This document shows, one piece after another, positions 1 through 64,000 of a stretch of 64,000 bases of DNA (within the stretch, counting starts at the first letter, position 1; each line of letters begins with the position of its first letter). Origin of the DNA: Bacillota bacterium (GTDB lineage: Bacteria; Bacillota; Clostridia; Christensenellales; SZUA-584); contig JAEYKW010000015.1 in NCBI GenBank assembly GCA_023408075.1, positions 319,170-383,169 of the forward strand. Reading direction: 5' to 3'. The position numbers were made by a program, and so were the translations under genes. The notes under the pieces are model-generated. The model ran no database searches. It was not told the origin of the DNA and was given only the letters and a program-made list of their open reading frames with translations.

Positions 1-419
1 CGCTGCTGGAAAGCGGCGGCACGTTTGCCGTGCAGGTGCCGCATACCGCGCACATGCCGATTCACACCGCGCTGCAAGCCCTCGTGAAAGACGGCGTATG
101 GCACAAACAGCTGGAGGCCGTCACCACGCATTCCACATATCCCGCACCGTATTATTACGACATTCTGAGCACGCTCACGGCTGATATAGACCTTTGGGAG
201 ACGCACTACCATCATGTCATGGAGAGCCACAACGCGCTCGTGCAGTGGTACAGCAGCACAGGGCTGCGGCCTTACCTCAATGCGCTGAAAAATGAAGATG
301 AGAGAGCCGCTTTCCTCGCCGATTTCGAAGCCGCGCTCAGGGATGCTTATCCGGCGCAGAGCGACGATAATGTGCTTTTCCCGTTCGTGCGCATTTTCTT
401 CATCGCGCAGAAAGTGTAA
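1..419 (+). CDS. tam: SAM-dependent methyltransferase, trans-aconitate 2-methyltransferase (Tam)-like; 3' part only, gene starts upstream of the window
   Basis: The frame of ORF 30..419 stays open back to nt 3 (LLESGGTFAVQVP). C-terminal motifs YYYDIL, DLWETHYHHVM, STGLRPYL and LFPFVRIFFIA parallel my recollection of E. coli Tam. Confidence 0.6.
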   Translation, partial: LLESGGTFAVQVPHTAHMPIHTALQALVKDGVWHKQLEAVTTHSTYPAPYYYDILSTLTADIDLWETHYHHVMESHNALVQWYSSTGLRPYLNALKNEDERAAFLADFEAALRDAYPAQSDDNVLFPFVRIFFIAQKV

Positions 420-475
420 TAAGTCTTAGTCACCTCACACCATTCCATCCTCTTAGCCTGAAAAAACGAGGTCAG

Positions 476-523
476 CCCAAAGCTCCCTCAAGAGGGAGTT
501 TTGGCCGCAGGCGACTGAGGGAG
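476..523. repeat. Intergenic hairpin repeat, copy 1 (cccaaaGCTCCCTCaaGAGGGAGttttggccgcaggcgactgagggag)
   Basis: Stem GCTCCCTC/GAGGGAG plus a conserved tail gcgactgagggag. A near-identical copy lies at 2834..2882. Confidence 0.7.
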
Positions 524-601
524 GCTTTAGTGCAGGTTTTTATTGTGTGATCGGAGCAAAACGCGCCCAACTGGGCGATGAATACAGAATATCTGACGGC
601 A

Positions 602-1054
602 CTATGTCGGCATAACCTGCTGCTCGCAGAACTTAACCGCGCCGCTGATTTCTTCCTCCGTAGGATGGCCTTTCGCAATGCCGCCTATCAGCTTGAACGG
701 GCCAAAAGTATCGTAACCCTTGCAGTGATACACGCCCAGCACGGTTGACCCCGCCGCCTCCAGCTTTGATGTGAACGCCGCCGCGTACTTCGCGCTGCCG
801 CTGCCGCTGGTGTAAATCACAAACGCTTTCTTCCCGCGCAGCCTTGCGCTGTCCGCCAGCGATACAAGCGAGGAATGAAACCCCGACATGTAGATGCCTG
901 ACGCGAAGCCGATCACATCAAAGCCTGAGAAATCCATCCCCGCAGCTTCCTCCGCCTTCACAAGCTCAACCGCGTGCGCCGCCGCAATCGCCTCCACCAC
1001 CTTTTTCGTGTTGCCGTGGTGCTCCGAATGATAGATAATCGCTGTTTTTGACAT
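602..1054 (-). CDS. Flavodoxin family protein
   Basis: ATG at 1054 gives MSKTAIIYHSEHHGNTKKV..., a flavodoxin-like N-terminal FMN phosphate loop. The longer ORF start at 1129 would overlap the TetR gene. Confidence 0.7.
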   Translation of the reverse strand: MSKTAIIYHSEHHGNTKKVVEAIAAAHAVELVKAEEAAGMDFSGFDVIGFASGIYMSGFHSSLVSLADSARLRGKKAFVIYTSGSGSAKYAAAFTSKLEAAGSTVLGVYHCKGYDTFGPFKLIGGIAKGHPTEEEISGAVKFCEQQVMPT

Positions 1055-1118
1055 GGATAAAAACCTTCTTTCTAACATATTCAATCTGTTTACGGGCACG
1101 GTGAGCCATAAGCGTTTT

Positions 1119-1760
1119 TTATGCCTCACCAGCCTTAATCGCTCTTAAAAGCATGACGAAGCTGTCATGCAAGAACTCCTCCCGTGTGATTCCCTGCTTG
1201 CTGTACAGATACATTTCTTTTTGCTGCGCCATTTTGATAATCCCGCACAGGCTGGCCCACAGCATAAATATGGTGGGAACAGGGTTAATATCACCGCGAA
1301 ATATACGGGCCTCCACGCCCCGCCGTAGCAGCGCCGATATCGCCTCGTTGATCTCTTCGCCGACCACGTAAATATCGCGCAGCACGGGGTACTGCTCAAA
1401 ATCTGCCTCGCCCACGCCGATCTCGCCCTGTATGCTGTCAAAGTACAGCGGATACTCACGCTGAAAACCGGCCAGCTCGCCGCAGACGGCATAAAATGCC
1501 GTTTCAACATCTTCATGCGCATCCAAGGCCGACCGGAACCTGTCTCTGAGCAGCTCCATGCTCTCGCGCACAATATAAAAATAAATCTCATCCTTGCTTT
1601 TGAAGTAAACATAGATGGTCGATTTGCTGTATTCCGCCCTTTTGGCGATATCGTCCATCGTCGTCTGCGCCACGCCGTTCTCCTCAAACAATGCTTTGGC
1701 GGCTTCCAATATGTTGCCTCGGTTAAACGCTGTCAGCCTGTCGCGCTTGCACTTTGCCAT
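1119..1760 (-). CDS. TetR/AcrR family transcriptional regulator
   Basis: N-terminal HTH signature FEENGVAQTTMDDIAKRAEYSKSTIYVYFKSKDEIY. Divergent from the flavoprotein gene at 1946. Confidence 0.85.
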   Translation of the reverse strand: MAKCKRDRLTAFNRGNILEAAKALFEENGVAQTTMDDIAKRAEYSKSTIYVYFKSKDEIYFYIVRESMELLRDRFRSALDAHEDVETAFYAVCGELAGFQREYPLYFDSIQGEIGVGEADFEQYPVLRDIYVVGEEINEAISALLRRGVEARIFRGDINPVPTIFMLWASLCGIIKMAQQKEMYLYSKQGITREEFLHDSFVMLLRAIKAGEA

Positions 1761-1945
1761 ATCACTTCTCCGAATTCCGTACTTTTGTTATTTTTATCGT
1801 ACTCATAGTTCGACGTTTTGTCAAGGAAAATTATCCATTTTTAGTTGACAGCTATTCCTGCGTTTTCTTTCTCAATAAACTATTGACATCCGCAGGAGCG
1901 GGGTGTTTATACTGTTATCAAATCAGGAAAGTGAGAGAACCCATT

Positions 1946-2572
1946 ATGAAAGTGATTGCGATAAACGGCAGCCCCAGAAAGAACGGCAACACAGGCATGG
2001 CACTGAATGTCATGGCGGAGGAACTTAAGCGGCACGGCATTGAGGTGGAAACGGTGCAGATCGGTCACCTCGATATCCACGGCTGTATCGGTTGCGGCTA
2101 TTGCTGGACGTCCGAGCAGAACCAATGTGTTTTTATTAAGGATATCGTCAACGAAACAGCCGCAAAAATGCGCGAGGCCGACGGCTTTATACTCGGCTCA
2201 CCGACTTATTATGCGGGCATTGCGGGCACAATGAAATCCTTTTTAGACAGGGTGTTTTATTCAAGCTCGGGCTATTTCAAATACAAGGTGGCAACATCCA
2301 TATCCGTGGTGCGGCGCGCGGGCGGTGTGGATGTGGTACATCAGCTTAACAACTATCTGAATCTCGCAGAAACCGTGCTGCCGCCGTCGCAGTACTGGAC
2401 AATCGGCTATGGCTTGGAGGAAGGCGAGGTGCTGCAGGACGGAGAAGGTGTGCAAACGCTGCGCAAAAACGCGCGGGCCATGGCATGGCTGTTAAAGCTG
2501 ATCGAAGCGGGAAAAGAAACGGTCCCCTTCCCGGAGGATGAGGACCGCGTCATGACCCATTTTATCCGGTAA
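1946..2572 (+). CDS. NAD(P)H-dependent FMN reductase / iron-sulfur flavoprotein (multimeric flavodoxin-like)
   Basis: MKVIAINGSPRKNGNT start at ATG 1946, with a Cys cluster HGCIGCGYC and GSPTYY motifs. The upstream in-frame part of ORF 1754..2572 is low-complexity promoter DNA. Confidence 0.75.
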   Translation: MKVIAINGSPRKNGNTGMALNVMAEELKRHGIEVETVQIGHLDIHGCIGCGYCWTSEQNQCVFIKDIVNETAAKMREADGFILGSPTYYAGIAGTMKSFLDRVFYSSSGYFKYKVATSISVVRRAGGVDVVHQLNNYLNLAETVLPPSQYWTIGYGLEEGEVLQDGEGVQTLRKNARAMAWLLKLIEAGKETVPFPEDEDRVMTHFIR

Positions 2573-2598
2573 ACCCACAAACAAATTGAAGCGAAAAA

Positions 2599-2636
2599 GC
2601 GCCGCCGGAAGAGAAGCCTCTGTCCGGCGGCGTTTT
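2599..2636 (+). terminator. Rho-independent terminator after the flavoprotein gene
   Basis: Stem GCCGCCGGA (2601-2609) / TCCGGCGGC (2623-2631) followed by GTTTT. Confidence 0.7.
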
Positions 2637-2689
2637 CATGTCCGTTCTATTTTGTATGTCTGCTGCACCAGCTATACCCTATCGCCGTG

Positions 2690-3006
2690 TGAGACGACTG
2701 AGGAAGCGTTGAGCACAAACCTTTTGCCACCATCGAACGTCAGTGATGCCGCGCCCTACAGGGTAAGCACCTATTTAATGCCGCAGATAGCGCTGTTTTT
2801 TGTTTCATTCACTAAGCTTGCAATAATCTGCGTCCCCAAGCTCCCTCGCGAGGGAGCTGTCGCCGCCGGGCGACTGAGGGAGTATTGAGCACAGACCTTT
2901 TGCCACCATCGGCGCGTCAGTGATACAGGGCAAGCACATCTATTAAATACTCGATCGTCAGTAATGCCGCGCCCTACAGGGCAAGCACCCGTATTTAATA
3001 CTCGAT
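2690..3006. repeat. Array of imperfect direct repeats. It includes hairpin repeat copy 2 (2834..2882) and three copies of a ~50-70-bp unit, the last of which contains the 3' end of rbr.
   Basis: Units at 2709-2780, 2885-2955 and 2956-3006 share ttgagcacaRaccttttgccaccatcg..cgtcagtRatgccgcgccctacagggYaagcac..tatttaat(actcgat). ORF 2586..2888 merely reads through the repeats. Confidence 0.7.
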
Positions 3007-3489
3007 GAACTTAGCACCCGGCACACCGCAGATCGGGCAGCTGTTGGGCCGCGCCTTTTCAATGTTGCCGCAAACGGGGCAAAGATAGTAGAAAACCTCC
3101 TGCGAGTCCTCCATGCTCTGCAGCGCCTCGGCGTAAAGCCTTGCATGCACCTCCTCGGCCTTCATCGCCAGCATAAACGTGCGTACCGCCGCACTGTTGC
3201 CCTCTTCCTCGGCGGCCTTCACAAAGTCGGGGTACATATCCTTATACTCGTGCGTCTCACCCGCCACCGCATCCTTCAAATTCGCAGCCGTATCGCCTAT
3301 TTTGCCGGCCACCTCGAAATGCTTGAGCGCGTGAAGCGTCTCCGCATCCGAAGCCGCGCGGAACAGCTTCGCAGCATTATGCTTGCCTTCCTTTTCGGCC
3401 TGCTTCGCATACGCCGTATATTTCCTGTTCGCCTGCGATTCTCCCGCAAAGGCTTCCATCAAATTGCCGCTTGTCTTGCTTTCGCTCAT
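2995..3489 (-). CDS. rbr: Rubrerythrin
   Basis: Ferritin-like di-iron helices (AGESQANRKY, AGETHEYKDMY) plus a C-terminal rubredoxin-like CPVCG...CPICG. Confidence 0.9.
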   Translation of the reverse strand: MSESKTSGNLMEAFAGESQANRKYTAYAKQAEKEGKHNAAKLFRAASDAETLHALKHFEVAGKIGDTAANLKDAVAGETHEYKDMYPDFVKAAEEEGNSAAVRTFMLAMKAEEVHARLYAEALQSMEDSQEVFYYLCPVCGNIEKARPNSCPICGVPGAKFIEY

Positions 3490-3662
3490 AAAATTCTCCT
3501 CCTGTTGTGTTTGTTGAGTATGTATTCACCATACGATGCCCGTAACCCTTCTTTACCAATGAGTGTTCACAAAAAGCTAAAAAATATGATAAAACAAATA
3601 AGCCCAAGCGGCATTGACTAAAATGCGTTGAGCGCCTTGAAGAAAAAAATGTTATAATCGGA

Positions 3663-3905
3663 TTATTCGTCCTCAAATACGGACTCATTCATCACATCGT
3701 AGTCCAGCAGCTCCGACACGGTCATATCAAGCCCCACCGCAATACGGTGAAGCGTTCGTAATGTGGGGTTTTGGGTGTGCCCTTTTGCTATATTTTCAAG
3801 TGTCGATTGTCTTAAACCCGAAAGAGAGGCCAGCCTGTTCAGCGTGAGTCTTCTCTCACTGCATATACTAATGATGCGTTCGGCAACCGCTTCTGCATAC
3901 GTCAT
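3663..3905 (-). CDS. XRE-family helix-turn-helix transcriptional regulator
   Basis: HTH segment LTLNRLASLSGLRQSTLENIAKGHTQNPTLRTLHRIAVGL. The start is taken at MTYAE; the alternative is 3953. Confidence 0.7.
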   Translation of the reverse strand: MTYAEAVAERIISICSERRLTLNRLASLSGLRQSTLENIAKGHTQNPTLRTLHRIAVGLDMTVSELLDYDVMNESVFEDE

Positions 3906-4040
3906 TGATGTCACCTCAAATAAATCGCGGTAGTAATTCTTTAATTGTATCATAGCAAAATAAATGTCATGTGATTACCCCTTTGCGGTTGACAATTTGC
4001 ATATTTAACTATATATTGGTGAAAGTATGTAATCTTAGCA

Positions 4041-4226
4041 ATGGAGTCAGTGATGGAAATCAATTCGCAAAGCGTTATACAAACGGAAAGAGAAAAGCTC
4101 AATCGGATGATCGACGACACGATGAAAAATCAAATCCCTTTATCGAAGAATAAAGATATACAACAACAGGGAAAATTTTTGGAACAACTCATTGAGCAGT
4201 CGAACAGACCAAGTGAGTCCCGCTGA
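4041..4226 (+). CDS. Small helical protein, possibly a Spo0E-like sporulation regulatory phosphatase
   Basis: A 61-aa ORF whose helix-loop-helix layout (IQTEREKLNRMIDD ... DIQQQGKFLEQLIEQ) resembles the Spo0E family. This is recollection only. Confidence 0.35.
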   Translation: MESVMEINSQSVIQTEREKLNRMIDDTMKNQIPLSKNKDIQQQGKFLEQLIEQSNRPSESR

Positions 4227-4269
4227 CACGGGGCAATAAACGTCCAATTTGCTGCATATCATCTGCCGC

Positions 4270-5799
4270 TTAATTTTTGTGACCCACTATCTCCTTTGTG
4301 ACGCGGGGAATGTGCCCCAGCGTATCAAGCGCCGTCATCGAAAGCTCGCCGAGCTCCTCGGCTGCGGCTTCTCCCGCTTTGCCGCAGATATACGCACCTG
4401 CCACAGCCGCTTCAAACGCGGTCTTTCCGCCTTCGCGCCCACCGCACATCAGCCCGCCGATCACACCCGTCAGCGTATCGCCGCTGCCACCGCGCGCCAT
4501 ACCGGGTGATCCCGCCGTCACAAACACCGTACGCTCTCCGTCCGTGACGATTGTCGTCGCGCCCTTGAGCAGCAGCACGATGCCGTAGGTGCGGGCAAAA
4601 TCCTGCGCAAGCCTAAGCGAATCGCTCTGTATCTGTTCCACCGAAGCACCGCACAGCCGCGAAAACTCCCTGACATGCGGCGTCAGCACGATGTCGCCTT
4701 TTTTCTCGTTCAACAGCGCCGTATCCTGCGCAATCAGATTGAGCGCGTCCGCATCAAACACCTTGCGGATATCATGATGCGTCACGAGATAGCGCACCGC
4801 CGCCATCGCGCCGCTGCTTGTGGAGAGGCCCGGCCCCGCCGCGAGCGCCGTTTTGCCCGCCATCAGTTTATCCAACCCATTCAAACAGTTCTCCGAGAGG
4901 CTTCCCGAAAAATCGTCGAGCGCGAACGTCGTGCTTTCGGGGTTTTCGGCTTCAAATACACTTTGAAGGCAGGCCGGCACACTTGCCGTCACCAGCCCCG
5001 CACCCGCGCGCAGTGCAGCGCCCACGCACATCAATCCCGCGCCCGCCATGCCTTGGCTGCCAACAACACACGCAAGCCGCCCGAAGCTGCCCTTATTCGT
5101 ATCTGCCCGTCGAGGCTGCAGCGTCACCTGATCTGCCCAACCCATAAACCCGTTCGTGAACCCCTGCATCACGCCGATTTCCTTCACGGTGAGCCTGCCC
5201 GTATGCGCGCGCCCCGGAAAAAGCAGGTGCCCCGGCTTGGCGCACTGAAACGTCACCGTTTCGTCGGCGTTCACGGCAACGCCGCGCACCGCGCCCGTGT
5301 CCGCGTCGATGCCCGACGCGATATCGCAAGCGACGACATACGCGCCGCTTTGGTTGATCAGTTCGATTACAGAAGCGTAAAGGCCCGTCACGTCGCGCGA
5401 GAGCCCGCCACCGAAAACCGCGTCGATAATCACGCCGCCCGCCATATTCGCAAGATGTGCCTTGGCCGATTCTTCATCTTGAATCTCTATAATTCGCTGG
5501 CCAAAAAAAGCCGCATTGGCCGCCGCATCTCCTTTGAGCGCCTCCGCTTTGCCGATAAGGCACACTGTGACGGCATATCCCTTGGCCTCAAGCTGCCTTG
5601 CCGCCGCAAAGCCGTCGCCGCCGTTGTTGCCCGCGCCGCAGACCGCCACGATTTTTGTTTGCGCGCCAAAGCGCCCGGATATCACCGACGTGATGCCGAA
5701 GGCCGCGTTTTCCATCAGCACAACGGACGGAATTTTCCGCTGCTCGATCATATACTTATCGAGCGCCTGCATATCGTTTTTGCGCAGCACGGGTATCAT
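4270..5799 (-). CDS. nnr: Bifunctional NAD(P)H-hydrate repair enzyme (epimerase / ADP-dependent dehydratase)
   Basis: N-terminal YjeF_N motif CGAGNNGGDG and C-terminal kinase-like GSGDTLTG. 509 aa. Confidence 0.9.
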   Translation of the reverse strand: MIPVLRKNDMQALDKYMIEQRKIPSVVLMENAAFGITSVISGRFGAQTKIVAVCGAGNNGGDGFAAARQLEAKGYAVTVCLIGKAEALKGDAAANAAFFGQRIIEIQDEESAKAHLANMAGGVIIDAVFGGGLSRDVTGLYASVIELINQSGAYVVACDIASGIDADTGAVRGVAVNADETVTFQCAKPGHLLFPGRAHTGRLTVKEIGVMQGFTNGFMGWADQVTLQPRRADTNKGSFGRLACVVGSQGMAGAGLMCVGAALRAGAGLVTASVPACLQSVFEAENPESTTFALDDFSGSLSENCLNGLDKLMAGKTALAAGPGLSTSSGAMAAVRYLVTHHDIRKVFDADALNLIAQDTALLNEKKGDIVLTPHVREFSRLCGASVEQIQSDSLRLAQDFARTYGIVLLLKGATTIVTDGERTVFVTAGSPGMARGGSGDTLTGVIGGLMCGGREGGKTAFEAAVAGAYICGKAGEAAAEELGELSMTALDTLGHIPRVTKEIVGHKN

Positions 5800-6173
5800 T
5801 TTGCGTCTCCTTCCGCGACGGCCTGCGCCACCGCATAACGCTCCGAATGCGAAATGGAAATGTGCATCTTTTTTACGCCCATCTCATCAGCCTTTTGCTT
5901 TGCCGCGCCTTTGAGCGCAATCACCGGCTGGCCCGACGGCGCGCGCAGCGTCTCTATATCCTTCATCGGCAGGTCGCCAAGGCCGCACCCGAGCGCCTTT
6001 AATACCGCTTCCTTGGCCGCAAACCGCCCTGCCACCGTTTCCATTCTGTATTTGCCCGCTGCAAACAGCGCAATTTCCGCATCCGAGAAAATCTTCTCAA
6101 AGAAACGCTCGTTCTTCGCGGCTTTGGCAATGCGCTCAATTTCAACGATATCCACGCCCGTGCCGATAATCAT
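5796..6173 (-). CDS. acpS: Holo-[acyl-carrier-protein] synthase
   Basis: MIIGTGVDIVEIERI... and the C-terminal ISISHSERYAVAQAV. ATGA overlap with the upstream gene, and a 4-nt overlap with nnr. Confidence 0.85.
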   Translation of the reverse strand: MIIGTGVDIVEIERIAKAAKNERFFEKIFSDAEIALFAAGKYRMETVAGRFAAKEAVLKALGCGLGDLPMKDIETLRAPSGQPVIALKGAAKQKADEMGVKKMHISISHSERYAVAQAVAEGDAK

Positions 6174-7075
6174 GCACCCGCCTCCGTCACCGCGTTGATT
6201 ACCGCGCGCGCCGCCGCTTCCGCACCCGCCGCGAGTATCGCATTGAAATCGGCGGTTCTCTCTGCCGTGCCGAACGCGAACACCGTATCGCCGTCGAACA
6301 TCGTATGCGCGGGCCGTATGCACATCGCAATGCCGTCCTGCCCCACTGCAGCAAGCTTGTTCGCCTGCTCCTTTGTGAGCGCCGCGTTGGTGCCCACAAT
6401 GCCGATCGTCGTGTTCTGCCCCGAAAAATCCATGCCGTTGCCGCCCATCAGCACATTGCTGACGACGCCGCCCCGCATACCCGCAAGCTTTCTGCCCGTC
6501 GTATGGTCATAAATGTCGCCGAGCGCGTTCACCGCGAACGCCGCCGCAACGATGACGCCCCCCGGCAGCACCACGGACGCCGTGCCAAAGCCGCCGCGCC
6601 CGGCCAGCGGCATGCCCGCCGCTTTGCCGACCGTCGCGCCTGTCCCCGCACCGACGCGCCCCTGCGCGAGGCTTGCCGAAGCGTTCTCGCACGCCTGATA
6701 TCCCGCGCGCGCATCCGGCCTCACCGCCGCACTGCCCACCGCAAGATCGAACAGCACCGCCGCGGGCACGATGGGCACACGCGCCACATTCATATCAAAC
6801 CCAAAGCCCTTCTCCTCGAGCCAACGCATCACGCCGTCTGCCGCGGACAGCCCGAAAGCGCTGCCGCCCGAGAGCAGCAGAGCATGAGCCACCTGCACCG
6901 CGTTGGTGGGGCGCAACAGATCCGTTTCACGCGTGCCGGGCGCGCTGCCGCGCACGTCCACGCCCGCGACGGCGCCGCTGCCGAGCAGCACGACCGTACA
7001 GCCCGTCTGCGCATCCGCATCCGTATAATGTCCGGCGAGCACACCGTTTATATCCGTCAAGCTTCCGCTATACAT
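6170..7075 (-). CDS. P1/S58 (DmpA-like) family aminopeptidase
   Basis: GVLAGHYTD...TGCTVVL...VDVRGSAPGTRETD...LLSGGSAFGL pattern typical of DmpA/peptidase S58. Confidence 0.75.
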   Translation of the reverse strand: MYSGSLTDINGVLAGHYTDADAQTGCTVVLLGSGAVAGVDVRGSAPGTRETDLLRPTNAVQVAHALLLSGGSAFGLSAADGVMRWLEEKGFGFDMNVARVPIVPAAVLFDLAVGSAAVRPDARAGYQACENASASLAQGRVGAGTGATVGKAAGMPLAGRGGFGTASVVLPGGVIVAAAFAVNALGDIYDHTTGRKLAGMRGGVVSNVLMGGNGMDFSGQNTTIGIVGTNAALTKEQANKLAAVGQDGIAMCIRPAHTMFDGDTVFAFGTAERTADFNAILAAGAEAAARAVINAVTEAGA

Positions 7076-8012
7076 AGCCTCTCTCCCCTCTTAACGACAC
7101 CTCGCCCGCGACGTACCGCTTCGTCTGCCCGCCGCAGTTCAAGAGTATCGCACCGTCGTCGTCGAAGCCGGCCAGCTCGCCTGTCTCGCTGCCGCCCGTG
7201 CCCGTCACCGTCACCGTGCCCGCTATCGCGCTGCGCCTGCGAAACACGTCCATAAACGGCGCCAGCCCGCTTGTCTCAAATGTGTCGTACGCGTCCAGGA
7301 ATCTGTCTATCACCGCAGCGGCCAGCAACGTGTTGTTGGCATTCAGCGCAAACGCCGTGCCGCGTATCTCTTCCTCAAACAGCGACGCATCCGTGTTGAT
7401 GCCAATGCCGCACACCACAAACTCGATGCCGTCCATGTTCACCATGCTCTCGGTGAGTATACCCGCCGCTTTCCTGCCGTCCACAATCACGTCGTTGGGC
7501 CATTTGATGAGCGGTACGGATTCCGTTACGGCTTCGATCGCGGCGCATACCGCAACGGCAGCCGCAAGCGTAAGCCCCGAAATCTTCTCGGGGTCGGTCT
7601 TCGGGCGCACGAGGAACGTCATATACACACCCTGCCCGGGTTTCGATGCCCAAACGCGCCCCTTTCTCCCTTTGCCCGCCGTCTGTTCCCCCGCGATGAA
7701 CACCGCCGTCTGCAAGTCCGTTTCGTGCGCGGCGGTTTTCGCCACATCGTTGGTGGAGGCCACCGAATCTTCATAAAAAACGGGGATATCACGCCGCATG
7801 TGCGCGCGCACGTATCCGGCGCGCGGTATCTTTGGCGGAGAGACCAGCCGATACCCCTTGCCTGTCACGCTTTCGATCCCGGCACCGTCCTCCTGAATCG
7901 CCTTGATATGCTTCCAAAGAGCCGCCCTTGTGACGCCGTATGCTTCGCCGAGCGCTCCGCCCGACACAAAGCCATCCGTGCCGATGAGCTGTCTGTATAT
8001 ATCGTCCCTCAT
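7068..8012 (-). CDS. birA: Biotin--[acetyl-CoA-carboxylase] ligase with N-terminal HTH (BirA)
   Basis: N-terminal wHTH, ligase core GEQTAGKGRKGRVW and KWPNDV motif. Confidence 0.85.
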   Translation of the reverse strand: MRDDIYRQLIGTDGFVSGGALGEAYGVTRAALWKHIKAIQEDGAGIESVTGKGYRLVSPPKIPRAGYVRAHMRRDIPVFYEDSVASTNDVAKTAAHETDLQTAVFIAGEQTAGKGRKGRVWASKPGQGVYMTFLVRPKTDPEKISGLTLAAAVAVCAAIEAVTESVPLIKWPNDVIVDGRKAAGILTESMVNMDGIEFVVCGIGINTDASLFEEEIRGTAFALNANNTLLAAAVIDRFLDAYDTFETSGLAPFMDVFRRRSAIAGTVTVTGTGGSETGELAGFDDDGAILLNCGGQTKRYVAGEVSLRGERGYV

Positions 8013-8662
8013 TCGTCGTCCTCCATTGCTGCCTCGCCGGAAGCCGCCAGCAGCTCGCTGATCACGCCGTAGTCAAAGCCGTGCCGTGCGAGTGCCGCAT
8101 ATTCTTTCTGTCTGGCCTTGCGTGCCTCCACGCCCTTCAGACGCCCGGCTGCGGCTTGCAGCTGTCTGCGCGCAATGCGTATTTCATCTTCCTCGGTGTA
8201 TTCTTTAAGCGCCTCGACTATCACGCTTGGCTCGATTCCCTTTTCCTTGAGCCGGTATTCCACGGCCTTTCTTCCCCAGCGCCCCGTCTGCACCGCGCTG
8301 CGCACATATTCGCCTGCGAACGCCGCATCGTCCACATAGCCGTATGACGCGAGCTTATCCATCGCGTCCTCCACCGCCGCTTCGTCGATACCGCGCTCTT
8401 TGAGCCTGTCCTTAAGCTCCGCGCGCGTGCGCATTTTGTGCGCAATCAGCTTGGCCGCGCTGTCGAATGCGTACTGCGCGTTGTCGCGGCTGACCGCTTC
8501 TTTGAGCGTGTCCATATCTACGGCCGCTCCCTCGCGTATGCCGAACGTCACGAGCGCCTCCGCGCCGAGCGCAGCCGCATATTCGCCGTCCACATACACG
8601 TTGTAACGGTCCTTGTTTCTCTTTTGCGGCTCCACCGCGCTGACCACGTTTTTTTCTTCCAT
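8009..8662 (-). CDS. recX: Recombination regulator RecX
   Basis: Repeated three-helix RecX modules (TRAELKDRLKERGIDEAAVEDAMDKLASYGYVDD...). The start is taken at MEEKNVV; the ORF extends to 8806. Confidence 0.75.
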   Translation of the reverse strand: MEEKNVVSAVEPQKRNKDRYNVYVDGEYAAALGAEALVTFGIREGAAVDMDTLKEAVSRDNAQYAFDSAAKLIAHKMRTRAELKDRLKERGIDEAAVEDAMDKLASYGYVDDAAFAGEYVRSAVQTGRWGRKAVEYRLKEKGIEPSVIVEALKEYTEEDEIRIARRQLQAAAGRLKGVEARKARQKEYAALARHGFDYGVISELLAASGEAAMEDDE

Positions 8663-8920
8663 ATTTTCGATTATAAATGAATTCGGCCAAAACATAAAGC
8701 GCATATTTTGCCCGATCAGGCTTGATAAAAGCGTGCCGCAATGCCCGAGAGCGACAATTGACAGTAATCTTTCGTATTCCTTACCGGTCATCGGCGACGA
8801 CATCATCCGAAAAACAGTCTGCTGCTCTCGACAACGAAAACTGATATCGTATTAAAACGCCGGGCGCATATTTTGCCTGTTCTGACGCAAACTATCAGCA
8901 AACGACAACGGAGGAAACAC

Positions 8921-9142
8921 ATGGGCGTTTTTAAGAACATGGGGCTTATGCCCGAGATCGAGTCCAAAAATCTGATGATCATAGAAGACCAGCTCAAGCA
9001 CGAGGCGCTGGCGGCCAAAAAGAGCGAGGTGTACGCGGATTATTTTGCCGACCCTGGGCTCAAAAGCCTCGCTCAGCAGCTGTCCAGGCATCACCGCGAC
9101 AACTACAACCACCTGCTTGGCTATTTGGACACACACAAATAA
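8921..9142 (+). CDS. Spore-coat-associated small protein, partner of the CotF-like gene
   Basis: GGAGGAAACAC-ATG at 8921, a 73-aa helical protein immediately upstream of the CotF-like ORF. Confidence 0.45.
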   Translation: MGVFKNMGLMPEIESKNLMIIEDQLKHEALAAKKSEVYADYFADPGLKSLAQQLSRHHRDNYNHLLGYLDTHK

Positions 9143-9153
9143 GGAGAAAAGCT

Positions 9154-9432
9154 ATGATAAATCAACAGCCGGATTTTTCGGAACAGGAACTTTTGAACGA
9201 CCTTCTGAATCAGGAAAAGCAGATGGTCACGTCTTACGCGACATTTTTGACCGAAGCGTCGTGCCATAATCTGCGCAAAGTGCTTTCGGGAAACTTAAGC
9301 CAGACGAGCCACGACCAGTTTCAGGTTTTCGAGCAGCTGCGCGACAAGGGCTATTATCAGGGCAACGACGCGAGCGATCAGGAAGTTTTAAAGGTCAAAA
9401 GCACCTACAAAGCCATGCAGGACGAGCTATAA
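9154..9432 (+). CDS. Spore coat protein F (CotF)-like protein
   Basis: ELLNDLLNQEKQMVTSYATFLTEASCHNLRKVL matches the Coat_F four-helix signature as I recall it. Confidence 0.6.
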   Translation: MINQQPDFSEQELLNDLLNQEKQMVTSYATFLTEASCHNLRKVLSGNLSQTSHDQFQVFEQLRDKGYYQGNDASDQEVLKVKSTYKAMQDEL

Positions 9433-9474
9433 TTTTGTCCTGTTAAATTTTCCACCCTTTTATGATAAAGGGTG

Positions 9475-9503
9475 TTGACAAATGTAAATTTCAGCGTTAC
9501 GAT
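9475..9503 (+). promoter_or_regulatory. Sigma-A-type promoter of the TetR gene (TTGACA-17-TACGAT)
   Basis: TTGACA at 9475-9480, a 17-nt spacer, then TACGAT at 9498-9503. The operator palindrome starts 2 nt downstream. Confidence 0.55.
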
Positions 9504-9504
9504 A

Positions 9505-9530
9505 TGAATGAATTTAATAATATTCATTCA
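9505..9530. promoter_or_regulatory. Putative TetR operator 1: perfect inverted repeat TGAATGAAT-N8-ATTCATTCA
   Basis: The 9-bp arms are exact reverse complements. It sits between the promoter and the TetR ATG (9540). Confidence 0.6.
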
Positions 9531-9539
9531 GGATGGGCT

Positions 9540-10118
9540 ATGGAAGACAAAAAAAGGCGCCTTTATGAAAGCGCAAAAGAGCTGTTCAGCCGCAAGGGCT
9601 TTAAAGAGACAAACGTATCCGACATCACGAAAGAAGCCGGTATGGCCGTGGGCACCTTCTACAACTACTACGCGTCCAAAGAAAAGCTGTTTATGGATAT
9701 CTTTCTCGACGAGAACATCAAGCTCAAAAAAAGCATGGTGGACAGCGTCGATGTAGATCAGGAGCCTTTGGGCGTGGCGCGCCGGATGATGGTGCTGAAC
9801 ATGCAGGGCATGCAGGCAAATCCGATACTCAAGGAATGGTATAACAAGAGCGTCTTTGACAAGATTGAGCAGCTTTACCGCGAGGAAAACGGAATCGAGG
9901 CTGTCGATTTCATGTACGACACATTTTTGCATCTCGTGGAGAAATGGCAGGCCGAAGAGAAGATGAGGAAGGATTTAAGCAGCAGAATGATCATGGCCAT
10001 TTTTGCCGCCATCATCAACATCGACACACACAAGGAAGAAATCGGTCTCGAATATTTTCCTGAGCTCATGGAGACGATCACCGAGCTCGTTTTTAAAGGC
10101 TTGTGCGACTATGACTGA
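9540..10118 (+). CDS. TetR/AcrR family transcriptional regulator
   Basis: MEDKKRRLYESAKELFSRKGFKETNVSDITKEAGMAVGTFYNYYASKEKLF is a canonical TetR N-terminus. Confidence 0.85.
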   Translation: MEDKKRRLYESAKELFSRKGFKETNVSDITKEAGMAVGTFYNYYASKEKLFMDIFLDENIKLKKSMVDSVDVDQEPLGVARRMMVLNMQGMQANPILKEWYNKSVFDKIEQLYREENGIEAVDFMYDTFLHLVEKWQAEEKMRKDLSSRMIMAIFAAIINIDTHKEEIGLEYFPELMETITELVFKGLCDYD

Positions 10119-10135
10119 TTTTTTATGCCGCGTAC

Positions 10136-10160
10136 TGAATGAATATAAAATTATTCATTC
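10136..10160. promoter_or_regulatory. Putative TetR operator 2: TGAATGAAT-N8-ATTCATTC
   Basis: Same arms and same 8-bp spacer as operator 1. It lies 17 nt after the TetR stop and 30 nt before the apbE ATG. Confidence 0.55.
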
Positions 10161-10190
10161 GTAATTCAGGGATTGGAGAGGAATTTCAGT

Positions 10191-11156
10191 ATGCGAAGTA
10201 TGGCAACCGCTTCATCATCGTATTTTGGGATGAACACTCCCATCACGCATCAGGTTTTCGGTGTAAATGCGCAAAAAGCGCTGGATGCGGGCAAAAAACG
10301 GCTCAATCGGCTCGAGAAGATGTGGAGCCGGTTCAATCCAACCAGCGAGATCAGCCGGATCAACGCCGGTGCAGGCGGGAAAGACGTGCGCATCAGCCGC
10401 GAAACCGGCGAGCTGCTGGCTCAGGCGAAGAGTTTTTCATCGCTGTCATCGGGGCTGTTCTCCGTCACCGTATGCCCGCTCGTTGACCTCTGGGATTACA
10501 AGCATGCCCGGCATGTGCCTGCCGCCGAAGACATCGCGCGCACACTGCCGCTGGTTAACGACGCGGGCCTGCAGCTCAATGCAGCGGGCGGCATCGCGCG
10601 CCTGACTATGCCGCATCAGTCAATCGATCTTGGCGGCATCGGCAAAGGCTTCGCCTGCGACGAGATCAACAAAACGTTCCAAGAGTACGGCATCACGTCC
10701 GCCGTCACCAACGTCGGCGGCAATGTATCCGTGCTCGGGGCCAAGCCCGACGGAACGCCATGGCGCGTCGGCATCCGCCACCCGCGTCTTAAAGACCGCC
10801 TTCTCGGCTGCCTGCTGGTGACAGACTGTTCCGTGGTGACGTCTGGGGACGACCAGCGCTTCTTTGTGGCGGACAACGGCAAACGCTATCATCACATACT
10901 CGACCCGCAGGTCGGATTTCCTGCGGAATCGGGACTGTTGAGCGTTACCGTTGTGGCCAAAAGCTCGGCTGCCGCCGACGCACTCTCCACGATACTGTTC
11001 ATCGCGGGCATCGAAAAAGGCCTTGAGATTTTAAGCCAGTTCCCAAGGGCCGAGGCTGTATTTTTCACGGCGGATCGCCAAGTCTGTTTGACATCGGGGC
11101 TGAAAGACAGCTTTCTGACCGATGTGAATATGAAGATATCTTATTTAGAGAAATGA
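10191..11156 (+). CDS. apbE: FAD:protein FMN transferase (ApbE/Ftp)
   Basis: GGAGAGG RBS then ATG 10191. ApbE-like motifs DLGGIGKGFA and TSGDDQRFF. 321 aa. Confidence 0.85.
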   Translation: MRSMATASSSYFGMNTPITHQVFGVNAQKALDAGKKRLNRLEKMWSRFNPTSEISRINAGAGGKDVRISRETGELLAQAKSFSSLSSGLFSVTVCPLVDLWDYKHARHVPAAEDIARTLPLVNDAGLQLNAAGGIARLTMPHQSIDLGGIGKGFACDEINKTFQEYGITSAVTNVGGNVSVLGAKPDGTPWRVGIRHPRLKDRLLGCLLVTDCSVVTSGDDQRFFVADNGKRYHHILDPQVGFPAESGLLSVTVVAKSSAAADALSTILFIAGIEKGLEILSQFPRAEAVFFTADRQVCLTSGLKDSFLTDVNMKISYLEK

Positions 11157-11166
11157 GGAAATTAAA

Positions 11167-11610
11167 TTGAAACGAAGAAAGGGGAAGGTATTTATGTGGA
11201 TTGCGATTGGAATTGTCGGTGTTATCGTGGCGGGGGGCCTCATCGGCATGTTCGCGACAGCACCGGGCCGGGAGGAGCTTAAAAAGATGATCATTGCCGA
11301 TGTGGATTTTGCATCGCTGCGCGACGGCACCTACGACGGCACCTATATCGGCTCAAAGAATCATCTCAACGATGCGGAAGTGGAGGCCACCGTCTCTTCC
11401 GGCAAAGTCACGGGTGTTAAAGTGCTCAAAGGCGCGCTCGATAAGGAAGGTAAGCCGTCTCAGATCAATGCGCAGGGCGCGACGGTCACCACCCTGTTCG
11501 ACACTGTGATTGCGTCGCAGTCGCTCGAGGTGGACACAGTCAGCGGCGCAACGCTCACGTCCAAGGCGCATTTAAAGGCGCTCGAAAACGCGCTTGCGCA
11601 GGGCCAATAA
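11167..11610 (+). CDS. Membrane-anchored FMN-binding domain protein (ApbE substrate)
   Basis: N-terminal TM helix (WIAIGIVGVIVAGGLIGMF) and the flavinylation motif DTVSGATLTS near the C-terminus. Confidence 0.8.
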   Translation: MKRRKGKVFMWIAIGIVGVIVAGGLIGMFATAPGREELKKMIIADVDFASLRDGTYDGTYIGSKNHLNDAEVEATVSSGKVTGVKVLKGALDKEGKPSQINAQGATVTTLFDTVIASQSLEVDTVSGATLTSKAHLKALENALAQGQ

Positions 11611-11634
11611 GGGGCCGCTAAGGAGGGAAATACT

Positions 11635-12162
11635 ATGAAAATCGCAGTCGTCTCTTATTCGCTCACGGGCAACAACGAGGCTTTGGCCAAAATGGTCGCC
11701 GAGAGATCCTCCGCCGACCATATCAAAATCACGGAAGCCCTGCCGAGAAAAACGGGCAAAATCATCGGCGATTCGCTTTTTGGCACAACGCCCAAGGTGT
11801 GGCCTGCGCCGTCCTGCATCGATGCGTACGACCTTGTGGTGTTCGTCTCCCCCGTCTGGCTCGGGCAGGCCGCATCACCGCTGCGCCCTTATCTGCAGCG
11901 CATCAAGGATACCGCAAAGCAATACGCGTTCTTCTCGATCTGCGGCGGCGCTCTCGGGCCGAACCCGAAGCTCAAAGGCGATCTCACGAAGCGGACGGGT
12001 GCCGCTCCCGCCGCGTTTGCAGACTTGCATATTGCCGATCTGCTGCCGATCGACAAACCGACAATGAAGGATACCTCGGCTTACCGCTTAAACAGCGCCG
12101 ACGCCAAAAAGCTCGCGGGCAGGATATCCGGTGCGTTGCAAAGCTGCATGGTACTCGCCTAA
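11635..12162 (+). CDS. Flavodoxin-like fold protein
   Basis: MKIAVVSYSLTGNNEALA... and VFVSPVW motifs, with AGGAGGG upstream of the ATG. Confidence 0.6.
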   Translation: MKIAVVSYSLTGNNEALAKMVAERSSADHIKITEALPRKTGKIIGDSLFGTTPKVWPAPSCIDAYDLVVFVSPVWLGQAASPLRPYLQRIKDTAKQYAFFSICGGALGPNPKLKGDLTKRTGAAPAAFADLHIADLLPIDKPTMKDTSAYRLNSADAKKLAGRISGALQSCMVLA

Positions 12163-12242
12163 ATAAAAGCAGAAACAGTCTTTTCATCGCACGCCGAAAA
12201 CCTTATAATGGCCTCAAGAACGGTCAAAAGAAGGGATGCGGC

Positions 12243-12623
12243 GTGTTTTTTATCGGCATATTCGGCGTTGAAGACAGGGAGAAGCCTATCAAAGACTTCG
12301 CGAATGTGGTCTGCCCTGTCTGCGGACGGCTCACATCCCCTCATTTTTTTGAGCGCTACACGTATTTTCATGTGTTCTTCGTTCCCACCTTCCGGTGGAA
12401 CAAACACTTTTTTGTGAAGCTGCGCTGCTGCGGCGCGATCTACGAGGCAGACGCGGCCTATGCGCAGGAGCTCAAAACCGCTGCCGGTATTGATTTCAGT
12501 CGGCTTAAGAAAATATCCGGCGGCTTCGGCGGCTTTGAGGATATGTTTGCGCACTGTTCCCGTTGCGGCGCGGAGTTTGACGCGAGCTTTGCCTATTGCC
12601 CGCACTGCGGCGCAAAAAAATAA
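12243..12623 (+). CDS. Zinc-ribbon domain protein
   Basis: GTG 12243 after AAGAAGGGA. Two CxxC pairs (CPVCG ... CSRCG ... CPHCG). Only the 3' third of ORF 11799..12623 is credible, because the rest overlaps the flavodoxin-like gene. Confidence 0.55.
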   Translation: MFFIGIFGVEDREKPIKDFANVVCPVCGRLTSPHFFERYTYFHVFFVPTFRWNKHFFVKLRCCGAIYEADAAYAQELKTAAGIDFSRLKKISGGFGGFEDMFAHCSRCGAEFDASFAYCPHCGAKK

Positions 12624-12707
12624 GTATACTTTTTTCCAACATGACACATAGGTGTCATATTCCCCGTGCTATCATCGACTCATGATATAAACGTAAAGGA
12701 GATTGTG

Positions 12708-13340
12708 ATGACTGCCGACGATTATCAGGCGCTGATTAAAAAGCTCTATTTCCCCAAAAAGCCGGAGATTCTCACGGTTCCGCCGCTGCAATACGCGATG
12801 ATTGACGGCCAAGGCGACCCGAATACGAGCGAGAGCTTCCAGAATGCGGTCGGTGCGCTGTATGCGGTTTCCTGGGGCATTAAAATGCTGCCCAAAAAAG
12901 GCGTCGTGCCGGACGGGTATTTTGAATACAAGGTGAATGCGCTCGAAGGCCTGTGGGATATGACGGTGGGTACCGATTTTACCGGCACCAACAAGGACGC
13001 GTTCGTCTGGACGCTGATGATACAGCAGCCGCCGTTTGTCACGCAGGCGCTGTTTGAAAGCGTGCGCGAGATGCAGCTTAAAAAGAAAGGCAACGACGCC
13101 ATCAAAGACGTGCGCCTTGAGACGCTCGACGAAGGGCTCTGCTGTCAGGCGCTGCACATCGGCCCGTTTGATACCGAACCGGCCACGTTTGAAGCGATGC
13201 ACCAATATATTGAGACGCAGAATTATGCGCGATCGTCTCACCGGCACCACGAGATATACATGTCGGATTTCCGCAAGGTCGTGCCCGAGAAGTGCAAGAC
13301 GGTACTGCGGTTTGGCGTAAAGGAAAAACAGGCTGAGTGA
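12708..13340 (+). CDS. GyrI-like small-molecule-binding domain protein
   Basis: AGGAGATTGTG-ATG at 12708. The pattern YAMIDGQGDPNTS...ALYAVSWGIK...HEIYMSDFRK is typical of the GyrI-like/YdeE family as I recall it. Confidence 0.65.
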   Translation: MTADDYQALIKKLYFPKKPEILTVPPLQYAMIDGQGDPNTSESFQNAVGALYAVSWGIKMLPKKGVVPDGYFEYKVNALEGLWDMTVGTDFTGTNKDAFVWTLMIQQPPFVTQALFESVREMQLKKKGNDAIKDVRLETLDEGLCCQALHIGPFDTEPATFEAMHQYIETQNYARSSHRHHEIYMSDFRKVVPEKCKTVLRFGVKEKQAE

Positions 13341-13433
13341 AGACTTTTGATAAGATACCTGATAATTCAACACATCAGTGAGATGGTTGTCGCTTAGCTG
13401 AGTCCCCGGCTTTTCTGCCGTCAGCATACGGCT

Positions 13434-13625
13434 TTATTTTATTATCTTTTTGCAGTAGTCGTTAACCACCCGGCACATTTCATCCTGCGTGGGTTTAGAA
13501 AGGTCAGCATAGCCGCAATATGTACATTTATGATCCGATTCCCTAAGCGCTGTGATAATGTTTCCGCAATTGTTGCACTTGAAGGTAATCAAGTAGAGCG
13601 TATCAGAGAGTTCATTTTTATCCAT
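13434..13625 (-). CDS. Small zinc-ribbon hypothetical protein
   Basis: 63 aa with CNNCG ... CTYCG. Confidence 0.4.
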   Translation of the reverse strand: MDKNELSDTLYLITFKCNNCGNIITALRESDHKCTYCGYADLSKPTQDEMCRVVNDYCKKIIK

Positions 13626-13834
13626 GAGTATAGTCCTTTTTTTACCGTGTCCATGTATTCTGTGACCATCATATCACATGTGGGATAATGTGTCTTGTAT
13701 AATAAAGAAACGAATTGAAAATTCCCGCTAATCAAATACCCTCTGTTTCGCTGCGCGGCAAAGGTCGTATATATAATCGGCATGCGCGCACGCTGCCCGC
13801 AAGCAGTTTTTAACCTTCATCATCAGGAGGGGAC

Positions 13835-14701
13835 ATGATAAGCAGAGAAAAAGTATTCGAGATGCTGGAAAACTCCGATAAGCTGCCAAAGCTCTCCCCC
13901 AGCATCAGCGACATTCTGTCTATGCTGAAAGACCCGGCAGACGTGGACATTGATGTGCTGGCTCAAAAGGTGTCCCAATTCGGCCAGCTGGATAATCTCG
14001 TCATCAGAAATTTCAACTCCGGATACTTCGGCGCGGGCAAAAAAATCGTCTCAATCAAGGACGCCGTGGTTTTCCTCGGCATGCATACTGTACAGAACAT
14101 TATTATATTTTTCATTTCACGCCAGCTTTTTTCGGATGTGCCGCGCGAAAACAAATTAAGATCGTTTGATATGCCCCGGTATTGGCGGCACATTATCGGG
14201 ACTTCTGCGGCAAGCGATATGCTCTCCTCGCGCATTAGGCAGGGCGACAAATACAGGCTGTTTTCTTATGGACTGCTTCACGATATCGGCATTGCGCTGC
14301 TCGATGCCTGCCTGCCCGGTTTGATGGATGAGGTGGCTCAAAAGGTCAGCAATGGGGTTCATCAGCTGGTGGCCGAGCGTTTGGTTTTCGGCGGCCTCAC
14401 CCATTCGGAGATCGGCGCGTGGCTGTGCCGCAAATGGAACATACGCGAGGACATTACCGAAATTGTGGAGTATCATCATACGCCTTCGCTTGCGAAAACG
14501 GATTCCGTCGATTTGAAGATTGTGCATGCTGCGGACATGTTCAGCACGATGTATTATGAAAAGCTGCTGGGGCTGAGCACGAATCTTGAGTTCAACAGCA
14601 AGATTCTCGATTCGCTTGGTGTGTCGGATGATGATAAAGCGGCGATTATAGGGGCGCTGCCGCAAGAGGTGGAAAAGCTGCATAATGACTTCATCGTATA
14701 G
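13835..14701 (+). CDS. HDOD domain-containing signalling protein
   Basis: GGAGGGGAC-ATG. HDOD-type layout with LLHDIG and EYHH motifs. Confidence 0.75.
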   Translation: MISREKVFEMLENSDKLPKLSPSISDILSMLKDPADVDIDVLAQKVSQFGQLDNLVIRNFNSGYFGAGKKIVSIKDAVVFLGMHTVQNIIIFFISRQLFSDVPRENKLRSFDMPRYWRHIIGTSAASDMLSSRIRQGDKYRLFSYGLLHDIGIALLDACLPGLMDEVAQKVSNGVHQLVAERLVFGGLTHSEIGAWLCRKWNIREDITEIVEYHHTPSLAKTDSVDLKIVHAADMFSTMYYEKLLGLSTNLEFNSKILDSLGVSDDDKAAIIGALPQEVEKLHNDFIV

Positions 14702-14958
14702 GCTCTATAAAAACGGTTATTTGTTGTGGAGCATTTTAGAAATCAAAACTATATTAGCTGAACCGTGCTCACAGAATGCGCATGAAACGAATGACAGCCT
14801 TGGAACTAAGTAAATATAATACTGCTTAGCCTAAGTTCTTAACACTACCCTCCAAATTATCACTCACACTATATTTACAATATTGGATATTCCGTTGAAG
14901 GATATTGGCAATGTGTGGTATTATTAAAAAAATAAGAAAAATACAACGGAGCAAATAG

Positions 14959-15390
14959 ATGAACTATGAGTTTTGGATTGCCTTTGCAGCAATTATCATA
15001 TCAATATTCTCATTATTCTTTAACACTTGGATCAGTTCGAAAAGAATTAAAAGAGAAAAAGAGTATTCTGCCAAACTTGAATTATACTATAATTTGTTAT
15101 CGTGCATTAGTGAATCGACATCAAAGGATAAGGATATGAAGGAAGCAACTCGGATAAAATTTATTTCTACTAAACAAAAAGCTCTTTTATTATGTAGCAA
15201 AGAAATGATAGACAAAATAGAAATTATTAGGCAATTCAATTTTACGGAAATCAATCCAAATAGACAAGTTGAATGGGCCGCTTTCAAGGATTTACTTCAC
15301 ATGATGAGAAAAGATTTGAATATAGATTCAGATAAACTTGATAATAAAAAAATTGAAGCGTTAATTGGAGGGGACAACTATGGGGCTTGA
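14959..15390 (+). CDS. Hypothetical membrane-anchored protein in an AT-rich islet
   Basis: N-terminal TM (FWIAFAAIIISIFSLFF) and a Lys/Glu-rich body. The surrounding ~0.9 kb is far more AT-rich than its flanks. Confidence 0.45.
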   Translation: MNYEFWIAFAAIIISIFSLFFNTWISSKRIKREKEYSAKLELYYNLLSCISESTSKDKDMKEATRIKFISTKQKALLLCSKEMIDKIEIIRQFNFTEINPNRQVEWAAFKDLLHMMRKDLNIDSDKLDNKKIEALIGGDNYGA

Positions 15391-15626
15391 TCCAAAATAT
15401 TATATGCAACAATCAAGGCAACCTAGATAAGTATGCCTAAGACAATACCTCTTTGTCTGCCAATTTATATATCGTTTTTCCGAATTTCTACAGTTTTCCT
15501 TACTCAATTTAATTAATTAATACCAAGCTTGAACACTTCCCAAAATTTCTTAAAAAAATTTCTACAGTACCTTGTATTATACAATACCGTGTGGTATAGT
15601 GTATTCAACGGAAAGGGAGGTGCGTA

Positions 15627-15944
15627 TTGAACACGCAACTAAAAAAAGGAGTTTTGGAGCTTTGCGTACTCCAACTGCTGCTGGATAAGGACCGATACGG
15701 TTACGAACTGGTGGCTGAAATATCAACGAATGTGGAGATTTCAGAAGGGACGATTTACCCGCTGCTGCGGCGGCTTAAAACCGATGGGCTGGTAAGCACA
15801 TACCTCGAGGAATCAAGCGAGGGCCCGCCGAGGAAGTATTACCGGCTGACACAGACGGGCGAAGAGATGCGTGCGGCGCTTGTGGCAGACTGGTACGCGT
15901 TTACAGGCGGTGTGAACCGCATATTAGGAGGACATAGTGAATAA
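15627..15944 (+). CDS. PadR family transcriptional regulator
   Basis: [25 protein letters not shown]...[16 protein letters not shown] is a canonical PadR wHTH. Confidence 0.9.
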
Positions 15945-16506
15945 GGAGCAATTTTTAAAGCAGCTCGGCGCGCACCTTAAAAAGCTGACGACAGCCGAGC
16001 GAAACGAAATCCTCGGTGACATTGAAGAATTCTTTGTCTACGCCGCGAGGGACGGCGCCACCGAGGCCGATACCGCCTCGCGGCTCGGAGACCCGAAGAA
16101 GCTCGCAAAGGAATACCTCGTGCAGAGCCACATCGCGAGCGCGAATGTGAAACGGTCACCGAAAAATATGTTCCTCGCGTTTTTATACGCGGCAGGGCTC
16201 GGCACCGTCAATGCGCTTTACGCCATCTTCGTGGTGGGCATCGGCTACATCGTGATCAGCGCACTCTACATCACCGCCGTATCCATCGGTCTCGCGGGCC
16301 TCGCAGCCGTCGTGGCCTCCGCGCTGTCGTTTGCGGGCATGGGCATCATCGTACTGGTCGGCATACTCATCGGTATTGTATTGGTTTGTCTCGGCATCAT
16401 GTTTTTCATCGGCATCATGACAACAACAAGAGTTTTTCACAAGGGAAATATGGCTTTTCTCAACAGAATATCGGATAAGATTAAAGAAGCAGGAGTTAGA
16501 AAATGA
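15937..16506 (+). CDS. DUF1700-type (HAAS) membrane protein, PadR partner
   Basis: 8-nt overlap with padR. N-terminal [33 protein letters not shown], then TM helices. Confidence 0.7.
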
Positions 16507-17495
16507 GTACCACAAAGAAAGTTTTAATTATCGTAGGGTCCGTGATGCTGGTGTGCATCATTGCGGCAGGCATCGTCATCGGAACGAACTTCAGCAGAAT
16601 TGGCAGCAAAGGCTGGTTCGGCATCTTCTCAAGCCAATCCAACAACATTGAAGAAAGTGCCGATCTTGATTTGAGCGGCATCGAAACAGTCAATGTGGAG
16701 TGCGTGAGCGGTAAAATCATCGTCGCTCCGGGCGAGCCCGGCGCCGAGCTGACGGGCAACATTTTAACCAGCAATCCGAAGGAAAAGTATCTCTCTGTCA
16801 AAAAAGAGGGCGATACGCTGACGGTCAAGTTCGATGCGGATGTGGTTTTCCCGCAGACCATCAATGCCGATGTGACGCTCAGCGTCGCTTTGCCGGCAGA
16901 CATCATGGCGAACCTCAATATCGCGGGTGCCTCGGCCAATACGAACTTGAGCGGCATGACGCTCAAAGATGTGAGAATAGACAGTGCGAGCGGTGCCACA
17001 CGCCTGAGCAACTGCCAAGGCGGGTCGATGAGAATCAACGTGGCCTCCGGCAGCATCAATGTGAACGGCGCGGACTTTGGCAGTGTGGACGCAAGCTGCA
17101 TTTCGGGCAGCGTCGAGGTTGAAGACGTATCAGGCGCCGTTACCGTCAGCAGCACATCGGGCACAGTGCGCGTCACGGATGCTCTGGGCGAAGTCTCAGT
17201 CAACAGCATCTCAGGCTCCGTGTTTGTCACGCAGTCGCAGCAGAACCTCAAAGCGATTCATGTGGGCGTAACAAGCGGCGGCATTGATGTGAGACTGAAC
17301 CCCGACGCCGCATTTGATCTGGCCGTGAATTCCACATCGGGCGGCTTTGGCACCGATTACGACGTGACTGTGAGCGGCAGCATCTCGAAGAACATCATCG
17401 GCGAGAATATTTCGGGCAAGGTGAACGGCGGCGGCGCACTGGTGGACCTCTCCACTGTGTCGGGCGGCATCCGCGCATCGAAGATCAGTGAATAA
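16503..17495 (+). CDS. DUF4097-type beta-strand repeat protein (putative adhesin-like)
   Basis: ATGA overlap with the upstream gene. TM anchor, then repeated SGSI/SGSV-x-V strands (ASGSINVNG, ISGSVEVED, TSGTVRVTD, ISGSVFVTQ). Confidence 0.7.
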   Translation: MSTTKKVLIIVGSVMLVCIIAAGIVIGTNFSRIGSKGWFGIFSSQSNNIEESADLDLSGIETVNVECVSGKIIVAPGEPGAELTGNILTSNPKEKYLSVKKEGDTLTVKFDADVVFPQTINADVTLSVALPADIMANLNIAGASANTNLSGMTLKDVRIDSASGATRLSNCQGGSMRINVASGSINVNGADFGSVDASCISGSVEVEDVSGAVTVSSTSGTVRVTDALGEVSVNSISGSVFVTQSQQNLKAIHVGVTSGGIDVRLNPDAAFDLAVNSTSGGFGTDYDVTVSGSISKNIIGENISGKVNGGGALVDLSTVSGGIRASKISE

Positions 17496-18098
17496 GGTTT
17501 CCGGCAAAAAAACCGTTAAACAGCCGGATAAAGCGCTCCCGATGCCTTGTGCTGCGGGGGCGTTTTTATTTATACGGTCAACGTTCCTTTGGCGTGGAAC
17601 AGCCGCTTGCGAGCGACTGCACCCCTGCCTATGATACCCCTATCGTGTATTCCGTTGCGTAGCCGAATCGCTATTACTGCTCAAAATTATCACGCCATTA
17701 ATAAGCCGCACCACGATAAACGGAAAGCTTCCGAAGCGTTATTCTTTCCACTAATGCTGTGAGCCCACAACGCAGATGACTACAAAGTGGACAAGAACCT
17801 GCTACAGTTCCCCATTTCATTATCGCCGTTCCTCGACCAAATGAATCGCTTTTTAATAGCAGTAATATAGATGACTTTTTTAACACCCCGCAGTCGCTTG
17901 AAAGCGACTCAGGCTGCTGACAGAATTCTGAATGTGCTGAACATAACAGCAATGCCGCAAAACAAAGTGAATCGATTCGCAGGGCTTCTCTTGACAGGGC
18001 TGCTGTCCTCGGCCAGCGGCTGATGAAGCTTCGATATCAGCAGCAATTGAAAATAAAAAAACCTGACCGGTTTCATACCTGCCAGGCGTTCATTTTGC

Positions 18099-19109
18099 TT
18101 ATATAATATGGGCTTTAACTTTGCGGCCGCCGCCCGTCATGCTCCTGATTTCGTCCGCAATGCGCTGCACGGAGGGCACCGCGCTGGCTTCGAGCTCCGG
18201 GCTGAACGGCACCGGTACATCGAGCCCGCAGCAGCGCCGTATCGGCATCATCAGCGATGAAAAAGCCTCGCTCTCGGCCACCGACACCGCAATCTCTCCG
18301 CCGAACCCGCCCGTGCGGCCCGCTTCATGCACGATGAGCAAACGGCCTGTCTTTTTGACCGATGCGATGATCGTCTCCCTGTCGAGCGGCACCAGCGTTC
18401 TTAAATCGACGACTTCGGCGCTCACGCCTTCCTCCGCTTCCATCATTTTGGCCGCTTCGAGGCACGCGGGAAGCATGCGCCCGTATGAGACGACCGTCAA
18501 ATCGCTGCCCGTCCGCTTCACATCCGCTTTGCCGATCGGCACCGTGTATTCCCCGTCCGGCACGGGGCCCTTCGTTGAATAAAGCGTTTTCTGTTCAAGA
18601 AAGACCACGGGGTTGTCGTCGCGTATGGCCGATATCATGAGCCCCTTGGCATCCGCCGGGGTAGACGGCACCACGACTTTGAGCCCCGGCACATTGCAAA
18701 GCCATGCTTCGGGGCATTGGCTATGCTGCGCCGCCGCGCCCGTTCCCGAGCCTGCCGCCGCGCGCACCACAATCGGGACCCGCGATTTTCCGCCGAACAT
18801 ATAGTGAATCTTGGCCGCCTGATTCACAAGCTGATCCATGGCTATACTGATAAAATCGCTGAACATGATCTCCGCCACAGGCCGCATGCCCATCATGGCC
18901 GCGCCCGCCGCCGCCCCCACAATCACAGCTTCGGAAATCGGCGTGTCTTTCACGCGCTCACTTCCAAACTCGTCAATCATTCCTGTGGTCACACCGAAGG
19001 TGCCGCCGTAAATGCCGACATCCTCTCCTATCAGAAACACATTCTCATCGCGGCGCATCTCGACCGTCATGCCTTCGCGTATGGCCTGCGCATATGTCAG
19101 TTCTCTCAT
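18099..19109 (-). CDS. 2-oxoacid (pyruvate/acetoin) dehydrogenase E1 component, beta subunit
   Basis: AGGAGAA RBS then [32 protein letters not shown]... The ORF's 5' extension to 19304 overlaps the alpha gene. Confidence 0.9.
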
Positions 19110-19120
19110 CCGCTTCTCCT

Positions 19121-20077
19121 TCATGCGTACACGTAATCGCAGACGGTATTCACCGGCGGATACGGGCTGCTTTGCGCAAACTTCACCGCCGCCTCGATAT
19201 CCTGACCGGCGCGGTCTTCTATGCTTTTCAGCCCTTCGGCCGAAAAACGCCCGTCTGCCAACAGATGCACCCGCATGCGCGTGATCGGGTCTTTTTCCTT
19301 CCACTGCGCAATCTCTTCTGCCGTCCTGTATACGTTTTTATCGCTCTTCGAATGCCCGTATATCCGGTATGTTTCGCACACCAGCAGCATCGGGCCGTTT
19401 TCTCTTACATAGTCCATCGCTTTAACAGATTCGCGATAAACCGCCTCGGCGTCGTTGCCGTCTATGCTTTTTCCCTCCATGCCGTAGCTTTGCGCGCGCA
19501 GCGCAATATCGCCGACATTCATCGCGCGGTGCCGGTTCATCGAGAGGCCGTATTGGTTATCTTCGCAAACAAAAAGCACGGGCAGCTTCCAAATGGAAGC
19601 AAGGTTGAGCGATTCATGAAACGAGCCCTGATTGGTTGCGCCGTCACCGAAAAAGCAAACGGCAGCCTGCCCCGTCTTTTTATGCTTCATGGCGAGAGCC
19701 GCTCCCACGGCGAGCGGCACGCCCCCGGCCACCACGCCGTTAGACCCAAGATTGCCGTTTTCGGGATCGGCGATGTGCATCGAGCCTCCCCTGCCGCCGC
19801 AGCTGCCTGTCTGCCTGCCCATCATCTCTGCCATCATTTCACCAAGGTCTATGCCCTTGGCGATGCAATGCCCATGGCCGCGGTGTGTGCTCAGTATCAC
19901 GTCCGTTTCTTCCATCGCGGCAATCACGCCCGCCGCCACAGCCTCTTCTCCCACATAAAGATGCGTGGTGCCGTGCATCGCGCCCATAGAAAAAAGGCGG
20001 GCCACCTCTTCTTCAAAGTATCTGATGAGCAGCATCTTTTCATATATCTGCCCGAGCTTTTCGGTCGCTATGTCCAT
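19121..20077 (-). CDS. 2-oxoacid dehydrogenase E1 component, alpha subunit (TPP-dependent)
   Basis: YRGHGH..., the [11 protein letters not shown] motif and YRxxGHS. Confidence 0.9.
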
Positions 20078-20287
20078 AAACGTCCTTCCATACACATATG
20101 TCAATGCAATTAAACATATTATCGCTAATTATTTTCTGTTTTTCAATAACATTTTATCATGAAACTATTTTTTTGTCAGTGAATTTCTTATGAACACGCA
20201 TCCAGGGCTTAAACGTTGACGTTTGCATAAGTAAGTGCTAAAATTTTAATATTTGCTGGACCGAACAATTACGTGAAGGAGACTTTC

Positions 20288-21523
20288 ATGAACAAAAGAA
20301 GAATAGCCGCACTGCTGCTGTGTATTCCCCTTATTTTCTCCGGCGGCTGCAGCCTGATCGATATCGACCAGGAAAAGGTTGACGCGATTGAAAACGCAAA
20401 GGTGCTCGCCGAATATAAGGATACCGACATCACAAAGCAGCAGTTGGTGCAATATATGAGCCAGAACCTCGCTCAGCAGGGCACAACTTTGGAAGACGTC
20501 CAAGCGGACGAAACTTATTGGAAATCGTATCTCGACAGCGCTCTTAACGAGCTTGTCGTGAATGAAATCGCCATGGAAAAAGCGATAGAGCTTGGCTTTG
20601 ACCAGCTGACCGAAGACGAAAACAAGCAAATCGACGATGAGTATAACAACACCGTGGATTCGATCAAATCGTACGTCGATTATATTGCCAAGGCTGCGGT
20701 GGAAGATGATCCGACAAAAAACTATGACGAAGAGTATCAGAACGTCATGGCCATGTACTTTGACTCTTTGGGCTTCACACAGGAATCCTACCGGGATGAA
20801 GTCAAAAAGAAGTTCATACTCAAAAAGGTCTATGACGATGTCATCAAAGATATTGTGACCACCGACGAAGAGGTGAAGGAAAACTACGACAGCCAGATCA
20901 CCATTCAGCAGGGCAACCTTAAAAGTCAGCCGTCGTTTGTGGAGATGCAGGAGCAAATCGGCAGCAAGGTGCTCGTTTACCCCGAAGGCTATATGAACGT
21001 GCGCCATATCTATCTTGCTTTTGACGACGAAACAAAGAGCGCCGCCACCACGGCATTTGGCGAAGACAACACGAGTGAATACGATAAGCTGATCGGCGAC
21101 GGAAAAGCCGCTCTGAAGACAAAGATTGACGATATCCAGTCGCGTCTGAGCGCGGGCGAGGATTTTGGCAAGCTGATGGAGGAATACAACGAAGATTCCT
21201 CGTATTCCATTGAGCCGTACAGCACCGAAGGAACGGAAATCGGGCCGTACAAGAGCATTGATAACCCGGGTTATCTCGACGCTGTCGCCAAGCTCACCAA
21301 AGAAGGACAGGTCAGCGAGCCGCTCGTCAATTATAACGGTGTTTACTTTATTCAGTGTGTCAAGCTGCTTGCGGGCGTTGTGCCGTATGACGACGTGAAG
21401 GAAGAAATGACCGCCAATATGCTTGCGGGCAAACAGTCGACAGAATGGTCAACCGTCACCAAAGGCTGGACTGACGAAGCGAAATCGGCGGGTGTACTGA
21501 AAATGTATCCCGAGAGATATTAA
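20288..21523 (+). CDS. PrsA/SurA-like peptidyl-prolyl isomerase lipoprotein
   Basis: GAAGGAG RBS. Signal peptide with lipobox LIFSGGC. C-terminal parvulin-like region (VRHIYLAF...GVYFIQCVK). Confidence 0.7.
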   Translation: MNKRRIAALLLCIPLIFSGGCSLIDIDQEKVDAIENAKVLAEYKDTDITKQQLVQYMSQNLAQQGTTLEDVQADETYWKSYLDSALNELVVNEIAMEKAIELGFDQLTEDENKQIDDEYNNTVDSIKSYVDYIAKAAVEDDPTKNYDEEYQNVMAMYFDSLGFTQESYRDEVKKKFILKKVYDDVIKDIVTTDEEVKENYDSQITIQQGNLKSQPSFVEMQEQIGSKVLVYPEGYMNVRHIYLAFDDETKSAATTAFGEDNTSEYDKLIGDGKAALKTKIDDIQSRLSAGEDFGKLMEEYNEDSSYSIEPYSTEGTEIGPYKSIDNPGYLDAVAKLTKEGQVSEPLVNYNGVYFIQCVKLLAGVVPYDDVKEEMTANMLAGKQSTEWSTVTKGWTDEAKSAGVLKMYPERY

Positions 21524-21537
21524 TCAAAGCCTTTATC

Positions 21538-21564
21538 AGCGCCGCTCCAAGCGGCGCTTTTTTA
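21538..21564 (+). terminator. Rho-independent terminator
   Basis: AGCGCCGC-tccaa-GCGGCGCT followed by TTTTTT. Confidence 0.75.
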
Positions 21565-21876
21565 TTGGATTCCGGCCTATAAATCCACCGGTGTTGCCGT
21601 GCAAATAAGCAGCTTCTGCAGTCGCAGGAGAAAATGCGTGCTGTCAGCGTAAGCTTTAAAAGGGTATAAACGGCTGACCACACTGTCGGCGCTCCCCCCT
21701 ACAAAGCCACACGGGTACTGTCTGTCACATCGCTGCCTGCGCCCGAGGAGGTTCGATATTCCGCACCATATAAATTATGGTTTGTTTTGATTATCGGAAA
21801 ACAGATGTGAATGGCAGTTTGCAAATTATTCTATTGGTGGCATAATTGAAGGTATAAATTTTGAGGAGAGGCCTGC

Positions 21877-22989
21877 ATGGATATCATCCGGTATATCGAA
21901 ACACAGTTCGCACCGTTTTCAGATATTGCGTTCAACGCTGTGGACAGCCTGATTCTCTCTAAGCTTTCGTATATCCGCTTTGAAGGAATCGTCCCATTGC
22001 TATCTGACAGGAAAAAGAGCGTGAGTCTGACCGAGCTGCTCAAGGCCGAAGCCTTTGACTCCATGTTTTTGAATTTAAGCGACAGAGAAACCCATCTCAG
22101 ATTTCTTTTCGCGCTCGGATCCAGCCCGCGTTTTCGCCGCATCCAAATTAACTTCTATGCCGACCACTCGGACCCCGTGTCGGAAAAACAGTTTTCAGCC
22201 GTTACGTATCTGCTTGATGACGGGACGGCATACGCAGCTTTTCGCGGCACCGATTCCACATTTATCGGCTGGAAAGAGGATTTCAACATGGCCTATTTAA
22301 GCCCGGTTCCGTCGCAGCAAGACGCTGTCCGGTACCTAAATGCAGTCGCAAAACGCATCCACTGGTTTATGCCCGTCAGAATCGGCGGGCATTCGAAGGG
22401 CGGCAACCTTGCGGTATACGCCGCAATCAAATGCAAGCTCCCCGTCCAAAAGCGCATCATCGGCGTCTACAACCACGACGGCCCGGGGTTTAAAGACAGC
22501 CTGTTCGACTCTCCTGAGTTTTTGCGCATACAACACCGCATCCACACCACGCTGCCCGAATCGTCGCTCGTGGGCCTGCTGCTGCAGCAGCATGACGGAT
22601 ATGCGGTGGTCAAAAGCAGCCGACGCGGCATCAAGCAGCACGACCCCTTTTCATGGATCGTTGGCGGAAGCGATTTTATTTATGCAGAAGAGCTCAAGAG
22701 CGGCGCAAGACTGCGCAATAAGACTCTGGACGATTGGCTGGAGACACTCACGGACGAAAAGCGCAAGCTCTTCATCAATACCCTGTTCGATGTGCTGGAC
22801 GCCACGGAGGTGGATACGCTTCACGAGCTGTCTCAGGAGTGGCACAAAAGCGCGACATCCATACTTTACGCGATTAAAAGTATAGATCCGGAAACACGCC
22901 GGTTTGTTTTTCAAGCCGTCACCGAATATGCAAAGATGTCGCTTAAAAACCGTTTCAAGTCAAAAAAAGACGACGTACCTGAGGCTTAA
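21877..22989 (+). CDS. DUF2974 (Mbeg1-like) alpha/beta-hydrolase family protein
   Basis: AFRGTDSTFIGWKEDF and the nucleophile-elbow-like GGHSKGGNLA, as I recall for DUF2974. Confidence 0.7.
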   Translation: MDIIRYIETQFAPFSDIAFNAVDSLILSKLSYIRFEGIVPLLSDRKKSVSLTELLKAEAFDSMFLNLSDRETHLRFLFALGSSPRFRRIQINFYADHSDPVSEKQFSAVTYLLDDGTAYAAFRGTDSTFIGWKEDFNMAYLSPVPSQQDAVRYLNAVAKRIHWFMPVRIGGHSKGGNLAVYAAIKCKLPVQKRIIGVYNHDGPGFKDSLFDSPEFLRIQHRIHTTLPESSLVGLLLQQHDGYAVVKSSRRGIKQHDPFSWIVGGSDFIYAEELKSGARLRNKTLDDWLETLTDEKRKLFINTLFDVLDATEVDTLHELSQEWHKSATSILYAIKSIDPETRRFVFQAVTEYAKMSLKNRFKSKKDDVPEA

Positions 22990-22998
22990 AAAAAGCTC

Positions 22999-24225
22999 TC
23001 AGATAAACCCCGTGTATTTTTGTTTCAAGGCCAGTATGCGGCGGACGCTCTCCTCGAGCCGTTCGCGCGTTAAGCGCCCGTCCTGCACCGCCTGATTCAG
23101 CGAGTCAAGAACGTCCTTTTGCAAGCTCACATGCTTGCCGATCAATACGACATCGCCGCCCGCCAGGATGTGCCGCACAGCGCCTTCTCCCACCGTGCAC
23201 TGAGACTTTAAGCCCTGCATGCGCATATCGTCCGAAACCACAACGCCTTGAAAGCCCATTGTTTCGCGCAGCAGCCCCGTGATGACTGCGGGTGAAAGCG
23301 ACGTGATCGACTCGCTGTCGATCTGCGGATACGACAGATGCGCCACCAGCATCGCATCGATGCCTTCGTTAACGGCAGCCGCGAACGGAACCAGCGAATA
23401 GCCTGTCATCTCCTCCAATGACACATTGATGACAGGCAGCGTCTGATGAGAATCTTCGTTGGTATAGCCGTGTCCCGGAAAATGTTTGCCGAGCGAAGCG
23501 GTTCCGCCGTCGTGAAGGCCCTTCACAGCCTGACGTATCAGCACAGAAACCTGCTCCGCATCGCTGCCGAACATGCGCTTGGCCAGGAATGTGGACGACG
23601 GATCGTGCGCGATATCGAGCACCGGCGCAAAATCGATCATGATGCCGGTTTCTTTGAGCTTCTGTCCGATTTCTTTGTATTGCTCGTACACCAGCTGCGC
23701 GTCGTTCTTTTTTCCGAGCGTGCGGGCCGAATTAATTCTGGGCTTCCACTGCCCTTTAAACCTTTCGACTGTGCCGCCCTCCACATCAAGGCCGATCATG
23801 ACCGGTATCCCCTTGGTACCGTACCCTTGAATTTTATCTGTCAGCGCTTTTGTCTGCTCAAATGTCTTGGTGTTCCACCCGAAAAGCATCACGTTGCCGA
23901 TGCTGTAATCGCGCATCAGCTGTGCGCTTTCACTCTGCATATCCTCCGTGCCTTCAAAGCCGATCATCACCATCTGCCCAATCAGCTCCTGATCACTCAT
24001 GGACGCGATCAGGCTATCGATCGGTTCCGGTGTGGGCGCGGGTGTGGGCACCGGAGTTGGTATGGGTGTCGGTTCCGGTGTGGGCACCGGTGTCGGCACG
24101 GGGGTGGCTGCAGCCGCCGTTTCCGGCACCACAGTGACGGTTAAGCCATGAGGTGCACACGCCGCAGAAAATATGATAATTGCCAGCAACCCTGCCAGAC
24201 AAAAGGTTTTGATTCTCTTTACCAT
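22999..24225 (-). CDS. Glycoside hydrolase family 3 (beta-N-acetylhexosaminidase-like) lipoprotein with a Pro/Thr linker
   Basis: Signal/lipobox IIFSAAC, linker TPVPTPVPTPEPTPIPTPVPTPAPTPEP, GH3 N-domain motif KHFPGHG. Confidence 0.85.
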   Translation of the reverse strand: MVKRIKTFCLAGLLAIIIFSAACAPHGLTVTVVPETAAAATPVPTPVPTPEPTPIPTPVPTPAPTPEPIDSLIASMSDQELIGQMVMIGFEGTEDMQSESAQLMRDYSIGNVMLFGWNTKTFEQTKALTDKIQGYGTKGIPVMIGLDVEGGTVERFKGQWKPRINSARTLGKKNDAQLVYEQYKEIGQKLKETGIMIDFAPVLDIAHDPSSTFLAKRMFGSDAEQVSVLIRQAVKGLHDGGTASLGKHFPGHGYTNEDSHQTLPVINVSLEEMTGYSLVPFAAAVNEGIDAMLVAHLSYPQIDSESITSLSPAVITGLLRETMGFQGVVVSDDMRMQGLKSQCTVGEGAVRHILAGGDVVLIGKHVSLQKDVLDSLNQAVQDGRLTRERLEESVRRILALKQKYTGFI

Positions 24226-24664
24226 TTGCATTCCCAAGCCCGCATTTTTATTTTGGCTGGTTTAACGATCCGTCATCGTTGAAGGATCAAACCGGCAGCC
24301 AATTTGCCGGGCTTACAGTCAGCTTTCGCTTTTCCCATCATACCATCCATTTTCTTCATATGGCAACTTATTTGCGCTGTATCGCGAAGACTTTACAAAA
24401 TCTGAAATATCGTATATAATCAATTTTGTTGTATTATAAGTACCGTTTGCGCAGCCGCGCGAAGCATTCCATAAGAATTGCACTTAACAAGTCGTATTTT
24501 TAATACACCCAGCATGGGAATTGAGACCCGTGCGGCGTAACGGGGCTTTCCGGCTCCGGCGTGAAAGATGCGAACTTGTGGCGTAATAACAAATTCGAAA
24601 GACTTTGCTATATCGGCATGGTCTTTGTTTTTTATGTGAACACCGGAAAAGAAATGAGGTAAAT

Positions 24665-25768
24665 TTGAAATACTTTGAACTGCTTTCCGAAGAGATGAAA
24701 GCAACGCTGCTAAAAGCGGGCTTTACCACACCCACCCCCATTCAGCAAAAAACACTTGAGCTGATTTTCGGCGGATGGGACATCATGGGCATTGCCCAGA
24801 CAGGAACGGGCAAGACGGCCGCCTTTGCCGTGCCCATTATTGAAAAGACGATTTTGAACAACTCCAAGACGCAGACGCTGGTGCTTTGCCCCACACGCGA
24901 GCTCGCCTTGCAGATCACGGAAGTGTTCCGCATACTGTCGGCGCATAAAAAGATGCGCATCGTCAGCGTTTACGGCGGGCAGGCCGCGAGCGTACAGATT
25001 CGTGCGCTGCGCGCGGGCGCGCAGATCGTTGTGGGCACACCGGGCCGCATAAAAGACCTGATTGGCCGCAACGTGTTGAAGCTGCAAAACATACGTACTG
25101 TGGTGCTTGATGAGGCCGACGAGATGCTGAGCTTCGGGTTTCTGCCGGACATCCGCGCGATACTCTCCTATGTGAAGGGCGATCACCAAACGCTGCTGTT
25201 CTCGGCCACGATGAACAAGGCGGTCTCGGCCATTGTCAAGGAATTCCAGACCGATGCTGTGCGCATTGAGATCGGTGAGCGCAACGAGCCTGCGGCAACC
25301 GTCAGACAGTCTTATCTGTCCGTCGGCTCACGCAACAAATGCAAGGCGGTGCAGCATCTGATACAGAAGGAAAGCCCGCGCCTCGCGCTCGTGTTCTGCA
25401 ACACAAAGCGGCAGGTGAAGTCAGTACAGCGGATGCTCAATGAACAGGGGCTGCCCGCAGGATGCCTGCACGGCGATTTGAGCCAGAACCAGCGCGACAA
25501 CGAGATGAACGCCTTCCGCAAAGGTAAAACCAACGTGATGGTCGCGACGGACGTTGCGGCGCGCGGTATTGACGTAAGAGAAATCGATCTGGTGATTAAC
25601 TACGATATTCCCGACAAGATGGAATATTACGTGCACCGTATCGGCCGGACGGGCCGCGCGGGCGACGCAGGCCGCGCATGTACGCTCGTCTCCCCGCTGG
25701 ACACGGGCCGCATCGCGGAGATCGAGCGGCATTTCCGCGTAACGATCACCGAAGAAAAGGCTGTGTAA
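24665..25768 (+). CDS. DEAD-box ATP-dependent RNA helicase
   Basis: Q-motif region (F..GFTTPTPIQ), AQTGTGKT, DEAD, SAT, HRIGRTGRAG. A TTG start at 24665 after GAGG is needed to keep the Q-motif. Confidence 0.9.
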   Translation: MKYFELLSEEMKATLLKAGFTTPTPIQQKTLELIFGGWDIMGIAQTGTGKTAAFAVPIIEKTILNNSKTQTLVLCPTRELALQITEVFRILSAHKKMRIVSVYGGQAASVQIRALRAGAQIVVGTPGRIKDLIGRNVLKLQNIRTVVLDEADEMLSFGFLPDIRAILSYVKGDHQTLLFSATMNKAVSAIVKEFQTDAVRIEIGERNEPAATVRQSYLSVGSRNKCKAVQHLIQKESPRLALVFCNTKRQVKSVQRMLNEQGLPAGCLHGDLSQNQRDNEMNAFRKGKTNVMVATDVAARGIDVREIDLVINYDIPDKMEYYVHRIGRTGRAGDAGRACTLVSPLDTGRIAEIERHFRVTITEEKAV

Positions 25769-25776
25769 GAACGATG

Positions 25777-25805
25777 AAAGCCGTCCAAGCGGACGGCTTT
25801 TTTTG
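25777..25805. terminator. Bidirectional rho-independent terminator
   Basis: AAAGCCGTCC-aagc-GGACGGCTTT followed by a T-run, with an A-run on the other side. It lies between convergent genes. Confidence 0.75.
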
Positions 25806-25811
25806 ATTGCG

Positions 25812-25868
25812 TTATTTCACAGATTTATTGTCGTTCTTCTTTTTCTTCTTATCCTTATTTTTAGCCAT
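25812..25868 (-). CDS. Candidate 18-aa lysine-rich micro-ORF (MAKNKDKKKKKNDNKSVK)
   Basis: GGAGGG then 7 nt then ATG on the minus strand. Below the ORF-track size cutoff. Confidence 0.25.
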   Translation of the reverse strand: MAKNKDKKKKKNDNKSVK

Positions 25869-25880
25869 ACTCATACCCTC

Positions 25881-26027
25881 CTATTTCTTCGGATGTGGTC
25901 CGAGGGACACCTTATGACTGTCATCCTTGATGTCTTTGGCATTGCTGTCCACCATATCTTTCGCATCCGGCAAAATGACCGGATTTGCGATGATATTCGG
26001 ATTTATGATTCGTCTTTTCTTTGACAT
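25881..26027 (-). CDS. Candidate 48-aa small basic protein (MSKKRRIINPNIIANPVILPDAKDMVDSNAKDIKDDSHKVSLGPHPKK)
   Basis: GAAGAGGTG RBS 6 nt upstream of ATG 26027. Divergent from the CotJC-like gene. Below the ORF-track cutoff. Confidence 0.3.
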   Translation of the reverse strand: MSKKRRIINPNIIANPVILPDAKDMVDSNAKDIKDDSHKVSLGPHPKK

Positions 26028-26191
26028 ATGCATCACCTCTTCGAGTTATTATGTCCAATCTGTTCAAAATATACAACTGCCTTTCTGTGTGGCCATCATC
26101 GAAGAGAAAAACGTGGACTTTTTATTTTCTGTCTTCTGTAAAACGCAAAGCAGCCATATGAATGTATCGTATGGAATTCATGGAGGAACTT

Positions 26192-26713
26192 ATGTCTTGC
26201 TTCTTCTTCGACTGTGATGTGTTCAACCGATATGCCGTTGATCTGCCGTATCCGCAGGTTCGTATCTGCGAACCAAATGAGCGTTTTGCGACGCTTATTT
26301 CCGGCGCTTATGCGGGCGAAGGGTCTGAGACGACCGCCATTACCCAGTATGCGTCGCACCGCTATTTTACGACCGACTACCCAGACGCCTTTGTCGCCTA
26401 CAAGTACATCGCGTTCGTGGAAATGATTCATTTTAATCTGCTCGGCACCCTCATCAAGCGGCTCGGGTATGCGCCGCTGATCGGTTCCTATGAAACAAAC
26501 CAATACTGGAACGGCAGCTTTCCTTCGTATCAATATGTCTTGAAAGACATTCTGGATTCGGATATTGAGGGCGAACAAGCCGCCATTGCCCATTACACGC
26601 GGCTCATCAGCGAGATTGACGACGCAAGCTTTCAGGCGCTGTTCGCGCGCATTATACTGGATGAGAAGAAGCATATTGAAATCCTGAACGGATTGTACAC
26701 ACAATACTTATAG
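26192..26713 (+). CDS. Ferritin-like / manganese-catalase family protein (CotJC-like spore protein)
   Basis: GGAGGAACTT-ATG at 26192. Di-metal helices (GEGSETTAITQY, FVEMIHFNLL, IEGEQAAIAHY, DEKKHIE). Confidence 0.6.
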   Translation: MSCFFFDCDVFNRYAVDLPYPQVRICEPNERFATLISGAYAGEGSETTAITQYASHRYFTTDYPDAFVAYKYIAFVEMIHFNLLGTLIKRLGYAPLIGSYETNQYWNGSFPSYQYVLKDILDSDIEGEQAAIAHYTRLISEIDDASFQALFARIILDEKKHIEILNGLYTQYL

Positions 26714-26861
26714 CATTTGTTCCCGTTAGTAAAATTTTATTGCAGTATAATTCATGGTAAACTATATCAAATAAAAACCCCGAATCTTATTCGAATCGAG
26801 GCTTCAAATTATTACTGCGAATCTCTGAACTATTGACTGCAAATAAGACGACTTTTCAGCC

Positions 26862-27716
26862 TCAGATATTCACAAACCCGAAAGTCATCTTATCAGGGTC
26901 GGAGCCGTATCTTTTGTTTTGATTCAGCCCGTCGATAGCCGCCATATCGCCGTCCGACAGCGCAAAATCAAAGATATCGGCATTCTCAATGATGCGCTGC
27001 TTCTTCACCGATTTCGGTATAATCGAAATCCCGTGCTGCAAATGCCACCGCAGCACAGCCTGTGCGGCACTCTTGCCGTATTTTTCGCCGATGGCCGAAA
27101 GTATTTCCGGCGCTTCGCTTATGTGCCCGTGGAATATCGGGCCCCACGCCGTCACGATGATGCCTTTCTCCTTCGCGTACTGCCGCAGCTCTTCCTGCGT
27201 ATTAAACGGATGCAGCTCCACCTGATCAACGCTCGGCACAACGCCGTGCGCCACAATCAGTTCGTCTATATGGTGCGGCTTAAAATTGCTGACGCCCACG
27301 CTGCGCACCTTCTGCTTATGCTTGAGCTCAAGCATCGCCTCCCATGTGGCCAACCTGTCGTCTCTGTTGAGCCCCGGCCAGTGAATCAAATAGAGGTCGA
27401 TATAATCCATGTCCAGCGCTTTGAGGCTGTTCTCACAGGCCTTTATCGTGCTCTGATAGCCTTGGTCGGCATTCCACAGCTTGGTTGTCAAAAAGAGCTG
27501 TTCACGCGCGACGCCGCTTTCACGTACCGCCTTGCCCACGCCCGCCTCGTTTTTATAAATTGCCGCCGTGTCCACGAGCCGGTAGCCGGCTTCAAGCGCC
27601 CAGCGGACACTGTTCTCCACTTCCTGTCCTTCCTGCGCCAAATACACGCCGAGCCCGAACCACGGCATCTGTACGCCGTCATTGAGCACGGCCTTATCCT
27701 GTAAATCAAAACTCAT
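26862..27716 (-). CDS. Aldo/keto reductase (2,5-diketo-D-gluconate reductase-like)
   Basis: LVDTAAIYKNE, LDYIDLYLIHWP and IPKSVKKQRIIEN motifs. Confidence 0.9.
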   Translation of the reverse strand: MSFDLQDKAVLNDGVQMPWFGLGVYLAQEGQEVENSVRWALEAGYRLVDTAAIYKNEAGVGKAVRESGVAREQLFLTTKLWNADQGYQSTIKACENSLKALDMDYIDLYLIHWPGLNRDDRLATWEAMLELKHKQKVRSVGVSNFKPHHIDELIVAHGVVPSVDQVELHPFNTQEELRQYAKEKGIIVTAWGPIFHGHISEAPEILSAIGEKYGKSAAQAVLRWHLQHGISIIPKSVKKQRIIENADIFDFALSDGDMAAIDGLNQNKRYGSDPDKMTFGFVNI

Positions 27717-27861
27717 CGAAATTTCCTTTCATGCATTCAGTGTCTGCAACAGTATGGCTTTAAAATCTGTTGACGACATGATACTGCAAATATAATGAGA
27801 TGTCTATTATTCGCGGCTTTGATATAACAAAACCCTTAAGCAAGTTTGCCTAAGGGCTTAC

Positions 27862-27911
27862 GCCTGGTGACCCACCGGAGATTCGAACTCCGGACACCTT
27901 GATTAAAAGTC
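27862..27911. repeat. Prophage attachment site, left copy (orphan 3' fragment of tRNA-Lys)
   Basis: 50/50 identical to 62096..62145. It contains the T-arm, acceptor 3' strand and CCA but no 5' half, so it is not a functional tRNA. Confidence 0.9.
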
Positions 27912-28033
27912 TCCATTTCTCTAAATCATGAAAACCGCATCATGAAGCGAAAATCCCTTTATAAAGCCATTTCATCGGCCTTTTAATGCTTTCAATACTT
28001 GCATTATTTACATCGCTTTTTATGTTTTACTGT

Positions 28034-28058
28034 TTCTGATGCAGTAAAAATGCAGTAA
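28034..28058. repeat. 25-bp direct repeat TTCTGATGCAGTAAAAATGCAGTAA, left copy (candidate integrase arm-type site)
   Basis: Identical to 61992..62016. It carries the internal tandem ATGCAGTAAA x2 and lies 122 bp inside the left att copy. Confidence 0.5.
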
Positions 28059-28062
28059 AAAA

Positions 28063-28461
28063 TCACGAGTATTGTTGTTGATCGATTCTATGGTACTGCC
28101 CGGTGAATATGAGTTCATATGCGATCTCGTCTGCCCGTTCCTCGGAGTGATCTCCCTCGTATGAAATAGCATAATGGTGCCCCATCTCATGGGCCAGAAT
28201 ATATAGCAGATCAATTGCGTCTTGGTCGATGTATATTTCTTTGCTTGCTTCAAAGTATACGCCAAAAGCTGTTTCATGTCCATGCTGTTTCGCAATCGGC
28301 TCAAGGTCCTCATTTGATACAACATATACCGGTACGCCCTCTTTCTCAGCTAACTTAAGAATGTCCGCAGTACCAATCGGACAGCTTACAAACATAAAGA
28401 AACAGATGGCCAGCGCCAATGTTAAGAGAAAAGCGATAACATACGGAATTTTAATCCTCAT
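28063..28461 (-). CDS. Membrane-anchored/secreted HExxH metallopeptidase-like protein (ImmA/IrrE-like motif), prophage cargo
   Basis: MRIKIPYVIAFLLTLALAICFFMFVSC N-terminal anchor. ILAHEMGHHY followed by SEERADEIAYELIF, spaced like the M78 HExxH...E..A..(F/I)A motif. Confidence 0.5.
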   Translation of the reverse strand: MRIKIPYVIAFLLTLALAICFFMFVSCPIGTADILKLAEKEGVPVYVVSNEDLEPIAKQHGHETAFGVYFEASKEIYIDQDAIDLLYILAHEMGHHYAISYEGDHSEERADEIAYELIFTGQYHRIDQQQYS

Positions 28462-28576
28462 ATTTCCATACCCCTCAATATTACTTCTATCATCTTTCGA
28501 GTACAAAAAAAGGGACTCCAAGCAGATGCCTGAAGTCCACTTTTTCAAGGACGTGCCGGGAGGAATCAAGTCGGCA

Positions 28577-29053
28577 CTATCCCTCATCATCAGTTTTGCT
28601 TGTCTCGGATATGTATGCTTTATCTGCCACTTTGCCTGCCTTCAGCCGGTCGATCAAGTCATGCACAAAGCCGCTGCCGCCGCCCACCGCAACGCCGGTC
28701 ACGATCTGACCAGCAACATAAGACGCGGGCGTGAACCCGGTTAAGCCGAGTGCCTCAAAGATATTAACCTGGAACAAAATGCAGAGCGTGATGCCGATCC
28801 CGGACGATACCGCAAACCACACAATAGGCCACGCTTTACCGGGAGGACGCGGCGCCGCAGAATTTGCCGCTGCCTTAATCATATCCACAACTTTTTCAAC
28901 GATGACGGCCAGCAGAACCACGGCTGCGACGTCGTCAAGCGAAGATGCGATACTGACCACGCCGACATCCGCCGCAAAAGCGACGGGAATAAAAATGACC
29001 ATCAGGACGATGGCCAGCAGAACTGTGATGATTACCATCTTTGTTTTTTTCAT
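28577..29053 (-). CDS. Putative holin (multi-TM membrane protein)
   Basis: Three to four hydrophobic helices and a charged C-terminus, immediately downstream of the endolysin and a small TM protein. Confidence 0.5.
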   Translation of the reverse strand: MKKTKMVIITVLLAIVLMVIFIPVAFAADVGVVSIASSLDDVAAVVLLAVIVEKVVDMIKAAANSAAPRPPGKAWPIVWFAVSSGIGITLCILFQVNIFEALGLTGFTPASYVAGQIVTGVAVGGGSGFVHDLIDRLKAGKVADKAYISETSKTDDEG

Positions 29054-29060
29054 AGGATAC

Positions 29061-29300
29061 CTACCTTTCATTTCTTATTTCATCAATGCGATGGTGTGCA
29101 GATTTAGTGCTTTCCTCGCATATAACTAACCGCTCTTTAATTGCATTGCTTTTATCTTGCTTTGATTCGAGCCGTTGAATGTCGCCTTGGATTGCCGCGA
29201 TTTGTGCGGATGTTTTCCCGCTCCAGCGCCCAACCAGCGCAACGTTTACTCCGATGCTGATCAAGATACCGACAAACGCAATGATTGCCGTTATATCCAT
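29061..29300 (-). CDS. Small lysis-cassette membrane protein (N-terminal TM plus coiled coil)
   Basis: MDITAIIAFVGILISIGVNVALV TM, then a heptad-like region. Sits between the endolysin and the holin. Confidence 0.4.
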   Translation of the reverse strand: MDITAIIAFVGILISIGVNVALVGRWSGKTSAQIAAIQGDIQRLESKQDKSNAIKERLVICEESTKSAHHRIDEIRNER

Positions 29301-29313
29301 GCGTCACTTCCTG

Positions 29314-30450
29314 TCACGCGCCGGGAAACAGCGCGGCCCACGTTATCGGCCCGACGATGGCATCAACCTTCAAACCAAGCTCGCCCTGGCGCTTAGCGAC
29401 GGCAGACGCTGTTAATGTGCCAAAGATACCGTCGCAATCTTTTTCGGAAAAACCAAGAGCGCGCTGCAACGCTTTCACATCGTCGCCGCGCATATAATCA
29501 TTGCGCGACAGGTAACGCCTGTGAATATAGCCGATTTGCCCAGCATACAAGACTCTCATATAATCGCCGTTTTTAAAAATATATGTAACAACGGCACCTT
29601 TTGAAATGCGCGATACCGTTTCTCCGTTTGGCGTCTTTTGGAGTTTGGTATTGCTCGTGTTGACCGTATACGTCATCTTCAGCAGACGTTTTAACTTCGG
29701 AGCGGGCTTCTGCGGTTCTCCAGGCAGATGAGCGCTTTCTTCGCCTAACAGCATGTTCCAAGTTGTTTTATTGATGGCTGTACCGTCGCCACTGATACCC
29801 GCTTTAGATTGGAACGCCGCAAGCGCCGCCGATGTCTTCGGGCCCCAGTCGCCATCACAGCGGAGCTCAGCACTGTTGAAATTAAGCCACGCCTGCATGA
29901 TCCGCACATCCATCTCGCTGGCCGTCGTCTGCCCTATGATAGGCACCGGATACTCAGCGGCATCAGCTTTAAGGCGTATAACCGCAACAATGGAGCCATC
30001 GCCGTATGAAATATCGGCAAGGCAAGCGTTTTCTCCCGGCTGCCTGGTATGGATGATTTGAGACGGATTGTCGCAACAAGATACATGCGTGATCATGTTC
30101 TTTCTGTCGGTATTTTTGTCCCGACAATAAAAGATGATGTCGCCGGGCTCCCATGCAAACGTTTTATAAAAACCTTTAGGAGCCCAATAACCGCTTTTTC
30201 CGATATGGTCATACGAATCAGGAAATTTGAGATCAAACCCCTGCGCATAAACCTCGTACATGCTGGTCATGCTCTCGATTCCCCGCAGCGGGAACAGTCC
30301 GGCAAGGTACATCGCATAGACATAGCCAGAACAATCCGTCTTCCCTTTTTTGAACCAATCGTAGCGGTATTCTTTGCTGTACTCCATGCCGATCATGGCG
30401 TTCGCCCAGCGGAGCACCCTCTTAATAATTCTTTCTCTTGCTGTTTCCAT
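29314..30450 (-). CDS. Endolysin: NlpC/P60-type endopeptidase plus peptidoglycan-binding and SH3-like domains
   Basis: GTGAGGA RBS then METARER. Catalytic Cys context KTDCSGYVYAMY and downstream ITHVSC. Two PG_binding_1-like repeats (DGDWGPKTSAALAAFQ, DGIFGTLTASAVAKRQ). Confidence 0.8.
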   Translation of the reverse strand: METARERIIKRVLRWANAMIGMEYSKEYRYDWFKKGKTDCSGYVYAMYLAGLFPLRGIESMTSMYEVYAQGFDLKFPDSYDHIGKSGYWAPKGFYKTFAWEPGDIIFYCRDKNTDRKNMITHVSCCDNPSQIIHTRQPGENACLADISYGDGSIVAVIRLKADAAEYPVPIIGQTTASEMDVRIMQAWLNFNSAELRCDGDWGPKTSAALAAFQSKAGISGDGTAINKTTWNMLLGEESAHLPGEPQKPAPKLKRLLKMTYTVNTSNTKLQKTPNGETVSRISKGAVVTYIFKNGDYMRVLYAGQIGYIHRRYLSRNDYMRGDDVKALQRALGFSEKDCDGIFGTLTASAVAKRQGELGLKVDAIVGPITWAALFPGA

Positions 30451-30514
30451 CGTTATCCTCACTTTCACATAATAAAAAAAGGCTTCAAGCCTTTTTCAAA
30501 AACACAATCACTGT

Positions 30515-31051
30515 TTAAGCCTCTTCAACTGCATTAAGTATCTCACGAATCCGAGCCTGATTTTGAGCGGCTTCTGCGTCCAATGCGCTGATATCTTTGT
30601 CGAACTCAGCGCCCATTCGTTGAGCGCGTCCATACTGTGCGACCTGTATGTCATACCAATGAAACCATTGGTACAGTTCCGTGAGCTCGTGCAGCAACCA
30701 TACTTTCGGATCAGGTTGCTGCGGTTCCGGCTCTTGTTCGAGACCCGCCACGATTTTTTCATCATGCGTCATTTCGCGGATGTCTTCACCATCAATCACG
30801 CAGCCATCTGGCACCGTGAAGAAACCGTCATCGACCCTCTGTTGAAGCGGCTTAAGAATCCACTCCTCGGTATATTCTCCGATGTACCGTCCATTTTCAA
30901 TTTTAGAATGCCGCATCTCACTAACTGAGAAAACTTCCTGTCCCGCGAATAATGGCGATTCGGCAAATGTTCCGGATGTGATATGAAAAGATGATTCATG
31001 TACGCCCGTGATCCGTCCCCCGTCAACTGTTATTGCATAATGCATAATCAT
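30515..31051 (-). CDS. Tail-fibre-associated hypothetical protein (possible fibre chaperone)
   Basis: ATGA overlap with the upstream fibre gene. Position corresponds to XkdW/XkdX-type genes. No firm motif. Confidence 0.35.
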   Translation of the reverse strand: MIMHYAITVDGGRITGVHESSFHITSGTFAESPLFAGQEVFSVSEMRHSKIENGRYIGEYTEEWILKPLQQRVDDGFFTVPDGCVIDGEDIREMTHDEKIVAGLEQEPEPQQPDPKVWLLHELTELYQWFHWYDIQVAQYGRAQRMGAEFDKDISALDAEAAQNQARIREILNAVEEA

Positions 31052-32508
31052 GCCGTCCTTTCCCAAGCATAAAAAGCTTTATATGGTGGTAGATTACCGC
31101 TGTTACCTGTACCCGTGGTTCCAGTTATTCCGGCACCCACCCCACCATTTCCACCATATGAGCCGTCTTTTTGAAACCTTGCAGTATGCGCAGTTGGTGT
31201 ATCTACAAAAATATTACCGGATACCACTCCCGTATCAAGCGATACCCTTACCGTATGTTCATGTGCCGCAAGTGCTGCATTGCCGCCCGTACTTCCTACA
31301 GGATAAACATCACCGGCGAAAAGCGGAAATACATCTTTTATTTGCGTCCATACACCACCGAAGCGCGATGCAGGAGATGTTGAGTTTCTCGAAATAAAAA
31401 CATCTCCGACATCGAAACGGGAGTTGCTGACAACCTTTGCTTCCAGCGCACCTATTCGAATCGTGTTTTCTTTGGTTTGTTTCTCCGTCGTAACTGCGAT
31501 CTGCCCAAAAGTAATATTGAGATCATAAGGCTTTCCGGCTTCCCAAACGGGTTCTGCTCGGACAACGCGCAGACTTTGCCCCATTATTGTCACGATGTCA
31601 CCAAGAAAATAATCAACACCGAATTCAAACGGACCGTTTAAAACATCCACGCTGAACGTGTAGCTATTTTCTTCGGTGACAATGGCCGCCTTACCATACA
31701 CCTGCATTTCTAAAAAATCGGCCGTATTCCCAGCGTCCACAGCTGTTTCTCGGCGAGATACACCCGTTGCGCTTCCATACTGACCGATTACACGAGCGCC
31801 AGTAGAATCAACACCCAAAACATAGGCAAAATTCTTTATGCTTGTATTCCCGTCATTCTCTTCTCCGGATCGTATGTTATTGAATTTAAAATCAAAAATA
31901 ACAGGACCATTTCCTTGACCGTTGCCAACGCTTCGATCAGAACCCTCGTAAATATCGATGACGACCTTTTTGTTATCGGCATCCAGAATCCATTTGATCC
32001 CGAGGCCGTCGATAGCAAGCAGTGTCATTATGTCGGCATCAAGCTGGGTTTGGTTTATCGTTACGTTGATCGTACTGCCCCTATCCTCATCCGATGCGAT
32101 TTCAATAAACGAAATATTGCGGTCAGTATCCGTGGCGCTTACAAGAGCCTTGGCCAGCAGGTCTTTCACGATATACTCAACCGTCTTTGCTGTATAGGTG
32201 ATTGGTGCCGTCGTCGTGTTCGATAATCGGCCGGCAGCGAGCCAGAGTACGTTTTTTGCTGTGACTGAAACCGTCTTGCCCTTCTCATCGTATTGCTTTG
32301 GCTCCTCTGTGATGATGAAAAGCTTTTCCAGATCATCATCCACATAAAACCAAGAGCCCTTTATCAGCTTGTCCGCATTGTTCTTGTTGGTCTTTATGGT
32401 TATCGAAGCACTCGACGTGTCGCCATGGACCAGCGATGCATAACAGCTTTCATAATTGTCGATCAGCCCGGAAAATGTGAGAGTGCTATCAAAAATCTTA
32501 ATATCCAT
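31048..32508 (-). CDS. Tail/baseplate protein (Gp37-like host-specificity protein)
   Basis: 486 aa. The N-terminus MDIKIFDSTLTFSGLIDNYES... resembles the siphovirus Gp37-like family as I recall. Gly-rich C-terminus. Confidence 0.55.
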   Translation of the reverse strand: MDIKIFDSTLTFSGLIDNYESCYASLVHGDTSSASITIKTNKNNADKLIKGSWFYVDDDLEKLFIITEEPKQYDEKGKTVSVTAKNVLWLAAGRLSNTTTAPITYTAKTVEYIVKDLLAKALVSATDTDRNISFIEIASDEDRGSTINVTINQTQLDADIMTLLAIDGLGIKWILDADNKKVVIDIYEGSDRSVGNGQGNGPVIFDFKFNNIRSGEENDGNTSIKNFAYVLGVDSTGARVIGQYGSATGVSRRETAVDAGNTADFLEMQVYGKAAIVTEENSYTFSVDVLNGPFEFGVDYFLGDIVTIMGQSLRVVRAEPVWEAGKPYDLNITFGQIAVTTEKQTKENTIRIGALEAKVVSNSRFDVGDVFISRNSTSPASRFGGVWTQIKDVFPLFAGDVYPVGSTGGNAALAAHEHTVRVSLDTGVVSGNIFVDTPTAHTARFQKDGSYGGNGGVGAGITGTTGTGNSGNLPPYKAFYAWERTA

Positions 32509-32510
32509 AA

Positions 32511-33422
32511 CTATCTCACAAACACGTCAATACGATCGATGGATGTTCCCATGGCCGAATAGCACTTGAGGTTTGTCGGTGATGTGATTTCAAAAACCCT
32601 GTAGTGCAACGTCGAACCATACATATGTTGGATTAGTATCAAGCCACGATTCGTAATAGCTAAACCTGTTGCGGGGTTGAGCGGAATAACAGCTGACCGA
32701 AACATAGCACTGTCTGCAGAATTTGCAGTGTAGATCATAAGCTCGTTATACCCGATTAACGAAGGAATGGAGACGTTCACTGCTGTAGATGTATCAATCG
32801 CTGCGAAGTTAACAATTTTTGTCCAGACTCTCTTCAGCATGATTTCTTGCAGCGCCGCTTCCACATTTTCTGCCGTGAAATATCCGCCCGCGTCGGATAT
32901 CGCAACATTACCGGCACTAAGTGGAACCGGCGCATAAGTCAGCACCCGCCGATCCGTGTACGTAAAGCTCGTACTGGCTGTTGCTCCTGCGGGTATGCGA
33001 ACGTTAGCAAGGGGCATCTGGTATTGTGTCGCCGTTTGCGTGAGGCTGGGCAACTCCGGGGATACCGCTGCTGTGCCCTTTACGATCACAATGCGAGAAT
33101 TGCGCACCCCTGCCGTCGTGTTGACTTCGAGCGCCACGATATCATAACGCGGGTTTGTCACATCGGCGGGATCGTGGGTGACCTGCTCAGCTGCCGAATA
33201 TATTTCCGAACGGATACCCTCGGTATAAGCGACACCGAGTGCCACCTGGGATTTCATCGTCGCAGCCACAGCAGAAACCTGCATTGACGTGCCCAGCGCT
33301 GCGCCTCGCGTCGCGATACCGTTGGTGAATATCTCTCTGAAATTCGCATTGTAATCAGAATAATAATATGGTCTGTCCGTACCGGACGTCGGGTAAAATG
33401 ATCCTTTAATAGACATGCTCAA
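32511..33422 (-). CDS. Tail fibre / receptor-binding candidate
   Basis: 303 aa, in the structural-module position between the distal tail protein and the Gp37-like protein. Confidence 0.4.
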   Translation of the reverse strand: MSMSIKGSFYPTSGTDRPYYYSDYNANFREIFTNGIATRGAALGTSMQVSAVAATMKSQVALGVAYTEGIRSEIYSAAEQVTHDPADVTNPRYDIVALEVNTTAGVRNSRIVIVKGTAAVSPELPSLTQTATQYQMPLANVRIPAGATASTSFTYTDRRVLTYAPVPLSAGNVAISDAGGYFTAENVEAALQEIMLKRVWTKIVNFAAIDTSTAVNVSIPSLIGYNELMIYTANSADSAMFRSAVIPLNPATGLAITNRGLILIQHMYGSTLHYRVFEITSPTNLKCYSAMGTSIDRIDVFVR

Positions 33423-34312
33423 ACCCCCAAATAAAGATTTTTATATTTCAAAGTGACAGCTGCTTGATCAGCGCCAGAGTCAGCGGAAAGCGACACCGTG
33501 CAGTTTCCAACCGGCAGACTAAAAAAAACGCTGTCCGGGTCAACGATTGAAAAGTCTTTTACTCTCGCTCCGGTCGATATGGTTTCAATATAAACGTTCT
33601 TGTCACCATAGCCGGTGGTGATGATGAGTTTTTGGTCGGACGCCAGCACCCCGTTGAGTTCGATATATTCGCCGGTATCCACCAAAGTAATGCGCGGCTT
33701 TGTCGCCGCTCCGACCCATTCTATGATGAGCGGCGCAGGCACGTCGCCGATATTGTCGATGACTGTGCTTGCGCTTTCGATCGCTCCCAAATAAAACGGA
33801 GTCCCTGAATAGAAATACTCTGAATCATTCCAAAAGAACGGATCAGTTAAGCCGACCAGCTCCACGCTTGCTTCCTCGATATCGTGCCAAAAGGGATCAA
33901 AAGCCGTCATGCTCACGACGCCGATCATAGAATGGTAACCGAAGTTATCCCTGTCAGTAGAGAACGCGGGCTCTGCGTCGATCTTGACGGCCATTTCAAT
34001 ACCCTCTGTATAAAAGTCGTTCTCATAGATAAGCTTGCCGGGGCTTAGCTTGGGATTCATAATCCGTTTTACCGATCGGCGTTTCTGAAACATGTCGGCA
34101 TAACCGTTGCCCATAATGATGCACGATGCCGTGACATCACGCATTTCAGTGAAAGCGGCCTCATAGTTGTACCCATCCTGTTGATACCCTTTGGAGGTTT
34201 GCGCCGTGTCAACCAACGGCGACATACTAAAGGATTTGAGCCTGTTCTGTGCCGAATTTGACGCCCAAGTTATTGATTCGCCAAGCGAATTAGTGTATAT
34301 GATCTTTTCCAT
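33419..34312 (-). CDS. Distal tail protein (Dit, siphovirus tail component)
   Basis: Immediately downstream of the tape measure (1-nt gap). The N-terminus MEKIIYTNSLGESITW... is typical of phage tail family proteins. Confidence 0.65.
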   Translation of the reverse strand: MEKIIYTNSLGESITWASNSAQNRLKSFSMSPLVDTAQTSKGYQQDGYNYEAAFTEMRDVTASCIIMGNGYADMFQKRRSVKRIMNPKLSPGKLIYENDFYTEGIEMAVKIDAEPAFSTDRDNFGYHSMIGVVSMTAFDPFWHDIEEASVELVGLTDPFFWNDSEYFYSGTPFYLGAIESASTVIDNIGDVPAPLIIEWVGAATKPRITLVDTGEYIELNGVLASDQKLIITTGYGDKNVYIETISTGARVKDFSIVDPDSVFFSLPVGNCTVSLSADSGADQAAVTLKYKNLYLGV

Positions 34313-34313
34313 C

Positions 34314-36179
34314 TTACGCCCTCGCCCTTAGTACACTCTGTTTTCTTGCCGACCTAAACACTTCGTAAGGTGACGGGTTATTGTTATTGTAAATATTGTA
34401 GGTATTCCCCGTCTTGCCGGAGCCCATCGACGCAGTATCCGAGGCTGTGTGAACATATGCCCCGGACGGCAGCGTGACCGCTTCGGGTCCTTCTTCTCCA
34501 ACCACATACGTACCAGCCTCATTAATTGGCCCGCCGTCAGCTTTAAACAGCCCAATGATCCAATCAATGGCACCGCCGAAAATCTCAAACAGCCATTTTA
34601 TCGGCGTCACAATAATCTCTATCAATGCCCCGATTGGTTTAAGAATCGGTGCCAGCAGTTCTAAAACACCAGCTATTGCACTAATCAGCGGTTCTAAGGC
34701 AGGCAGCAGCGTTTGCGCCAAAATTCCAACCATATCAAATACGGGTGACAATGCATCGAATACAGTTGATACCAAGTCAATGATCGGCGGCAAAATGGTA
34801 TCAATGATCACGTTGAGCAGTTTGGTGATGGGCGGCAGCAGCTTCTCAATGAGTGATTTGAAAATGGTCATGAGCGGCGGAAGGATAGTCTGAACAAACG
34901 TATTAAACATATCCATCAGCGGCGGAAGGATCGTATCAATGACGCTCTGAAATAAATCCATCAGCGGCGGCAACAGATTCTCTATTAAGGCTTTAAAGAC
35001 CGTTTCCAGCACCGGAAGGATTTGCTCAGAAAATACTCGGAACAGCTCCATCAAAGGCGGCATGATGCTGGCTATGATCGTCTGGAACAACCCGATGAGC
35101 GGCGGAAGGAGGCCTTCAATAAATGTCGTGAACATCTCCGCCAGTGGCGGCAGTATATCCTCCGTGAAAACCTTAAACAGTTCCATGAGCGGCGGCATCA
35201 CAACGGATAGAATTTCGGTAAATATCGTCAAGAGTGATCCGATCAGGGCCAGTATCGGCTCGAGCGCCGTCATAAGTGGGGGCAGCACGTCTTCAATTAA
35301 TATATTAAAGAGATCCATGAGCGGCGGCATAAGCGTGTTTACGAGCTCCCCAAAAGCGCCGATTATCATCGTGAAAAGTGGAGCCATAGCCGCCATGATG
35401 CCGGGAAGAGATTCCATCAAGACATTGATCAGGCCCGTCACAACCGGCATAAGGGTTGATAGGGCCGACGTGAGCCCGCTTGAAACCGTCGTTTGAAGCT
35501 GTGACAGCGTATCGCTGAGCGTGGCTCCGGCTTCGACAGTGTCCTCACCCAGCACAATACCAAGATCATTTGCCTCTGTTTTCATAGCCGAAATGCCATC
35601 TGCGCCCATTTCAAATACGGCACCGAGCTCGGTTGCCGACCGTCCGAGAAGCGCACTGGCAAGCGCCGTGCGCTCTGTCTCATTGGTCATACCTGATAAA
35701 CCTGAGATCGTCTCGCTTAAAAGCGTCTCCTGATCTTTTAGATTCCCGCTCGAATCCGTGACCGAAATCCCAAGCCTTTTAAACGCATCTGCATACTGGC
35801 CTGTACCGCCTACCGCATCCTGTGCCGCCTTTGCCAAAGTCTTCACGCCCACCTGCAGCGTTGAAATATCCGCACCGTTCTGTGACAAGATATAATTCCA
35901 TTCCTGATACGCTTTCGTGGAGATGCCTATTTTATCAGAATTTTCGCTGATATCATCACTGGCCGAGGCCACTTTGGTAACGAGCGCGGACACGGCGGTT
36001 CCGGCAGCAGCAACGCCGGAAACGATCGCCGCGCCCGATTTTAAAATGCTTGCGCCTGTCGAGCCAAATGATCTGGATGTCTTCTCCCCGGCAGAGTTCA
36101 TGCTTGCAAGGTCTTTATGAACGGTATCGGTGCCCTTCATCAAGGCTTCGCCGTATACCTCAAACAGTTTAACTGCCAC
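34314..36179 (-). CDS. Tail tape measure protein
   Basis: 621 aa, follows the frameshifted chaperone. Ala/Gly/Ser-rich helical N-terminal part and 12 or more tandem 15-aa LPPLMxLF repeats. Confidence 0.85.
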   Translation of the reverse strand: MAVKLFEVYGEALMKGTDTVHKDLASMNSAGEKTSRSFGSTGASILKSGAAIVSGVAAAGTAVSALVTKVASASDDISENSDKIGISTKAYQEWNYILSQNGADISTLQVGVKTLAKAAQDAVGGTGQYADAFKRLGISVTDSSGNLKDQETLLSETISGLSGMTNETERTALASALLGRSATELGAVFEMGADGISAMKTEANDLGIVLGEDTVEAGATLSDTLSQLQTTVSSGLTSALSTLMPVVTGLINVLMESLPGIMAAMAPLFTMIIGAFGELVNTLMPPLMDLFNILIEDVLPPLMTALEPILALIGSLLTIFTEILSVVMPPLMELFKVFTEDILPPLAEMFTTFIEGLLPPLIGLFQTIIASIMPPLMELFRVFSEQILPVLETVFKALIENLLPPLMDLFQSVIDTILPPLMDMFNTFVQTILPPLMTIFKSLIEKLLPPITKLLNVIIDTILPPIIDLVSTVFDALSPVFDMVGILAQTLLPALEPLISAIAGVLELLAPILKPIGALIEIIVTPIKWLFEIFGGAIDWIIGLFKADGGPINEAGTYVVGEEGPEAVTLPSGAYVHTASDTASMGSGKTGNTYNIYNNNNPSPYEVFRSARKQSVLRARA

Positions 36180-36845
36180 GTCGTTTCATCCTCTCGTATG
36201 CTTTTTGGGCGGTTTGCTCAACATCATCCCATTTTGTCGCTTTGGTTTGCTTTTGCGCCCGCCACCGTTTCTTGAAATCATTTAAAGTCATGAGCTTTGG
36301 CCGCTTTCCAAACATTTTATTGTTCGGCAGCGCGTTCCACCCGGCAAAATACGCAAGCCACTGTTGTTCAATAAACTTCTCTTGATTCTTCTCGATATCA
36401 TAGGCGTACAAATCAAAAACGAGCCTGTAATGCTCGTTTTGAATGCGATTTGTGAATGCGAAATGCAGAAATCCGGTTATTTCAGCGCCGCGAACATGTC
36501 CGCAACCGTACGCTGCGCAGACATAAAAAAATCGCGGAAGTCCTCGTGCTCAAAGACTGCCTTGCGAAGCGTCTCATAGTCCTTAAATCCCATCTTCTCA
36601 ATGTCTTTCGCGCCGGTCACGTCGGACAGAAAAGCATTGATTTCCCGCTCAGCATAACCGGTATTTTTGAAAATAAGCCCAATGAGCTGCTTTGTCTGAG
36701 CCGCTTGAGCCTCTGCGCTCTTCATGAGATCAGCGACCTCTTTTTGCTCTTTTTGTGCCATGTCCTCGATCACATCCGCATACCCAACCGCTTTGAGAAC
36801 GCGAATAAAAAGACTCACAGAGTGAGCCGTGAAGTTAACCGTCAT
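36169..36845 (-). CDS. Tail assembly chaperone, -1 frameshift fusion product (gpGT-like, ~225 aa)
   Basis: The -1 frame is open from the slippery run (36525-36531) to the stop at 36169. Hand translation joins ...EDFRDFF to YVCAAYG...LYAYDIEKNQ... Confidence 0.65.
36477..36845 (-). CDS. Tail assembly chaperone (gpG-like, zero-frame product)
   Basis: 122-aa acidic protein between the major tail protein and the tape measure. Confidence 0.75.
   Translation of the reverse strand: MTVNFTAHSVSLFIRVLKAVGYADVIEDMAQKEQKEVADLMKSAEAQAAQTKQLIGLIFKNTGYAEREINAFLSDVTGAKDIEKMGFKDYETLRKAVFEHEDFRDFFMSAQRTVADMFAALK
36525..36531 (-). other. Slippery heptanucleotide T_TTT_TTT for programmed -1 ribosomal frameshifting
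   Basis: The minus strand reads GAT TTT TTT ATG in the G frame. Seven consecutive T (A on the plus strand). Confidence 0.65.
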
Positions 36846-37026
36846 TTTGATCTCCCTTCTCTATAGGCTTTTTCGCCGCAAGCTTCTGAGATTTGTACCC
36901 TGCCCGTTTGAGCAGATCGATCTCTGTTTTATCGTCTGTATCATAGACGCCATCAATAAAGCGGGCGACAAAATATACACCGCCGCCGTCCGCGAACTGG
37001 ACTTTCCCATCACCGAAGAATCTCAT
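36835..37026 (-). CDS. Hypothetical small phage protein
   Basis: MRFFGDGKVQFADGGG... Lies between the major tail protein and the chaperone. Confidence 0.4.
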   Translation of the reverse strand: MRFFGDGKVQFADGGGVYFVARFIDGVYDTDDKTEIDLLKRAGYKSQKLAAKKPIEKGDQNDG

Positions 37027-37036
37027 ACCCGCACCT

Positions 37037-37828
37037 CTACGCTGCGTCCATGGTAATCGAGATTGCTTCCGTGGCCGCGTCGATCGTTGCGGTTCCACTC
37101 ACAGCCGCATAACCGGTCTTGGTTGCTGTGTAACCAACCTTCCCAAACGTGCAGGCGAACACCACAACTCCGGATTCGTTCGTTATACCCGTCTGTCCAT
37201 CGTCAAGAACGACAGCCGCGCCCGCAATCGCTGCAGGTGTTTCGGCGTCATCGGTAATCGTGAATGTGACGGTGGCCGCTTCGAACTCAATCACATACGG
37301 ATAGGTCTCTTCATCCTCGGGATCGAAGGTTTCAGGATCGATATGGCCGGTGAATATCACTTCCGGCACAATTTCCTCGCCCTTTGCCATGGAAAGTGTA
37401 AAAGGGTTGTCACCCAAAGCGTTTTTAACGATGACGGCCATGCAGTTTCCGCTTCTATCCTGCCCCACCCACGCCACATTCTTGATATAACTCTGCGAAA
37501 GGTTGATCGTCCGATAGACGCTCTGGATGCCCGCTGTCACCGCTCCGGCCATCATGCCGGCATAATACTTGAGAAAGTTCTGGACGTTGATTTTCAGTGA
37601 TCTCACAGTCAGCTGCGGGCGCATCATCACCATATCGCGTGCGCCCTTCACCGGCGCAATGTCCGAATCGGCTTCACGTTCGCGAAACTCCACATTGTCG
37701 TTGAACTCGTTCCCGCCCTTCGTCAGCCCCACAAGAAACTCGTCAGGCTCCCGGTAATTAAAATAGACGGCTCCCGGTCCCAAGAACTCATTATCAGGCT
37801 GCCCCGAGCCCGGCCATGCTTTATTCAT
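37037..37828 (-). CDS. Major tail protein with a C-terminal Ig-like/decoration domain
   Basis: Position upstream of the chaperones. 263 aa with a C-terminal TVTFTITDD...GAAVVLDDGQTGITNESGVVVF beta-sandwich-like segment. Confidence 0.7.
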   Translation of the reverse strand: MNKAWPGSGQPDNEFLGPGAVYFNYREPDEFLVGLTKGGNEFNDNVEFREREADSDIAPVKGARDMVMMRPQLTVRSLKINVQNFLKYYAGMMAGAVTAGIQSVYRTINLSQSYIKNVAWVGQDRSGNCMAVIVKNALGDNPFTLSMAKGEEIVPEVIFTGHIDPETFDPEDEETYPYVIEFEAATVTFTITDDAETPAAIAGAAVVLDDGQTGITNESGVVVFACTFGKVGYTATKTGYAAVSGTATIDAATEAISITMDAA

Positions 37829-37842
37829 TGCTTTTCTCCTTT

Positions 37843-38226
37843 TTATTTAAATCTTGTTTTTAAAAGGTATGTCATACGTGTCCGCCGTACAAACTCATCC
37901 GAGTCAGGCACATCCCCGATGATACCGCGCTGCGCCCACGCAGAAAGCTTGTTGGTTGTGATATGGTTATTCGCCATGGCCGCATCAATCTGCGTCACAG
38001 CAGCCTCTAGATTTGTGCTGTCCGGGTTATTATCCCAGACATTGATCGTCAGCGTCAGGTTGACATCGTCGCTGGTGTCGATCAACGTTTCAGCACTTGG
38101 TGTAATGTCGAAAACGGCATAAGGATAGGCCACGTTATCAGGCGGCTTCTTGGCATGGCATGGAATATCCACGTTATCGAGCACATCCCCCACAGCCGCA
38201 TATACAGCATCACGTTTAATCGACAT
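37843..38226 (-). CDS. Tail completion / tail terminator-like protein
   Basis: Synteny between the HK97 gp10-like and major tail genes. 127 aa. Confidence 0.5.
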   Translation of the reverse strand: MSIKRDAVYAAVGDVLDNVDIPCHAKKPPDNVAYPYAVFDITPSAETLIDTSDDVNLTLTINVWDNNPDSTNLEAAVTQIDAAMANNHITTNKLSAWAQRGIIGDVPDSDEFVRRTRMTYLLKTRFK

Positions 38227-38596
38227 GTTGGTGATACTCCTTTTCAACGATCTCCTGAATTTCTTTCGCGTTTTCCTCAAAAGCAGGCTGGATATGTGGG
38301 TAAGCCGGAGCCGTTCGCGTCCCTGTTTCCAGAAACACGCCTAAGAGATCGTCCGTGCCCACGATAGCTCGCCCATCACCGTATGAAGACTTTATTGTCT
38401 CACGGTACGTGCCTGGGTCTCTTTCCTTTGGCTCCCTCTGTTTCGACGTATACACACCGTCAGCCGATGTTTTGCTTTGTACAGGCGCTCTATCCCGCGC
38501 TTTTTGCCGAGCAAAGTCGGCTATCTCTTCAAGCGCCGCATCGTTCGCTCTGTCGATCATATCCTCAACGTCCGTCAAATACGATTTAAACCCCAT
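38216..38596 (-). CDS. HK97 gp10-family head-tail joining protein
   Basis: 126 aa. The C-terminal TRTAPAYPHIQPAFEEN resembles the gp10 family (recollection). Synteny supports it. Confidence 0.55.
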   Translation of the reverse strand: MGFKSYLTDVEDMIDRANDAALEEIADFARQKARDRAPVQSKTSADGVYTSKQREPKERDPGTYRETIKSSYGDGRAIVGTDDLLGVFLETGTRTAPAYPHIQPAFEENAKEIQEIVEKEYHQHVD

Positions 38597-38945
38597 CGCT
38601 CAGACCCTCCGGCGGCTTTATCCTCAGCTTCCCGGTAATTAACAGGCTGCGCCGCGCATAATCCTGCTGGATAGGCGCGAGAATGTCATACCACTCGCCG
38701 CGGTCATCCAATATGACCATATCCGAAGTGATAGTCGTATCGCTGTCATACCTGATCACAAACTGCACGCTGACCGAACTTGTAAGCACCTGCGCCTGCC
38801 ACGTTTCCGCGCTGCTGAGCAGCTTCTTCTGCGCATGAACCGTTCTGAACAAGGACCAATGCGTGACCGACTCATGCATGGCGTTCTTTGTGTCGTCATC
38901 TTTGGAATAGATTTTAATGATCGTCTTTAGCGCCCCAGCCCTCAT
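38586..38945 (-). CDS. Head-tail adaptor / head closure protein
   Basis: 119 aa, in the synteny position after the gp6-like connector. Confidence 0.55.
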   Translation of the reverse strand: MRAGALKTIIKIYSKDDDTKNAMHESVTHWSLFRTVHAQKKLLSSAETWQAQVLTSSVSVQFVIRYDSDTTITSDMVILDDRGEWYDILAPIQQDYARRSLLITGKLRIKPPEGLSDGV

Positions 38946-39541
38946 ACAGGCACCACCCTGTCCATATCGAGCAACGCCTCGGCACCGAATGGCAGGGACA
39001 TTGCCGAAACGCCTTGCCCGATCACGGTATTCTCACGATTCTCATAATAATGACCGACCGTCAGCAGTATTGCATGCTTGACATATTGGGGCACACTGGC
39101 CGCGTCTGGACCGTACCCGCATGTGTACTCGATCTCAATCGGATATCCCGCCGCCAAGCTGATTGACGGTGCCGCAACCCAGCTGGGAAAATAGATGATG
39201 CCCGGCTGCACATCCTTGTCGATGGCGAAATTCGTATTCTCAGTCAGCGTGATCAAGCTCCCGTCTGTCTTTCTGCATTTGAACGCCGTCACTGATAACA
39301 GATTGGGCATTGGCACGCTTATGACGCCCATAAAACCGGTCAGCTTAAGCACCCACGTTTGGGTTATATACGCACGGTTTGAGTACCCTTCACACCGCTG
39401 ACGCGCCACTTTCATAATCGAGCTGATATATGCATCGTCCGAAGCCCAGTCAACACGCAGGTGTTTCTTGACTTCCTCCAACGTGACGGGCTCGGTTGCT
39501 GCGTCGGTTTTTCTATGGACATCATAGCGTGCCATCACCAT
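38942..39541 (-). CDS. gp6-like head-tail connector protein
   Basis: TLEEVKKHLRVDWASDDAYISSIMKVARQRCEGY is typical of the QLRG/gp6 connector family. Confidence 0.65.
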   Translation of the reverse strand: MVMARYDVHRKTDAATEPVTLEEVKKHLRVDWASDDAYISSIMKVARQRCEGYSNRAYITQTWVLKLTGFMGVISVPMPNLLSVTAFKCRKTDGSLITLTENTNFAIDKDVQPGIIYFPSWVAAPSISLAAGYPIEIEYTCGYGPDAASVPQYVKHAILLTVGHYYENRENTVIGQGVSAMSLPFGAEALLDMDRVVPV

Positions 39542-39753
39542 TACTCCTTTTTACCCTCCGGGGCTTCCGGCGTTTCAGGTTTTTTCTTGTCTGCTGTCTG
39601 CTTTGCCTTCTGCTTGGCTGCTTCTCCGTCAGCCGCGATGGCATAATGACCGTCGATGAGCTGCTTGCCTTCGACTTCGCCCACGTCGATCACATCACCG
39701 GCGCGACCTGTCACGCTGCCTTTCGCGTATGTGCTCTGCAACATCACTTTCAT
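39541..39753 (-). CDS. Hypothetical small head-module protein with a Lys/Pro/Glu-rich tail
   Basis: MKVMLQSTYAKGSVTGRAGDVIDVG... Confidence 0.35.
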   Translation of the reverse strand: MKVMLQSTYAKGSVTGRAGDVIDVGEVEGKQLIDGHYAIAADGEAAKQKAKQTADKKKPETPEAPEGKKE

Positions 39754-39763
39754 ACTGGCCTCC

Positions 39764-40198
39764 TTATACGCCCGTCGCAAAAGCACTGGCAACAACGTCC
39801 GCACCCTGCTTGACCGGTATCGCCGCAGCACTGTATCGCAGCGATACGACGCTTTCGATCACCGCCGCCGCCGTGGCCACAACAACCGCGCAGCGCACAT
39901 AACGCTTGAGCGGCCTTTTCACATCCAGCACCAGCAGCTTATTATCAGCGCTCGTCGCACTTGCGGTGAAGCTCACAGTTGCGCCGGTAATATCCGCCGC
40001 GTCGCTCAGATTGGCAGCGCTGCCCTGCTGCGCCTTGAGCGTGACCACTGCACCGTCCGCGCAATCGCCCAGCGCCAGCACAAAGCAGACGTTGCCAAGT
40101 GCGCTCATATCCAGCGCATCGCCCGTCGTGGTGCCTGTGCCGGATGCCTGCGTGTCGATATCCTTGTTAAGGACAGCTTCTTTCAAAACACTCTGCAT
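39764..40198 (-). CDS. Putative capsid-associated (decoration/cement-like) protein
   Basis: 144-aa Ala/Thr/Gly-rich protein directly downstream of the major capsid gene. Confidence 0.35.
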   Translation of the reverse strand: MQSVLKEAVLNKDIDTQASGTGTTTGDALDMSALGNVCFVLALGDCADGAVVTLKAQQGSAANLSDAADITGATVSFTASATSADNKLLVLDVKRPLKRYVRCAVVVATAAAVIESVVSLRYSAAAIPVKQGADVVASAFATGV

Positions 40199-40208
40199 AT
40201 TTTCCTCC

Positions 40209-41420
40209 TTACGGCTTCAGCTTGAGCCGCGCAAACGCTTCTTCCACCACCGGCATGCCGTCCGTCTGGGCCCGCAGGATAAAGCCGATCTGGTTTGTTC
40301 CAGCGTAGATTTCAACCAGACGCTGCAGTTCCACCATGAGGCTGTCAACGATCCAGTAAAATTTCATGTTGCCAAGGATCGTGACATACTGCGCAGCTGT
40401 AAACGTGTTCGGCGCGTACTCGGATTCGTTGACGCCGTATCCGAGCAATCTGTCCGGCTGGCCGGTCTGCATGGACGGCGACCAGATATATTGACCCGTG
40501 GTATCCTTGAGCTTAGATACCTGCTTAACGCCGTCGCGATGCATATACCATTCCACACCGTTGCGGTACTGCGCTTTGAGCGCATATTTCATGTTAAGAA
40601 GATCGTCAGCACCGATAGCCGTGGACGATTCCGCCGTGATATCACGTGCCGTAGAGATACCATTGTCGGAAGCGATAAAGATACCAAGAGGCTTTGCCGC
40701 ACCGTTGCCAGTCATGTATGACTCTTCTTGTGTCTCGCTCATGTCGAAGTTGAGCTCATCCAGCACAATCCTCTCGCCATCCATCGCGGTATTCTGCAGC
40801 AACGGGCGCGAGATTTTAATCAGATTGGTCATATAGTTGGGCTTGAACTCTCTTTTGCCGAATGCGAGCGAGCTATCTTCTCCGGCCGCACTGATCTCTG
40901 CGCCCCACACAGCACCAGACGCGCGACTTGTCCGCTTCGGGAAACCCAAAGTCTGCGCACCGTCCAGTGTAAACGTCGTTGCTTTCGAGCGGATCACGAG
41001 CGTGTTGTCGAGCTCCTTGATCAGCTGCGCACCGAATTTCTGCGGAGCGACAAGATATCCGGCCTGCGCCGGGTTCTCCATCTGTAGCGCGCGCATATCC
41101 TGCACGTACTTTTCAGATGTCCCGCCAGCCAGATAGCTGCGGAAAGCCGCCATCTGCTTATCCTCAAGAGTTTCAGGTTTGGGATTGTCGCGATTCTCAA
41201 GCTGCTGCCCGCCGATCTCTTTCTCAAGCTCGAGCTGCCGCTCCTCAGTGTCGATCTGTCCCTTGAGCTTTTGTGCCTCGGTGAAAGCCGTATCATAGCT
41301 CGTGCGCTCCTCGGGTGTCATCTCGCGGTTTTCTTTTTCCGCGCGGTCTAAAAAAGCCCTCGCATCTGCGACGGCCTTTGCGCGCTTCTGTCTCAGTTCC
41401 ACAATGTTTGCCATTAGCAT
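40209..41420 (-). CDS. Major capsid protein, HK97 family
   Basis: 403 aa with an N-terminal coiled-coil delta-domain-like segment, following the prohead protease. Confidence 0.85.
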   Translation of the reverse strand: MLMANIVELRQKRAKAVADARAFLDRAEKENREMTPEERTSYDTAFTEAQKLKGQIDTEERQLELEKEIGGQQLENRDNPKPETLEDKQMAAFRSYLAGGTSEKYVQDMRALQMENPAQAGYLVAPQKFGAQLIKELDNTLVIRSKATTFTLDGAQTLGFPKRTSRASGAVWGAEISAAGEDSSLAFGKREFKPNYMTNLIKISRPLLQNTAMDGERIVLDELNFDMSETQEESYMTGNGAAKPLGIFIASDNGISTARDITAESSTAIGADDLLNMKYALKAQYRNGVEWYMHRDGVKQVSKLKDTTGQYIWSPSMQTGQPDRLLGYGVNESEYAPNTFTAAQYVTILGNMKFYWIVDSLMVELQRLVEIYAGTNQIGFILRAQTDGMPVVEEAFARLKLKP

Positions 41421-41983
41421 TCAACCTCCATCAGTTTTAATTTTTCGTTTTCAAACCGATCCTTTTTCGGTTCAACTTTTTTTCTCTGCTCATAAAGGGA
41501 GCGGAGAGACACCTGCGTCTGTGAATACGCAGGAAATGCCACCGGGGATATCTCGATCAGCTCACCACGCTTGACCGTTCGCCTGATATTGCTTTTGTCC
41601 GTGTCATCCCAAAGGTCTTCAGTCACGTAGAAGCCGAACGACACACCGTCCACATCCCCGCGGTCTATCAGAGTCTTGGCGTCACGACCGTCCTGGGTAT
41701 CCGGCAACTCATTCTCAAAATAAATGCCGTCCTTTTTTACGTCGAGGCGCAGAGTTTGGTTCTTTGTGGAGCCGAGCACCTTCGCGCTATCATGAGACCA
41801 GAGCATTTTAACTGTTCTTGTTTTCAGGCTCTCATCAAAGGCACCTGCCTCTATGACCTCCGTAAATCCCATGTCTTCTGACTGCTCATCATACGGCACG
41901 CCGCGCCCAGCAATCATCTTTTTACCGTCGCCCTCTTCTCTGGCTTCAAGCGGCAGCCTAATATACCGCTGCTCAATCTGCAT
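41414..41983 (-). CDS. Prohead serine protease, HK97 family
   Basis: 189 aa. MLWSHD...VDGVSFGF motifs. Sits between the portal and the capsid. Confidence 0.8.
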   Translation of the reverse strand: MQIEQRYIRLPLEAREEGDGKKMIAGRGVPYDEQSEDMGFTEVIEAGAFDESLKTRTVKMLWSHDSAKVLGSTKNQTLRLDVKKDGIYFENELPDTQDGRDAKTLIDRGDVDGVSFGFYVTEDLWDDTDKSNIRRTVKRGELIEISPVAFPAYSQTQVSLRSLYEQRKKVEPKKDRFENEKLKLMEVEC

Positions 41984-41999
41984 TTTTTCACCTTCCTTT

Positions 42000-44054
42000 T
42001 TACGTGCTCACAATGGTGCATACGCAGCCCTCGTGCAAAGGCGGATGTCCCGTGTTCTGATAGACGGTCATGTTTTTGCCGTCTCCTTCAGCGATCCCGC
42101 CACTGGAAACGAAGTTCTGTTCAATGCCCACCACCACGCCGTCCATCTCGTTGCAGTACGGGCACGATTGACTGCCCATGTTGACCCACATGATACGCGT
42201 CACCCCGCCGCTGGAATAGGCCGCTTTTGCTATCGCGCCCGCGAGCCTCACGCATTCGTTCAATCCGATCTTATCCGGCCGCTTTTCTTCCCACTCGTCA
42301 AGGCGTTCCTCGACCGCTTCAAGCTCTGTCTGACCGTTGTCAGCTGCTTTCTTCACAAGAGATTTAAGCTGCCCCTTGGATGAATTGATGTGCCGCACAG
42401 TAAACGCGTCCATATACTGTGCGAGAAACTTTGTCACGCGTTCGTTCCATTGGCCTGTAAAATTTATTTCTTTAGCAGCTTCGGCATATATGTTTTTCGC
42501 CAAAGCTGAAAAAGGCGTGTTCATCTGATGTCTGATCGCCTCAGGTAGATCATCATAAAAGCTCTCGAGCGCGTCAGTGAAAGCCGCTGTGCCCTTTGAA
42601 CTGATCGTTTCGACTGAAAGCGTTTCCTTCGCAATGGATCTGATGCCTTTCACTTCGTGCGAAACCAATGCGCGGGCTTTATCGGTGATCTTGCCGTTAT
42701 ATTCGTTTGCGATCTTCGTTCGTTTCGTGGCTGATCTGATTTGTGCTGTGCTTAAAACGGCTGTGTCGGGCGGTTTTTCTCGTACCGCTTGTCCTATATT
42801 CCGCGTCAGCAAGGCTCCTAACGCATTCAATGCCGCCGCTTCAGTCTCGCTCTGGACGTTTCCGGCCGCGACCTTTTCAACCGGCGCGAAATTTAACGGC
42901 ATATAATACCCCTTGCCAAGGCCATCCGGTATCGGATTCATATTCTCCTTTTCACGCCATGTGTCCGCATTCATAACCCCGTTCTGGCGCATGATCTGGA
43001 AAACCTCGGCTCGCGTCTTACTGTCGCCCCGAAGCAACGCATCCACGTTGTACTCAGCATAAAAAACAAGCCGCTGCTGGCGGCTTAATAGAGAGCGTTT
43101 AATCTCCTGTTCCCAGAGAACAAGCAATGGCCGTAGTGTATATACTACGAAATTGATATTCTGGTGCTCGATGTTGGAGTATGTCGAGCGCTCCAAATCC
43201 ATAATCAGATGCGGCGGCACATTGAAAAACCGTGCAACCTCTGTCACCTGAAACTTTCGGGTCTCGATAAACTGCGATTCGTCCGGTGCGTAGGAGGTTT
43301 TAACAAACTCCATCCCCTCCTCGAGCACCATTATTTCGTGTGCATTCTCAACGCCTTGGTATCTGTCCTTCCATTGCTTGCGAAGCCGTTCCTGTGCCGG
43401 TTCCGAAAGATTTTTTTCATGCTTTAGGACACCGCCTGTATTGGCGCCGTTGGAAAAGAATCTCGAGCCGAAATCCTCCGCCGCTTTCGCTAAGCCGAAA
43501 ATATCCCGTCCGATATCGAGCGGCGCAAACGGTTTATCTGTGCTATATCCGATATTGACCAGTCGCAAAATCTCATAGTCGTTATATATTCGGCTGCTGC
43601 CGTCCAGAAAGAAAACTTTAAATACGCGCCCCGTGGGAGTAATCGATTCGTGAACACGCCAATAGCACACGGGCACGAGACCCTCCACCTCCCCCTTGGC
43701 ATTCCATTTTATGATCGCATAGGCCCGACCGCCGATGAAGTAATTCACCATCATCACGCGACGGAAATCAACGCTGGTCATCAACTCGTTTGGCATGTCG
43801 TGAAGAATCTCATAAAGGCTAAAATCCCTTGCGATCTCTCGGCCTTCGTTTGTCCTTCGATAGACATTAAGCGGCAGCGTCGCGACCGTGGAGGCCAGCA
43901 GATTGAGAGCAGCATATACGGCAGAGATCGATACCACATTATCCTGATTGATGTTGACACCCGCCGCGCTCTTGCCAAAATCCCAGAACCAGCCGTTGCT
44001 TTCCGAGATGGCCCGCACAATTCGGTTATTAACCCAGTTCCTTATCCTTCCCAT
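42000..44054 (-). CDS. Portal protein (HK97-type) fused to a MuF/SPP1-gp7-like minor head protein domain
   Basis: N-terminal ~400 aa is portal-like (…VYAALNLLASTVATLPLNVYRR…). The C-terminus carries the MuF hallmark W...CPYCNEMDG...HPPLHEGCVCT. Confidence 0.75.
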   Translation of the reverse strand: MGRIRNWVNNRIVRAISESNGWFWDFGKSAAGVNINQDNVVSISAVYAALNLLASTVATLPLNVYRRTNEGREIARDFSLYEILHDMPNELMTSVDFRRVMMVNYFIGGRAYAIIKWNAKGEVEGLVPVCYWRVHESITPTGRVFKVFFLDGSSRIYNDYEILRLVNIGYSTDKPFAPLDIGRDIFGLAKAAEDFGSRFFSNGANTGGVLKHEKNLSEPAQERLRKQWKDRYQGVENAHEIMVLEEGMEFVKTSYAPDESQFIETRKFQVTEVARFFNVPPHLIMDLERSTYSNIEHQNINFVVYTLRPLLVLWEQEIKRSLLSRQQRLVFYAEYNVDALLRGDSKTRAEVFQIMRQNGVMNADTWREKENMNPIPDGLGKGYYMPLNFAPVEKVAAGNVQSETEAAALNALGALLTRNIGQAVREKPPDTAVLSTAQIRSATKRTKIANEYNGKITDKARALVSHEVKGIRSIAKETLSVETISSKGTAAFTDALESFYDDLPEAIRHQMNTPFSALAKNIYAEAAKEINFTGQWNERVTKFLAQYMDAFTVRHINSSKGQLKSLVKKAADNGQTELEAVEERLDEWEEKRPDKIGLNECVRLAGAIAKAAYSSGGVTRIMWVNMGSQSCPYCNEMDGVVVGIEQNFVSSGGIAEGDGKNMTVYQNTGHPPLHEGCVCTIVST

Positions 44055-44063
44055 ATCGGCTCC

Positions 44064-45836
44064 TTATGTCGTGATAAATCCGCGCTCCTCATACACACTC
44101 TTAAACTCTGGTTCCTCGATGAACCGTATAGCGCGCGCCATTGCGTTGATCACCGCCGCCAGCGGGTCAATCCTTTGGCTGTCATCCTTATGCTTCTTCG
44201 ACAGCTTGATATTTCCGTTGTTGTCCTGAACCTCAACCGCATTTGACAACGCCCAGGTCAGCAGCGGCGAACCGTCATGAATCAGTTTGCCCCTGAGAAT
44301 CAGTTCACGGAAAAACTTTGTCGGCTCAGAAAGGGTAATGACGCCTTGTCTGATTTCTACAAACTGTTCCTCAGAATATGCATCTTCCTTCTGCATCTGT
44401 GTGATCATGTGCGTAGCGTTATATGGATCGTAGTCAAACTCCCGCATGAGCCACCCTTCTTCGAACTCCATATCGTGGACATGATCGCGAACATAATCAT
44501 AGTCGATCACAGCGCCCGGCGTTTCGGTGCACCAACCGTCATTGATCCAGTCTCGATACGGAACGCGATCCGTTTTTTCGTGCCTTGATACGGCTTCAGC
44601 TGGAATAAAACCATGCGCACAGACCGCAAAAACGCCATCCGGCAGCAAGAAAACAAAACCGTCTGCGGTCAAATCGACCGCCTTTGAAAGGTCAAATCCG
44701 CAGAATGGAGATACTCCTTTAACTTTCCTAATGAATTCAGCGCGCGATACGGCAAGCTCTTTATACTTATCCATGCAGCCGGAAGCGTATTTTTTCTCCG
44801 AATCAGCCTGCCAAATGTTCATGCGCTTGGTCATAAACTCGCGTATCTTGTCTGGGTCACCTGTACCAAACGCCAATTCATACTCGGATTCTATCTGAGC
44901 CAACAATTCGCAAGCGTAAGCGTTATCATTTTGCAGAATAGGATTGGCTTTCGGCCACACTGTCCGATCGTGTGGGTTGTCCTTCTCGTCGAGCTGCCGG
45001 ATCATGACAAATTCAGTTTCTATCACCAAATCGCCGCTTAAAATCTTGCACCCGGTGTCGTACTCTTTCTTGCAGGGGTTATTCTCCGCGTCCTTTCCCG
45101 CCGTCGAGATGATGTTCATCAGTGATTGAGCACGCTTTCCGAAGCCGGAGAACAGCGTATCGTGAATCTCACTGGTCGGATGCGCGTGGTATTCATCCAC
45201 CGTAACGATTGTGGGCGCGCCGGAGTCCTTGTTCTTCGTGTCCTTGGACAACGGCCGCAGCCAACCGCCGCGCGTCTTATGCTCAATGTATGTCTTCTTG
45301 ACTTCAAGCCTTTTTAAGATGTCCGGGCTCACAAGCGCCATCGCATGCGCGTCACCCCATACGCGCTTCGCTTGGCCGCGGTCCACAGCGGCACATTCCA
45401 CCTCCGGCATTTGTTCATATTGCCGTAGCTCCGGGTGCCCGGGCGGGTATATCACGTCCGAGCACATGCCGTATAGAGAGATGCCGCTCATTTCGGTTGA
45501 TTTCACGTTGCCGCGGGCACGCATATTCAGTGATTTATTAAAGCGCCGCTTGCCGGAATCCTGATGCACCCATCCAAACAGGCACCCAAGGTCAAACTTT
45601 TGGAACGGCTCAAGCTCTATCGGCTGCCCTTGGAAAACACCACGTACATGCCGGCACAAGAGAAACCATTTAAAAATGCGGTCCGCGCGGGTCTCATCAA
45701 AAACAAAAGGGAACTTCTCAGTCCCCTGCCGTTTCAGATCCTTCAGGTGTCGCTCGCATGAAAGCCATTCCCATTTACATGATTGAATCTTCCCGGATAC
45801 AACATCAATCGCATACTGTGTCGTTGGGTGTTCCAT
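44064..45836 (-). CDS. Terminase large subunit
   Basis: ~590 aa, in the synteny position. ATPase region (VDEYHAH Walker-B-like) and a nuclease C-terminus. Confidence 0.85.
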   Translation of the reverse strand: MEHPTTQYAIDVVSGKIQSCKWEWLSCERHLKDLKRQGTEKFPFVFDETRADRIFKWFLLCRHVRGVFQGQPIELEPFQKFDLGCLFGWVHQDSGKRRFNKSLNMRARGNVKSTEMSGISLYGMCSDVIYPPGHPELRQYEQMPEVECAAVDRGQAKRVWGDAHAMALVSPDILKRLEVKKTYIEHKTRGGWLRPLSKDTKNKDSGAPTIVTVDEYHAHPTSEIHDTLFSGFGKRAQSLMNIISTAGKDAENNPCKKEYDTGCKILSGDLVIETEFVMIRQLDEKDNPHDRTVWPKANPILQNDNAYACELLAQIESEYELAFGTGDPDKIREFMTKRMNIWQADSEKKYASGCMDKYKELAVSRAEFIRKVKGVSPFCGFDLSKAVDLTADGFVFLLPDGVFAVCAHGFIPAEAVSRHEKTDRVPYRDWINDGWCTETPGAVIDYDYVRDHVHDMEFEEGWLMREFDYDPYNATHMITQMQKEDAYSEEQFVEIRQGVITLSEPTKFFRELILRGKLIHDGSPLLTWALSNAVEVQDNNGNIKLSKKHKDDSQRIDPLAAVINAMARAIRFIEEPEFKSVYEERGFITT

Positions 45837-46039
45837 CAGCCTTGCTCGCTGTGTAAAATAGCACGGGCAATTGCACAAGCCTGGTCTCTATCAAATCCCG
45901 CGTCCCGCAAAATTACATACTGCTGCGTTTTTATGAATTCTTGATTTATCTCTCTTTGCCATTCTTGATAACGCGATTGCTTCAGTGTCTGCAATGCAGC
46001 TTTGCTGCGTAATTCGCCTTTGTGTCTTTTTTTAAACAT
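45836..46039 (-). CDS. Hypothetical small protein between the terminase subunits
   Basis: 67-aa basic protein. Its stop overlaps the terminase-L start. Confidence 0.35.
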   Translation of the reverse strand: MFKKRHKGELRSKAALQTLKQSRYQEWQREINQEFIKTQQYVILRDAGFDRDQACAIARAILHSEQG

Positions 46040-46054
46040 ATTCGTTACGGCCTC

Positions 46055-46558
46055 CTAATCAAACATATCCGCGTGTTCATCGCGAGGTTTGCGCGGCTCC
46101 TTTCGCGGGATGTTCTTTGTCCGCGATACAGGATTGAGATATAGCCGATCTCCCAGCGTAACAACCTGCTGCCGTTTCAACCGCAGCTCCGAGCCGATCT
46201 CAAGAACCTGCTTTTGAGCAATCAATTTTTCACTGATTGTTCTTTCCTCATCTCGTATAACTTTCATGGCATTATCCATAAGCTCCGTCATGACATCGAG
46301 TTCCCACACGGCCATGCAGTATTGGTTAATCAGATGCTCGTCCAGCGAGCCGACAAACTCAATCTCTTTATACAGCTTTTTAAGACGTTTAAACTCCTGT
46401 AGCGCGCGGGGACATTTAAGCACGGCATCACTCGCATGTAGTGTTTTATTTTTGAGTTTTATTTCAGATTTTTGCCGATGCTCAATTTCATCTTTCGTAA
46501 GGTGCTTACGCCCGTTTGACCGCACCAATGCTAGAGGTTGAGCATTCCGCCCTGCCAA
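46055..46558 (-). CDS. Terminase small subunit, P27 family
   Basis: MAGRNAQPLALVRSNGRKHLTKDEIEHRQ... is the typical P27-family N-terminus. Confidence 0.75.
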   Translation of the reverse strand: MAGRNAQPLALVRSNGRKHLTKDEIEHRQKSEIKLKNKTLHASDAVLKCPRALQEFKRLKKLYKEIEFVGSLDEHLINQYCMAVWELDVMTELMDNAMKVIRDEERTISEKLIAQKQVLEIGSELRLKRQQVVTLGDRLYLNPVSRTKNIPRKEPRKPRDEHADMFD

Positions 46559-46677
46559 TTTTGTTCACTCCTCGCATATAAAATCAGGGTTTCAAAAAGG
46601 GAGTTTTTCACACAGATGACTGGGACACACGTTAGGCGTCTCGCAGGTCCGGGAGAATTTTACCCGCCCTTCCCCAT

Positions 46678-47052
46678 CTATCGGTTACCAAAGCCTCCAT
46701 CTTCTTTTGCAGTTTTTCTGCTATGGCATGAAGGGCACAATGAACGAAGGTTGTTCGTATCAAAGAACAACTTCGCGTCGCCTTTGTGTGGTACCTCATG
46801 GTCCGCATGCTTGGCTTCTCTGACTTGGTTATGCTCGAGGCATTCTTCACACAGAGGTTGTTTGCGCAATTGGTCTTTGCTCATGCGTTTCCAGCGCTTA
46901 GTGTCGTACCACCCGCACCGCACCCGCCCCCGGTTCTCCGCCCGGTAGTCCCGCCGCGGTGTTAAGCCCCCATGCTTTTCACAGTAGGCCCCCTCCCGTA
47001 TTAAAGCAGTACACCCCGGTTTCTTACATGGGCGCAGCGGTGTGTTTGGCAT
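46678..47052 (-). CDS. HNH endonuclease (packaging-associated)
   Basis: CEEC...HADHEVPH...NLRSLCPSCH HNH motif, immediately upstream of the terminase genes. Confidence 0.85.
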   Translation of the reverse strand: MPNTPLRPCKKPGCTALIREGAYCEKHGGLTPRRDYRAENRGRVRCGWYDTKRWKRMSKDQLRKQPLCEECLEHNQVREAKHADHEVPHKGDAKLFFDTNNLRSLCPSCHSRKTAKEDGGFGNR

Positions 47053-47123
47053 ATCTTCTCCAAATTAAAAGAGCGCCTGCTAAGCGCTCATGCGATATCG
47101 TTCATTATAGATTCTTCGGCTTT

Positions 47124-47243
47124 ATGAACCAGCGGTTTTAATTACCGCGTGCCATCACCGTGTATTTGATTCCGGTGCCGCCAGCCTTGAGCGATGCTGC
47201 TCGACAGACATCAATAATCCAATCCATCTCATACCGCCGCCCG
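47124..47243 (-). pseudogene. Decayed, N-terminally truncated paralogue of the 90-aa gene at 47942..48214
   Basis: Nucleotide similarity runs from ..ctcataccgccgcccg to catgaaccagcggt. It reads GRRYEMDWIIDVCRAASLKAGGTGIKYTVMARGN*, versus GRRYEIDSVVDVCRAVSLKAGGIGTRYTCMVKGHQ in the intact copy. An internal deletion is present. Confidence 0.6.
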
Positions 47244-47320
47244 TGTTTACTCGCCGCCTTTTGCGAATATATGTTCTACAGAGAGTATATCGTGTTATGC
47301 GTTTGCAATAGGTAAATGCT

Positions 47321-47803
47321 TCAAATACTATTTAGAATATCCTTTTCGATTTCTTCCCAACATACTATATAAGTAAAATCGTAGAATTTCCCTATGTAAC
47401 CAGCAGATTGTCTTTCATAATTTTCGCGAGCTATGAATCCAGCATTCTTATTAATCTCATCGTTAGTAATTGCGTTTCTGTATCTATGCTTAATCATGAG
47501 AAGTAAAGCCGCTGCATCTTTTATTGAATGCTCAACTATAAAACTATTAAACTTTTCTGCTAATCTATCTACTTTTTCAAACTCATATACCGCCTGAATT
47601 GTTGGAATATCATCCACTTTAATTCTTGGTGCGTTTATAGCCAGTTCAACAAACTCTCTACATAAAAAGTAGAAATCATAATTCTCAGGCTTATTTTCAA
47701 TCTTGAGTATTATTTCGTCTAAGTCTGTCTCAGCCTTTTCAGTTATGATTTTCTTGTTAAATTCTCTTGCAGTTTCAGTCGTCAAAATGGTATCTCCTTT
47801 CAT
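47321..47803 (-). CDS. Orphan AT-rich hypothetical protein (prophage cargo)
   Basis: 160 aa with no motif I recognise. Much lower GC than its neighbours. Flanked by the intact and decayed copies of the same small gene. Confidence 0.5.
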   Translation of the reverse strand: MKGDTILTTETAREFNKKIITEKAETDLDEIILKIENKPENYDFYFLCREFVELAINAPRIKVDDIPTIQAVYEFEKVDRLAEKFNSFIVEHSIKDAAALLLMIKHRYRNAITNDEINKNAGFIARENYERQSAGYIGKFYDFTYIVCWEEIEKDILNSI

Positions 47804-47941
47804 TTTATAACGACTAATTCTACATTTTATAACAAATTCCTTTTTTTAATGTTGTTACAAATCTTTATATAATGAAGAGCACTGCCTCGCAATGCACTTG
47901 TATCCCTCACCCAACTCTTCTGACTATATGGGCTTCGTACT

Positions 47942-48214
47942 TTAATCTGTCAACGGGTCTTTTCGTTCCATGAACCAGCGGTCTTCTTCAAGCCACAGAA
48001 ACGTTTGGTGCCCTTTCACCATGCAGGTATAGCGAGTGCCAATACCACCTGCCTTGAGCGATACTGCCCGGCATACATCAACGACTGAATCAATCTCATA
48101 CCGCCGCCCGCTTTCCCACCAAAATGCAACGGGTTCTATTTGCCCATTCGGAAAATATATCGCTTCGACCTTGACATACACCTTATATTTGTTTTCGTAC
48201 CGTCTTTCTATCAT
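47942..48214 (-). CDS. Hypothetical protein translationally coupled to the Y-family polymerase
   Basis: 4-nt ATGA-type overlap with the polymerase stop. 90 aa. Confidence 0.55.
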   Translation of the reverse strand: MIERRYENKYKVYVKVEAIYFPNGQIEPVAFWWESGRRYEIDSVVDVCRAVSLKAGGIGTRYTCMVKGHQTFLWLEEDRWFMERKDPLTD

Positions 48215-49458
48215 TGCACCATACCATCCTTAAAAAAGCCCACGGGATGTATGATGTGATCTCCTTTGGGGTTGATGCCTCCGAGAGGTTTGTCAGCCAG
48301 CATGCATGCGCGCTGCAGTGTAAAATGCCCGAAGCGGCGCCGTATCTCATCCACGGCGATGTCGAGCGCTTCGTATTTTTCACGCTGCCGCTCGTCGCTG
48401 AACACCGAAAGCTGCTGCGGTATGGAAGCGGGTATAAGATCAGTACAGCGCACGCCTAGGCTGCGGATAGGGCGCGGCCAGTTGTAATGCGCCACGAAAA
48501 GACGCATCGCCGCATCCGCGATCTCACCCGTTATGTGTGACGGGCGGGACAGCTTGCACTGGCGCTCAAAGCGGAAAAGCTCGTTGTCGCGAATGGATAT
48601 CGCCACGGTGCGGCATACAAAGCCGTGCTCACGCAGACGCGCACAGACACTTTCGCAGAGTACGAACAACGTGACCTTCACGTCCTCATTGCATGTTAAA
48701 TCGCGCGGGGTCGTGGTGCTGTTGCCGATGGATTTGATCATTGATTCCTCATCCATCTGCATCACGGGGGAATTGTCGAAGCCGTTCGCAAAGGAATAAA
48801 GAACGTCGCCCACTTTGCCGAAAATGCCATGCAGCAGCGAGAGTGGCGTGGCAGCCAGCTGGCCGATGGTGGTGATTCCTAAGCGCACGAGTTTACCCTT
48901 GGTGGCGCGGCCCACATAAAGGAGCTCATCCACGGGCAGCGGCCACGCGACGGATTTGTAATTGTCTCTGCTGATCAGTGTGGTGGCATCCGGCTTTTTG
49001 ATATCAGAACCGAGCTTGGCAAATATCTTGTTGTAGCTGACGCCCACAGATGCCGTGACGCCGAGCTCTCGTGTCACGCGGGCCCGTATCTCGTTGGCGA
49101 TGTGTACGCCATCTTCACCGCTCACGTCGAGCCATGCTTCGTCGAGGCCGAACGGCTCAATCTGCGAGGTGTAGTCAGCGTAGATACTGCGGGCGAGCTT
49201 TGCGTAACGCAGGTAAAGTGGATAATTCGGAGGCAGCACGATGAGACCCTGGCATTTTTCTCGTGCCTGCCAAAGCGCCTCGCCTGTCTTTATGCCGGTC
49301 GCTTTAGCGATATAATTTTTTGCCAACACTATGCCGTGCCGCAGTTCCTCGTCGCCGCCGACAACAACCGGATTGCCCCGGATTTCAGGCCGGTGCACGC
49401 ACTCCACGGACGCGTAAAAGTTATTCATATCGCTGTGTAAAATGACCCGCTGCTTCAT
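48211..49458 (-). CDS. Y-family (DinB/UmuC-like) translesion DNA polymerase
   Basis: ILHSDMNNFYASVE, FGLDEAWLDVSG and SVGVSYNKIFAKLGSD motifs. Confidence 0.9.
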   Translation of the reverse strand: MKQRVILHSDMNNFYASVECVHRPEIRGNPVVVGGDEELRHGIVLAKNYIAKATGIKTGEALWQAREKCQGLIVLPPNYPLYLRYAKLARSIYADYTSQIEPFGLDEAWLDVSGEDGVHIANEIRARVTRELGVTASVGVSYNKIFAKLGSDIKKPDATTLISRDNYKSVAWPLPVDELLYVGRATKGKLVRLGITTIGQLAATPLSLLHGIFGKVGDVLYSFANGFDNSPVMQMDEESMIKSIGNSTTTPRDLTCNEDVKVTLFVLCESVCARLREHGFVCRTVAISIRDNELFRFERQCKLSRPSHITGEIADAAMRLFVAHYNWPRPIRSLGVRCTDLIPASIPQQLSVFSDERQREKYEALDIAVDEIRRRFGHFTLQRACMLADKPLGGINPKGDHIIHPVGFFKDGMVQ

Positions 49459-49530
49459 TTCCTTAAACCTCGAACATTTGTTCTATAGAAAGTTTATTCG
49501 AATCGAGGTCTTTTTACAACAGGTAATATT

Positions 49531-49560
49531 TAAAAAACCGCCTCGTAAGGAAGCGGTTTC
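49531..49560 (-). terminator. Rho-independent terminator after the late regulator gene
   Basis: The minus strand reads GAAACCGC-ttccttacgag-GCGGTTTTTT. Confidence 0.65.
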
Positions 49561-49604
49561 TCATTCTCTGTTCACTGTTTTCACAATAGCAGAAAAAAAC
49601 GGCA

Positions 49605-50051
49605 CTAAGCGGCACGTTTTTGAATCTTTTCCAATATGGCATCTTTAATGTTGCGCGCCCCTCTCTCGCTATACCCTATTTTCTGCGCCACCTTCCATGC
49701 CGCCATACCATCGAAATACCGCAGCCGCACATACCGCTGCTCGGTCTCACTCAGGCCGGAACCGTTCACCATATCCTCAAGCTGGGCCAGCTTACCGTAT
49801 GCCGCCGCCAGATCAGCAGACACCTTCCGTATGCGCTCGGCGTAGACATCGACAAGCCGCGTAACGGCCTGCACCACGGGATCATACAGTGGGCCCCCGG
49901 TGACTCTATCCTTCTCCGGGGCCACGCCGCGCAGCATATCGTCATAGATGGAATCCCGCTTAGCTTTGAGTTCCTCGATCTGCAGCTCCAACTCCCGGAT
50001 GCGCTGCTTGATTCGCGGATATTCACTTAGCCGCCGCTCTATATCTGTCAT
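49605..50051 (-). CDS. Phage late-gene transcriptional activator (sigma-70 region-4-like / RinA-ArpU-DUF1492 type)
   Basis: C-terminal LSETEQRYVRLRYFDGMAAWKVAQKIGYSERGARNIKDAILEKI is a sigma region-4-type HTH. It sits upstream of the packaging module. Confidence 0.65.
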   Translation of the reverse strand: MTDIERRLSEYPRIKQRIRELELQIEELKAKRDSIYDDMLRGVAPEKDRVTGGPLYDPVVQAVTRLVDVYAERIRKVSADLAAAYGKLAQLEDMVNGSGLSETEQRYVRLRYFDGMAAWKVAQKIGYSERGARNIKDAILEKIQKRAA

Positions 50052-50145
50052 ATGACCCCCATAGAATCAAAATCAAATTGTATTCCCATCTCCTTCCTGC
50101 TAAGCTGTATGTGTGCCAAATAGCGACAGAAAGGAGGTGTTTCGT

Positions 50146-50322
50146 ATGGCAAAGGATTCTCTCGATATGGCGGCAGATATCACCATCGCTTCGCTCGGTG
50201 ATTCAAATCAATCTTACGCGCATCCAGATCAAATCGTAAAAACATTTGAGGCGATCTATCGCAAAATCGAAGAGCTTAAAGCTGAAAAGCCTAGACCCAA
50301 TGACCCTATAAATGTTAGATAA
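50146..50322 (+). CDS. Small hypothetical protein on the opposite strand within the lytic block
   Basis: AAGGAGG then 7 nt then ATG 50146. 58 aa. Confidence 0.4.
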   Translation: MAKDSLDMAADITIASLGDSNQSYAHPDQIVKTFEAIYRKIEELKAEKPRPNDPINVR

Positions 50323-50521
50323 AACCACAGTCCATGATTTTCAGCACTTCCGGGAAAGCGGCATATTCAGCTTCCGTCGCTATCCCGGAAGCCACTCTTT
50401 CAAGATACGGCTTGATGTAGTTCTTAAAAACATCTTCTCTCGTCGGCAACTCCTCAGATTGCTCTAACGGTGCCTGTCTGCTTTCACCCGTGTTGGCAAT
50501 TCTCGTTTTATCATCTTGCAT
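50315..50521 (-). CDS. Hypothetical small phage protein
   Basis: GGAAAGGAGGGGG RBS then MQDDKTRIANTG... Confidence 0.4.
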   Translation of the reverse strand: MQDDKTRIANTGESRQAPLEQSEELPTREDVFKNYIKPYLERVASGIATEAEYAAFPEVLKIMDCGFI

Positions 50522-50614
50522 AAGTACCCCCTCCTTTCCGCCGCATACCCGCAGCTTTCTTATCATCCCCGCCGCCCGGCATAAACCCAAGCGCTTGGGA
50601 TTATGACTCAGCCT

Positions 50615-51304
50615 TCAAGACGCCAGCGTCCGGTAATTGCGGCCGTCTTTCTTCACGATGTTGAGCGAATAGCCGCCGCACATTTGCTTGATGCGACCGC
50701 CCAGCGCTTCATCAATCCTCATGATCTCATCCAGTGAGCGTTCCGACGTGATGATCGTCAATTTGCCGCCCACCACCCGAAGATTGATCAATTCAAAAGC
50801 GTGGTCTATGTCAGCTTTGGACGGCGGAAACTTCATGAAATCATCAATGTACAGTACGCTGGCACTGCCATACTTATTCAGCACTTCCCTGTAGGCTTCA
50901 TCGTCGTTGACGTTGGCTTTCATCTCCACCATCATGCCTTTGAACGTGGTGTAGATCGTGTCGGCACCGGTGTTGATGAAATGAGCACATACCGCCGTGC
51001 CCAGGTGCGTTTTCCCGCAGCCGGATTGACCACTCAGATATAGAAACCGGCTGTCCGTCTGCGCGATGAATCGCTGGCAAAGATCAAACATCTGCTGCTG
51101 ATAATCGTGTTCCTGCTTGAAGTTGTCAAAGCGCATATTCTCGATGCTATCGGCCAAGCCCGATTTGTGAAGCGCAATCAGTGACCGCCGCTTATTATGA
51201 CAGCTGCACTTCACGTATACGACATTTCCGTCAACCTTCGCGAGCCTAAGGCCCGTGTCATTGCACTGTTCGCAATGCATGATATTCCCGTACTCGATAT
51301 CCAT
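50615..51304 (-). CDS. DnaC/IstB-like AAA+ helicase loader with an N-terminal zinc-ribbon
   Basis: Walker A GQSGCGKTH and Walker B VLYIDDF. N-terminal CEQCNDTG...CSCH. Confidence 0.8.
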   Translation of the reverse strand: MDIEYGNIMHCEQCNDTGLRLAKVDGNVVYVKCSCHNKRRSLIALHKSGLADSIENMRFDNFKQEHDYQQQMFDLCQRFIAQTDSRFLYLSGQSGCGKTHLGTAVCAHFINTGADTIYTTFKGMMVEMKANVNDDEAYREVLNKYGSASVLYIDDFMKFPPSKADIDHAFELINLRVVGGKLTIITSERSLDEIMRIDEALGGRIKQMCGGYSLNIVKKDGRNYRTLAS

Positions 51305-51315
51305 CTGTGACCTCC

Positions 51316-52086
51316 TTAAACATCCCGGCTATATCTGCTCGACTGCTGTTCGCCTGCCTGCTGCCCGCCGCTGGGCGATGCGCGGCCCTTGAGCTTGTCC
51401 CAGATGATGCCTTGGTAATTGCAAGCCATGCACTCATCGATCAGCGTGATAATATCGCTCTCCTGATAGACGGCAAGCTTGTTCTTAACGCCTGACAGAA
51501 ACGCCTTAAGGCCCGTGGCTTTGTACGATTCCCGCCGCTCACGCTTATAGGCGAGCCACTCATCAAGCTTTGACCGTATGGCAAGCGAGAAATCGTAACC
51601 GGCGTATAGGTCCCCCGGTTCAGCCGCAGGCTTCCCGTGCGCGGGCGTTGGATTTGGATTCGGATTCGGATTGGATTCGGATTGGATTGGATTAAGGCCG
51701 CCAGCCGCCGCATCTTGCGGCGAATCGCCGCGACTTTCCGCGAGCTCGTCAAAATCGTCTGGTGGAGCAGGATATTTCGCCTTAGAGTCACGAACCCTTT
51801 GATGCAAACCCCACTTAGGAAACAACAGGAACGGTTTCCCGTCTACTTCGTAGAACCTGACCAATCCTATTAACGCCAATCGGGAGACGGCATCTGATAC
51901 GTTCTTCTCGGTGATTCCCTGCTTTGTCACAAACAGCTTCGATTTCAAAAAACCCGGTCGCGCGTCGATACGGCCGTAATCATCAACATTGACGATCAGC
52001 CGGCAAAATACGGTCTCCTCAAAGGGCGTCAGCTGATCGATGTCGGCGCTATAGCATATGGATTCCTTAATCACACGGTTTCCCAT
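51316..52086 (-). CDS. Phage replisome organizer / DnaD-like replication initiation protein
   Basis: N-terminal LTPFEETVFCRLIVNVDDYGRIDARPGFLKSKLF is the replisome-organizer N-domain as I recall it. C-terminal DnaD-like region. Confidence 0.7.
   Translation of the reverse strand: MGNRVIKESICYSADIDQLTPFEETVFCRLIVNVDDYGRIDARPGFLKSKLFVTKQGITEKNVSDAVSRLALIGLVRFYEVDGKPFLLFPKWGLHQRVRDSKAKYPAPPDDFDELAESRGDSPQDAAAGGLNPIQSESNPNPNPNPTPAHGKPAAEPGDLYAGYDFSLAIRSKLDEWLAYKRERRESYKATGLKAFLSGVKNKLAVYQESDIITLIDECMACNYQGIIWDKLKGRASPSGGQQAGEQQSSRYSRDV
51650..51693. repeat. Eight closely spaced GGATT pentamers (spacing 5-6 nt) inside the replisome-organizer gene; candidate origin iterons
   Basis: GGATT starts at 51650, 51656, 51662, 51668, 51673, 51679, 51684 and 51689. 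On the minus strand this encodes NPIQSESNPNPNPNPT. Confidence 0.45.
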
Positions 52087-52459
52087 TTATTGACCTCATA
52101 AATTTATCCGTTTCTTATGCTGCCCTGCATAGCCTTGGCATTTCTCCATATAATAAAGCCAAATTACATATGTAGGAGGTGATTGCGTCGTGCGAATTAT
52201 ATTCGCAAAAACTATAATTATCGTCCTACCTTAAACAGGACCTTAAGCCCTATAGTGCAAACGCACTATAGGTGCGCAAACATTTATTTTAAAAAATCTT
52301 GTCTAACACCAAAACATAATCGCATATTAATAAATCTCACATCGACTTGCAATGATTGTCGTTTTAGATTTAAATACTGTTCTTCTATTGAAATGTTGTT
52401 TTTAACTTTGATGCACGGCGACCCCAGCCCCACCGAAGCCGCCGCGACTAAATAATTTT

Positions 52460-52768
52460 TTAAGCAGTCTCTTTCATGACATCTTTGCCGCTTTCATTAA
52501 GACTCGCACGAATTATTCCGTTTATTTCGTCACAAAGATCAGGAATGATTTCTTCAATAGTAAAAAGGCAATCTATTGCAATTTGAGTTATTGTTTTATA
52601 GTGCATGAATTCATTGAATACCTTAGAAGATACGCCATCTTGAGAATAGCGCTCAAAATAGCCATCTTGAAGCGTTTTAACCAAAGCAGTAACTTTCTTA
52701 AGATTGTCTCCAATCTCCTTAAAAATCAGATCTCCGACCTTCTCTTCCAAACCCTCAAGTTGGTTCAT
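52460..52768 (-). CDS. Hypothetical helical protein (AT-rich)
   Basis: 102 aa with no recognisable motif. Confidence 0.45.
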   Translation of the reverse strand: MNQLEGLEEKVGDLIFKEIGDNLKKVTALVKTLQDGYFERYSQDGVSSKVFNEFMHYKTITQIAIDCLFTIEEIIPDLCDEINGIIRASLNESGKDVMKETA

Positions 52769-52872
52769 AACTGACCTCCAAATAATTTGATGTGAGTCTT
52801 ATTTCTGATTGAGACGCGCGGCGTCGATATGCTTGGTGCCACCGCCACGCGACCCGATTTCAATCCATTGAT

Positions 52873-53418
52873 TTATGCAACGGTATCTATTTTTAAACCA
52901 TCGCATAGTTCGCGCTGAGTTGCGGCCGCGATCAACCCCGAACATTCCTCTTTCAGAAGCTCTATATCATATGACGACAGCACAAAACGATAAAATGTCT
53001 TATCATACAAAGCGCTGTAGCTTTCGCGTATTTCTTGCCTTTTAAAGAGCTCAAATGTCATTTTCGGATCAGGCACGTTATCTCCAAAAATCGCCTTCAT
53101 AAGCTGCCACCAAAACAAAGCGAACATCTGATATATTTGTTCATGTTCGGACTTGGGCGACTCTTTAATCATTCTGGTTAATAACTCATCAGCGGTAGGC
53201 AACGGCTGGAATAAAAGAAAATCAGTTGTTACCTTTAAAAAGTCAGCCAGCTTTATAACCCTCTCTAATCTAAAATTTCTTGTGCCCTTCTCATAGGCCG
53301 CATATGCCTTCGTTGGAATGCCAAGATGAACGGCTACATCTTTTTGCGTGTATCCCCTTTGTTCTCTTAATCGTACAAGGCTCTTCTTTAATTCGGGTTT
53401 CTTAGTTTGAGTTGACAT
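52873..53418 (-). CDS. XRE-family HTH protein with an uncharacterised C-terminal domain (early lytic operon)
   Basis: LVRLREQRGYTQKDVAVHLGIPTKAYAAYEKGTRNFRLERVIKLADFLKVTTDFLL. Confidence 0.7.
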   Translation of the reverse strand: MSTQTKKPELKKSLVRLREQRGYTQKDVAVHLGIPTKAYAAYEKGTRNFRLERVIKLADFLKVTTDFLLFQPLPTADELLTRMIKESPKSEHEQIYQMFALFWWQLMKAIFGDNVPDPKMTFELFKRQEIRESYSALYDKTFYRFVLSSYDIELLKEECSGLIAAATQRELCDGLKIDTVA

Positions 53419-53778
53419 GGTTATATCCTCCTAAAGTATATTTGTAACAGTATCTACAATCTTCCTACCTAACCTTATTATTTTTTCCACTTTGTATACT
53501 GTTTAAACCCTCCATATATGGCTTCTCTCCGATACAAGTAATCAATATCATTTTACTGACTTCTTTGATTCTATCAGTAACTTCATTTTCTAGCGGCTCA
53601 AATTATGGGTACTTTACCGGCATAACAGCTCGCTTTATGGTTTTGCAGAGCATGAGTTCTTATGACTTTTACATTCGCTCGAAGAAGTCAAGCTTATGTT
53701 GCTAGAACATTTTACTTCAACCAAAATCCACAAAAAAATCGATGACATGGAGGGCCACTAATGAACGTATCCACACTT

Positions 53779-53970
53779 TTATGCTTCTTTCCTCTGCTGA
53801 TCCTGTAGCCATTTTTCGAACGCTTCTCGGGTCACTAGAAGTCGTTTTCCAATTCTGAACGAAGGGAACCCCTGTGAGTGAAAGAGACTATTTGCACCCA
53901 CGGGGCTAATACCAAGATACCCTGAAACATCAGCGACTGAATATGTTTGCTTATCAACAGCCTTTTTCAT
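53779..53970 (-). CDS. xis: Excisionase-type HTH DNA-binding protein
   Basis: YSVADVSGYLGISPVGANSLFHSQGFPSFRIGKRLLVTREAFEKWL matches the HTH_17/excisionase pattern. Confidence 0.65.
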   Translation of the reverse strand: MKKAVDKQTYSVADVSGYLGISPVGANSLFHSQGFPSFRIGKRLLVTREAFEKWLQDQQRKEA

Positions 53971-54011
53971 TGTGACCTCCGATTTTCTGAAGTGCGCAGT
54001 TCCGTTTGGTG

Positions 54012-54242
54012 TTATCTTTTTATATATAATGGTTCCGTTTGATCGCTGCTTTCAAGAAATAAATATGTAATACTCAGATGCGGAAAACATTTATTGCGTA
54101 TATTAAGCATTTCGTTTCGTGTAAAATCCGTCTTTCCAGAGAGTTTGCTGCGAAGTGTGTTATACTTAATATCCGCTATTTTCGATAGGGTTAAAATATC
54201 ATATCCACTTCGGCCCATTTCGGCCTTTAAATTGTTGAACAT
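54012..54242 (-). CDS. Cro-like early regulator
   Basis: 76-aa HTH-like protein (ILTLSKIADIKYNTLRSKLSGKTDFTRNEMLNI). Divergent from the repressor gene. AGGAGG RBS. Confidence 0.6.
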   Translation of the reverse strand: MFNNLKAEMGRSGYDILTLSKIADIKYNTLRSKLSGKTDFTRNEMLNIRNKCFPHLSITYLFLESSDQTEPLYIKR

Positions 54243-54253
54243 GCCTTTTCCTC

Positions 54254-54342
54254 CTATGATGTGTCGTATTTATAATGAATTTTATTCTACACATCATATA
54301 TTGTCAATACCAAATGACAAAAAAAATACGATGCATCATATA
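54254..54342. promoter_or_regulatory. Lysis-lysogeny switch: three copies of an ACAYATCATAT-like operator motif plus divergent promoters
   Basis: O1 at 54254-54266 (inverted: acgACACATCATA), O2 at 54287-54300 (tACACATCATATAT), O3 at 54328-54342 (acgATGCATCATATA). Leftward promoter TTGACA (54307-54302)-18-TAAAAT with O2 in its spacer. Rightward extended -10 TGGTATAAT at 54368-54376. Confidence 0.55.
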
Positions 54343-54406
54343 TTTGTGTGTTTAATCACACTATTTGTGGTATAATTTAAATATAAGAATACGAAGGGGA
54401 TAGTTT

Positions 54407-54835
54407 ATGGATTTTATTGAAAAACTAAATGCCTTGTTAAAAGAGAAGGGTATCAGTCGTGCCGAACTAGCTAAAAATGCAGATATTCCATATACCACTA
54501 TCGTGAGTCTATATGAAAAGGGTTATCAGAATGTCAAACTCTCTACTTTACGTCGGCTCGCATCCTACTTTAGGTGTAGCCTAGATTATCTTACAGATGA
54601 TTCTATATCAGACAGATACTTCGGTGTTACAGCTGACTATGCAAATGGAAGAACGAAACATAAGAATGCCATTATTTTAGAAGGTGATTTGCTCCCACCT
54701 GAACTTCAAGGTCTTGATATTAAACTTGAAGTTATTAAAGCTGTCGCTGATAGCGGGCTGAACGAGAAGGAAATAAAACTCGCTTTAAAACTCTATAAAC
54801 TGTACTCAGAGGATTACACCGATGACCACAAATAA
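54407..54835 (+). CDS. CI-like prophage repressor (XRE HTH, no S24 autopeptidase domain)
   Basis: KGISRAELAKNADIPYTTIVSLYEKGYQNVKLSTLRRLASYFRCSLDYL. 142 aa. Divergent from cro. Confidence 0.75.
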   Translation: MDFIEKLNALLKEKGISRAELAKNADIPYTTIVSLYEKGYQNVKLSTLRRLASYFRCSLDYLTDDSISDRYFGVTADYANGRTKHKNAIILEGDLLPPELQGLDIKLEVIKAVADSGLNEKEIKLALKLYKLYSEDYTDDHK

Positions 54836-55247
54836 TAATTGATTTTATTTTCACAGTCTACGCTCCTTTTTTAAGAAAGCTCACATCTAAATCGCTGAAT
54901 ATATATTAACAACTTCTAGGTGTTCATGTCTCTCTAATCATTATATCAAAAAGCTAAGTCGCACTACTATTAAGTTTAACTCTTTTTAAATTTCAATCTA
55001 CACATCAAATTAATCATCACTTTTTCGACTCAAAAGCATTATACCACTAAATTTGAACTCACTACTGCAATCTTTCTTACCTTCACTTCGCTATTTATTA
55101 ATTTGTCAATACCTAAAATAAAATTCTTATTGATGTAATACTTCTTTGCTGTTATGATGGTAACACAAGAAAACTTAACATGTCAATAAACGGAAACATT
55201 TGCATTTGAATCGCAAGAATGCATAACATTCATATCGAGGTAGAATA

Positions 55248-55955
55248 ATGAGTGTAAAAAAAGCAGATGAAAATAATTACAATAAAGCTTTTCCATCAAG
55301 ACTCAGGGCTTTATTAGACAATGAAAATCAAATTAGTCCTCTTGGAAAGAAAGTTACTCAAGTAGAACTTGCCCAGGCTTTTCATGACAATGGGATACCT
55401 GTAACTCGGCAAACAATAAGCTTATATGCTAATGGCAATACTACACCGGACATTGAGAAGTTCAAATTTATTGCGGACTATTTCAAAGTATCATATGACT
55501 TTTTACTTGGTGTTTCTGAAGCTACGAGTAGAGATAACGTGCAAATAAATAAAGAACTTGGATTATCCGAAAAAGCTATAAATGAGCTTAAGAAAATTAA
55601 AGATATGGGAAAAGACGGTCAAGCTATGCCAAGAGATATAAATTTTATATTTCAAACAATTGATTTTTTGATATCAGAAAACTGGTTCTTTATTGTTTCA
55701 CCTGTCGCCCGTTATGCCCTTACTTTATCAAAAATAAAAAAAGAAGTGAGGAACGAAGAAGAAAAAGGGAAGAAATTATATGTTGATTCATATAAATTAC
55801 CCACTGAATTAAGTCCCCATCTTAGATTTATCGAATGGGAAATGGTGGAGATGATACGCGACACTACAAAAAAACTAGCAGAAAAACTAAGTGATAAATT
55901 TGATACGGATGGATTACAGGAAAAAATCGATTCAGATTTAAATCAGTGGTTGTAA
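55248..55955 (+). CDS. XRE-family HTH protein with a ~150-aa uncharacterised C-terminal domain
   Basis: KVTQVELAQAFHDNGIPVTRQTISLYANGNTTPDIEKFKFIADYFKVSYDFLLG. Candidate promoter TTGATG-17-TATGAT roughly 90 bp upstream. Confidence 0.7.
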   Translation: MSVKKADENNYNKAFPSRLRALLDNENQISPLGKKVTQVELAQAFHDNGIPVTRQTISLYANGNTTPDIEKFKFIADYFKVSYDFLLGVSEATSRDNVQINKELGLSEKAINELKKIKDMGKDGQAMPRDINFIFQTIDFLISENWFFIVSPVARYALTLSKIKKEVRNEEEKGKKLYVDSYKLPTELSPHLRFIEWEMVEMIRDTTKKLAEKLSDKFDTDGLQEKIDSDLNQWL

Positions 55956-56185
55956 ATGAAAAGCCGCTTAAGGATGAAAGCGGCCTTGGCGGAATGCGCC
56001 ATCTCTGGTAGGCAAATGAATCTTGGGCTATTGGCCCTCCGTAATTTAGGAGGGCCTTTTTTATTCTGCTATAATTAGCATATGCAGGAATTAGCGACAA
56101 TCTGTCGAAATAAGCAAAATAAGGTTGCGCATCATAAGCACTTTCATCTTTGCCTCTCAGCCCACCGCACTCATGGAGGTTAATT

Positions 56186-56662
56186 ATGAAAAGAATCTTA
56201 GCCATTATCCTTGTATGCTTCTTAGCGATCTCTTTTATAGCTTGCAGCCAATCATCAGCCCCAGATGAAAAAACACTGGCAAAAGCAAAAAGTTCTGTTT
56301 CCTCTCTTGTTAAAGATAGCACGGCGGAACCGACACAAAAACAGGCTATCATATCAACCGCCACGCCATCACCGGAACCGACGCTGGAGCCTACGCCGGA
56401 GCCGACTCCATCTCCCACGCCCGAGCCAACGCTGAAGCCCACCAAAGCACCAACGCCCGAGCCCACAATCGAGCCGACACCGGAACCCGAGCCAGCTGTC
56501 GTTGACGAGCCGAAGTCTGACGCCATTTACATCACAAAGACAGGTGAAAAATATCATCTGAGCGGGTGCCAGTATTTGAAGAAAAGCAAGATACCCATAT
56601 CGCTTGCCGATGCCAAAGCACAAGGATATACGCCTTGTTCAAAGTGTAACCCGCCGCAATAA
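56186..56662 (+). CDS. Prophage lipoprotein: Pro/Thr-rich linker plus a C-terminal Cys-rich (YH..C...C..C) small domain
   Basis: GGAGG RBS. Signal with lipobox ISFIAC. Linker PSPEPTLEPTPEPTPSPTPEPTLKPTKAPTPEPTIEPTPEPEP. C-terminus YITKTGEKYHLSGCQYLKKSKIPISLADAKAQGYTPCSKCNPP. Confidence 0.7.
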   Translation: MKRILAIILVCFLAISFIACSQSSAPDEKTLAKAKSSVSSLVKDSTAEPTQKQAIISTATPSPEPTLEPTPEPTPSPTPEPTLKPTKAPTPEPTIEPTPEPEPAVVDEPKSDAIYITKTGEKYHLSGCQYLKKSKIPISLADAKAQGYTPCSKCNPPQ

Positions 56663-56674
56663 GGAGCAATTATT

Positions 56675-56887
56675 ATGGCAAATAGGGGCGGCCTTTCGTG
56701 GAAGCGCGCGCTGGGCGTTACCAAGGCCAAACAGAGCATATCCCGGGCAACGGGCATTCCTATGACGAAGTCCGGGCGGCAGAGAAAAATCGGGAAAGCC
56801 GTAACCGGTGGCGGCTGCCTGATGACTCTATTAGGCTTATCCGTTCCCGTTATTTTGGTTGTCACGGCTCTGATTATATTGATTTAA
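56675..56887 (+). CDS. Tail-anchored small membrane protein with a basic N-terminus
   Basis: 12-nt gap after the lipoprotein gene. MANRGGLSWKRALGVTKAKQSISRATGIPMTKSGRQRKIGK, then one TM (LMTLLGLSVPVILVVTALIILI). Confidence 0.55.
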   Translation: MANRGGLSWKRALGVTKAKQSISRATGIPMTKSGRQRKIGKAVTGGGCLMTLLGLSVPVILVVTALIILI

Positions 56888-56975
56888 TATTCCCTGCAGC
56901 AGAACCGGACCGACGATTATACATAATATCAGCTGTTATCTACACCAAATTCACAATAAAAAACAGGAGGATATC

Positions 56976-57719
56976 ATGAATAAAAAACGAGTATTAGTAG
57001 TGTCACCCTTTGAAGATTTGCATCAAGAGAGAAAGATCATATCCGAAAGCCTGCAGCAGTCATCTGATTCTTTAATAGTTGAAAACTGTTCAGTTGTAAA
57101 TACAATCAGATTCAAGAAAAAAAGTGTTTTCATCTTGATATGTGATCAAAACATTAATGAAATTGAATCCCTCGAGGTATTTAAGCGTGCAAGACGAAAA
57201 CTTAATCGAATAATTATATTGGCAAAAGGTAGTTGCGCCGATCTTTATGATATTAGGCAAAAAGCCTCAATTGTCCAATGGAACAACATTAGCGATTTAG
57301 GGTGGTCGTTAGTAAAATATTTCGAGAGTGTTTTTTACTCATGGAAATGCGATAAGGTCGTAAGAAATACATTTTTACAATTCACGATAATAAGTTTGCT
57401 ATTAGTTCCGCTGTATGTACTATTTCCTGAATTTTTTATGAATTACTTTAATTCTTATAAACTTAGAATATCCCTTTTGTCTATTTGTTTATTATTGCTT
57501 ATTTATAATATACTTAGAGAAGGAATTATTTATCGGGCTGAAAATATACGCCCGGAAAGCAGAGCTCGGTTCTTTAAACCACTAATTAGAGATTTGATTT
57601 TGATTTGTGCTATTCTATTTTTGTCTATTTTGGTGACGGATGATATCGGCACATTTTTAATCTTTATTGCGCCGATGATTATTTCAGGATTAATTTCGGT
57701 TATTATAAAAGGACGCTGA
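56976..57719 (+). CDS. TIR-like/DUF4062-like N-terminal domain fused to a four-TM C-terminal domain (candidate abortive-infection effector)
   Basis: AGGAGGATATC-ATG. The N-terminus RVLVVSPFEDLHQERKIISESL...SVFILICDQ resembles the VFxSSxFxDLxxER signature I associate with DUF4062. Four hydrophobic helices lie between roughly aa 133 and 245. Confidence 0.5.
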   Translation: MNKKRVLVVSPFEDLHQERKIISESLQQSSDSLIVENCSVVNTIRFKKKSVFILICDQNINEIESLEVFKRARRKLNRIIILAKGSCADLYDIRQKASIVQWNNISDLGWSLVKYFESVFYSWKCDKVVRNTFLQFTIISLLLVPLYVLFPEFFMNYFNSYKLRISLLSICLLLLIYNILREGIIYRAENIRPESRARFFKPLIRDLILICAILFLSILVTDDIGTFLIFIAPMIISGLISVIIKGR

Positions 57720-57908
57720 AAAAGTTTCCAAGAAAAGTACGAAAGAATATCTTACGCCGTTAACCACACGAGGCCATCCATCAGAAGAAGCTCCGGATTC
57801 AAGATTGGCAATAAGCAGATTTATAAGGGGGATTGACTGGGGGAGTGTATTTTATTTGCGTTTTGCGTGTCAAAAACAAAACTCGCTTTTTCAAGTGGTG
57901 TATTCTGC

Positions 57909-57937
57909 TTGTATTTTTTATACCAATGGTGTAAAAT
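57909..57937 (+). promoter_or_regulatory. Candidate sigma-A promoter TTGTAT-17-TAAAAT for the 57971 operon
   Basis: TTGTAT at 57909-57914, a 17-nt spacer, then TAAAAT at 57932-57937, 33 nt upstream of the ATG. Confidence 0.4.
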
Positions 57938-57970
57938 ACAATTGAAATACAGTGATTCGAGGTGTTTTTT

Positions 57971-58603
57971 ATGGAAATATCGCCCCTAGAGAGTCTTGAA
58001 AACAGATTCCCTGTCCTTTTACCTTCAATAAACGGAGCTATTGATGAATCATACTCTGAAGTGGAAATGATGCTGACGACTGATCGATGCAAAAAACCTT
58101 GCTGGCGTGACTACATCCCAAAATTCTTATATTCCGCTGTGCAAACAAATGTGTGCGACAAGATCAATTTACTGGGGATCCCTGATCTTCGGGCCGAAAT
58201 GAAACTTAACAGTCGGCACAACCTCAATCATGTTGAAATCTATGGTCCCGATTTTGTGATGACGATATCTTCTGCAGACGGAGATAAAAAACCAAGACCT
58301 GCCGTTTATAGAGATGAACTCTCAACCGGAGGACAAATAAATTGGTTCCGAGAGTTTAGTGAAAACGATGACGAAGATAAACAGGTTTATTTCACAATCA
58401 CGCATCAGATTAATAAGGACGAGTTGCAAGCTGATGATATAAGAATTATTTTAATGTCATCGTCTTTATGGAGCGAGACTATTAACGAAAGTATACGAGA
58501 TCGTCAAATGCCTATTGAAAATATTACACAGACAAGCACACCGGTTGCGAAGGAAGAGACGATCACCAAGCCCGTAATGCCGGAATTGAAAATAACAAAT
58601 TAA
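57971..58603 (+). CDS. Uncharacterised 210-aa protein (candidate toxin/effector partner of the XRE-M78 protein)
   Basis: GAGGTG RBS then ATG 57971 (MEISPLESLENRF...). I recognise no motif. 40-nt gap to the next gene. Confidence 0.55.
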   Translation: MEISPLESLENRFPVLLPSINGAIDESYSEVEMMLTTDRCKKPCWRDYIPKFLYSAVQTNVCDKINLLGIPDLRAEMKLNSRHNLNHVEIYGPDFVMTISSADGDKKPRPAVYRDELSTGGQINWFREFSENDDEDKQVYFTITHQINKDELQADDIRIILMSSSLWSETINESIRDRQMPIENITQTSTPVAKEETITKPVMPELKITN

Positions 58604-58643
58604 GGTTTAAGCCTTAAATTTAATAAAAAGGAGATGATATGCC

Positions 58644-59786
58644 GTGTCTAGAAGTGATGCATTATTTATTGGACACCGTTTGACAGAGGCACGCGAAGTT
58701 AGAGGTACCACAAAGCAAGAATTAGCAGATTTATTGGGTAAGACTCACCAAACAGTTACCTCATATGAAAATGGATCGTACAATCCGGCACCTGAAGTAA
58801 TCGATGATATTTGTCGTATTCTAAAGTTGCCTTTGTCTTTTTTTACAATCGACAGAACCGACAGCTTAATCAATGCCCCGATTCAATTTCGAAGTTTAAA
58901 AAGCGCACACAAGGTCAAAAAACTTCAGATTGAAAGATGGCTTCAGTGGGTGGCAAATCGTGTTGGATACTATAAACAATACATGGACTTCCCTCCGGTA
59001 AACTTACCAAAATTCGATCTTGATTTTGGTAAACTCAGTGAATCTCAGATAGAAAATATAGCAGAAAGCGTGCGGAAGTTTTGGGGGTTAGGTAACGGTC
59101 CCATAAGCAATTTAACTCTGCTTCTCGAAAACAACGGTATTATTGTTACTCATTATAACTTCGAAGTAAAAGGTTTAGATGCTTGTTCGACGATCGCTAA
59201 TGGATTACCGCTAATACTAATCAACACTTTTGAAGCCACGTGCTCAAGGATCCTTATGGATTTAGCACATGAGCTCGGACATCTCGTTTTGCATGCCGAT
59301 GTTGATAAAGACGAGATAACCCCTGCTCAGCATAAACAAATGGAAGATCAGGCATGGGATTTTGCTGCTGCATTTTTAATGCCTGCTGATGGCTTTTCTT
59401 GCGAAGTCGTAGACACTAGGCTCACAGCTTTTGCTCTTTTAAAACGAAGGTGGCGCGTCTCGATAGCTGGGATGATTATGCGATGCCGTGAATTGTGTAT
59501 AATTGATGATTTCCGAAAAACGTATTTGTTTAAGGAAATGAACAGAAGAAAGATACGTTTAGTCGAACCCCTTGATAACGAATTAAAGATTGAAACTCCA
59601 CATCTTCTTATTGATGCAGAAAAGCTACTAACAGAGTCCGGTGAGTTAACAAAGTGGTATCTTTTAGACGCGTCCTATATTTCAGCTGATGATTATTGCA
59701 GCATTGTCGGAACTCCGACTGACTATTTTAAACGAGAAACGGTTCAACCGAAGTTAAGGCCAGATTACATTAGAATCGTAAAATAA
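58644..59786 (+). CDS. XRE-HTH :: ImmA/IrrE (peptidase M78) fusion protein
   Basis: N-terminal HTH (TTKQELADLLGKTHQTVTSYENGSYNPAPEVIDDICRILKL). M78 motifs LAHELGHLVLH and EDQAWDFAAAFLMPADGF. AGGAG RBS. Confidence 0.85.
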   Translation: MSRSDALFIGHRLTEAREVRGTTKQELADLLGKTHQTVTSYENGSYNPAPEVIDDICRILKLPLSFFTIDRTDSLINAPIQFRSLKSAHKVKKLQIERWLQWVANRVGYYKQYMDFPPVNLPKFDLDFGKLSESQIENIAESVRKFWGLGNGPISNLTLLLENNGIIVTHYNFEVKGLDACSTIANGLPLILINTFEATCSRILMDLAHELGHLVLHADVDKDEITPAQHKQMEDQAWDFAAAFLMPADGFSCEVVDTRLTAFALLKRRWRVSIAGMIMRCRELCIIDDFRKTYLFKEMNRRKIRLVEPLDNELKIETPHLLIDAEKLLTESGELTKWYLLDASYISADDYCSIVGTPTDYFKRETVQPKLRPDYIRIVK

Positions 59787-59803
59787 GCCGGGAGCTATTT
59801 TAA

Positions 59804-60817
59804 ATGGATGATAATAAAGGCAGGATCATTCTCTATCAAACCGAGGATGGCCGGACGAAGATCGATGTCAGAATGGATAACGAAACAGTATGGCTCTCGC
59901 TCGATCAATTGGCTGATCTGTTTCAGCGCGATAAATCTACGATCTCGAGGCATATAAAAAACATCTTTGAAGAGGGCGAGCTTTCTATGCAATCAGTTGT
60001 TGCAACTTTTGCAACAACTGCTGCTGATAAAAAAACATATCAAGTCACTTATTATAGCCTCGATGCCGTGATCGCAGTTGGCTACCGAGTGAAATCGCAC
60101 AGAGGCACACAGTTCAGGATTTGGGCGACTGAGCGCCTAAAGGAATACCTCGTTAAGGGCTTCACAATGAACGACGACCTGCTTAAAAAGGCGGGTGGCG
60201 GTGATTATTTTGAAGAACTCCTTGAGCGCATCCGGGATATCCGATCTTCGGAGAAGGTGTTTTATCGCAAGATACTCGACATCTACGCGACCAGCGTCGA
60301 TTATGACCCGAGAGCCGACATATCCCAGACGTTCTTTAAAACCATACAGAACAAAATGCATTGGGCCGCTCACGGTCACACAGCAGCCGAAGTTGTATTC
60401 TTAAGAGCTGATGCCGTCAAGCCTTTTATGGGCATGACGTCTTTTCAAGGAAGCAAGCCAACGAAAGCAGAAAGCACCATCGCCAAGAATTATTTGACCG
60501 GTGAAGAGTTAAATATCTTAAACCGCATTGTGAACGCCTATCTGGAATTTGCAGAGTTGCAGGCCATTCGCCGCAACACGATGGCCATGCACGAATGGAT
60601 ATTAAAGCTGGATGACTTTCTCAAAATGACGGACAGCAACATTCTCACGCACTCAGGAAGCGTCTCTCATAAAGACGCCGAGATAAAAGCGGTGCAAGAA
60701 TACGAAAAATATAAAAGGCTGCACCAGGACAAGCTTTCACCGGTGGAACAGCACTTTTTAGAGAGCATCGAAAAAACCAAAAAGCTACTTGATAAAAAAG
60801 ATAAGAAGGACAAATAA
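59804..60817 (+). CDS. RhuM-family (COG3943-like) protein
   Basis: ILYQTEDGRTKIDVRMDNETVWLSLDQLADLFQRDKSTISRHIKNIFEEGEL... and AVGYRVKSHRGTQFRIWATERLKEYLVKGF are characteristic of the RhuM family. Confidence 0.8.
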   Translation: MDDNKGRIILYQTEDGRTKIDVRMDNETVWLSLDQLADLFQRDKSTISRHIKNIFEEGELSMQSVVATFATTAADKKTYQVTYYSLDAVIAVGYRVKSHRGTQFRIWATERLKEYLVKGFTMNDDLLKKAGGGDYFEELLERIRDIRSSEKVFYRKILDIYATSVDYDPRADISQTFFKTIQNKMHWAAHGHTAAEVVFLRADAVKPFMGMTSFQGSKPTKAESTIAKNYLTGEELNILNRIVNAYLEFAELQAIRRNTMAMHEWILKLDDFLKMTDSNILTHSGSVSHKDAEIKAVQEYEKYKRLHQDKLSPVEQHFLESIEKTKKLLDKKDKKDK

Positions 60818-60843
60818 TCGGCCAGTCGAGGAAGGGAGTCCGC

Positions 60844-62016
60844 ATGCCACGTGAAGCAAAGATAAAAAAGCGCCCTGACGGCTTCTATCAGCGATCAATC
60901 ACCGTGGGCCGCCGCCCGGACGGAAAACCGCAGCGCAAAACCATATACGCCAAAACACTCAAGGAGCTCGAGGCCAAGGCTGCCGAGTTTGAAAGACAAC
61001 TTCTTCACGGTACACTCTCCAGTGATGAAAAGATGACTTTCGGTGAGCTGGCTGCGGTGTGGCTCCGGGATTATAAACCGGGCATCAGTATCACCACGCG
61101 CACCATGTACAAAAGGGTGCTGGATACCCACCTGCTGCCGGAGCTGGCCGTATATAAGCTGAAGGATCTCAAACCCCATCATCTACAGACCATCATCAAT
61201 CGCATGGCTGAGAGCGGCAAAGCAGAGAGCACAATGCGAAAGGTTAAGTTGACCGCCGCCCAAATCCTTCAGATCGCCATGGATAACGATATTCTTTACC
61301 GCAACGTATTTTCAAAAGTCAATGTCCCGGATGTGCCTGCCGCCAAGCGCCGCCCGCTGACAGACGAAGAGGTCAAGCTTGTGGTAGATACTCATACCGG
61401 CCACCGCATGGGCGTGCCCGTGCTGCTGCTGCTGTATTGTGGGCTGCGCCGTGGCGAGCTGCTCGCGCTCACATGGAATGATATTGATCTGAAAAACAAA
61501 ACTGTTACTGTCAACAAGGCGGCAGTATTCGATGTGAATATCACGCTGATGCAGACCCCCAAGTCGGCCGCAGGCGTTCGAACGGTCCCGCTGCCCGATA
61601 ATGTCTTGGAGGCCGTCAGCGCCGCCAGAAAGGCCGCACAATCGACAATGGTCTGCCCTGCAACGGATGGCCGCATTATGTCGGCTTCAGCCCTTACTAA
61701 GGCTTGGAGTAGCTATCTACACTATCTCAACATTAAAGCCGGTGGTCGTGACGCATCACGGACCCGCCCCAAACTCTCGGTGATCGACAACCTGACTCCG
61801 CATATGTTCAGGCATACATACGCCACCATTCTTTATAACGCCGGTGTCGATGTGAAGAGCGCGCAGCGGTTTCTCGGGCATGCCGATATCAATGTCACGC
61901 TTAAGATATACACCCATCTTTCAGCCCAAAAAGAGCAGGAAGCTATCGACTCATTGAACCGTCATTTAAGCAGTAATGAAACACGAAAAAATTCTGATGC
62001 AGTAAAAATGCAGTAA
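60844..62016 (+). CDS. int: Tyrosine-type site-specific integrase
   Basis: N-terminal SAM-like/arm-binding region. Catalytic motifs GLRRGELLAL, HMFRHTYAT, LGHADINVTLKIYTH. Confidence 0.9.
   Translation: MPREAKIKKRPDGFYQRSITVGRRPDGKPQRKTIYAKTLKELEAKAAEFERQLLHGTLSSDEKMTFGELAAVWLRDYKPGISITTRTMYKRVLDTHLLPELAVYKLKDLKPHHLQTIINRMAESGKAESTMRKVKLTAAQILQIAMDNDILYRNVFSKVNVPDVPAAKRRPLTDEEVKLVVDTHTGHRMGVPVLLLLYCGLRRGELLALTWNDIDLKNKTVTVNKAAVFDVNITLMQTPKSAAGVRTVPLPDNVLEAVSAARKAAQSTMVCPATDGRIMSASALTKAWSSYLHYLNIKAGGRDASRTRPKLSVIDNLTPHMFRHTYATILYNAGVDVKSAQRFLGHADINVTLKIYTHLSAQKEQEAIDSLNRHLSSNETRKNSDAVKMQ
61992..62016. repeat. 25-bp direct repeat TTCTGATGCAGTAAAAATGCAGTAA, right copy (overlaps the last integrase codons)
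   Basis: Identical to 28034..28058. It lies 79 bp from the right att copy. Confidence 0.5.
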
Positions 62017-62095
62017 TCGGCTATTTTCGAGGGTAAAAATAGGCTCTCTAGGAAATAAAAAAACCCTCGAAAGTGCCTATTTCAAGGGCTTTTCA

Positions 62096-62145
62096 GCCTG
62101 GTGACCCACCGGAGATTCGAACTCCGGACACCTTGATTAAAAGTC
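62096..62145. repeat. Prophage attachment site, right copy (supplies the 3' 47 nt of the intact tRNA-Lys)
   Basis: 50/50 identity with 27862..27911. Confidence 0.9.
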
Positions 62146-62174
62146 AAGTGCTCTACCGCCTGAGCTAGTGGGTC
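62099..62174 (-). tRNA. tRNA-Lys (anticodon UUU), CCA encoded
   Basis: Hand-folded cloverleaf: acceptor GACCCAC/GTGGGTC, anticodon arm CTTGA-CTTTTAA-TCAAG, T-arm CGGAG-TTCGAAT-CTCCG. 76 nt. Confidence 0.9.
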
Positions 62175-62613
62175 ATGTCTATCATGTTTTGTGGCAGAGA
62201 GCCTTTGCAGCTTCCGGCAATCGAATCCGCCGTCTCAAACCCTGCCGAACGATTATAGCATAAGCGTTTTTGATTTGTAAACCCTCAAAATAGATTATTT
62301 CTAATTTCCTTTGAGCCTTTTAGTGACATCATATTTAACCCCGGCGTATATGGCACATGTTGACAAACCCACGCATCGCCGTTATCATTTTAATCAACCG
62401 GCCGATAGTTAACTATTCACGAACCTCATGAAACAATAAGCCATTTTTATGAGCTTGTACGGGTATTAACAAAGCTTATACTTTCATAAAAGGATGAAAG
62501 GGGCAAGCGGCAATGTTCAAACTGTATTGCAGGATTTTTTCAAGCAGTCATGAGGCTGGCGACAGGTAATAGCTGCTCTTATGGCAGCACGATAACCGAC
62601 AAGAGGTTGTTTA

Positions 62614-62871
62614 ATGCAAGTCGATAATGCCACAGAGCTTGGCCATTTTGTTGATAGAGTTTACACATCAATAGGCGGCTCACAATCAAAATATGATGCA
62701 TTATTTCAGAAAATCATAGGCGGCTGTCATTGTATTCCGCCTACCGAATGGTTTGGCGATGTGTATCTTACCTTTAGAAAGCTGCTCGAAGACCATGCCA
62801 TTATTGATGAGACTTTGACCAAACAAGCGGAAGAAGTTGTTGGGCATTTTCAGGACTATTTCCAATATTAA
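62614..62871 (+). CDS. Hypothetical protein
   Basis: 85-aa ORF in an AT-rich stretch between tRNA genes, with no motif recognised. Confidence 0.3.
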   Translation: MQVDNATELGHFVDRVYTSIGGSQSKYDALFQKIIGGCHCIPPTEWFGDVYLTFRKLLEDHAIIDETLTKQAEEVVGHFQDYFQY

Positions 62872-63004
62872 ATATGCCAATCTCACATTTCAAGTCATCA
62901 ACAGCTGTTTAGTAATCCGCATATAACACCATCATCAGCTTCAGATAAAATAAAAAAAGCCTTCGAAGCTTTTCATATCTCTTAGCTATTGCATTTAAAG
63001 AGTT

Positions 63005-63079
63005 TGGCTGGGGTGGCAGGATTTGAACCTACGAATGCGGGAGTCAAAGTCCCGTGCCTTACCGCTTGGCTACACCCCA
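63005..63079 (-). tRNA. tRNA-Gln (anticodon UUG), CCA encoded
   Basis: Acceptor TGGGGTG/CACCCCA (U1-A72), anticodon arm CGGGA-CTTTGAC-TCCCG, T-loop TTCAAAT. 75 nt. Confidence 0.85.
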
Positions 63080-63098
63080 TCGGCAAACGGAGTAATAA

Positions 63099-63176
63099 TG
63101 GGGTGAGTAGTGGGATTCGAACCCACGGCCTCCAGGGCCACAACCTGGCGCTCTAACCAACTGAGCTATACCCACC
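63099..63176 (-). tRNA. tRNA-His (anticodon GUG) with encoded G-1, CCA encoded
   Basis: Extra 5' G opposite discriminator C, anticodon arm CCAGG-TTGTGGC-CCTGG, T-arm GTGGG-TTCGAAT-CCCAC. Confidence 0.85.
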
Positions 63177-63217
63177 ATGAATCGCCTCAAAAAGCCGCCT
63201 TTCTGAGGCACGATATT

Positions 63218-63294
63218 TGGCGCGCCTGCGGGGACTCGAACCCTGGACACACGGCTTAGAAGGCCGTTGCTCTATCCTGCTGAGCTACAGGCGC
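63218..63294 (-). tRNA. tRNA-Arg (anticodon UCU), CCA encoded
   Basis: Acceptor GCGCCTG/CAGGCGC, anticodon arm ACGGC-CTTCTAA-GCCGT. 77 nt. One A-C mismatch in my T-stem fold. Confidence 0.8.
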
Positions 63295-63387
63295 ACACCG
63301 TCAGCCGCTAAAAGCCGAGCACCATCGAGCAACCGACAGAACGAAATATTATCATATGTGAACCACAATGTCAAGACACTGTGCCGC

Positions 63388-64000
63388 TCATTTATCGTTT
63401 ACGGGAGCGTCTTTTTTTGTGCCGCCGCCTAAAAACCGCGCCGTTTTGAGCGGGCGCTGCAGCACATGCTCCAGATAAGCGATCAGCGCCGCGCTCAGGC
63501 GTTTTTGCACGTCTTCGCTGATAGCAAGGCTCCCCAAGTCCTTCGCGGCTGTGCGGGCAAGTGAACGCAGTGCGCTTAGAAACGCGTCGTCAATCGGCTC
63601 TGCTTTGACCCCGTGCGCGCAATTCGCGCAGAGCGCACCGCCGTGCTCCGCCGAGAACTTGACGAGCGGCGGTTCGCTGCCGCAGGCTGCGCAAACGGCA
63701 AGGCTCGGATACACGCCTTCGATATGCAGCAGCCGCTGCAAAAACCAGCATACCACCGTACCGGACGGCGCAGTGCCGGTATCGAGCGCGTACAGCGCGT
63801 TGACCGTCAGCGTGAACAAGCCCGACGGCACGTCGTCTTCCTGTGCCACCTTATCCACCGCATCCGCAATAAAGCACGCGGCGGCATACGCGTCGTAGTC
63901 GCCTTGGAGCCCAAAGAATGTACGCCGAATTCCACAGCCTTTGACGCCGTAGCGCCCGTCCTTCTCAAAGAACGAGTAATCGCCGCAGCAAAAAAGCGAC
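63388..64000 (-). CDS. recO: DNA repair protein RecO (3' part; gene continues beyond the window end)
   Basis: The frame of ORF 63388..63858 stays open to nt 63999 by hand translation. Zinc-finger-like CAACGS...CANCAH is typical of the RecO C-terminal domain. Confidence 0.7.
   Translation of the reverse strand, partial: SLFCCGDYSFFEKDGRYGVKGCGIRRTFFGLQGDYDAYAAACFIADAVDKVAQEDDVPSGLFTLTVNALYALDTGTAPSGTVVCWFLQRLLHIEGVYPSLAVCAACGSEPPLVKFSAEHGGALCANCAHGVKAEPIDDAFLSALRSLARTAAKDLGSLAISEDVQKRLSAALIAYLEHVLQRPLKTARFLGGGTKKDAPVNDK

Follow-up and report, generated by a model that had tools for sequence, protein, structure and literature searches.

An accessory gene slot between repressor and integrase of a prophage in a Clostridia-type host, with RosmerTA-type and RhuM-family genes

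Which functions are encoded by the genes between the repressor and the integrase of an integrated phage, and do they form one compact anti-phage island, as a first-pass annotation had proposed? We examined this question in a window of 64,000 nucleotides (the whole stretch of DNA analysed). The element concerned is an intact, temperate, siphovirus-like prophage, inserted in a tRNA-Lys gene of a high-GC Clostridia-type host. It measures 34.3 kb with the block inside, and a 50-bp direct repeat, overlapping the tRNA gene in its 3' part, marks both ends. The attR core (62096-62145) lies within tRNA-Lys(ttt) (62099-62174, minus strand), and the attL core at the far end (27862-27911) is an exact copy of it, the displaced 3' part of the tRNA; a 37-nt att core gave two matches in the window against none in shuffled sequences. 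The tyrosine integrase (60844-62016, plus strand) matches Pfam Phage_integrase at 1.2e-29 and phrog_1 at 6.3e-77.

The seven co-oriented ORFs reported earlier (g1 to g7) are all found on the plus strand, between an XRE repressor gene (54407-54835) and the integrase. Each is preceded by a Shine-Dalgarno-like sequence, and the lengths of g1 and g4 (P about 1e-9) and of g5 (P = 6e-7) exceed what is expected by chance at their own composition. The gaps from g1-g2 onward to g7-integrase are 230, 12, 88, 251, 40, 17 and 26 bp.

For comparison we used eight related integrase lineages: in six an XRE repressor gene precedes the integrase, and two are mobilisable elements with a DUF6076 gene. The integrases of the six are 76-84% identical; in five of these elements the repressor abuts the integrase or overlaps it, with no cargo genes, and in L017 two genes intervene. 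The two mobilisable elements, whose integrases are 71% and 77% identical, have the DUF6076 gene in the place of the repressor. Six inserted genes are seen in this prophage only, among the elements compared. Because the repressor usually abuts the integrase in related lineages, g2 to g7 are inserted cargo, and the spacing between the two genes in these elements bears out the earlier proposal that the lysogeny module carries accessory cargo. We regard the region as that module's accessory ('moron') slot, and as an ordinary moron region.

The first gene of the block has a different status. The backbone of the related elements shows a conserved order of HTH_17, Cro, repressor and integrase genes, with 52-70% identity for the HTH_17 gene. 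Here the CI position of the switch is taken by the 142-aa XRE (HTH_3) protein at 54407-54835 (plus strand; Pfam HTH_3 7.6e-10, with matches to PHROG transcriptional regulator/repressor families). A divergent 76-aa Cro-like gene (54012-54242, minus strand) occupies the Cro position; its product shares just 17-24% identity with the Cro-like proteins of the backbone. The 164-bp intergenic region between the two holds three operator-like 15-bp sites (54255-54340), TATGATGTGTCGTAT and two inverted variants, which are restricted to this region. The 235-aa XRE protein g1 (55248-55955, plus strand) had been counted as cargo with an unknown C-terminal domain. It is, however, a full-length homologue of the repressors that abut this integrase family (29-42% identity, end to end, with the XRE genes of L014, L017, L019, L022 and L029; BLASTP E 6e-20 for L014), and therefore a second, unpartnered CI-type repressor rather than a defence gene. 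An extended -10 promoter-like site of its own precedes it (55130-55158), no Cro-like remnant was found upstream of it, and its unit ends at a terminator-like hairpin (56033-56056, plus strand; GGCCCTCC...GGAGGGCC followed by a T-run, a consensus match). Compared to CI-type phage repressors, g1 is alike as a homologue of CI-position repressors, but it differs in that the divergent Cro partner is gone and 4.9 kb of cargo now lies between it and the integrase. Probably g1 is a CI-type repressor standing alone, of the type otherwise found immediately next to integrases of this family; the prophage's own switch would now run on the different repressor/Cro pair with its three operators. As a retained second repressor, g1 could confer immunity to heteroimmune relatives.

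The description of the block as AT-rich stands in part. Its GC content (40.2%) is lower than that of the late genes (50.1%) and of the clearest host stretches (58-61%), but the low GC varies from gene to gene and is not confined to the cargo. Values are 32-33% for g1 and g4 (31.9% for g4), 40% for g5-g6 and 45% for g7; g2 and g3 reach 51-53% and hence are not AT-rich. The low-GC zone begins at about 52050, roughly 3 kb left of the block, and therefore covers the immunity genes too, and homologues of g1 are just as AT-rich in relatives without cargo. We read the block as a mosaic in which at least three transcription units, differing in origin, lie side by side, rather than as a single system, on the basis of the gene gaps, the terminator-like hairpins at 56033 and 57892 and the extended -10 at 56067. 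These promoter and terminator calls are consensus matches only, and terminator-like sites showed no enrichment over shuffles (7 found against 7.3 expected).

At least two sub-modules had been said to match no named defence system. This does not hold: in a PADLOC run on the block proteins two units match defence-associated families (g5-g6 RosmerTA, g7 RhuM/PDC-S05), so that, judged by family matches, the block appears to contain anti-phage modules that already carry names. The second gene of the pair, g6 (58644-59786, plus strand), encodes a 380-aa RmrA-type antitoxin/regulator that matches the RmrA model at 1.1e-106 over its full length. It joins an N-terminal XRE HTH (Pfam HTH_3 1.3e-11) to an M78 (ImmA/IrrE) Zn-peptidase (Peptidase_M78 5.7e-12) with a HELGH motif at aa 209-213; its original label of XRE::M78 fusion, like that of RhuM for g7, is correct by sequence. 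Further matches are phrog_2439 (1.9e-90), labelled 'transcriptional regulator' in PHROG, and the NCBIfam spr1629 repressor/antitoxin (2.6e-57, under the family cutoff).

The putative toxin g5 (57971-58603, plus strand; alternative GTG start at 57962) is a 210-aa protein that matches RmrT model PDLC03933 at 5.9e-15, covering only about 65% of the profile. A word-indexed search of 5.8 billion proteins returned no relatives, structure prediction gave no usable model (pLDDT 36.9), and links to 15 homologues appear at profile level only. The pairing itself is conserved: metagenomic RmrA relatives have a co-oriented upstream ORF in 26 of 29 cases, 23 of these 26 being 198-336 aa long and many overlapping RmrA by 4 bp. 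The g5 family makes up 14 of these upstream ORFs, and a genome scan added the ORF upstream of the RmrA homologue in L002 (35% identical to g5) as 15th member. A leave-out profile of the 14 metagenomic ORFs matches g5 at 2e-8 and no other ORF of the window. A second prophage, which has a serine recombinase, also carries a pair of this type at its edge. From these matches we conclude that g5-g6 is a RosmerTA-type toxin-antitoxin pair with a putative toxin. Upstream of g5 a terminator-like hairpin (57892-57911, plus strand) overlaps a palindrome (57899-57951) and a weak promoter-like site (TTGTAT-17-TAAAAT, 57909-57937), and this region may serve as promoter and operator of g5.

RosmerTA (RmrT/RmrA) has been shown to protect against phage in tests, a phage-borne system included (Millman et al. 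2022; NetFlax study, Gordonia phage Kita RmrTA). The pair shares with these systems the toxin-first two-gene operon, the antitoxin with N-terminal XRE HTH and ImmA/M78 Zn-peptidase with HExxH, a toxin without known fold, carriage by a temperate phage and a match of both proteins to the PADLOC Rmr models. Nonetheless g5 is very divergent, and no TM segment is predicted in it, in contrast to the Kita toxin, which depolarises membranes. Since the mechanism is taken from the published systems, we infer that RmrA would repress the operon and restrain the RmrT toxin; infection would disturb this hold, after which the toxin would arrest the cell (abortive infection).

Toxin-antitoxin modules are classic addiction modules. 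The pair, and possibly g7, might accordingly be selfish cargo that stabilises the prophage or hitch-hikes with the integrase, without anti-phage benefit, an explanation that we hold to be possible though rather improbable. It fits a self-contained cassette that moves between unrelated elements and that, in both known prophage cases, is found at the prophage edge beside a recombinase; the protection against phage given by RosmerTA systems, one of them phage-borne, argues against it, and addiction and defence are compatible with each other. Less probable still is that g6 belongs to the induction circuitry as a fused ImmR/ImmA-type repressor-protease for the integrase/excision genes, with g5 as an accessory and neither being cargo. 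The HTH and M78 modules do follow the ImmR/ImmA logic of ICEBs1, g6 lies in an apparent operon with the integrase (gaps of 17 and 26 bp), its PHROG family is called a regulator, and phiCD27-like phages have homologues that bear the annotation cI-like repressor, which counts against the RosmerTA assignment. However, the two modules are fused in g6 and its partner is a toxin-sized gene, such a partner accompanies g6-type genes outside prophages too, no g6-like gene is present in five related elements that combine an XRE repressor with an integrase of this family, and the prophage already possesses a complete switch with operators.

Downstream of the RosmerTA-type pair, the 337-aa protein g7 (59804-60817, plus strand) matches Pfam Virulence_RhuM at 4.7e-108 and the PADLOC candidate single-gene system PDC-S05 (PDLC04843) at 6e-161, with residues 1-331 aligned to positions 1-328 of 330. 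The match is full-length and comprises the Virulence_RhuM domain and an N-terminal HTH-like region. Published work predicts RhuM proteins to be toxins and finds their genes enriched in the neighbourhood of restriction-modification and other defence genes; for PDC-S05, protection was reported for one member only, in a single heterologous test described in a preprint. In 49 phage records there are homologues; one, in satellite Javan332, lies directly upstream of the integrase. The gene thus resembles those of Streptococcus satellite Javan332 and Gordonia phage Sidious in occupying an accessory slot of a mobile element, whereas members are usually embedded in type I restriction-modification operons; g7 instead follows the RosmerTA pair and precedes the integrase, which starts 26 bp further on (promoter-like site at 60789-60818). 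We regard g7 as a single-gene module of the RhuM/PDC-S05 kind and predict it to be a defence-island gene of toxin type, probably on one transcript with g5-g6 and the integrase.

The uncharacterised remainder of the block consists of three small envelope proteins only (g2 to g4). An extended -10 promoter-like element (TGcTATAAT, 56067-56075, plus strand; a motif match only, read from the sequence) precedes g2 (56186-56662, plus strand), a 158-aa lipoprotein whose ORF opens at TTG 56150 and has a GGAGG Shine-Dalgarno sequence with ATG. It starts with a signal peptide and lipobox (SFIAC) with one hydrophobic segment, continues in a Pro/Thr-rich linker made of 12-nt repeats and ends in a 45-aa domain (H-x3-C...C-x2-C) that is conserved in RG-TP1 gp43, L061 and L062 and matches phrog_14556 at 1.9e-12 over aa 121-168. 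In two other phages, RG-TP1 and L062, this domain is likewise encoded between repressor and integrase. A minus-strand ORF of 220 aa over g2 has no Shine-Dalgarno sequence and was rejected as a shadow of the repeat. The 70-aa protein g3 (56675-56887, plus strand) starts 12 bp past g2 and has a basic N-terminal part and just one TM helix, at the C-terminal end (aa 42-70); it gave no match in four family libraries and no phage tblastn match. Its length is not significant (P = 0.04) and short enough for a chance ORF, the coding call being based only on its Shine-Dalgarno sequence and operon position. The third protein, g4 (56976-57719, plus strand), is a strict ORFan of 247 aa; its first 125 or so residues form a soluble part, and four predicted TM helices follow. 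The lipoprotein, tail-anchored and 4-TM labels of the first-pass annotation are confirmed by sequence, but 'TIR-like' for g4 finds no support: searches of Pfam (even at E<=10), PADLOC, PDB sequences and 1.84 billion representative proteins gave no TIR match. A search of 5.8 billion proteins and a full phmmer search of the 1.84 billion representatives found g4 itself alone, the libraries searched contained no matching family, and its AF2 model (pLDDT 47.9) gave no Foldseek match at E<=1e-3.

We propose that g2-g3-g4 forms an envelope operon with its own promoter-like and terminator-like signals, in which g2 would display the conserved, probably Zn-binding H-C-C-C domain outside the membrane. 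In Firmicute phages the interval from integrase to repressor reportedly codes for membrane proteins and lipoproteins that act in superinfection exclusion, such as Ltp of S. thermophilus phage TP-J34 and Sie2009 of lactococcal P335 phages. The three genes share with these the genomic slot and the kind of product (a lipoprotein and small membrane proteins), but sequence similarity was not detected and g2 displays a 45-aa H-C-C-C module; in the four family libraries no homology of g2-g4 to any characterised or annotated exclusion protein was found. It is improbable that g2, the membrane proteins and RhuM are host-fitness or 'virulence' cargo that alters the lysogen surface or the interaction with an animal host instead of phage sensitivity, as the Pfam name 'Virulence protein RhuM' (from a Salmonella pathogenicity island) and the surface-exposed g2 on its Pro/Thr-rich stalk might suggest, given that RhuM genes are predicted toxins enriched near restriction-modification/defence genes, that the g2 domain recurs specifically in the phage repressor-integrase slot, and that nothing in the block points to a eukaryotic target.

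Overall, we consider it reasonably probable that the block is a moron slot in which a spare repressor (g1), an envelope operon (g2-g4), a RosmerTA pair (g5-g6) and a RhuM gene (g7) have been brought together, each with a predicted role and predicted expression in the lysogen. There, g2-g3-g4 may contribute superinfection exclusion at the cell surface or membrane.

All seven ORFs of the block between the 142-aa XRE repressor (54407-54835) and the tyrosine integrase (60844-62016), here called g1 to g7, were found on the plus strand exactly where the first-pass annotation had placed them (55248-60817), and a Shine-Dalgarno-like sequence precedes each of the seven. The probability of ORFs of this length arising by chance in such AT-rich DNA is about 1e-9 for g1 and g4 and 6e-7 for g5; for g3 (70 codons) length alone is not significant (P = 0.04). 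The block belongs to a complete siphovirus-like prophage, in which PHROGs recognise the large terminase, portal, major head, tape measure, minor tail and endolysin genes. The limits of the prophage are an exact 50-bp direct repeat (attL at 27862-27911, attR at 62096-62145): the right copy forms the 3' portion of a tRNA-Lys(ttt) gene directly after the integrase, and the left site is flanked by a host aldo/keto reductase gene. Screening the intergenic gaps for known RNA families returned tRNAs only.

Several other features of the prophage and its flanks were recorded. A Logan contig (SRR13400336_9818; L001/L013 among the retrieved loci) of 34,244 bp matches the prophage in length almost exactly and terminates inside the att core, which fits a break of the assembly at the 50-bp repeat and says nothing for or against excision of the phage. 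A second accessory slot may exist at the other end of the prophage, where two small ORFs of 175 and 164 aa (28063-29071, minus strand) separate attL from the endolysin. A weak metalloprotease PHROG match (phrog_87, 2.5e-06) was obtained for one of them, and a Pfam match for neither. The early region encodes a Y-family (impB/mucB/samB, IMS) DNA polymerase (48211-49458, minus strand), beside which lies a 160-aa ORF of about 38% GC without family match (47321-47803). Between tRNA-Lys and a tRNA-Gln/His/Arg cluster there is a spacer of about 0.8 kb and about 40% GC (62175-63000), containing an 85-aa ORF without Pfam match (62614-62871). The distance from integrase to RecO is about 1370 bp in the window against about 670 bp in a related host locus (L014), and the spacer may be what is left of an earlier insertion.

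Integrase homologues (71-84% identity) were followed to their contigs in eight lineages. The common backbone consists of an HTH_17 gene, a Cro-like gene, a divergent promoter, an XRE repressor (217-253 aa) and the integrase. Six elements carry the XRE repressor (integrases 76-84% identical), which abuts or overlaps the integrase in five of them; in the sixth (L017) two unrelated genes lie in between. A DUF6076 gene replaces the repressor in two mobilisable elements, with integrases 71% and 77% identical. The HTH_17 protein of the window shares 52-70% identity with its counterparts in that backbone, which is therefore the same here; among the elements compared, a 4.9-kb insertion (g2-g7) is seen in this prophage only. 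Genes g2-g7, absent from related elements with the same flanking backbone, are therefore accessory. The first-pass observation holds for the most part, and the idea of a defence-type accessory island on the lysogeny side is partly supported: g2-g7 are inserted cargo, of which g5-g6 and g7, supposedly unnamed, belong to named kinds (RosmerTA and PDC-S05/RhuM, respectively), and g1 is a repressor paralogue. Phage collections searched with the block by blastn gave no useful close relatives, and integrase relatives in IMG/VR are only about 27% identical. L017, alone among the related elements in having its slot filled, carries different cargo at the same position (8678-9818): a 306-aa protein (weak BRCT; weak PADLOC PDC-S48, 5.5e-06) and a 67-aa protein (weak mad1).

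The GC content of the block is 40.2%, compared with 50.1% for late and replication genes, 52.6% for the integrase and 58-61% for the clearest host stretches. The earlier estimate by eye was therefore roughly right, but the block is a mosaic rather than uniformly AT-rich: values are 32.6% for g1, 50.5% for g2, 53.5% for g3, 31.9% for g4, about 40% for g5-g6 and 45.1% for g7. The low-GC zone starts at about 52050, some 3 kb to the left of the block, and takes in the immunity genes. In six related elements (L014, L016, L017, L019, L022 and L029) the XRE repressor genes have 35-39% GC and the integrases 49-53%. Given that homologues of g1 are AT-rich also in relatives without cargo, low GC is no marker of cargo here; it is a trait of the integrase-linked repressor family and no sign of recent acquisition.

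Gene g1 (55248-55955), initially read as an XRE protein with an unknown C-domain and as part of the defence cargo, matches HTH_3 (4.7e-07). Over its full length it is 42% identical to the integrase-linked XRE repressors of L019 and L022, 36% to that of L029 and 29% to those of L014 and L017 (local BLASTP against L014: 32% identity, E 6e-20), with which it has the HTH insertion, the linker and the C-terminal region in common. On this full-length alignment it is a CI-type repressor instead. Five XRE homologues of g1 are divergent from Cro-like genes and adjoin the integrase. At the switch of the window prophage another protein, the 142-aa XRE protein, occupies the CI position; it is divergent from a 76-aa Cro-like gene (54012-54242), and three 15-bp operator-like sites occur between these two genes and nowhere else. 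Neither a divergent Cro partner nor shared operators were found for g1. A degraded Cro partner was considered and rejected: the 412 bp upstream are non-coding, and no Cro-like remnant was detected there by tblastn. The gene is flanked by an extended -10 promoter-like site and, downstream, a strong terminator-like hairpin (56033-56056); as around g2-g4, these signals are at consensus level, and terminator-like sites are not enriched over shuffled sequences. No relatives of g1 were found in IMG/VR. We infer that g1 is a retained second repressor, which could give immunity to heteroimmune relatives.

A link to defence is provided by g5 (57971-58603) and g6 (58644-59786), a pair that had been thought to match no named defence system. 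The g6 protein matches the PADLOC model of RmrA (PDLC03947, 1.1e-106) essentially over its full length (aa 4-365), and combines an XRE-type HTH (HTH_3, 1.3e-11) with an M78/ImmA Zn-peptidase domain (Peptidase_M78, 5.7e-12) whose HExxH motif, HELGH at aa 209-213, is kept in the homologue from L002 (a locus in another prophage); this is the architecture of the RosmerTA antitoxin. The g5 protein matches the RmrT model (PDLC03933, 5.9e-15; aa 22-160 to profile 21-158 of 212, about 65% coverage). Both assignments are made at the level of profile matches. In L002, at the edge of an unrelated serine-recombinase prophage in a Eubacteriales MAG, a g6 homologue of 50% identity is preceded by a g5 homologue of 35% identity (E 6e-36); both match the Rmr models, the latter with 6e-11 for RmrT.

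Genes g5 and g6 are co-oriented and 40 bp apart, and their pairing is conserved in L002 and in 14 metagenomic loci. A co-oriented ORF lies upstream in 26 of 29 metagenomic RmrA relatives; 23 of these ORFs measure 198-336 aa, and many have a 4-bp overlap with RmrA. By iterative profile search, 14 of the metagenomic upstream ORFs and the L002 ORF form one family with g5. A profile built from the 14 alone, leaving out g5 and L002, recovers g5 at 2e-8 and L002 at 2e-13, and no other ORF in the window matched it. Direct searches with g5 gave no relatives in IMG/VR or the JGI metagenomes, and the protein has no predicted TM segment. The upstream ORFs of more distant RmrA relatives (L052-L059, 25-32% identity; ORFs of 198-222 aa) fall outside the g5 family, so they probably represent another RmrT type. 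In the literature, RosmerTA comprises a Zn-peptidase antitoxin and diverse toxins without assigned function; a defence phenotype is reported, rmrA deletion was unobtainable, and the phage-borne RosmerTA of Gordonia phage Kita is protective. Judged from sequence, g5-g6 resemble these systems in antitoxin architecture, in the adjacent co-oriented partner and in the RmrT-model match. They add to RosmerTA a very divergent family of putative RmrT toxins, of which some 16 members were identified, every one of them encoded upstream of RmrA.

Gene g7 (59804-60817), listed as unnamed, proved to be a full-length RhuM/PDC-S05 member: it matches PF13310 (Virulence_RhuM) at 4.7e-108 (aa 64-307) and PDC-S05 (PDLC04843) at 6e-161 (aa 1-331 to profile 1-328 of 330). 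RhuM genes are over-represented around restriction-modification and inversion loci and have been predicted to encode toxin domains, and one PDC-S05 representative, another member of the family, is reported to have lowered plating of T7 and T5 about 1000-fold. RhuM homologues were found in 49 phage records, among them the Streptococcus satellite Javan332 (directly upstream of the integrase) and Gordonia phage Sidious (in the integrase-proximal accessory region). The gaps g5-g6, g6-g7 and g7-integrase are only 40, 17 and 26 bp, without a terminator-like site between the genes; the integrase itself is directly preceded by a promoter-like site. Neither L002 nor the metagenomic RmrA relatives have RhuM downstream of RmrA, so g7 is a separate module. 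A minor and unlikely alternative would have RmrA (g6) control two toxins at once, g5 upstream and the RhuM protein g7 downstream (toxin-antitoxin-toxin).

The remaining genes, g2 (56186-56662), g3 (56675-56887) and g4 (56976-57719), follow a TGcTATAAT element (56067-56075) located after the g1 terminator-like hairpin. They are separated by 12 bp (g2-g3) and 88 bp (g3-g4), and a terminator-like hairpin lies 3' of g4 (57892-57911). The automatic gene caller had replaced g2 by a minus-strand 220-aa ORF (55864-56526), which is Gly/Ser-rich, has no Shine-Dalgarno sequence and crosses the g1 terminator; it was dismissed as the antisense shadow of the Pro/Thr repeat in g2. As proposed, g2 is a predicted lipoprotein, with a signal peptide, the lipobox MKRILAIILVCFLAISFIAC and one N-terminal hydrophobic segment. 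Its Pro/Thr-rich linker, encoded by 12-nt repeats, leads to a C-terminal 45-aa domain with the pattern YH-x3-C...C-x2-C-PP. The domain matches phrog_14556, a family without assigned function (1.9e-12), and more weakly, below threshold, Ada_Zn_binding. Homology of g2 to a characterised (Sie-type) exclusion protein was not found in Pfam or PHROGs.

The 45-aa domain (consensus VYITKTGEKYH-x-SGC...PC-x-VC-x-PP; window copy at 56525-56659) also forms the C-terminus of signal-peptide or membrane-anchored proteins from three further phage sequences: gp43 of Ruminococcus phage RG-TP1 (L025, 4101-5132), between a CI-like regulator and the integrase; IMG/VR contig L062 (4944-5264), in the order XRE, fn3 protein, g2-like gene, 167-aa ORF and integrase; and L061 (882-1313). 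In three of the four cases (window, RG-TP1 and L062) the gene thus lies between XRE repressor and integrase, and a small secreted or tethered H-C-C-C domain recurs in this slot of gut Firmicute phages.

The g3 product is a basic, tail-anchored protein of 70 aa, for which no relatives were detected in Pfam, PADLOC, PHROGs, NCBIfam or by phage tblastn. That it is a fragment of a protein like RG-TP1 gp43 was rejected (weak similarity on a TM segment, E 0.005). In the g4 protein, about 125 soluble aa at the N-terminus precede four predicted TM helices. It is a strict ORFan: the word-index search of 5.8 billion proteins and the phmmer scan of 1.84 billion representatives each returned the protein itself only. 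The TIR-like reading of g4 had to be abandoned, as it finds no support in any sequence search: TIR was absent from the matches in Pfam (E<=10, N-terminal 127 aa), PADLOC, NCBIfam and PHROGs, and PDB sequences gave nothing at E<=10. Because g4 and g5 are both ORFans in the protein search and no alignment was possible, AF2 was run in single-sequence mode. In the low-confidence g4 model (pLDDT 47.9), aa 1-125 alternate strand and helix, a pattern that fits many alpha/beta folds; a Foldseek search of the PDB with this model gave no match at E<=1e-3, and the 50 best-ranked entries include no TIR. A structure-based assignment of g4 and g5 was dropped, given pLDDT values of 47.9 and 36.9 and Foldseek results for g4 that amount to noise.

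Only their position and topology make g2-g4 plausible candidates for exclusion. It is possible, though unlikely, that the three genes together constitute a previously undescribed envelope-level anti-phage module, of the superinfection-exclusion or abortive kind. Such a module would comprise the surface-tethered H-C-C-C domain, which unrelated gut phages also have in their repressor-integrase slot, and the tail-anchored micro-protein, and the soluble domain and four TM helices of g4 would act as sensor and effector.

Summarizing, these results overturn nothing in current understanding, and their practical value lies in annotation and in the choice of candidates for exclusion and defence assays. 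They provide a clean example of the repressor-integrase junction of a phage family filling with defence-type cargo, with close empty-slot relatives as a contrast.

What the first reader, a model, noticed from the sequence alone, without database searches (positions are those of the whole stretch)
56976..57719. Single-gene candidate effector: TIR-like/DUF4062-like domain fused to four transmembrane helices
- The first ~120 aa begin K-R-V-L-V-V-S-P-F-E-D-L-H-Q-E-R-K-I-I and later contain S-V-F-I-L-I-C-D.
- This resembles the V-F-x-S-S-x-F-x-D-L-x-x-E-R ... D-x-F-I-x-I signature I associate with DUF4062. That is a Rossmann-like domain of the TIR / nucleoside-deoxyribosyltransferase type often found at the N-terminus of conflict-system proteins.
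- The C-terminal half (about aa 133-245) is four strongly hydrophobic helices.
- A sensor/NADase-like domain wired directly to a membrane-spanning module is the logic of several abortive-infection effectors, such as TIR-TM or SIR2-TM effectors of CBASS, Pycsar and Thoeris-type systems. Here it stands alone, with its own strong RBS, in a prophage cargo slot.
- I do not recall a described stand-alone system with this architecture.
Basis: inference. Interest (0 to 1): 0.7.

Follow-up and report, generated by a model that had tools for sequence, protein, structure and literature searches.

The report
Orphan prophage membrane protein, not demonstrably TIR-like
A real but completely orphan prophage gene encodes a membrane protein with a small cytoplasmic head and four membrane helices, sitting beside known anti-phage genes; the proposed TIR/DUF4062 (NAD-destroying) identity of the head rests only on a 25-residue motif and fails every other test.

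Summary
Window 56976-57719 (+) is a 247-aa ORF with an AGGAGG ribosome-binding site. It has a roughly 130-aa soluble N-terminal part and four hydrophobic helices (aa ~132-152, 163-184, 203-221, 225-244), with loop charges fitting an N-in/C-in topology.

It lies in the integrase-proximal cargo region of a 34.3-kb prophage (att repeats at 27862 and 62096, tRNA-Lys). A Rosmer toxin-antitoxin pair and a RhuM/PDC-S05 gene lie directly downstream. Its GC content is 32%, against 50% for the window.

- Pfam, PADLOC, PHROGs, NCBIfam and PDB sequence searches give nothing.
- Searches of 5.8 billion and 1.84 billion proteins, and of phage, plasmid, genome, viral and metagenome DNA, find only the gene itself.
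- A profile built from 119 genuine DUF4062 proteins aligns only residues 2-26, in register, at 6.5-7.9 bits. That is unusual against shuffles.
- The published DUF4062 hallmarks are absent: the aromatic F11, the catalytic Glu-Tyr in the SYT block, and the Q/W/E motif. hhalign probability is 7%.
- AlphaFold models have low confidence and Foldseek finds no TIR fold.

Most likely this is a lysogen-expressed membrane phage-exclusion factor. That function is inferred from architecture and context only. Interest is modest.

The parts
56965..56970 (+). Shine-Dalgarno sequence AGGAGG, 5 nt upstream of the ATG
   Evidence: Read directly from the sequence
56976..57719 (+). Candidate CDS, 247 aa plus stop. 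It is an orphan gene with 31.9% GC.
   Evidence: Only self-hits.
56979..57053 (+). aa 2-26 (NKKRVLVVSPFEDLHQERKIISESL). This is the only stretch that aligns to a DUF4062 profile, covering beta-A/alpha-A in register.
   Evidence: hmmsearch gives 6.5-7.9 bits.
56976..57365 (+). Soluble N-terminal domain (aa 1-130), predicted cytoplasmic, with alternating beta/alpha secondary structure. The fold is unresolved.
   Evidence: No family hit. No fold match.
57369..57431 (+). TM helix 1 (aa ~132-152)
   Evidence: Kyte-Doolittle peak 2.11. Helix in the AlphaFold model.
57462..57527 (+). TM helix 2 (aa ~163-184)
   Evidence: Kyte-Doolittle peak 1.98. Helix in the AlphaFold model.
57582..57638 (+). TM helix 3 (aa ~203-221), preceded by an Arg/Lys-rich cytoplasmic loop (aa 185-202)
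   Evidence: Kyte-Doolittle peak 2.48. Loop charges.
57648..57707 (+). TM helix 4 (aa ~225-244), followed by the C-terminal KGR
   Evidence: Kyte-Doolittle peak 2.54. Charges.
57962..59786 (+). Context: Rosmer toxin-antitoxin defence pair, RmrT-like 57962/57971-58603 and RmrA 58644-59786. It is a separate module, not part of the candidate.
   Evidence: PADLOC RmrT 5.9e-15 and RmrA 1.1e-106. The homologous pair in L003 has no upstream TM gene. An inverted repeat at 57899-57951 lies upstream of RmrT.
59804..60817 (+). Context: RhuM-family / PDC-S05 defence-candidate gene
   Evidence: Pfam PF13310 4.7e-108. PADLOC PDC-S05 6e-161.
60844..62016 (+). Context: prophage tyrosine integrase
   Evidence: Pfam Phage_integrase 1.2e-29
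62096..62145 (.). Context: attR. It is a 50-bp exact direct repeat of 27862-27911 (attL) and overlaps tRNA-Lys (62099-62174, minus strand). It bounds a 34.3-kb prophage that contains the candidate.
   Evidence: Structural genes.

Best explanation
The gene is a horizontally acquired orphan gene (a moron, i.e. an added cargo gene) in the integrase-proximal cargo and defence region of a 34-kb temperate prophage.

It encodes an inner-membrane protein. A cytoplasmic alpha/beta domain of about 125 aa is followed by a four-helix membrane bundle, with both termini on the inside.

Its most likely role is phage exclusion expressed from the lysogen. In this model the cytoplasmic head senses or binds something during infection, or mediates oligomerisation. 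The 4-TM module then acts on the membrane, either by depolarisation or leakage (abortive infection) or by blocking superinfection. The logic resembles lambda RexA/RexB fused into one chain.

The head is not a demonstrable DUF4062/TIR NADase. At most it is a degenerate relative that keeps the beta-A/alpha-A motif but has lost the catalytic residues.

Shown: the gene is real, the architecture and topology pattern, the orphan status, the prophage and defence-island context, and independence from Rosmer. Inferred: expression in the lysogen, any defence function, and the membrane mechanism.
For: - **Real gene with a strong ribosome-binding site**.
- **Soluble N-half plus four hydrophobic helices**, with a positive-inside pattern.
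- **Inside a prophage** bounded by 50-bp att repeats at tRNA-Lys, with terminase, portal, capsid, tape-measure and endolysin genes.
- **Defence neighbourhood.** It lies on the same strand as Rosmer RmrT/RmrA, RhuM/PDC-S05 and the integrase, and immediately upstream of them. This is the lysogeny-side cargo region.
- **Separate acquisition.** Its GC is 31.9%, against 50-53% for the two genes upstream, 40% for Rosmer and 49.7% for the window.
- **Independent of Rosmer.** A homologous Rosmer pair elsewhere has no such upstream gene. An inverted repeat in front of RmrT suggests Rosmer has its own operator.
- **No match to any known family or structure**.
Against: - There is no functional evidence of any kind.
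- There are no homologues, so there is no conservation, no co-occurrence statistics and no covariation.
- Guilt by association in a cargo slot is weak. Many prophage morons are not defence genes.
- No convincing promoter or terminator delimits the gene. Scan hits are no more frequent than in shuffles.
- The membrane helices show no obvious polar, pore-lining face.
- The hydrophobicity is partly compositional.
Confidence: 0.4

Rival explanations
1. The N-domain is a TIR-like/DUF4062 NADase (or nucleotide-processing enzyme) fused to a membrane module, forming a single-gene abortive-infection effector that depletes NAD+ and/or permeabilises the membrane.
For: - Residues 2-26 align in register to beta-A/alpha-A of a profile built from 119 PF13271 proteins, with S10, F12, D14, L15, E18 and R19 matching the consensus.
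- Only 14 of 20,000 shuffles reach the same whole-sequence score. Only 1 shuffle used that part of the profile, and none was in register.
- It is the best-scoring of 266 ORFs in the window, at 6.0 bits against 2.9 for the next.
- Predicted secondary structure alternates beta and alpha.
- DUF4062 is now known as a defence NADase carried on mobile elements.
Against: - Pfam PF13271 and all TIR models give no hit at E<=10. PADLOC gives none.
- The profile match stops at position 26 of 139. hhalign gives 7% probability, P=0.005.
- The published hallmarks are missing. Eva01 F11 aligns to Leu7. The acidic-SYT block with catalytic Glu-Tyr falls in a gap, and there is no E-Y dipeptide in the domain. 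The alpha-B Q/W/E motif region is deleted, with only about 20 residues between alpha-A and the VFILICD strand.
- Genuine members recognise each other easily: Eva01 against KpSwz gives 1e-21.
- None of 120 DUF4062 proteins has a TM segment.
- Foldseek finds no TIR fold, although the models are poor.
Confidence: 0.1
2. A prophage-carried membrane protein with a non-defence role. Possibilities include a lysogenic-conversion or host-fitness factor, a membrane-anchored regulator, an immunity protein, or a membrane toxin kept in check by another element.
For: - It has the same orphan status and cargo position as many uncharacterised morons.
- It matches no defence-family model.
- The upstream genes in the slot, a lipoprotein-like protein and a small tail-anchored protein, are also envelope proteins of unknown role.
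Against: - Its immediate neighbours on the same strand are recognised defence or defence-candidate genes.
- A very low GC relative to the host, together with orphan status, is typical of abortive-infection-type cargo. This is established knowledge for lactococcal abi genes and was not tested here.
Confidence: 0.3
3. An accessory third component of the adjacent Rosmer (RmrT/RmrA) system, for example a second toxin or effector controlled by the RmrA HTH-peptidase antitoxin.
For: - It lies on the same strand, 242 nt upstream of RmrT, with no strong terminator between them.
- Both have lower GC than the prophage backbone.
Against: - The only detectable homologous Rosmer pair (RmrT 35% identity, RmrA 50% identity) follows two recombinase genes directly, with no such gene.
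- The candidate matches no RmrT or RmrA model.
- GC differs, 32% against 40%.
- An inverted repeat just upstream of RmrT suggests Rosmer has its own operator and promoter.
Confidence: 0.07
4. A decaying or non-functional ORF. It would be the remnant of a foreign gene that is kept only because the prophage is recent.
For: - It is seen only as one identical sequence on 3-4 contigs.
- It has no relatives in about 15 billion proteins.
Against: - The 247-codon frame is intact in AT-rich DNA, where shuffles reach at most 181 codons.
- It has a consensus Shine-Dalgarno sequence at ideal spacing.
- It has a coherent two-domain organisation with a positive-inside topology.
Confidence: 0.08

Closest known systems
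DUF4062 / PF13271 TIR-like NADases (Evangelion Eva01, Swarozyc KpSwz, human TEP1 TIR-like domain)
   Same: - An N-terminal domain begins with a hydrophobic strand followed by S-x-[FY]-x-D-L-x-x-E-R. The candidate's residues 2-26 align in register.
- Both are single-gene, carried on a mobile element, with a conserved head plus a variable C-terminal region.
   Different: - No Pfam hit.
- Only 25 of about 139 profile positions align.
- Eva01 F11 is replaced by Leu.
- The catalytic Glu-Tyr/SYT block and the Q/W/E motif are absent.
- The domain is about 125 aa and appears to lack alpha-B.
- The C-terminus is four TM helices. None of 120 real members has any.
Lambda RexA/RexB and other prophage abortive-infection or exclusion membrane proteins (comparison from general knowledge)
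   Same: - Encoded on a prophage on the lysogeny side.
- A four-helix membrane module that could collapse membrane potential.
- A cytoplasmic part that could act as the sensor.
   Different: - No sequence similarity to any phage genome in six frames at E<=1.
- Sensor and membrane parts would be fused in one chain.
- The function is untested.
TM effectors of signalling defence systems (CBASS Cap14/Cap15 and S-4TM, Pycsar PycTM, type II Thoeris TM-Macro ThsA, SLATT)
   Same: The architecture is a small cytoplasmic domain joined to TM helices. This is the logic of a ligand-gated membrane effector.
   Different: - There is no adjacent cyclase, CD-NTase or TIR signal producer. The neighbours are a lipoprotein-like gene, a small TM ORF, Rosmer and RhuM.
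- There is no Pfam or PADLOC hit to S_4TM, SLATT, SAVED, cNMP-binding or Macro models.
Rosmer (RmrT/RmrA) toxin-antitoxin defence
   Same: It is the immediate downstream neighbour on the same strand.
   Different: - The candidate matches neither component.
- The homologous Rosmer locus lacks it.

Membership tests
DUF4062 (PF13271; Evangelion / Swarozyc / NIR) | Match to the Pfam PF13271 model at or near its gathering score | tested here: not met
   There is no PF13271 hit at E<=1 on the full protein. There is none at E<=10 on aa 1-130 or aa 1-110.
DUF4062 (PF13271; Evangelion / Swarozyc / NIR) | Alignment across the whole core domain of about 130 aa to a family profile | tested here: not met
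   A profile of 119 PF13271 proteins aligns only HMM positions 2-26 to residues 2-26, at 6.5-7.9 bits. hhalign local gives P=0.0048 and 7.4% probability; hhalign global gives nothing.
DUF4062 (PF13271; Evangelion / Swarozyc / NIR) | N-terminal beta-A/alpha-A motif (hydrophobic strand, then S-S-T-[YF]-x-D-L-x-x-E-R) | tested here: met
   VLVVSPFEDLHQER aligns in register. Of 20,000 shuffles, 14 reach 7.9 bits and none gives an in-register match of at least 6.5 bits. It scores 6.0 bits, top of 266 window ORFs.
DUF4062 (PF13271; Evangelion / Swarozyc / NIR) | Conserved aromatic core residue (Eva01 F11 in beta-A) | tested here: not met
   The motif is defined and the Eva01 sequence is. In the profile alignment, F11 corresponds to Leu7 of the candidate.
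DUF4062 (PF13271; Evangelion / Swarozyc / NIR) | Acidic-SYT block with the catalytic Glu-Tyr (Eva01 E87-Y88; TEP1 E1008) | tested here: not met
   The SYTE-EY block falls in a gap of the hhalign alignment. The N-domain has no E-Y dipeptide. E62, E64 and E67 at the start of the next helix could be positional analogues, but this is unproven.
DUF4062 (PF13271; Evangelion / Swarozyc / NIR) | Q/W/E motif in alpha-B | tested here: not met
   Only about 20 residues separate alpha-A from the VFILICD strand, and hhalign places gaps there. The sole Q-W (aa 101-102) lies elsewhere in the domain.
TIR-like / flavodoxin-like fold | Three-layer alpha/beta fold with a parallel sheet, shown by a confident model or structure match | tested here: inconclusive
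   - Single-sequence AlphaFold gives pLDDT 47.7 for the full length and 57.1 (pTM 0.46) for the N-domain.
- The best Foldseek E-value is about 0.06 and TM-scores are at most 0.40. The hits are ferredoxin-like and none is TIR.
- The models are too poor to decide either way.
TIR-like NADase | NAD+ hydrolysis | not testable with these tools
   This needs biochemistry.
CBASS / Pycsar / Thoeris TM effectors | Adjacent signal-producing enzyme (CD-NTase, pyrimidine cyclase or ThsB TIR) and a recognised ligand-binding or TM effector domain | tested here: not met
   The neighbours are a lipoprotein-like ORF, a 70-aa TM ORF, RmrT, RmrA, RhuM and the integrase. The candidate has no Pfam or PADLOC effector-domain hit.
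Rosmer (RmrT/RmrA) | Match to RmrT or RmrA models, or conserved co-occurrence with the pair | tested here: not met
   The candidate has no PADLOC hit. The homologous pair in L003 has no such upstream gene.
Prophage abortive-infection / superinfection-exclusion membrane proteins (functional class, not a homology family) | Protection of the lysogen against other phages, acting through the membrane | not testable with these tools
   Only context is available: a prophage cargo slot beside defence genes. There is no similarity to any phage-encoded protein in six frames.

The most novel reading that the evidence does not exclude
The gene founds an unrecognised single-gene, membrane-acting abortive-infection system. 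Its cytoplasmic head would be an extremely diverged, catalytically dead descendant of the DUF4062/TIR-like fold, keeping only the beta-A/alpha-A motif. That head would have been repurposed as a sensor or oligomerisation switch that gates a four-helix pore. This would be the first link between the DUF4062 lineage and membrane effectors.
Probability: 0.08. Interest if true: 0.6.

Novelty: new member of a known kind. Interest (0 to 1): 0.3.

Why it matters
If the gene does protect the lysogen, it would add a sequence-orphan, single-gene membrane effector to the anti-phage repertoire. It would also show that cargo slots next to known systems (Rosmer, RhuM) are a productive place to look for defence genes that homology-based tools cannot see.

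If the N-terminal motif reflects true descent from DUF4062, it would extend that newly characterised NADase family to a non-catalytic, membrane-tethered form.

As it stands, this is one of many uncharacterised prophage orphan genes. It is a reasonable but not exceptional candidate for an expression-and-challenge screen.

Tried and rejected
1. **Family libraries.** Pfam, PADLOC, PHROGs and NCBIfam scans of the full protein, and Pfam on the isolated N-domain at E<=10, gave only noise such as Protein_K, CydS and a coiled coil.
2. **Homologue searches.** These covered 5.8 billion clustered proteins, exhaustive phmmer over 1.84 billion representatives, PDB sequences, six-frame phage and plasmid collections, and genome, viral and metagenome contig scans. 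Only the gene itself was found, so no alignment, conservation or neighbourhood survey was possible.
3. **AlphaFold** on the full protein and on aa 1-128 gave low confidence. **Foldseek** against PDB and BFVD gave no meaningful hits.
4. **Pairwise BLASTP against Eva01** gave nothing.
5. **Forcing a DUF4062 alignment onto the candidate for AlphaFold** was considered and rejected as circular.
6. **Response-regulator receiver, Toprim and PIN readings** of the N-domain were considered from the motif pattern. They were dropped because the sensitive Pfam models gave no hit.
7. **Three-gene Rosmer variant** was rejected on the L003 comparison, the GC difference and the inverted repeat.
8. **RNA elements and structured leaders or terminators** around the gene: no Rfam hits, and the downstream intergenic fold is no better than shuffles.
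9. **Related prophages via the integrase** were sought to compare slot contents. Only integrases of about 27% identity were found.
10. **The third DUF4062 preprint (NIR)** could not be fetched.
11. **Organism identity** could not be obtained, because names are masked for window proteins.

Full report

Yes. The ORF at 56976..57719 (+) encodes 247 aa and starts at the first start codon after the upstream stop. AGGAGG lies at 56965-56970, 5 nt before the ATG. An independent gene call on a Logan contig gives the same gene, and that contig is identical to the window over 15,150 bases.

The open frame is 272 codons in 32%-GC DNA. In 2000 shuffles of the region the longest ORF averaged 68 codons and never exceeded 181.

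Four strongly hydrophobic 19-residue windows (Kyte-Doolittle 1.9-2.5) lie at about aa 132-152, 163-184, 203-221 and 225-244, and none lies in aa 1-130. AlphaFold places four long helices there. Loop charges fit N-in/C-in: 5 K+R in loop 2, KGR at the C-terminus, and TDDIG in loop 3.

One caveat applies. The protein is hydrophobic overall, and 9% of whole-protein shuffles give four or more such windows. The meaningful signal is the sharp split into a soluble half and a hydrophobic half.

**2. Context**

The gene lies inside a 34.3-kb prophage. The prophage is bounded by a 50-bp exact direct repeat at 27862-27911 and 62096-62145, and the right copy overlaps tRNA-Lys.

The prophage gene order is:
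- endolysin, tail, tape-measure, capsid and portal genes;
- the large and small terminase subunits, a Y-family polymerase and a DnaC-like loader;
- several HTH regulators;
- a plus-strand cargo block.

The cargo block reads in this order:

| Coordinates | Gene |
|---|---|
| 56150-56662 | lipoprotein-like ORF |
| 56675-56887 | 70-aa tail-anchored ORF |
| 56976-57719 | the candidate |
| 57962-58603 | RmrT-like (PADLOC 5.9e-15) |
| 58644-59786 | RmrA (PADLOC 1.1e-106) |
| 59804-60817 | RhuM / PDC-S05 (PADLOC 6e-161) |
| 60844-62016 | integrase |

The candidate has 31.9% GC. The two upstream genes have 50-53%, Rosmer has 40%, and the window as a whole has 49.7%. This points to separate acquisition.

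**3. Is it part of Rosmer?**

Probably not. The only detectable related Rosmer pair is in a Eubacteriales MAG (locus L003), with RmrA at 50% identity and RmrT at 35% identity (E=6e-36). That pair follows two serine-recombinase genes directly, with no TM gene between.

An imperfect inverted repeat (57899-57917 / 57933-57951) lies just upstream of RmrT. It is a plausible operator for the HTH antitoxin. The candidate matches no Rmr model.

**4. Homology**

None was found.
- Pfam, PADLOC, PHROGs and NCBIfam give only noise.
- The word-indexed search of 5.8 billion proteins and the exhaustive phmmer over 1.84 billion representatives return only the protein itself.
- PDB sequences give nothing.
- Six-frame phage and plasmid searches give nothing.
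- Genome, viral and metagenome contig scans give nothing.

The identical sequence occurs on 3-4 contigs.

**5. Testing the DUF4062/TIR claim**

Preprints from 2026 establish DUF4062 as a TIR-like NADase used in single-gene defence (Evangelion, Swarozyc) and in human TEP1. Its hallmark motifs are an aromatic core residue (Eva01 F11), an acidic-SYT block with the catalytic Glu-Tyr (E87-Y88), and a Q/W/E motif (bioRxiv 10.64898/2026.06.25.731849 and 10.64898/2026.05.01.722283).

I fetched Eva01 from plasmid pMW2 and collected 119 usable PF13271 proteins. From these I built a domain profile.

With all HMMER filters off, the profile aligns only positions 2-26 to candidate residues 2-26, at 6.5-7.9 bits. 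As a directed test this is unusual:
- 14 of 20,000 shuffles reach 7.9 bits anywhere;
- only one shuffle hit uses that part of the profile, and none is in register;
- the candidate is the best of 266 ORFs in the window, at 6.0 bits against 2.9 for the next.

The match is short, however, and it was selected post hoc.

hhalign gives P=0.0048 and 7.4% probability. In its alignment the GxRYG...SYTE-EY catalytic block is a gap and the alpha-B region is deleted. Eva01 F11 corresponds to Leu7, and the domain contains no E-Y dipeptide.

True family members recognise each other easily: Eva01 against the solved KpSwz structure gives 1.3e-21. None of the 120 retrieved DUF4062 proteins has a TM segment. 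No held paper links DUF4062 with TM helices in bacteria.

**6. Structure**

With no homologues, only single-sequence AlphaFold was possible. The full protein gave pLDDT 47.7. Residues 1-128 gave pLDDT 57.1 and pTM 0.46, and only one of the five models reached that level.

Predicted secondary structure alternates strands and helices:
- strands at 5-10, 38-46, 49-56, 79-83 and 98-102;
- helices at 15-28, 60-75, 87-97 and 105-122.

This is compatible with a small alpha/beta domain. Strands 38-46 and 49-56 form a tight hairpin, which is atypical for a TIR or flavodoxin sheet.

Foldseek against PDB and BFVD gives no hit below E of about 0.06. TM-scores are at most 0.40, the hits are mostly ferredoxin-like, and none is a TIR. 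Because the models are poor, this result is inconclusive rather than refuting.

**7. Mechanism**

The shown facts support a lysogeny-side cargo gene that encodes an inner-membrane protein with a cytoplasmic head.

By analogy with prophage exclusion systems and with TM effectors of signalling defence systems (general knowledge), the most likely role is phage exclusion at the membrane, gated by the head. I give this 0.4. The rivals are:

| Rival | Confidence |
|---|---|
| Non-defence membrane moron | 0.3 |
| Non-functional remnant | 0.08 |
| Rosmer accessory component | 0.07 |

**8. Novelty and verdict**

The architecture and context claims are confirmed. The family assignment and the NADase mechanism are not supported.

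The protein is a sequence orphan. Conceptually it is one more uncharacterised prophage cargo membrane protein in a defence island. It is a sensible candidate for an expression-and-challenge assay, but a specialist would not be surprised by it. Interest is 0.3.

The most novel reading still open is a catalytically dead DUF4062 descendant that gates a 4-TM pore. I give that about 8%.

Noticed in passing
window 57962-59786: A complete Rosmer toxin-antitoxin defence pair: RmrT-like (PADLOC 5.9e-15) and RmrA HTH plus M78 peptidase (1.1e-106). Apart from PADLOC models, the RmrT has only one detectable relative (35% identity, in a Eubacteriales MAG).
   Followed up: partly
window 57899-57951: An imperfect inverted repeat (19-nt arms, 79% complementary, 15-nt spacer) lies just upstream of the RmrT start. 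It may be the operator for RmrA autoregulation.
   Followed up: no
window 59804-60817: A RhuM-family gene (Pfam 4.7e-108) matches the PADLOC defence candidate PDC-S05 (6e-161). It lies directly upstream of the integrase.
   Followed up: no
window 27862-27911 and 62096-62145: A 50-bp exact direct repeat overlaps the 3' end of tRNA-Lys(ttt) at 62099-62174 (minus strand). These are the attL and attR sites of a 34.3-kb prophage. A cluster of tRNA-Gln, tRNA-His and tRNA-Arg, and then recO, follow on the host side.
   Followed up: yes
window 56150-56887: A lipoprotein-like ORF has a signal peptide with a lipobox-like FIAC, a long Pro/Thr/Glu-rich linker and a C-terminal Cys-containing domain (phrog_14556, 1.9e-12). 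It is followed by a 70-aa basic ORF with a C-terminal TM anchor. Both have 50-53% GC, and they may be envelope or exclusion proteins of the prophage.
   Followed up: no
window 55864-56526 (minus strand): A 220-aa Gly/Ser/Val-rich antisense ORF is the reverse-complement shadow of the Pro/Thr-rich linker of the lipoprotein gene. A gene caller called it on L001, but it is probably spurious.
   Followed up: no
window 48211-49458 (minus strand): A Y-family (ImpB/MucB/UmuC-type) DNA polymerase is encoded within the prophage replication module.
   Followed up: no
window 52000-56000: The lysogeny-switch region has low GC (31-42%) and carries at least three separate HTH_3 regulators (52873-53418 on the minus strand, 54407-54835 and 55248-55955 on the plus strand). 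The composition is mosaic relative to the structural module, which is about 50% GC.
   Followed up: no
L003 2251-5138: In the Eubacteriales MAG, the related Rosmer pair lies immediately downstream of two tandem large serine recombinases. There it is carried by a different kind of mobile element.
   Followed up: no

Follow-up and report, generated by a model that had tools for sequence, protein, structure and literature searches.

A Probable Prophage-Borne Module of the RosmerTA Type in a Christensenellales Genome and a Conserved Glutamine Motif in Its Rare Toxin Family

Introduction

Rosmer systems pair a Zn-peptidase antitoxin with a toxin of unknown function and protect bacteria against phages; the study that described them reports that transformation with an rmrA deletion failed (bioRxiv 10.1101/2022.05.11.491447). 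A phage-encoded Rosmer system protects against phages as well (PMC10440598). In RipA/RipB (Spr1630/Spr1629), a Rosmer-type system of Streptococcus pneumoniae, the toxin binds the pocket of the DnaN sliding clamp and the antitoxin needs ClpX. In S. pneumoniae as in E. coli, clpX or clpP reportedly becomes essential in the presence of a Rosmer toxin, and in three Pectobacteriaceae strains the essentiality of clpX correlates with carriage of a Rosmer system (PMC13566846).

The window considered here is a stretch of 64,000 nucleotides from a Bacillota bacterium (Clostridia; Christensenellales; SZUA-584; assembly GCA_023408075.1, contig JAEYKW010000015.1, positions 319,170 to 383,169 of the forward strand). 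Near its end are two adjacent genes which an original prediction, made from the letters without database searches, read as a Rosmer-type toxin-antitoxin module whose first protein could not be placed. Here, we compare this pair, rmrT and rmrA, with the described systems, ask what else it could be, and consider how its toxin may act.

The Locus and Its Prophage

The pair is carried by a 34,234-bp prophage delimited by a 50-bp exact direct repeat (attL, 27862-27911; attR, 62096-62145); an independent contig of 34,244 bp shares this end point. Within this prophage, rmrT and rmrA occupy a low-GC accessory region (33-40 % GC, compared with about 50 % elsewhere). The features of the region are:

57909..57937, forward strand, putative sigma-70 promoter of rmrT-rmrA, with −35 TTGTAT (57909-57914), a 17-nt spacer and −10 TAAAAT (57932-57937), as read from the sequence
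57909..57941, no strand assigned, perfect 9-nt inverted repeat, TTGTATTTT (57909-57917) and AAAATACAA (57933-57941), its arms 15 nt apart and overlapping the −35 and −10
57971..58603, forward strand, rmrT, 210 aa, acidic (pI 4.7), cytoplasmic, no transmembrane segment, predicted toxin/effector of the Rosmer pair
58644..59786, forward strand, rmrA, antitoxin/regulator of 380 aa: XRE HTH at aa 10-68, then a linker helix, the M78 Zn-peptidase core at aa ~130-255 and, at aa 260-355, a helical C-terminal region
59804..60817, forward strand, RhuM-family gene, a PADLOC candidate defence gene (PDC-S05, 6e-161; Pfam PF13310, 4.7e-108), 17 nt past the rmrA stop
60844..62016, forward strand, prophage tyrosine integrase (Pfam Phage_integrase and SAM-like N-terminal domain)
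62096..62145, no strand assigned, attR, overlapping the 3' part of tRNA-Lys(TTT) at 62099-62174

The rmrT frame opens with an ATG at 57971 behind the ribosome-binding site GAGGTG (57959-57964); this start is preferred over an in-frame GTG at 57962 because RmrT homologues begin with M-x-x-SPL. rmrA opens with a GTG behind AAAGGAG (58627-58633). The two genes are co-oriented, and the gap between them is exactly the predicted 40 nt. The RhuM gene is possibly co-transcribed with them. A terminator-like hairpin at 59706-59719 is inside rmrA and was not counted as a terminator.

Does the pair have a promoter of its own? The TTGTAT-17-TAAAAT sequence given in the original prediction is present. It matches only 8 of 12 consensus positions, a score below the threshold of a consensus scan, which did not list it, and by itself it is not above chance. 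Every column of the sequence aligns with the TTGCAA-17-TATAAT that precedes the closest homologous operon (L002), and of the nine other homologous loci examined, most have a TTGACA-like/TAnnAT pair 25-60 nt 5' of their toxin gene. The RmrA HTH may use the inverted repeat that covers the −35 and −10 as its operator, and four of the 16 TGTATTT boxes of the window fall in 57846-57951; these observations are only suggestive, because the TGTAT box overlaps the −10-like sequence. The idea that the TGTAT box is an operator conserved across loci was rejected, the box being in part an artefact of the −10 region, and only the window's own inverted repeat was kept.

RmrA, a Fused HTH-M78 Protein

The antitoxin is matched by the PADLOC RmrA model PDLC03947 (E = 1.1e-106) over aa 4-365 of 380, and by 13 further RmrA models; PHROG 2439 (1.9e-90) matches it too. 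Pfam places HTH_3 in aa 15-67 and Peptidase_M78 in aa 186-275, in agreement with the predicted combination of an XRE HTH and a complete M78 signature: HELGH occupies aa 209-213 (nt 59268-59282) and is followed by E234...W...FAAAFLMP247, in which E234 is the downstream Glu of the HExxH motif. H209, E210, H213, and E234 are invariant in 43 homologues. The C-terminal extension that had been put at ~90 aa exists but is about 105 aa long; it is conserved and integral to the RmrA family, and the PADLOC models extend over it. Its residues K267, W270, E308, and P309 are invariant. In the AF2 model (pLDDT 92) this region is all-helical, and Foldseek finds the fold of RmrA in CapP (7t5t, 4.8e-5) and IrrE/PprI (5e-4). 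By its sequence, RmrA belongs to the RmrA family over its full length and is a predicted catalytically complete HExxH...E M78 protease.

RmrT, a Rare and Divergent Predicted Toxin

The 210-aa protein has zero matches in Pfam, NCBIfam or PHROG. It is nonetheless not the unrecognisable partner that it was taken for, because the PADLOC RmrT model PDLC03933 matches it, modestly and across only aa 19-157 (E = 5.8e-15); nor is it the founder of a possible new toxin family, being a divergent member of the RmrT family already modelled in PADLOC. The same model matches all 19 aligned RmrT relatives (best 2.1e-45), and the family also cross-matches PADLOC 03934, 03938, and 03940. Both features that had been pointed out, the acidic ENDDEDK patch at aa 131-137 and a tail rich in Thr and Pro, are present.

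Relatives of RmrT occur in Enterococcus, Lacticaseibacillus and E. coli phages and on a Zymomonas plasmid, but the family is rare: an exhaustive HMMER search of 1.84 billion proteins yielded 16 representative clusters at 50 % identity. This search, and walking from RmrA homologues, were needed because a word index misses the family, returning essentially the query alone whether it was asked with the single sequence or with a profile; the RmrT alignments (A3 and A2) diverge too much to serve in pattern-based searches for loci. The GTDB species representatives include one RmrT relative, in the same MAG as L003; no close relative was found in IMG/VR and none in INPHARED by tblastn. On these sequence comparisons, RmrT is a divergent, rare branch of Rosmer toxins.

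Identity of the Module

The two genes travel together. In 10 of 10 independent metagenomic or MAG loci (the window itself, or L001, and L002, L003, L005, L006, L007, L008, L010, L011, and L013), an RmrT homologue of ~200-230 aa is encoded directly 5' of an HTH-M78 gene of ~375-400 aa, and the toxin-antitoxin order is kept in Enterococcus phage Efs 1-1-1, Lacticaseibacillus phage R24.2, E. coli phage Tritos, and the Zymomonas plasmid; this synteny holds in every locus examined. Toxin and antitoxin identities drop together across loci (54/65, 44/54, 34/50, and 19/46 %), and the homologous loci adjoin mobile or defence genes: a SLFN/AlbA_2 ATPase, serine recombinases, a Zeta toxin with toxSAS, Abi_C with RelBE, HokD, and another prophage integrase end.

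The proposed check against the PADLOC Rosmer models returned matches for both proteins, and the Rosmer-type toxin-antitoxin reading is upheld by the full-length RmrA, the RmrT model match, and the strict synteny. rmrT/rmrA is very probably an anti-phage toxin-antitoxin module of the RosmerTA type; it forms an accessory (“moron”) cassette of the 34-kb tRNA-Lys prophage, placed between the integrase of this prophage and its lysogeny genes. Judged by what its family does, RmrT would be toxic, RmrA would neutralise it, and the pair would protect against phages. The published Rosmer systems suggest that the operon would be transcribed constitutively in the lysogen; RmrA would repress it through the HTH, for which the inverted repeat is the candidate operator, and would keep RmrT harmless, probably aided by host ClpX/ClpP, a help proposed because Rosmer toxins reportedly make clpX/clpP essential and clpX essentiality tracks Rosmer carriage. 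Infection by another phage would lift RmrA control, and RmrT would then arrest the cell, so that the infection aborts. As such, the locus adds to the prophage-borne Rosmer systems and is ordinary within this known defence family.

Could the HTH-M78 protein serve the prophage itself? The alternative entertained in the original prediction is an ImmA-type anti-repressor, a prophage induction protease that cleaves the CI-like protein encoded at 54407 or the XRE protein at 55248 after DNA damage, the 210-aa gene being an unrelated accessory. The M78 domain is homologous to the ImmA/IrrE/CapP proteases, which cleave XRE-family repressors; the CI-like protein has an HTH and, as originally stated and now confirmed with Pfam, lacks an S24 domain; and rmrA is in the lysogeny-side region near the integrase. 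However, the end-to-end match of RmrA to its own model (1e-106) is far stronger than its match to the CapP model in PADLOC (6.6e-13), its HTH is fused to the protease rather than standing beside it in a separate repressor, and rmrA is separated from the 54407 gene by 3.8 kb and several other genes, with the closest separate XRE gene ending 2.7 kb upstream. Moreover, in non-prophage contexts the linkage of rmrA to the RmrT gene is strict, and the pair co-diverges; an anti-repressor function is very improbable.

If rmrT/rmrA were a pure addiction module, its sole part would be to stabilise the prophage or another element by post-segregational killing, and it would not act against phages. A Rosmer antitoxin gene is indispensable wherever its toxin is active, homologous pairs on plasmids adjoin RelBE and HokD, and RipAB of the pneumococcus serves a physiological purpose outside defence, the induction of competence. 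We nevertheless regard addiction alone as unlikely: tested Rosmer systems protect against phages, homologues reside in defence-type neighbourhoods, and the module adjoins the candidate defence gene RhuM/PDC-S05 in a typical prophage defence hotspot next to the integrase. Besides, addiction and defence are not mutually exclusive.

How Might RmrT Act?

The value of the locus is as a lead on the mode of action of Rosmer toxins, since it offers a small soluble toxin family with a confident AF2 model and one strikingly conserved motif in a disordered loop. The model of RmrT (pLDDT 83, pTM 0.77) shows helices followed by a beta-beta-beta-alpha-beta-beta arrangement; the protein lacks a hydrophobic segment, its highest 19-residue Kyte-Doolittle mean being 0.78. 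The motif maps to:

58334..58348, forward strand, codons of Q122-I-N-W-F126; this conserved Q-x-x-hydrophobic-aromatic motif opens the sole low-confidence loop of RmrT (aa 121-134, pLDDT < 50 in AF2), with the acidic patch after it

The Q122 column holds Gln in 22 of 23 unique RmrT-family members, and the strict motif is found at this site in 11 of the 23 and nowhere else in 4,906 residues. Its variants include QINWF (the window), QLSLF (Zymomonas), QLELF, and QTSLF, and the RipA family has an analogous column (QMELV, QLSFF, QTSFI). The canonical clamp-binding motif is defined as Q-aliphatic-x-[LM]-[FL] (PMC11139829), which only two of the 23 RmrT-family members fit; QINWF is non-canonical, with Trp at position 4, where the canonical motif has Leu/Met. 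We hypothesise that the QINWF motif resembles a beta-clamp-binding motif and could dock in the DnaN clamp pocket, where the unrelated Rosmer toxin RipA binds. On this basis we propose, tentatively and as a reading more likely wrong than right, that the RmrT family (PADLOC 03933/34/38/40) is a second family of beta-clamp-targeting Rosmer toxins, sequence-unrelated to RipA, whose motif would insert in the hydrophobic pocket of DnaN and stall replication; for the RmrT of the window itself, the clamp idea is weak. Were it true, Rosmer systems would have an effector logic in common, clamp poisoning checked via ClpX: a widespread defence family would be tied to replication arrest, and the pneumococcal RipA result would be joined to the reported ClpX/ClpP dependence of these systems.

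Is RmrT simply a RipA homologue? RipA and RipB sequences were recovered from metagenome contigs via published primer sequences. RipA matches another RmrT model, PDLC03931 (1.6e-80), and not PDLC03933; compared with the RmrT family of the window it scores 3-5 bits in hmmsearch and a probability below 1 % in hhalign, and PADLOC and blastp likewise leave the two unlinked. Homology was rejected at the level of sequence by these four comparisons. A bridge through the antitoxins was also sought in the NCBIfam spr1629 family, but none of five (187-223 bits) reaches the cut-off of 335.

The same conserved residues can be read in another way, in which RmrT would be a nuclease built on a degenerate restriction-endonuclease-like (alpha-beta-beta-beta-alpha-beta) core, N80, H87, E89, R109, R114, Q122, and H145 would form the active site, and the Gln loop would be catalytic, or is where RmrA binds or cleaves, rather than a clamp motif. 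The AF2 topology is in keeping with such a core, the conserved polar residues are grouped on the sheet and on the helix that comes after it, and PD-(D/E)xK proteins (HincII, RecU, Hjc, PvuII, EcoRV, NucC, CinB, UL24) make up most of the weak Foldseek lists from both libraries, PDB and BFVD. Yet none of these matches is significant (best E 0.01 in PDB and 0.005 in BFVD; TM 0.2-0.3, at most 0.33), the canonical acidic/lysine triad is missing, there being no conserved D...(D/E)xK signature among the conserved columns of RmrT, and Q122 is in a loop which AF2 does not place; a PDB sequence search with the RmrT toxin profile gave no match. We do not assert that RmrT is a nuclease, the topology and the make-up of the weak lists being only pointers, and hold this reading to be doubtful. 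With low confidence, we favour DNA replication or DNA itself as the target of RmrT over membrane damage, because RmrT is soluble, acidic and free of transmembrane segments, and because weak hints of a restriction-endonuclease-like fold coexist with a conserved Gln motif in a disordered, acid-flanked loop.

Comparison With Known Systems

RmrA shares the M78 protease fold and an XRE-HTH partner domain with ImmR/ImmA of ICEBs1, DdrO/IrrE of Deinococcus, and the CBASS regulators CapH/CapP. In these systems, protease and HTH repressor are separate proteins whose output is transcriptional de-repression, whereas the window encodes one fused chain together with a toxin. The C-terminal domain of IrrE is GAF-like in the published structures, unlike the helical region of the RmrA model. 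Caulobacter SocA/SocB offers a different kind of parallel: SocB blocks replication through the beta-clamp and is checked via ClpXP, with SocA as a proteolytic adaptor. The RipAB paper names this pair as a convergent case; if the clamp hypothesis is right, it would be a possible functional analogue of rmrT/rmrA, with no relationship in sequence or domains, since SocA is not an HTH-metalloprotease.

The RosmerTA of Gordonia phage Kita (RmrT-D5/RmrA-D25; Ernits et al., 2023) is also phage-encoded, has an ImmA-type antitoxin, and has been shown to protect against phages; its toxin is membrane-anchored and depolarises the membrane, for which RmrT has no hydrophobic counterpart. RipA/RipB has the same gene order, with a spacing of 14 nt instead of 40 nt, and RipA resembles RmrT in being of similar size, soluble, and endowed with an internal Q-x-x-hydrophobic motif (QMELV) beside an acidic stretch. 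RipB and RmrA are homologous over their full length (NCBIfam spr1629 family, NF052239; 2.6e-57), but RmrA, at 194.6 bits, stays below the family cut-off of 335, and the toxins fall to different RmrT models. The nearest likeness is to RosmerTA as first described (Millman et al., 2022) and as modelled in PADLOC and DefenseFinder: like the window module, it is a toxin-first two-gene operon with an XRE HTH-M78-C-terminal antitoxin, found on prophages and in defence-type neighbourhoods, and its RmrA HMMs match the antitoxin of the window end to end while its RmrT HMM matches the toxin.

A RosmerTA Module in a Prophage

The two co-oriented genes rmrT and rmrA are a RosmerTA module in a typical prophage location. 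The original prediction of a Rosmer-type toxin-antitoxin pair was right: in PADLOC, the products match the RmrT and RmrA models, both components of RosmerTA. The prophage (34,234 bp) is bounded by a 50-bp exact direct repeat (attL/attR; 27862-27911 and 62096-62145) that overlaps the 3' part of tRNA-Lys(TTT), and an independent 34,244-bp contig, assembled from a different sample, ends at the same point.

Plus-strand features in order, from 54407 to 62016

54407-54835, +, CI-like HTH protein, first in the run (142 aa, XRE-HTH)
55248-55955, +, second XRE-HTH protein (235 aa)
56150-56662, +, putative lipoprotein ORF (170 aa, read by eye)
56976-57719, +, 247-aa membrane protein ORF, directly upstream of the Rosmer operon (translation by eye)
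57909-57937, +, putative promoter: TTGTAT (57909-57914), 17 nt, TAAAAT (57932-57937)
57971-58603, +, rmrT (ATG start, 210 aa; RBS GAGGTG at 57959-57964)
58644-59786, +, rmrA (GTG start, 380 aa; AAAGGAG ten bases 5')
59804-60817, +, RhuM-family gene (Pfam, 4.7e-108; PADLOC candidate defence gene PDC-S05, 6e-161)
run ending at 62016, +, integrase, last gene, following the RhuM gene

Both rmr ORFs lie where they had been placed, exactly 40 nt apart. The RhuM gene is separated from the rmrA stop by 17 nt and from the integrase gene by 26 nt; together, RmrTA and RhuM make up a small defence islet at the prophage's integrase end. The GC content is 33-40 % at 52-60 kb (lysogeny and accessory genes) versus ~50 % elsewhere in the prophage and in the flanking chromosome, which suggests that this stretch was acquired separately and is of mosaic origin.

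Several other features of the prophage deserve mention. The 54407 and 55248 XRE-HTH proteins on the lysogeny side lack both S24 and M78 domains, and the search of adjacent genes turned up no stand-alone protease of the ImmA kind. Read by eye, the putative lipoprotein carries a Cys lipobox in its signal peptide, then a long linker rich in Pro, Thr and Glu, and ends in a small C-terminal domain rich in Cys (GCQYL...CSKCNPPQ); its Pfam match is compositional only. The 247-aa protein begins with an alpha/beta-looking domain of ~120 aa (VLVVSPFED...), after which come several hydrophobic segments that look transmembrane; Pfam, PADLOC, NCBIfam and PHROGs give no match, and its gene may be a further accessory, exclusion or defence gene of the prophage. 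The integrase gene's final 25 nt, stop codon included (61992-62016), have an exact second copy at 28034-28058, ~120 nt in from the prophage's left end; this may be the remains of an earlier integration or a scar of recombination. In the structural region, a 621-aa ORF (34314-36179) contains eight degenerate repeat copies (34783-35330, minus strand) at 45- or 90-nt spacing, a periodicity reminiscent of tape-measure proteins.

Does the operon have its own promoter, as proposed? TTGTAT-17-TAAAAT is present, but it matches only 8 of 12 consensus positions and is for this reason missing from a consensus promoter scan; taken alone, it is no better than chance. Its backing comes from homologous operons: the closest (L002) has TTGCAA-17-TATAAT, which aligns column for column with the window promoter, another (L003) has TTGACC-17-TATAAT, and in most others a TTGACA-like/TAnnAT pair precedes the toxin gene by 25-60 nt. 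Given these pairs, the operon very probably has its own promoter. Both window hexamers lie within a perfect 9-nt inverted repeat, TTGTATTTT-N15-AAAATACAA, a reasonable candidate for an operator bound by the RmrA HTH.

RmrT Is a Recognizable Partner of RmrA

The 210-aa protein, with its ENDDEDK patch (aa 131-137) and Thr/Pro-rich tail, had been described as an unrecognisable partner and perhaps a new toxin family. Although nothing in Pfam, NCBIfam or PHROG matches it, the PADLOC RmrT model PDLC03933 does (5.8e-15, aa 19-157), and the partner is thus recognisable; the same model matches all 19 members of the RmrT alignment, leaving the new family without support.

Because a word-index homologue search with this protein returned only the query, the pairing was examined both ways. 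From the antitoxin side, the six closest RmrA homologues (65, 54, 50, 46, 43 and 41 % identity) each have a 210-226-aa gene directly upstream; four of the six upstream products are 54, 44, 34 and 19 % identical to the window RmrT, the other two ~20 %, and the RmrT and RmrA identities drop in parallel across loci. From the toxin side, 1.84 billion representative proteins, searched exhaustively with HMMER, yielded 16 RmrT clusters at E <= 1e-3, a rare family; a 376-388-aa HTH-M78 gene lies immediately downstream in all three clusters looked up. The family HMM also matches the upstream genes in Enterococcus phage Efs 1-1-1 (5.7e-19), a Zymomonas plasmid (2.9e-18), Lacticaseibacillus phage R24.2 (2.7e-16) and E. 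coli phage Tritos (4.6e-15); these four toxins, too, match models of PADLOC group 03933/34/38/40. The neighbourhoods are mobile or defence-like and vary by locus (SLFN/AlbA_2 ATPase; serine recombinases; Zeta toxin and toxSAS; Abi_C and RelBE; HokD); at one homologous locus (L011), the pair is again at the integrase end of a prophage. Such changing surroundings mark rmrT-rmrA as a self-contained, mobile module of two genes.

RmrA: Antitoxin or Anti-Repressor?

RmrA comprises HTH_3 (aa 15-67) and Peptidase_M78 (aa 186-275) domains in Pfam. It matches 14 PADLOC RmrA models (top, 1.1e-106, aa 4-365), PHROG 2439 (1.9e-90) and the NCBIfam "spr1629 family repressor/antitoxin" (2.6e-57; 194.6 bits, under the equivalog cut-off of 335). 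The predicted HELGH (aa 209-213) and E234...FAAAFLMP motifs are all found; H209, E210, H213 and E234 are invariant among 43 aligned homologues, as are K267, W270, E308 and P309 in the C-terminal region, which makes the "C-terminal extension" part of the family and no add-on. In a confident AF2 model (pLDDT 92, pTM 0.89), the HTH is followed by a long linker helix and an alpha/beta protease core, and the C-terminal region is helical throughout; in Foldseek, the protease resembles CapP (7t5t, 4.8e-5) and IrrE/PprI (5e-4), and the HTH resembles C.BclI and CapH.

Could RmrA instead be an ImmA-type anti-repressor protease, as the original prediction allowed? ImmA-type proteases are stand-alone enzymes that adjoin their repressor substrate. 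By contrast, the window M78 protease is fused to its own HTH; the CapP model fits it far less well (6.6e-13) than the PADLOC RmrA models, which span it from end to end; and rmrA accompanies the toxin gene outside prophages and co-diverges with it. An anti-repressor role is thus highly improbable.

Proposed Mechanism

Rosmer pairs a Zn-peptidase antitoxin with a toxin of unknown function and protects against phage; transformation with an rmrA deletion was not achieved (bioRxiv 10.1101/2022.05.11.491447). One such system, encoded by a phage, acts as a defence in E. coli (PMC10440598). RipA, a Rosmer-type toxin of S. pneumoniae, binds DnaN at its hydrophobic pocket, and the cognate antitoxin, RipB, is functional only with ClpX (RipAB paper); in Pectobacteriaceae, clpX essentiality correlates with Rosmer carriage (PMC13566846). 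By this published logic, the operon would be constitutively expressed and autorepressed in the lysogen, RmrT would be neutralised by RmrA, possibly with ClpX/P help, and infection would release RmrT.

A Conserved Gln Loop and Comparison With Other Rosmer Toxins

The AF2 model of RmrT (19 sequences; pLDDT 83, pTM 0.77) has three N-terminal helices followed by beta-beta-beta-alpha-beta-beta, with one low-confidence loop (aa 121-134). The suggested Foldseek search gave no significant match in PDB or BFVD; its weak lists contain mostly PD-(D/E)xK proteins, at most a hint that RmrT may be nuclease-like, and their catalytic signature is not conserved in the RmrT alignment. A conserved C-terminal tail, (A/V)KEExI-x5-6-P-x-LK(K) (aa 193-207 of the window protein, nt 58547-58591), has basic residues at its end in about 13 of the 23 family members; modelled as coil, it could be an antitoxin-binding segment or a protease (ClpX) recognition tag. 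The Rosmer toxin of Gordonia phage Kita depolarises the membrane; RmrT, an acidic protein (pI 4.7) that lacks any hydrophobic segment, is unlike it.

The part of the locus most worth pursuing is a conserved Gln-x-x-hydrophobic-Phe loop. P108, Q122 and R114 are the most conserved RmrT columns (23 unique relatives); Q122 is the first residue of QINWF, which lies where the disordered loop starts and just ahead of the acidic patch, and relatives have QLSLF (Zymomonas), QLELF, QTSLF, QTTLF, QISIF, QYNLF, QLSFF or QFDFF. At this column, 11 of 23 sequences fit the strict pattern Q[LIMVTFY]x[LIMFW]F, which is found nowhere else in 4,906 residues. It resembles the beta-clamp-binding motif, which can lie in internal loops, benefits from acidic flanks and is canonically Q-aliphatic-x-[LM]-[FL] (PMC11139829); only two family members are canonical, and QINWF, with Trp at position 4, is not. 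That RmrT might bind the DnaN sliding clamp via this loop is a lead, not a finding, and a rather doubtful one.

How does this compare with RipA? RipA (Spr1630; 243 aa) and RipB, recovered from S. pneumoniae-type metagenome contigs (L023-L031) via primers published with the RipAB paper, allow a comparison: RipA matches a different RmrT model, PDLC03931 (1.6e-80), and has no significant similarity to the window RmrT family by hmmsearch, blastp or hhalign. In a three-sequence alignment of RipA with the phiCD418 and phiCT9441A toxins (both PDLC03930), QMELV/QLSFF/QTSFI share one column, and RipA begins with MLNQDLF; either element could be the unreported motif by which RipA binds the DnaN pocket.
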